A stretch of 12,446 nucleotides of DNA from an uncultured bacterium. Its GTDB lineage: Bacteria > CAIJMQ01. The DNA lies in contig CAZNJA010000037.1 in the NCBI GenBank assembly GCA_964573245.1, positions 658 to 13,103 on the forward strand, read 5' to 3'. The notes under the pieces were generated by a model that saw only the letters and a program-made list of their open reading frames with translations, was not told the origin of the DNA and ran no database searches. Shown piece after piece: positions 1 through 12,446 of this stretch (within the stretch, counting starts at the first letter, position 1; each line of letters opens with the position of its first letter). The position numbers were made by a program, and so were the translations under genes.

Positions 1-291
1 GCTATAGTTTTATCAAAAGATGAGACAGTAGTCGGGGTAGGGGCAGGACAGATGAGTCGTATAGATTCTTGTCTTATTGCTCTTAGAAAGGCTAAAGAGA
101 GAGTAAAAGGAGCTGTTTTAGCTTCTGATGCTTTTTTCCCTTTTAACGATGTCGTGGAAGAAGCACATAAGGCGGGAATCACTGCGATTATACAGCCCGG
201 CGGTTCAAAAAGAGACCACGACAGCATAGATGCTTGCAATAAATATGGAATCGCAATGGTGTTTACAGGCGAAAGACATTTTAGGCACTAG
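1..291 (+). CDS. purH: Bifunctional AICAR transformylase/IMP cyclohydrolase, C-terminal fragment (5' truncated by window edge)
   Basis: Frame is open from base 1: [23 protein letters not shown]...[12 protein letters not shown]...[10 protein letters not shown]...[28 protein letters not shown] and the terminal RHFRH are PurH C-terminal signatures. The ORF-track ATG at 52 is internal. Confidence 0.97.
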
Positions 292-293
292 AA

Positions 294-389
294 TAGTGAG
301 CGAGTAAACGGGTTAACCTGTAACGGGGAAATGAATTAATATTTAATCATTCAACTGGTTAACTTGCTAACCAGCAAACTGGTTGACTA
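294..389. repeat. Intergenic degenerate inverted repeat built from ~8-bp units
   Basis: 353-384 reads AACTGGTT AACTTGCT AACCAGCA AACTGGTT. The left arm has related units (AGCGAGTA AACGGGTT AACCTGT AACGGGGA). The ends TAGT (294) and ACTA (389) are complementary, around a central AT-rich palindrome at 331-350. Confidence 0.6.
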
Positions 390-402
390 AAAAGGGATAA
401 AA

Positions 403-960
403 ATGAACGAGGCGAAAATAAAAAAAGCCGTACGAATGATATTGGAAGCTGTCGGTGAGGATCCCAAAAGAGAGGGATTAAAACAAACGCCGCAGAGAGT
501 GGCAAATATGTATAAGGAAATCCTTGGCGGTATAGGCAAAAATCCCGCTTTGGAACTTAAAATCCTTAAAGGACAAAATTTTGATGAAATAGTTCTTGTT
601 AAGGATATCCCTTTTTATTCGCTTTGCGAACATCATATGTTGCCTTTTCACGGCAAAGCGCATGTTGCCTATATGCCCGCTGGAAATAGGATTGTGGGAA
701 TATCTAAATTACCGCGGGTTGTGGAAGTTCTGTCCCGCAGATTGCAAATACAGGAAAGATTTACTTCGCAAATCGCCGATGTAATAAACGAAACTATTAA
801 ACCTAAAGGCGTAATGGTAATTGTGGAAGCTGAACATCTCTGCGTTACTATGAGAGGCATCAAAAAAAGCGGGTCTACGGTGAAGACTTCGGTAGTAAGA
901 GGCATATTCCGCGAGAACGAAAAAACAAGAGCAGAGACACTTTCCCTTATAGGTAATTAA
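403..960 (+). CDS. folE: GTP cyclohydrolase I (FolE)
   Basis: GEDPKREGLKQTPQRVA, Zn-binding LCEHHMLPF, GISKLPR, RRLQIQER and EAEHLCVTMRG motifs; 185 aa; AGGGA RBS at 393-397. Confidence 0.97.
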   Translation: MNEAKIKKAVRMILEAVGEDPKREGLKQTPQRVANMYKEILGGIGKNPALELKILKGQNFDEIVLVKDIPFYSLCEHHMLPFHGKAHVAYMPAGNRIVGISKLPRVVEVLSRRLQIQERFTSQIADVINETIKPKGVMVIVEAEHLCVTMRGIKKSGSTVKTSVVRGIFRENEKTRAETLSLIGN

Positions 961-961
961 A

Positions 962-1552
962 ATGGATAAAAAATATATTGATGAACCTATAAATAAATAT
1001 CTTAACGATCTGGCAGCAAGGAAACCTGCACCAGGAGGAGGCAGTGCAGGCGCTTTGGCCGGAGCGGTTGCTGCGGGTTTGGTTTCAATGGCTGTAAATT
1101 TTAGTATCGGGAAAAACCCGCGAAATGATAAGAAATTAAGAACTCTTCTTAAAGAAAGTGAGAACTTAAGAAAGAAAATGAGTGCGTTGATTGATGAAGA
1201 TATCAAAGCCTATAAAAAAGTTTCAATCCTTTTTAAGTCCTCAAAAGCAAATAGCGAAAAAATCCAAAAAGCTTTAAAAAACGCGGCTAAAGTCCCGTTT
1301 GATATTGCGCAAATGGGAGTTAAAGTAATTAAACTAAATGAAAAATTATTTCCGATATGCAATCCCCGACTGATTTCCGACATAGTCGTATCGTTATCTC
1401 TTGCTTATAGCAGTATTGAAATAGGCATACTTAATGTTAAGGAAAACCTTGCAATTATTAAAGATAAAAAATTTAATAAAATATATAGAACAAAATCGGT
1501 GAATCTTAAGAAAATTGCTCATCGCATAAAAAACAAACTCTGTCAAAAATAG
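962..1552 (+). CDS. Formiminotransferase-cyclodeaminase (FTCD_C) / methenyltetrahydrofolate cyclohydrolase family protein
   Basis: N-terminal YLNDLAARKPAPGGGSAGALAGAVAAGLVSM, central LIDEDIKAY, then AAKVPFDI, NPRLISD and LNVKENL; 196 aa, all-helical pattern; starts 1 nt after the folE stop. Confidence 0.88.
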   Translation: MDKKYIDEPINKYLNDLAARKPAPGGGSAGALAGAVAAGLVSMAVNFSIGKNPRNDKKLRTLLKESENLRKKMSALIDEDIKAYKKVSILFKSSKANSEKIQKALKNAAKVPFDIAQMGVKVIKLNEKLFPICNPRLISDIVVSLSLAYSSIEIGILNVKENLAIIKDKKFNKIYRTKSVNLKKIAHRIKNKLCQK

Positions 1553-1562
1553 GAGAGTAAGA

Positions 1563-2540
1563 ATGGATATTGAAAAACTTTTTTCGGATGGATTAAAAGG
1601 TAAAACAGCATTAGTAACAGGCGGTGCGGGATTCATTGGTTCACATATCGCGGACAGATTGCTTGAATTTGGGGCTACGGTTAAAATAATCGATGATTTT
1701 TCCGAAGGAAAAGAAGAGAACATAGCGCACATAATGGATAAAATCGAACTGTTCAAAGGCGATATAAGAGACCTTGAACTATTAAGAAAAATCACCAAAG
1801 GAGTAAATTTCATATTTCATGAAGCGGCAAGAAGGTCTGTCCCCAAATCCATAGAAGACCCGCTGACTTATAACGATGTAAATGTAACGGGAATACTTAA
1901 TATGCTTCTTGCATCGCACGAAAATAAAGTGGAAAGATTTGTATTTGCTTCGTCTTCTTCCATATATGGAGAAATTGACGAAAAGAAACCTCAAGCAGAG
2001 ACATCTATCCCCAAACTTATTTCTCCATATGCCGCTACCAAAATTGCAGGCGAATATTACTGCAGAGTTTTTAACGAAACATACAAACTTCCAACTGTTG
2101 CTTTAAGATATTTCAATGTTTTCGGTCCCAGGCAATCTCTTGAAAGCCAATATGCCGTCGTTATTCCCAAGTTCATAAACTGTATTATGAAAGATGAACA
2201 ACCGCCTATACACGGAGACGGATTGCAGTCAAGAGATTTCACATATGTGAAAAATGTTGCGAATTTTAATCTTTTAGCCGCGATTAAAAGCGAAGCGGCA
2301 GGACAGATATTTAATGTCGCAATAGGACAGACATACAACCTATTACAACTTGTAGGGGATATAAATAAAATTTTAGGCAAAGATATAAAACCCACATTTA
2401 CTCCTCCCCGCGCAGGAGATGTTAAATATACTTGGGCTGATATGAGCAAAGCAAAGAAATTACTTGGTTATTCTGCAGAAGTAAGTTTCTTTGAAGGACT
2501 AAAGAAAACGGTTGAGTGGTATAAGAAGGATAGAAAGTAG
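1563..2540 (+). CDS. NAD-dependent epimerase/dehydratase (extended SDR), UDP-hexose/HexNAc 4-epimerase (WbpP/TviC-like)
   Basis: Rossmann motif VTGGAGFIGSH, SVPKS, ASSSSIYG, catalytic YAATK, LRYFNVFGPRQ, GDGLQSRDFTYV, PRAGDV; AGGAG RBS at 1551-1555. Substrate cannot be fixed from sequence. Confidence 0.92.
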   Translation: MDIEKLFSDGLKGKTALVTGGAGFIGSHIADRLLEFGATVKIIDDFSEGKEENIAHIMDKIELFKGDIRDLELLRKITKGVNFIFHEAARRSVPKSIEDPLTYNDVNVTGILNMLLASHENKVERFVFASSSSIYGEIDEKKPQAETSIPKLISPYAATKIAGEYYCRVFNETYKLPTVALRYFNVFGPRQSLESQYAVVIPKFINCIMKDEQPPIHGDGLQSRDFTYVKNVANFNLLAAIKSEAAGQIFNVAIGQTYNLLQLVGDINKILGKDIKPTFTPPRAGDVKYTWADMSKAKKLLGYSAEVSFFEGLKKTVEWYKKDRK

Positions 2541-2613
2541 GTTATTTTATCTAACCTTTTGTCGACTAAAAACATATTAGAAAATATATTTGCCTGTCAA
2601 TTTCCCTCCTTGT

Positions 2614-2638
2614 CCCGCCCTTGCGTGCAAGGGCTGGG
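2614..2638. repeat. GC-rich hairpin (REP-like palindrome or weak terminator)
   Basis: CCC GCCCTTGC GT GCAAGGGC T GGG: a perfect 8-bp inverted repeat (2617-2624/2627-2634) with CCC/GGG extension. No clean U-tract follows (TTCACTACTTT). Confidence 0.6.
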
Positions 2639-2667
2639 TTCACTACTTTCCCCTCCAATGCTATAAT
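2639..2667 (+). promoter_or_regulatory. Sigma70-type promoter for secA with extended -10
   Basis: TTCACT (2639-2644), 17-nt spacer, TATAAT (2662-2667) preceded by TG-n (2659-2661). Confidence 0.75.
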
Positions 2668-2675
2668 GCACCGTT

Positions 2676-5420
2676 ATGTTAGGCAATATATTATCCAATA
2701 TCCGTCAGAAAAAAGAACTGGCGCGTCTTTCTAAAATCGTTGAGGAAATTCATTCTCATGAATCCGAAATGCAGTCGCTTTCCGAGAATGGAATTCTCAA
2801 AAAAACGGAAGAATTAAAATCAATAGCCGCGCAAAAATATAAAGAAAGCGAGGAATTGCTAAAAGGGTTTAATGCAAAGATAGATATGGCTTCCGGCGCG
2901 GAAGAGAAGGGCAGAGTCAAGAAAGAGGTAAAGAATTTATATAATCAGATACTTAATGATATTCTGCCTCAGTCCTTTGCGTTGGTTAAAGAAGCTTGCA
3001 GAAAAATGGTGGGCAAACGTTGGAATGTCAGCGATATAGAGATTACGTGGGATATGGTGCCGTTCGATGTGCAGTTGATGGGAGGGATTGTTCTTCACGA
3101 GGGTAAGATTGCGGAGATGGCTACAGGTGAAGGAAAAACTCTTGTGGCAACTATGCCTGCGTATCTTAATGCTTTGCTCGGCAAGGGCGTGCATATCGTT
3201 ACTGTAAACGATTATCTTGCCCATAGAGACAGCGAATGGATGGGGCCCGTATATAAATCGCTCGGGTTGACGGTTGGGGTAATTCAATCAAATATGGATA
3301 TAACCGCAAGAAGAGAAGCATATAGCTGCGATATTACTTATGGGACGAATAATGAATTTGGGTTTGATTATCTGCGCGATAATATTTCCGTTAGGAAAGG
3401 AGATATCGTTCAGAGGAATTTGCATTATGCGATTATCGATGAGGTAGATTCCATACTGGTTGACGAAGCGCGGACTCCGCTTATTATTTCAGGCCCGACC
3501 GATGATTCGGTTGAAATGTATTTAAAAATAGACAAAATAGTCCGACGGCTAAAAAAAGGCGTCGATTATGAAGTGGATGAAAAAGCGCATACTGTTACTT
3601 TGACCGAAGATGGAATAGAAAGGGCTCAAGAATTATTAGGAATAGATTCGCTTTATGATACTGCGAATATGGGTTTTGCAGGGTGTATTCAGCAATCTTT
3701 GAGGGCGCATAATCTTTTTCGTGAAGATAAGGATTATCTTATAAAAGACGGGCAAGTGCTTATCGTTGACGAATTTACAGGCAGACTTCTTCCGGGAAGA
3801 AGGTATTCCGAAGGGCTGCATCAGGCGCTTGAAGCAAAATCTATAAATGAGGGAAAGCAGGTAACTATCGAAAGAGAAAACCAGACCTTAGCCACGATTA
3901 CTTTTCAGAATTATTTTCGCCTTTATTACGAGAAATATGCGGGTATGACAGGAACTGCCAAAACCGAAGAAGATGAGTTTAAAAGAGTGTATGACCTTGA
4001 AGTTGTTCAAATACCGACCAATAAAACCTTGCAAAGGACGGAAATGACAGATGTTATATACAAAACAAGGAAGGAGATGTTGAATGCAGTCGGACAAGAG
4101 ATAAGAGAATTGCATGAAAAGGGAAGACCCGTATTGGTCGGGACAATTTCGATACAAAGTTCGGAGGAAGTTTCTAAACTTCTTAAGGAAGAGGGCATAG
4201 AACATGAAGTTTTGAACGCTAAATACCATGAAAAAGAAGCGAAAATAATATCGGATGCAGGACAAAAATCAACGGTAACGATTGCAACGCAAATGGCAGG
4301 CAGAGGAACTGATATAAAGTTGGGCAAAGGCGTTGCCGAAATAGACGGACTTCATATATTGGGTGTGGAAAGGCATGAAGATAGGCGCATTGATAATCAA
4401 TTGCGCGGAAGGTCCGGCAGACAGGGCGACCCCGGCTCTTCGCAGTTTTTTCTTTCATTGGAAGATGACCTTTTAAGGATATTCGGCGGTGACAGAATAA
4501 AAAATCTTATGGGGCGTTTTGGACTTCCCGATAACGAGCCAATCATCCATCCTTGGCTTACAAGAACTATAGAGGGAGCGCAAAAACGCGTTGAGGAGCA
4601 AAATTTCGAAATAAGAAGAAATCTATTGAGTTTCGACGATGTTATGGATAGACAGCGCGAAGTTATATATAAAGAAAGAAGAAAAGCTCTGGAGGAAGAA
4701 AACTTAAAGGAAATTATTTTGCAGATGATGGACGATGTGATAGAAAACGAAATGTCTTTTTACGCGCCGGAAAATATTCATTCGGAAGATTGGGATTGGG
4801 AGAGTTTGAAAAAGTTCGTTTCTTCTCATTTTTCTATTTCTTTTCCTGCTATAGATGCAAATCAAATAAACACAAATGAATTAAAACATATTCTAAAAGA
4901 GAAAATACAAGAGGCATATACAGCAAGAGAGCGAGAAATGGGCGGTGAAGTAATGCGGTATTTGGAAAAAATAGTTTTGCTTCAGACCATAGACAGATGT
5001 TGGAAAGAACATCTGCGAGATATGGACGAGTTAAGACAGGGGATAGGTTTAAGAGGTTACGGCGGAACGAATCCATTGGTTGAATATAAGAAAGAAGCAT
5101 ATCAAATGTTCGGCGCTCTCAATTATAGAATTGAGAAAGAAATTACCAATTATCTTTTGAAAGTCAGAATATCCGAAGAAAGAAATCCCGAAAACATTTT
5201 GGCTTCTGATAGAATGAGATTTTTGCATCCGGACTCGATGGGTTTGAGAAGAGAAGGCACAACGTCTAAACAAATGCCTGATACTCGGGTTACTCATCAG
5301 CAAACGGATGAAAAGACAGTGCCTTATCGGAGAACACAACCCAAAATAGGGAGGAATGACCCTTGCCCGTGTGGCAGCGGGAAAAAATATAAAAATTGTT
5401 GCGGTAGAAATATCGTATAA
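2676..5420 (+). CDS. secA: Preprotein translocase ATPase subunit SecA
   Basis: FDVQLMGG, Walker [77 protein letters not shown] and C-terminal SEC-C zinc motif [19 protein letters not shown]; 914 aa. Confidence 0.99.
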
Positions 5421-5434
5421 ATTAGGAGGTTACC

Positions 5435-6193
5435 ATGAGCATTTTCTTTTTTGGAAAAAAGAATAATGTAAAAAAAGAAACAAGCTCTGCTTTGGAACCG
5501 CATTCACAAAACAAAGATATTTGGGGCAAACCTGTTGCGGTTTTGTTTATGAGAATAGAAGGACAATCCAAGGTTTATGAGTTGCCGCATGACAAAGAAT
5601 TCAATATAGGCAAAGACTCCAAAAATGATTTGTGTTTGGACCAGCCCGATATTTCTGCTTTTCACGCAAAAATAACTCCTGTAAAAGACAGCTATGTTCT
5701 CTATAACTTATTATCGGAAGATGGAGTGAAAGTGAATCATCAACGGATTCATAAGTATAAATTAAGATTCGGGGATAAAATTGAAATTGGCTCCAATGTT
5801 TTGCTTTTTGATTTGAAAAGAGGGTATAGGAGAGACGATGAGTTTTTGGAAGGCGCCGAAAGAAGGAAAGCCGTAAGAATCTCTCCGCCGCTTACTTTAA
5901 GATTTATTGTTTATTCTCACAATAAAACTAAAGAATTTGTATCTTCAATAAAAGATATCAGTTTGGAAGGAGCAAGAATAGAATTGGAAGAAAAATTGCA
6001 GAAAGGAAGTATGATAGAAGCGCAAATTTATTCTCCGGAACTTCCTTCCATTGACTTGATAGCCACTATAGTGCGGGAAGTCGATTTTGACAAGAGTGGT
6101 AAAATGTTTTACGAGATTGGAGTTCAGTTCCTGGAAATGAGTGAAGAATCAAGGAAAAGCCTTCGTGCTTATCTTGTTAAATGTGTTTCTTAA
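5435..6193 (+). CDS. FHA domain + PilZ domain protein (paralog 1)
   Basis: FHA-like: FNIGKDSKNDLCLDQPDISAFHAKI...LYNLLSEDGVKVN...LRFGDKIEIG. PilZ: ERRKAVR (RxxxR), DISLEG (DxSxxG), YEIGVQFLEM. AGGAGG RBS in the 14-nt gap after secA. Confidence 0.88.
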   Translation: MSIFFFGKKNNVKKETSSALEPHSQNKDIWGKPVAVLFMRIEGQSKVYELPHDKEFNIGKDSKNDLCLDQPDISAFHAKITPVKDSYVLYNLLSEDGVKVNHQRIHKYKLRFGDKIEIGSNVLLFDLKRGYRRDDEFLEGAERRKAVRISPPLTLRFIVYSHNKTKEFVSSIKDISLEGARIELEEKLQKGSMIEAQIYSPELPSIDLIATIVREVDFDKSGKMFYEIGVQFLEMSEESRKSLRAYLVKCVS

Positions 6194-6205
6194 CAAATAT
6201 CCAAT

Positions 6206-6919
6206 ATGAAAGACGGAACCAACGATAATAATATTTTGGCGGATGTGCCGCAGAAAAAAGTGAAAAACAATTTTATTCGACCTGCTGTTCTTGTGTGTGA
6301 AAAAAATCACGGGAACTCCTCTGTTTACAATTTGCCCAATAATAAAGATTTTTTTGTGGGCAAGAATCCTGATAATGATTTATGTCTTGAAGGAGATAAT
6401 ATTTCTCATGTCCATGCAAAAATAAGCCCCGAACAAGACAGCTATGTGATTTATGATTTAGCCTCAGAAAGCGGATTGACTGTAAATTGGGCGAAAAAAT
6501 CAAAATGTAGATTGGAACATAAAGACAGAATTAAAATAGGCTCTTACAGTTTGATTTTTGAGTTTATAAAAGAAGGTAGAGTTTTTCGCGAAAGAAAAAT
6601 GGGAAATAGGACAGGTATGGTTGTGAAATTTTTGGTTAATTCGGAAAATGGCATAAAAGAAGTCAGTGGAATGGTGAAGGATATTAGTCTTAATAGTGCA
6701 TGGATAGAGTCGGAAAGAGAGTTGCAAAAGGGCAAAATCATAGAAGTGGGAATCTCTTCCGCTCAATTGCCGATTATTGAAGCTATAGCGCAGGTTATTT
6801 GGGAAAGAGCTCGAGACAAGGATGGGAAAATATTATACAATATAGGGCTTCAATTTTTGGAAATGGATGAGAAATCGAAAAACAGGTTGAAGGATTACCT
6901 TGGGGAAAGCATCCCCTGA
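6206..6919 (+). CDS. FHA domain + degenerate PilZ domain protein (paralog 2)
   Basis: FFVGKNPDNDLCLEGDNISHVHAKI...YDLASESGLTVN...LEHKDRIKIG, then ERKMGNR, DISLNS, AQVIW and YNIGLQFLEMD; collinear with its neighbours. Confidence 0.85.
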   Translation: MKDGTNDNNILADVPQKKVKNNFIRPAVLVCEKNHGNSSVYNLPNNKDFFVGKNPDNDLCLEGDNISHVHAKISPEQDSYVIYDLASESGLTVNWAKKSKCRLEHKDRIKIGSYSLIFEFIKEGRVFRERKMGNRTGMVVKFLVNSENGIKEVSGMVKDISLNSAWIESERELQKGKIIEVGISSAQLPIIEAIAQVIWERARDKDGKILYNIGLQFLEMDEKSKNRLKDYLGESIP

Positions 6920-6929
6920 ACAATGGCAG

Positions 6930-7766
6930 ATGAAAAACTTAATAGGTAGATGGTTTTCAAAGGGTTCGAAAGATAAAGTTGCGTCCGGGGAAAAAGCAAG
7001 CTATAAATCTGCTGTTTTCGTAAATAGAGCAAAAGAAGGCAGTTCCGACCTCTACCGTCTCACTTTAGACAGCATACCTCATGGAAAAGTAGAAAAAGTT
7101 CTGGATACTCCCGCCGTTTTAATCCATGCAAAAAAATATGATAAATCTCCTGTTTATAGTCTATTTACCGATAGAGAGTTTTTCATCGGGAGGAATTCTA
7201 AAAACGACTTGTGTTTGCAAGGCAAAGAAATTGTTGATGTCCACGCAAAAATAAGACCGGAAAAAGAAGGATATATACTTTATGATTTGATATCCAAAAG
7301 CGGAGTGTATGTAAATTGGGAAAAAGTGTTGAGGCATAAACTGGAGCACAGGGATAAGATAAGACTCGGAAATCAATCTCTGATTTTTGAATTGTTAAAG
7401 GATAAGGATGAAGAAATATTTGATGGTGTGGAGAGAAGAAAAACTGCCCGAATTACTCCCGCAATGACCTTGAAATTTTTGGTTTATTCTAAAGATAAAC
7501 TTGAAGAGTTCAGCGGAATAGTTAAAGATATTAGTATTGACGGAATCAGAATAGAAACGGAAAGGGAACTTTCCAAAGGCAGTATAATAGACGCGGGTAT
7601 TTCCTGCGATAAATTTCCTCTTTTAGAAGTTATAGCTCAAGTTATCTGGACCCAATCCAAACAAAGCGATTCAAAAGTGTTTTACCAAGTAGGGCTTCAG
7701 TTTATAGAAATGGATAATAACTCGAGAAATATATTGCGGGATTATCTTGTTAAGTGTGTTTCGTAA
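6930..7766 (+). CDS. FHA domain + PilZ domain protein (paralog 3)
   Basis: FFIGRNSKNDLCL...VHAKI...YDLISKSGVYVN...LEHRDKIRLG; ERRKTAR, DISIDG, AQVIW, YQVGLQFIEMD. Start placed at ATG 6930 (10 nt after the paralog 2 stop) rather than TTG 6900; start uncertain. Confidence 0.87.
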   Translation: MKNLIGRWFSKGSKDKVASGEKASYKSAVFVNRAKEGSSDLYRLTLDSIPHGKVEKVLDTPAVLIHAKKYDKSPVYSLFTDREFFIGRNSKNDLCLQGKEIVDVHAKIRPEKEGYILYDLISKSGVYVNWEKVLRHKLEHRDKIRLGNQSLIFELLKDKDEEIFDGVERRKTARITPAMTLKFLVYSKDKLEEFSGIVKDISIDGIRIETERELSKGSIIDAGISCDKFPLLEVIAQVIWTQSKQSDSKVFYQVGLQFIEMDNNSRNILRDYLVKCVS

Positions 7767-9132
7767 ACATTGATTTCGAGTGCAAGTCTTTTGAGTTTTT
7801 GGAATCAGTTATTTCCCCTTCTAATTCATAAGCGCCTGTCTTTATGATTTTAACTTCGTAGAAGTTACCTATTTTTGCGTTGCCTTTTACCTTTACGGTA
7901 TTATCTATATCTATTGTGTCGGCTTGGCGTCTCCCTTGATAAATCCCATGGGTGATTTCCCTGTCTATCAATATCGTAATCACTTTTCCTTTTAGTTTTC
8001 TGTTTTTCTTTTCGGCAATTTCTTTTTGTAAAGACAAAAGTTTTTTTAGTCGGAACCGTTTTACTTTTTCCGGGATTCTCCCTTTGAAATTAAAACTTAC
8101 TGTATTTTCTTGAGCCGAATAAGTGAATACTCCCAGATGGTCAAACTGCATGATTTTTACAAATTCTAACAGTTCATTGAATTCTTTGCTGCCCTCCATA
8201 GGAAAGCCTACAAGAAAAGTAGTTCTCAAAGCTAAATTTGGAATAGTTGTCCTTAGTTTATCAACTAGAGTCATTATATCTTTTTTATTTACTTTTCTTC
8301 TCATTGCCTTAAGGATTTTGTTATTACAATGTTGTAGGGGCACATCCAAATATTTGCAGACTTTTTCGTTTGTTGCTATGGTGTTTATTAATTCGTTGCT
8401 ATAGTGAGCAGGGTGGGTGTAAAGAAGTCTTATCCATTTAATTTTTTCTATTTTAGATAGTTTTTCCAAAAGTTCCGGCAATTTTCTTTTCTTGTAAATG
8501 TCTTCGCCGTATAAAGTTGTATCTTGTGCAATCAAATTTATTTCTTTGCATCCGGCCAAAGCCAATATCTTTGCTTCTTCTATTATGTTTTCCATTCTGC
8601 GCGATCGATATTTTCCTCGAAGTTGTGGAATAATACAGTAACTGCAACAGTTATTGCATCCGTCCGCTATTTTTAGATAAGCGGAGTGAATTGGTCCTGT
8701 GAAAAATCTTTGGGTAAATTCGTTTTTATAGCTTCTGTTTTTTCCTGTGTAAGCTATTTTATCTTTTTCTTTTGCTAATTTTGTGCAAGTAATCGCGATC
8801 TTATCTATGTTGAAAGGGTCTATTATGGCATCTATTTCCGGAATCTGTTTGAATAGTTCTGTTTTAAATAAAGAAGGCAAGCAACCGCTTACACATATTT
8901 TTTTGCGGTTTTTTTTTGTTGCAAAAGAAAGGATGGTATTTATGGATTCTTCTTGCGCAGGTTGTATGAAAGCACAAGTGTTAATTATTATGATGTCTGC
9001 TTCTTTCGGTGAGGGAACTATTGCAAAGCCTTTGTTTAACAAAAGCCCGAGCATATATTCCGAATCAACAAGATTTTTTGGACATCCGAGAGATATCAAT
9101 GAGACTTTGAACATTTCGAAATATTCTATCAT
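7750..9132 (-). CDS. rimO: Ribosomal protein S12 methylthiotransferase RimO
   Basis: UPF0004 domain SLGCPKNLVDSE, NTCAFI and GCL; radical SAM AYLKIADGCNNCCSYCIIPQLRG; IAQDTTLYGED, WIRLLYTHP, YLDVPLQH, RTTFLVGFP; C-terminal TRAM region. Likely start is ATG 9132 (purine-rich GAGAAGAG upstream) or 9114, not 9195. Confidence 0.93.
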   Translation of the reverse strand: MIEYFEMFKVSLISLGCPKNLVDSEYMLGLLLNKGFAIVPSPKEADIIIINTCAFIQPAQEESINTILSFATKKNRKKICVSGCLPSLFKTELFKQIPEIDAIIDPFNIDKIAITCTKLAKEKDKIAYTGKNRSYKNEFTQRFFTGPIHSAYLKIADGCNNCCSYCIIPQLRGKYRSRRMENIIEEAKILALAGCKEINLIAQDTTLYGEDIYKKRKLPELLEKLSKIEKIKWIRLLYTHPAHYSNELINTIATNEKVCKYLDVPLQHCNNKILKAMRRKVNKKDIMTLVDKLRTTIPNLALRTTFLVGFPMEGSKEFNELLEFVKIMQFDHLGVFTYSAQENTVSFNFKGRIPEKVKRFRLKKLLSLQKEIAEKKNRKLKGKVITILIDREITHGIYQGRRQADTIDIDNTVKVKGNAKIGNFYEVKIIKTGAYELEGEITDSKNSKDLHSKSMFTKHT

Positions 9133-9159
9133 TTTTCTCTTCTCATAACTCGGAATGCT

Positions 9160-9188
9160 TTGACAATGCACCCGTTTTCCAGTATATT
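9160..9188 (+). promoter_or_regulatory. Sigma70-type promoter facing purM
   Basis: TTGACA (9160-9165), 17-nt spacer, TATATT (9183-9188). Confidence 0.75.
9181..9186 (-). promoter_or_regulatory. Candidate -10 element for rimO
   Basis: TATACT on the - strand, about 50 nt upstream of the proposed rimO start. The -35 region is weak (TTATCT at 18-nt spacing). Confidence 0.45.
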
Positions 9189-9253
9189 GAAACACTGGTT
9201 ACGCAGATAAATTTTGTTAGGAAAAATTCTTCGTATGGTGGATTGGATCTTTA

Positions 9254-9286
9254 ATCCCCGCCTGCCAGATTCTGGTAGGCAGGGAT
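9254..9286. repeat. GC-rich hairpin in the purM leader
   Basis: ATCCC c GCCTGCCAG att CTGGTAGGC a GGGAT: 9-bp stem (one G-T pair), one mismatch, then a 5-bp stem. Confidence 0.7.
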
Positions 9287-9331
9287 GTAGTTATTTTGGG
9301 GAATCGGTGTAATAGTATTCGTGAAAAAAGC

Positions 9332-10387
9332 ATGAAAAACAAGAAATCGGCAACTTATAAACAAGCAGGAGTCAACGTTGGTATGGGAGAAGAATTTGTC
9401 GATAGGATCAGCCGAATAGTCACTAAGACACATAGAAAGGGAGTTCTTTCTTCGTTATCCGGTTTCGGCTCAATTTTTTCTCTTAAAGGTTATAAAAATC
9501 CCGTTTTGGTATCTTCCGCCGACGGCGTAGGAACAAAAATGGTTTTGGCGGATTTAGTGAAAAGGTATAACGGCGTGGGTGTGGATGTTGTCGCAATGAA
9601 TGTTGATGATATTCTTGCTATGGGAGCAGAGCCGCTGTTTTTTCTTGATTATCTGGCTTGCGGACAAATAGACCTGAAAATAGCCCAGCAAATAATTAAA
9701 TCCGTTGCAAAAGGATGCGAACAGGCGGGATGCTCTTTGATAGGCGGAGAAACAGCAGAGATGCCCGGCTTTTATAAAAAAGGACAATTTGAACTTGTCG
9801 GTTTTGCTGTAGGTGTGTTGGAAAAAGGGAAGGTCATAGACGGTTCGGGTGTAAAAGCCGGAGACAAACTTTTAGGTTTGCCGTCATCAGGGCTTCATTC
9901 CAACGGTTTTTCCCTTGCCAGAAATGTTTTGTTTCAGGATGCCGCCAGTGATAAAGAAAAAGTAAAAATCCTGAACAAGAAAGACAAGAAACTGGGCAGA
10001 ACTTGGGCTGATGCATTGCTTGAACCCACTCGCATTTATACAAAAACAATTTTGCCTCTTATAAAAAGCGATATAAGAATATCGGCAGTTGCGCATATCA
10101 CAGGGGGCGGATTAATGAGAAATATAAAAAGGGTTTTGCCTGATGGGTTCCAGGCGCATATTTTTTCGGGAAGATGGAAAATTCCTTCGGTTTTCGCGCG
10201 ATTGAAAGAATTAGGCCATATTACAGAAGAAGAGATGTTTAAAGTGTTTAATATGGGTATCGGGATGGTTTTGCTTATTCGTCCCGAAGAGGAAAAAAAG
10301 GTTCTGGATTATTTCAGGAGAAATAAAAAAGAAGTTTTTTTGATAGGAGTGGTGAGTAAAGGGAACAGAAAAGTAACAATAACTTAA
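9332..10387 (+). CDS. purM: Phosphoribosylformylglycinamidine cyclo-ligase (AIR synthetase)
   Basis: TYKQAGV, SADGVGTK, VAMNVDDI, GAEPLFFLDY, GGETAEMPG, SSGLHSNGFSL, LLEPTRIY, HITGGGL, FNMGIG. ATG 9332 fits the usual N-terminus better than TTG 9296. Confidence 0.98.
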   Translation: MKNKKSATYKQAGVNVGMGEEFVDRISRIVTKTHRKGVLSSLSGFGSIFSLKGYKNPVLVSSADGVGTKMVLADLVKRYNGVGVDVVAMNVDDILAMGAEPLFFLDYLACGQIDLKIAQQIIKSVAKGCEQAGCSLIGGETAEMPGFYKKGQFELVGFAVGVLEKGKVIDGSGVKAGDKLLGLPSSGLHSNGFSLARNVLFQDAASDKEKVKILNKKDKKLGRTWADALLEPTRIYTKTILPLIKSDIRISAVAHITGGGLMRNIKRVLPDGFQAHIFSGRWKIPSVFARLKELGHITEEEMFKVFNMGIGMVLLIRPEEEKKVLDYFRRNKKEVFLIGVVSKGNRKVTIT

Positions 10388-10434
10388 TATACCTAACTGT
10401 AAGATAAGATAAACAGTTGTCATTGGAGGAGAAC

Positions 10435-10536
10435 ATGGCAAGAAGCAAAACCAAAAATAAGATAAAGAGACACCGCTGGACATTAAAGAGAAAGAGAAAA
10501 AAACAACGCAATAGAACAAATACATCCAAGAACTAA
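10435..10536 (+). CDS. Small, highly basic protein (33 aa), ribosomal-protein-like; absent from the ORF track
   Basis: GGAGGA (10425-10430), 4 nt, then ATG. Translation MARSKTKNKIKRHRWTLKRKRKKQRNRTNTSKN*: 16 K/R and no D/E. It fills an otherwise unexplained intergenic gap. Confidence 0.7.
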   Translation: MARSKTKNKIKRHRWTLKRKRKKQRNRTNTSKN

Positions 10537-10617
10537 GAAAAGAATGCAATGAATGAGATGAATAACAAATGTCATTAATTTTTCTGTATATTCCTCTTGT
10601 TGTTTATGATAATAGCA

Positions 10618-11844
10618 ATGACAACGGAAAAAAAAGAAAAAATATTATCCCTACTTGAGCAAATAATAGGTATATTCCTCGCAGTTATTATTTTAACTAT
10701 CCCCTTTCCAAAACATATTCAGACAACTGAAACTTTTTGTTTTTTTATTATAATTCTTGCTTTCTTTATGAAGTCAGTTTTACATTCTCCTATAGAAGGA
10801 ACAAGAATAAATTTGCCTATTTTAGTCTTTACGATTTTCATTATTGTTTCAATCTTTTTTTCTGTTGATTATTCTTATAGCCTGCATGAATTCAGGAAGT
10901 ATTGGCTAAAGCCTATTCTCCTTTCATATTTTATTGTTAATTTTGCGGTTAATAAGAGAAACATTAGTTATATAGTATGGATAGTTCTTATTAGTTTTTT
11001 GGCTCCCATTATTTTAGGGATGATTCAATATTTTACCAAAGATATAATTGAATTAAAGAGCATGTTCGGAGCTTCTACTGAGTTTGCCCAATATTTAGAT
11101 TATGTTATCCCTTTTACGTTCGCTGTGGTATTGTACAATAGCCCCAAAATTCCTAGAATTTTACCAGGCTTAATTCTTGCTGGGGCATTTTTCTGTTTAA
11201 TTTTTACATATACCAGAGCGAGTTGGATCAGTGTATTAATTGCAGTGTTTTTTTTATGTTTTATAAAAAACAAAAAAGCTGTTCTCATTGTTATTGTTCT
11301 AGTTTTTCTATTACTGGTATTGTCCCCATATAGGGTGAAAAATAGAATTATTAGCATTGGTGACAAGGAAGACTATTTGCATAGAATTTACTTAATGGAA
11401 AATACAATAGACCAAGTTAAGAAAAGGCCTTTTACGGGCTATGGTTGGGGTTACCACAATTTTCACAATTTATATCCATCTTTCATTTCACCCGAGCTAA
11501 AAGCTTTGGGCATGGAAAAATCAAAGGGGTGGTTAGATCTATATCATGCGCATAATTATCCCGTAGAGATAGCGTTTGAGACGGGACTATTGGGTTTAGT
11601 AGTGTTTCTTTGGTTATGGATTACGATAATGGCTCTGACTTGGAAAAATTTTCTGAAGTTGAAAGACGCCTTCTTAAAAAATGTTATGTTGGGAATATTT
11701 ACCGCTTTTATTGCTTGCTCTATTCATTGGCTTGTGGAAATTCCCGATGCCAAACAATTGGTAATGCTTCTGTGGACTTTTGTAGGCTTGTCTATGGCTA
11801 TAATTAATATAACGGAGAAAAAATGGGAAAAGAAAACCCTTTAG
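10618..11844 (+). CDS. O-antigen ligase (WaaL/Wzy_C) family membrane protein
   Basis: Many hydrophobic segments; TYTRASWI, periplasmic-loop HRIYLM...RPFTGYGWG and HAHNYPVEIAFETGLLG motifs typical of the family. Start uncertain (ATG 10606 or 10618). Confidence 0.88.
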   Translation: MTTEKKEKILSLLEQIIGIFLAVIILTIPFPKHIQTTETFCFFIIILAFFMKSVLHSPIEGTRINLPILVFTIFIIVSIFFSVDYSYSLHEFRKYWLKPILLSYFIVNFAVNKRNISYIVWIVLISFLAPIILGMIQYFTKDIIELKSMFGASTEFAQYLDYVIPFTFAVVLYNSPKIPRILPGLILAGAFFCLIFTYTRASWISVLIAVFFLCFIKNKKAVLIVIVLVFLLLVLSPYRVKNRIISIGDKEDYLHRIYLMENTIDQVKKRPFTGYGWGYHNFHNLYPSFISPELKALGMEKSKGWLDLYHAHNYPVEIAFETGLLGLVVFLWLWITIMALTWKNFLKLKDAFLKNVMLGIFTAFIACSIHWLVEIPDAKQLVMLLWTFVGLSMAIINITEKKWEKKTL

Positions 11845-12446
11845 TTAGTGTAATTATTCCCACGTATAACCGGGCAAGTTTTTTAAAGGATGCAGTAGAA
11901 AGCGCTCTGGCTCAAACGTATAAACATTTAAAAGTAATTGTAGTGGATGACGGTTCTACTGATAACACATACCAGTTAGTCCAGGGGTTTGCCGATAAAC
12001 GGATTATTTATCTGCGTCAGGAAAACAAAGGTGCTTCAGCCGCAAGGAACAAAGGCATTCAAAATGCAAAAGGGGACTATATTGCTTTTCTTGATTCTGA
12101 TGATATTTGGTTGCCACAGAAGATAGAAAAACAATTAAAAGTTTTTAGTAAAAGCCGATTTAATCCGGGGCTGGTGTATGTCGGAGTTCAATATATAAAT
12201 TATAAAGGCAGTCTAAAAAAAGATAGGAAATTACCAAAATGCCGAGGAGAAATTTTCGGGAAATTATTAAGAAAAAACATAGCCGGAGTTGGTTCCACTA
12301 TGTTGGTTAAGAAAAAATGTTTTGATAAATGCGGGTTATTTGATGAAAATTTACCATCCAGAGAAGACTTGGATATGCTTATCAGGATATCTCAATGTTT
12401 TGCGGTAGATTATGTCCCGGAAATTCTAACTTTAGAAAGGATTCAT
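11823..12446 (+). CDS. Glycosyltransferase family 2 (GT-A fold), 3' truncated by window edge
   Basis: MGKENPLVSVIIPTYNRASFL...VIVVDDGSTDNT...ENKGASAARNKGI...YIAFLDSDDIWLPQKIEKQ...GLFDENLPSREDLDM; GGAG RBS at 11814-11817; overlaps the ligase gene by 22 nt; open to the window end. Confidence 0.95.
   Translation, partial: MGKENPLVSVIIPTYNRASFLKDAVESALAQTYKHLKVIVVDDGSTDNTYQLVQGFADKRIIYLRQENKGASAARNKGIQNAKGDYIAFLDSDDIWLPQKIEKQLKVFSKSRFNPGLVYVGVQYINYKGSLKKDRKLPKCRGEIFGKLLRKNIAGVGSTMLVKKKCFDKCGLFDENLPSREDLDMLIRISQCFAVDYVPEILTLERIH

Follow-up and report, generated by a model that had tools for sequence, protein, structure and literature searches.

Three tandem FHA-PilZ proteins encoded behind secA as candidate c-di-GMP receptor adaptors

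Introduction

The eponymous PilZ protein of Pseudomonas and Xanthomonas is a stand-alone domain that carries no c-di-GMP motifs and serves as an adaptor in the FimX-PilZ-PilB chain. Receptors of the xPilZ-PilZ type, e.g., YcgR, PlzD (VCA0042), MotI/DgrA and MrkH, bind c-di-GMP at the linker between their two domains, and PilZ domains within fusion proteins are said to retain c-di-GMP binding invariably (both 10.1101/814665). These soluble proteins of about 230–280 amino acids, a size that also holds for the three proteins described here (P1, P2 and P3), share with P1 and P3 a beta-rich N-terminal domain, a flexible linker with an RxxxR motif and a PilZ barrel of the canonical type that contains DxSxxG.

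The FHA domains of GarA/OdhI, EmbR, FhaA and Rv1747 bind phosphothreonine via a set of Arg, Ser and Asn residues, whereas those of SctD/YscD of type III secretion systems and of CT664 (3gqs) are phospho-independent scaffolds. For EmbR, we take Arg312, Ser326 and Asn348 to be the phosphothreonine contacts. In DgcB of Bdellovibrio, the FHA domain presumably acts as an input or interaction module. DgcB is an FHA-GGDEF protein (PMC6733907) and resembles P1–P3 in using an FHA domain within a c-di-GMP network, but it stands on the synthesis side of this network and P1–P3 on the receptor side. No FHA-PilZ fusion was described in the openly accessible literature searched; a previous sequence-only reading of this locus knew of no characterised FHA-PilZ array within a secA operon.

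Here, we analysed a 12,446-nucleotide stretch of DNA from an uncultured bacterium (the window), in which three genes for FHA-PilZ proteins follow secA. We see about an even chance that P1–P3 are soluble cytoplasmic c-di-GMP receptors and adaptors with the FHA domain as output and with P2 as a signal-blind member, following the two-domain logic of YcgR or MrkH and likely being co-transcribed with secA.

Results

The gene block starts with secA (2676..5420, + strand), encoding a SecA of 914 amino acids and of the housekeeping type, which features all SecA Pfam domains (SecA_DEAD at 1.6e-117, SecA_PP_bind and SecA_SW) as well as a SEC-C zinc tail and matches NF009538 with 1071 bits (cut-off 814). 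On the same strand follow the genes of P1 (5435..6193, 252 aa), P2 (6206..6919, 237 aa) and P3 (6930..7766, 278 aa from its ATG), separated from secA and from each other by gaps of 14, 12 and 10 nt, respectively, and this spacing behind secA is operon-like. An ORF listing would allow extending the P3 frame upstream to a TTG at 6900; the ATG at 6930 was taken as start since the starts of the orthologs match this position. P1 is preceded by an AGGAGG ribosome-binding site (5424..5429, + strand, read from the sequence, 5 nt upstream of the ATG), and a site of the GGAG/AGGA type is also found ahead of P1 in three related loci, while no comparable Shine-Dalgarno sequence is present ahead of P2 or P3. 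Three collinear paralogs, the gap lengths and the ribosome-binding site had all been read correctly before. Downstream, the boundary of the unit is the convergent gene rimO, encoding the S12 methylthiotransferase (7750..9195, − strand; TIGR01125 with 465.6 bits, cut-off 356.95), which reaches 17 nt into the end of P3 with its stop.

A promoter-like site (TTCACT-17 nt-TATAAT with a TG before the −10 element; 2639..2667, + strand), ending 9 nt upstream of the secA ATG, likely represents the start of a secA-P1-P2-P3 transcription unit, as judged from a consensus match at 10 of 12 positions in a region where promoter-like sites are no more numerous than in shuffled sequences. Most likely, P1, P2 and P3 share one transcript with secA, initiated at a promoter a short distance ahead of this gene. 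The sequence-only reading had pointed to the lack of a visible terminator behind secA, and in fact no terminator-like site was found on the + strand of 5421–7766; this absence is weak evidence, since it comes from a scan of a simple consensus type, which gave four sites in 2400–9400 compared with 5.0 ± 2.3 in shuffles. Two weaker promoter-like sites (9 of 12 matches, + strand) lie within P1 (5685–5714) and P2 (6813–6841), in a number not above chance expectation, and a related locus (L002) features a 127-nt structured spacer with two strong hairpins (z = −3.08) between secA and the first paralog, for which reasons the FHA-PilZ genes may also be transcribed independently. The operon-like spacing supports the earlier reading of co-transcription with secA, and the spacer of L002 weakens it. 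Neither a riboswitch nor another RNA gene was detected in the window (0 matches in Rfam, 0 in a tRNA scan).

Identity among the three paralogs amounts to 41–44%, P1 sharing 41% of residues with P2 and 44% with P3. Both domains of the proposed fusion were recovered by Pfam in all three proteins, and these matches are far beyond chance, as all of them exceed the curated cut-offs of 22.5 bits for PilZ (PF07238), 20.7 bits for FHA (PF00498) and 33.2 bits for Yop-YscD_cpl (PF16697). In P1, FHA (4.6e-13, 49.8 bits) covers residues 57–119 (nt 5603–5791, + strand) and PilZ (5.6e-16, 59.2 bits) residues 142–247 (nt 5858–6175, +). The corresponding domains of P2 are located at residues 51–112 (nt 6356–6541, +; FHA, 1.1e-12, 48.6 bits) and 141–232 (nt 6626–6901, +; PilZ, 6.1e-11, 43.0 bits), and those of P3 at residues 85–147 (nt 7182–7370, +; FHA, 2e-14, 54.2 bits) and 168–273 (nt 7431–7748, +; PilZ, 2.5e-14, 53.9 bits). 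The Yop-YscD_cpl model, which describes the cytoplasmic domain of SctD/YscD, scored 46.1 bits in P1 (6e-12), 49.1 bits in P2 (7.1e-13) and 38.9 bits in P3 (1e-9). Compared with SctD/YscD, however, P1–P3 lack both a transmembrane segment and the periplasmic domains that build a ring, and they end in PilZ, and no type III secretion family was found by Pfam among the 12 window ORFs scanned. In P3, the N-terminal region is longer and features an IPxGxVE motif common to membrane-anchored relatives.

In P1, both c-di-GMP motifs are intact, with RKAVR as RxxxR (R144–R148, nt 5864–5878, +) in the linker and DISLEG as DxSxxG (residues 174–179, nt 5954–5971, +). The same is true for P3 (RKTAR and DISIDG), whereas P2 has no RxxxR and reads DISLNS at the second position, so that both motifs are lost and the earlier assignment of intact motifs to P1 and P3 only is confirmed. 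In P1, the RxxxR motif is placed directly ahead of the barrel in a disordered linker (129–149) between the folded domains, and by alignment P3 has the same layout. The three proteins are most likely built from an FHA beta-sandwich, a flexible linker of about 20 residues with RxxxR and a PilZ barrel with DxSxxG.

Across related sequences, all 13 P1-type and all 11 P3-type proteins have RxxxR as well as [D/N]xSxxG in intact form. The second motif is altered in all seven P2-type proteins, two of which keep RxxxR and five of which have lost it in differing ways, while over 100 further alignment columns do not vary among these seven. P2 could therefore be a signal-blind paralog kept under selection. 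Its role might be that of an adaptor, constitutive or competing, which perhaps enters into mixed assemblies with P1 or P3. The motif-less PilZ of Pseudomonas and Xanthomonas, a protein adaptor with a PilZ fold devoid of RxxxR and DxSxxG, provides a precedent, with the difference that P2 is an FHA fusion. Judging from their sequences, P2 and a group of membrane-anchored relatives (P0109-like) appear to contradict the rule that a fused PilZ domain keeps c-di-GMP binding.

For P1 and P3, the motifs predict binding of c-di-GMP at linker and barrel. By analogy with YcgR, PlzD, MrkH and MotI, binding would change the orientation of the N-terminal domain relative to the PilZ barrel, whereby a protein contact made through FHA would be turned on or off; domain arrangement and switch are in this respect an analogy and not a result. 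No GGDEF, EAL or HD-GYP gene was found by Pfam among the 12 window ORFs scanned and, therefore, c-di-GMP production by the host remains putative.

An AlphaFold model, made for P1 only, displayed two folded domains (pTM 0.45), with mean pLDDT values of 62–91 for blocks of the FHA domain (about 68 in its last strands) and of 72–86 for PilZ. The disorder of the linker holding RxxxR is as expected of an apo PilZ receptor. In Foldseek searches, P1 matched the FHA structures of GarA, OdhI, EmbR, FhaA and CT664 (TM 0.83–0.90, rmsd 1.7–2.0 Å), and whole-chain matches were obtained with MrkH, MotI, YcgR and VCA0042 at TM 0.27–0.44 and an rmsd of 10–14 Å for a model with the above pTM. Since MrkH chains were the top whole-chain matches (E 2.3e-07, TM 0.40–0.44), P1–P3 might be regarded as MrkH-like c-di-GMP-dependent transcription factors that bind DNA with the FHA-PilZ unit. 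This match, however, comes at an rmsd of at least 10 Å and 12–14% identity and reflects two consecutive beta-rich domains, the N-terminal domain is FHA by Pfam and fold rather than of the PilZN type, and relatives bear membrane-type hydrophobic segments. Consequently, we rejected DNA binding of this kind as hardly credible.

A sequence search of the PDB returned 18 matches, all of them FHA domains and none a PilZ chain at 0.001, with EmbR (3.5e-10) ahead of CT664 as second-best (2.2e-07) and of OdhI (7e-07). Both by sequence and by fold, the phosphothreonine-binding domains of EmbR, GarA, OdhI and FhaA are thus the closest solved structures, and all of the GarA/OdhI, EmbR, FhaA and Rv1747 group differ from P1–P3 in that none is fused to PilZ. 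It is conceivable that P1–P3 are classical phosphothreonine readers, with a Hanks-type Ser/Thr kinase marking a partner protein, FHA binding the mark and PilZ adding the c-di-GMP input, by which kinase and c-di-GMP signalling would be integrated. Consistent with such a role, the FHA scores lie well over the Pfam cut-off, P1 and P2 each have the conserved His together with the SxxH serine, the Arg is retained in P3, and all 19 membrane-anchored P0109-like relatives show the complete set, i.e., Arg, Ser/Thr and Asn. When the contact positions were mapped by alignment to EmbR, however, the equivalents of R312, S326 and N348 read K/S/D in P1, K/S/S in P2 and R/V/S in P3, i.e., only one of three is kept in each. 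Moreover, the Arg position is occupied by R in seven of 12 P1-type sequences (S in four, K in one) and in none of seven of the P2 type, the phospho-independent YscD-type model scores about equal to FHA, and no kinase or phosphatase gene was found in the window by Pfam. We therefore hold classical phosphothreonine reading to be unlikely, and phosphothreonine binding, one of the FHA functions named in the earlier reading, is doubtful for these domains. As each window FHA domain retains one of three contact residues, the contact made by P1–P3 as c-di-GMP-responsive adaptors is probably of another kind.

None of the 13 soluble-type sequences subjected to hydropathy analysis has a transmembrane segment, P1–P3 being free of any hydrophobic segment, whereas 11 of 12 more distant outgroup sequences contain one or two N-terminal hydrophobic segments of membrane type. 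The one exception, P0036, is a shorter protein and belongs to a cluster in which the member of 298 aa does have such segments. P1 starts with MSIFFFGKK, and in all 11 P1-type N-termini four residues, of which three to four are hydrophobic (mostly F), are followed within one to two residues by a run of K/R; P2 of the window shows no such hydrophobic-then-basic N-terminus at all. Based on the segments ahead of FHA-PilZ in the outgroups and on this P1-type N-terminus, the proteins probably act at the inner face of the membrane. In the model, residues 1–32 of P1 show no secondary structure (pLDDT < 50) and lend putative membrane targeting by this N-terminus no structural support.

A scan of genome contigs gave 14 loci, only three of which (L001, L002 and L003) encode the fusion. 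The remaining 11, matching by the FHA part only or the PilZ part only, were discarded as relatives, being judged by eye to encode other proteins, e.g., sigma-54 activator-like and LuxR-like ones. The three fusion loci belong to Ratteibacteria/Omnitrophota MAGs with SecA proteins 83–88% identical, and in all three secA is followed by two to three FHA-PilZ genes. This order is maintained even though both flanks of L001 differ, with oligopeptide ABC ATPases downstream in place of rimO and an upstream spacer enlarged by an insertion of 1.3 kb that carries a DUF4258 gene. P1-type and P2/P3-type genes occurred together in four of four loci read, and eight of the 12 clusters of the P1 type have a counterpart of the P2/P3 type on a contig of identical length. 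In the tree, P1 (support 100/100) and P2 (100/99) form clades, the latter nested in a P3-like grade, and the membrane-anchored forms lie outside under midpoint rooting. The proposed linkage to secA is conserved in all three related loci found, but was seen among close relatives only and is shown within one narrow lineage.

Outside this lineage, the architecture is not rare. With a stored homologue (P0005, 72% identical to P1) as query, the ESM Atlas returned three FHA+PilZ clusters from other phyla, comprising 254, 51 and 91 members, with Atlas clusters in Thermodesulfobacteriota and Pseudomonadota. A search of representative sequences yielded 41168 matches at E ≤ 0.001; among the best 150 of them, from which the size of the family is not readable, multi-FHA proteins dominate and six single-stretch matches span both domains, with three fragments. 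A search for longer fused forms that might name a partner yielded a single protein, 814 aa long and with FHA only, which is weak evidence of absence. The FHA-PilZ design is hence uncharacterised, yet not unique.

The position behind secA raises the option that P1–P3 respond to c-di-GMP by regulating SecA or the Sec translocon, or by serving as an adaptor for either, and so couple the level of the second messenger to protein export. Several observations fit: the close spacing and the terminator-free stretch directly after secA, the recurrence of this order in 3/3 related loci including L001 with its changed flanks, and the hydrophobic segments of the outgroups, which agree with the membrane site where SecA works. 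On the other hand, all four loci stem from a single narrow lineage in which most other neighbours are syntenic as well, so that the linkage may be mere inherited gene order; L002 separates secA from P1 by its hairpin-bearing spacer; and among the openly accessible papers listed, judged by title and abstract, none connects SecA with PilZ proteins or c-di-GMP receptors. Overall, we regard control of the Sec machinery by P1–P3 as quite unlikely. Of the link to export that had been suggested earlier, the conserved gene order stands, within close relatives, and nothing beyond this order ties the proteins to SecA. A stricter version, in which the whole block is a functional unit and peripheral-membrane adaptors sit on SecA or the translocon via a phospho-independent FHA surface, and in which c-di-GMP binding to P1 and P3, against P2 as signal-blind competitor, tunes general export, appears very unlikely. 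SecA is one candidate target among many, possible but unsupported.

Discussion

As candidate c-di-GMP receptor adaptors, P1–P3 differ from the known two-domain receptors in several respects. Instead of PilZN, PilZNR or another degenerate PilZ domain, as in the YcgR/PlzD/MrkH type, their N-terminal domain is FHA, and no match to the YcgR or YcgR_2 families was obtained with Pfam at E ≤ 0.01. For the partners of the described receptors, i.e., the flagellar motor and DNA, the window offers no equivalent, and three tandem paralogs, one of them motif-less, are encoded here.

Of special interest is the distribution of the two sets of binding residues, which offers a natural experiment: one branch keeps the PilZ motifs intact and shows a decayed phosphothreonine set in FHA, while the situation is reversed in the membrane-anchored P0109-like branch, and P2 has lost both.

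Docking to SecA or the translocon would, if true, place the Sec pathway under PilZ-type control for the first time, and SecA as target would mean a new level of control over general secretion; present evidence is not in favour of this. In a broader context, outputs of PilZ proteins are known mainly from the flagellar brake, polysaccharide synthases, pili and DNA binding. With FHA as the output, as considered here for P1 and P3, c-di-GMP would gate a type of protein contact that is normally ruled by Ser/Thr phosphorylation.

Gene organization of the secA region

The window holds twelve genes. On its plus strand, the C-terminal end of purH (1–291), folE (403–960) and an FTCD_C cyclodeaminase-type gene (962–1552) form a small folate/purine cluster, the order of which is kept in two of the related loci from Ratteibacteria/Omnitrophota MAGs (L001 and L002 of L001–L003); a further purine gene, purM (9296–10387), follows later on the same strand. 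An NAD-dependent epimerase gene (1563–2540) and secA (2676–5420) precede the three FHA-PilZ paralogs P1 (5435–6193, 252 aa), P2 (6206–6919, 237 aa) and P3 (6930–7766, 278 aa), all on the plus strand. Beyond the convergent rimO (7750–9195, minus strand) and purM, the plus strand encodes a Wzy_C/O-antigen-ligase-type membrane protein (10597–11844) and a GT2 glycosyltransferase (11823 to the window end). For rimO and purM (start regions 9100–9195 and 9296–9340), the listed longest-ORF starts are GTG (481 aa) and TTG (363 aa), respectively; their orthologs in L002 and L003 begin further in (439–442 and 348–351 aa), and translation of both genes probably begins at an internal ATG. G+C content drops to 27% at the start of the Wzy_C-type gene (10501–11000; window mean ~37%), and L002 carries ~1.3 kb extra between purM and this gene.

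The secA-P1-P2-P3 genes are packed in an operon-like manner, with gaps of 14, 12 and 10 nt. AGGAGG lies 5 nt ahead of the P1 start, and no comparable site precedes P2 or P3. A simple terminator scan found none on the plus strand from secA to the end of P3, and two weak promoter-like matches are located inside P1 and P2; neither class of site exceeds shuffled expectation. The sequence-only reading, which had described three collinear paralogs over 5435–7766 with these gaps after secA, an AGGAGG ribosome-binding site for the first and no visible terminator, was right in all details that could be checked. At the distal end, P3 and rimO share 17 nt at their 3' ends (7750–7766), too tight an arrangement for each gene to have a terminator of its own; the corresponding distance between the P3-type gene and rimO is 27 nt in L002 and 19 nt in L003.

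Upstream, the best promoter-like site before secA features an extended -10 element (TG-n-TATAAT) that ends at 2667. Only 9 nt separate it from the ATG at 2676, and a Shine-Dalgarno sequence is not apparent between 2600 and 2676; the secA transcript may have no leader or almost none. Ahead of this site lies a GC-rich hairpin (~2608–2632, by eye) without a following T-run. The encoded SecA features ~35 additional residues near its N-terminus compared to the NCBIfam SecA model (segment 1–81, nt 2676–2920; residue 82 aligns with model position 47), and at least the start of this segment is conserved in L001–L003.

Ligand motifs and FHA contacts

The proposed two-domain composition holds for each paralog, as both Pfam FHA (1e-12 to 2e-14) and Pfam PilZ (6e-11 to 6e-16) matched above the curated cut-offs, with the YscD-type FHA model PF16697 scoring about equal to FHA. 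P1 shares 41% identity with P2 and 44% with P3. Both c-di-GMP signatures are present in P1 (RKAVR; DISLEG) and P3 (RKTAR; DISIDG); P2 features neither, lacking RxxxR and reading DISLNS at the second motif. Across a motif table of 57 rows of collected relatives, including the three window proteins, RxxxR and [D/N]xSxxG are both intact in all P1-type (13/13) and P3-type (11/11) proteins. Among P2-type proteins, [D/N]xSxxG is altered in 7/7 and RxxxR retained in only two of seven, so that the degeneracy of P2 is no quirk of the window. Since the replacements at the lost motifs differ between members while the seven sequences agree fully in more than 100 other columns, P2 appears to be a conserved protein with a ligand site released from constraint.

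Phosphothreonine contacts were mapped via HMMER alignment to EmbR, in which we take them to be Arg312, Ser326 and Asn348. At these positions, P1 carries K/S/D, P2 K/S/S and P3 R/V/S, i.e., one of three contacts is kept in each. The Arg position is R in seven, S in four and K in one of 12 P1-type proteins, and is never Arg in the P2 type. Because this set has decayed, we consider the FHA contact to be probably independent of phosphorylation, like that of YscD-type FHA domains.

An AlphaFold2 model of P1 (14-sequence alignment; mean pLDDT 68.5, pTM 0.45) comprises two folded beta domains, namely residues 35–127 (block means 62–91, ~68 over the last strands) and residues 150–251 (block means 72–86), the latter ending in a helix. 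Both the N-terminus (1–32) and the RxxxR-bearing linker (129–149) are disordered. A Foldseek search of the PDB matched the FHA fold of GarA, OdhI, FhaA, Rv0020c and CT664 (TM 0.83–0.90 by target, rmsd 1.7–2.0 Å); EmbR aligns at similar rmsd, its TM by target being low due to its long chain. Whole-chain matches were the two-domain PilZ receptors MrkH, MotI, YcgR and VCA0042 (TM 0.27–0.44, rmsd at least 10 Å). The predicted layout along the chain is consequently an N-terminal beta domain, an RxxxR linker and a PilZ barrel.

Conservation of the locus and the possible role of SecA

A word-indexed search with P1 retrieved 12 further clusters (59–79% identical), the named ones being "PilZ domain-containing protein" from Candidatus Ratteibacteria or Omnitrophota MAGs. 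For eight of 12 P1-type clusters, a P2/P3-type cluster occurs on a contig of identical length, from which we infer that they share the same contigs. A scan of genome contigs yielded 14 loci, three with the fusion: secA is directly followed by P1 and P2 in L001, by P1, P2 and P3 in L002, and by P1 and a P3-like gene in L003. In L001, two ABC ATPase genes of the oligopeptide type take the place of rimO downstream, and the epimerase gene lies apart from secA owing to a 1.3-kb insertion that contains a DUF4258 gene; the secA-FHA-PilZ block therefore survived rearrangements on both sides. This insertion (5973–7015, minus strand) encodes the DUF4258 protein (2.5e-17) and a 137-aa ORF that matches no family significantly. 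The stretch ahead of secA likewise differs in length, spanning ~800 nt in L002, ~540 nt in L003 and 136 nt in the window.

The secA-P1 spacer of L002 measures 127 nt (5974–6100) versus 14–19 nt in the other three loci, and folds into two strong hairpins without a U-tract (MFE -44.4 kcal/mol, z = -3.08; 0/200 shuffles fold as well). The spacer may represent a repeat element that was inserted here, or else a site of processing or attenuation.

Linkage to secA on the same strand thus stood in 3/3 fusion loci. However, all belong to one lineage with SecA 83–88% identical and most other neighbours syntenic as well, which gives the linkage test little evolutionary depth. SecA as a target of these proteins is unlikely, the argument for it being adjacency within this one lineage, and a Sec connection, the boldest reading, is very improbable. 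Neither a c-di-GMP/PilZ link to SecA nor an FHA-PilZ fusion is described in the literature searched, which covers few subscription journals. The main text of a PilZ review preprint contains no occurrence of "FHA", "forkhead" or "SecA", and the PilZ fusions it lists do not include FHA (bioRxiv 10.1101/814665).

Distribution and evolution of FHA-PilZ proteins

The architecture is widespread, as shown by clusters in other phyla: a query of the ESM Atlas with the homologue P0005 returned FHA+PilZ clusters of 254, 51 and 91 members, most commonly from Thermodesulfobacteriota and Pseudomonadota, as well as cNMP-binding-FHA-PilZ clusters. An exhaustive search of representatives gave 41168 matches at E <= 0.001, the majority being FHA-only proteins. 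Of the best 150, six align as a single stretch across both domains (P0005, P0014, P0036, P0039, P0109 and P0144), and three are fragments. In P0039, P0109, P0144 and P0163, the last being the longer cluster member, the FHA-PilZ unit is preceded by one or two hydrophobic segments at the N-terminus, and Pfam PilZ is matched by P0039, P0144 and P0163, not by P0109. In the membrane-anchored P0109-like group (P0109, P0184–P0206; 19 sequences tabulated), all three FHA contacts are present in 19/19, and the PilZ-like C-terminal domain, not recognised by Pfam, is devoid of either c-di-GMP motif in 19/19. This group is the mirror image of window P1 and P3, a case of reciprocal decay.

In a maximum-likelihood tree of 38 sequences, the P1 type is supported at 100/100, and the P2 type (100/99) is nested in a P3-like grade (89/91); under the midpoint root, the membrane-anchored forms fall outside. 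The order of events would be anchor loss, duplication into P1 and a P3-like gene, and a later P2 duplicate losing its ligand site.

Proposed mode of action

Domain closure on c-di-GMP binding occurs in YcgR and PlzD. In xPilZ-PilZ proteins, the RxxxR linker together with the barrel provides the c-di-GMP site, according to the PilZ review preprint (bioRxiv 10.1101/814665). By analogy with such two-domain receptors, c-di-GMP would bind at the same two sites and pull the N-terminal domain against the PilZ barrel, and this closure would switch an FHA-mediated contact, with P2 acting as a ligand-blind adaptor or competitor. All P1-type N-termini (11/11) feature four residues, three to four of them hydrophobic (mostly F), with a K/R run within one to two residues, resembling MinE-type membrane-targeting peptides; this segment is modelled without structure in P1, and window P2 has no such N-terminus. 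The anchored outgroup and this conserved P1 N-terminus suggest a membrane-proximal site of action. The array is best regarded as a so far uncharacterised variant of the two-domain PilZ receptor with FHA as output, arranged in tandem and including one putatively signal-blind member.
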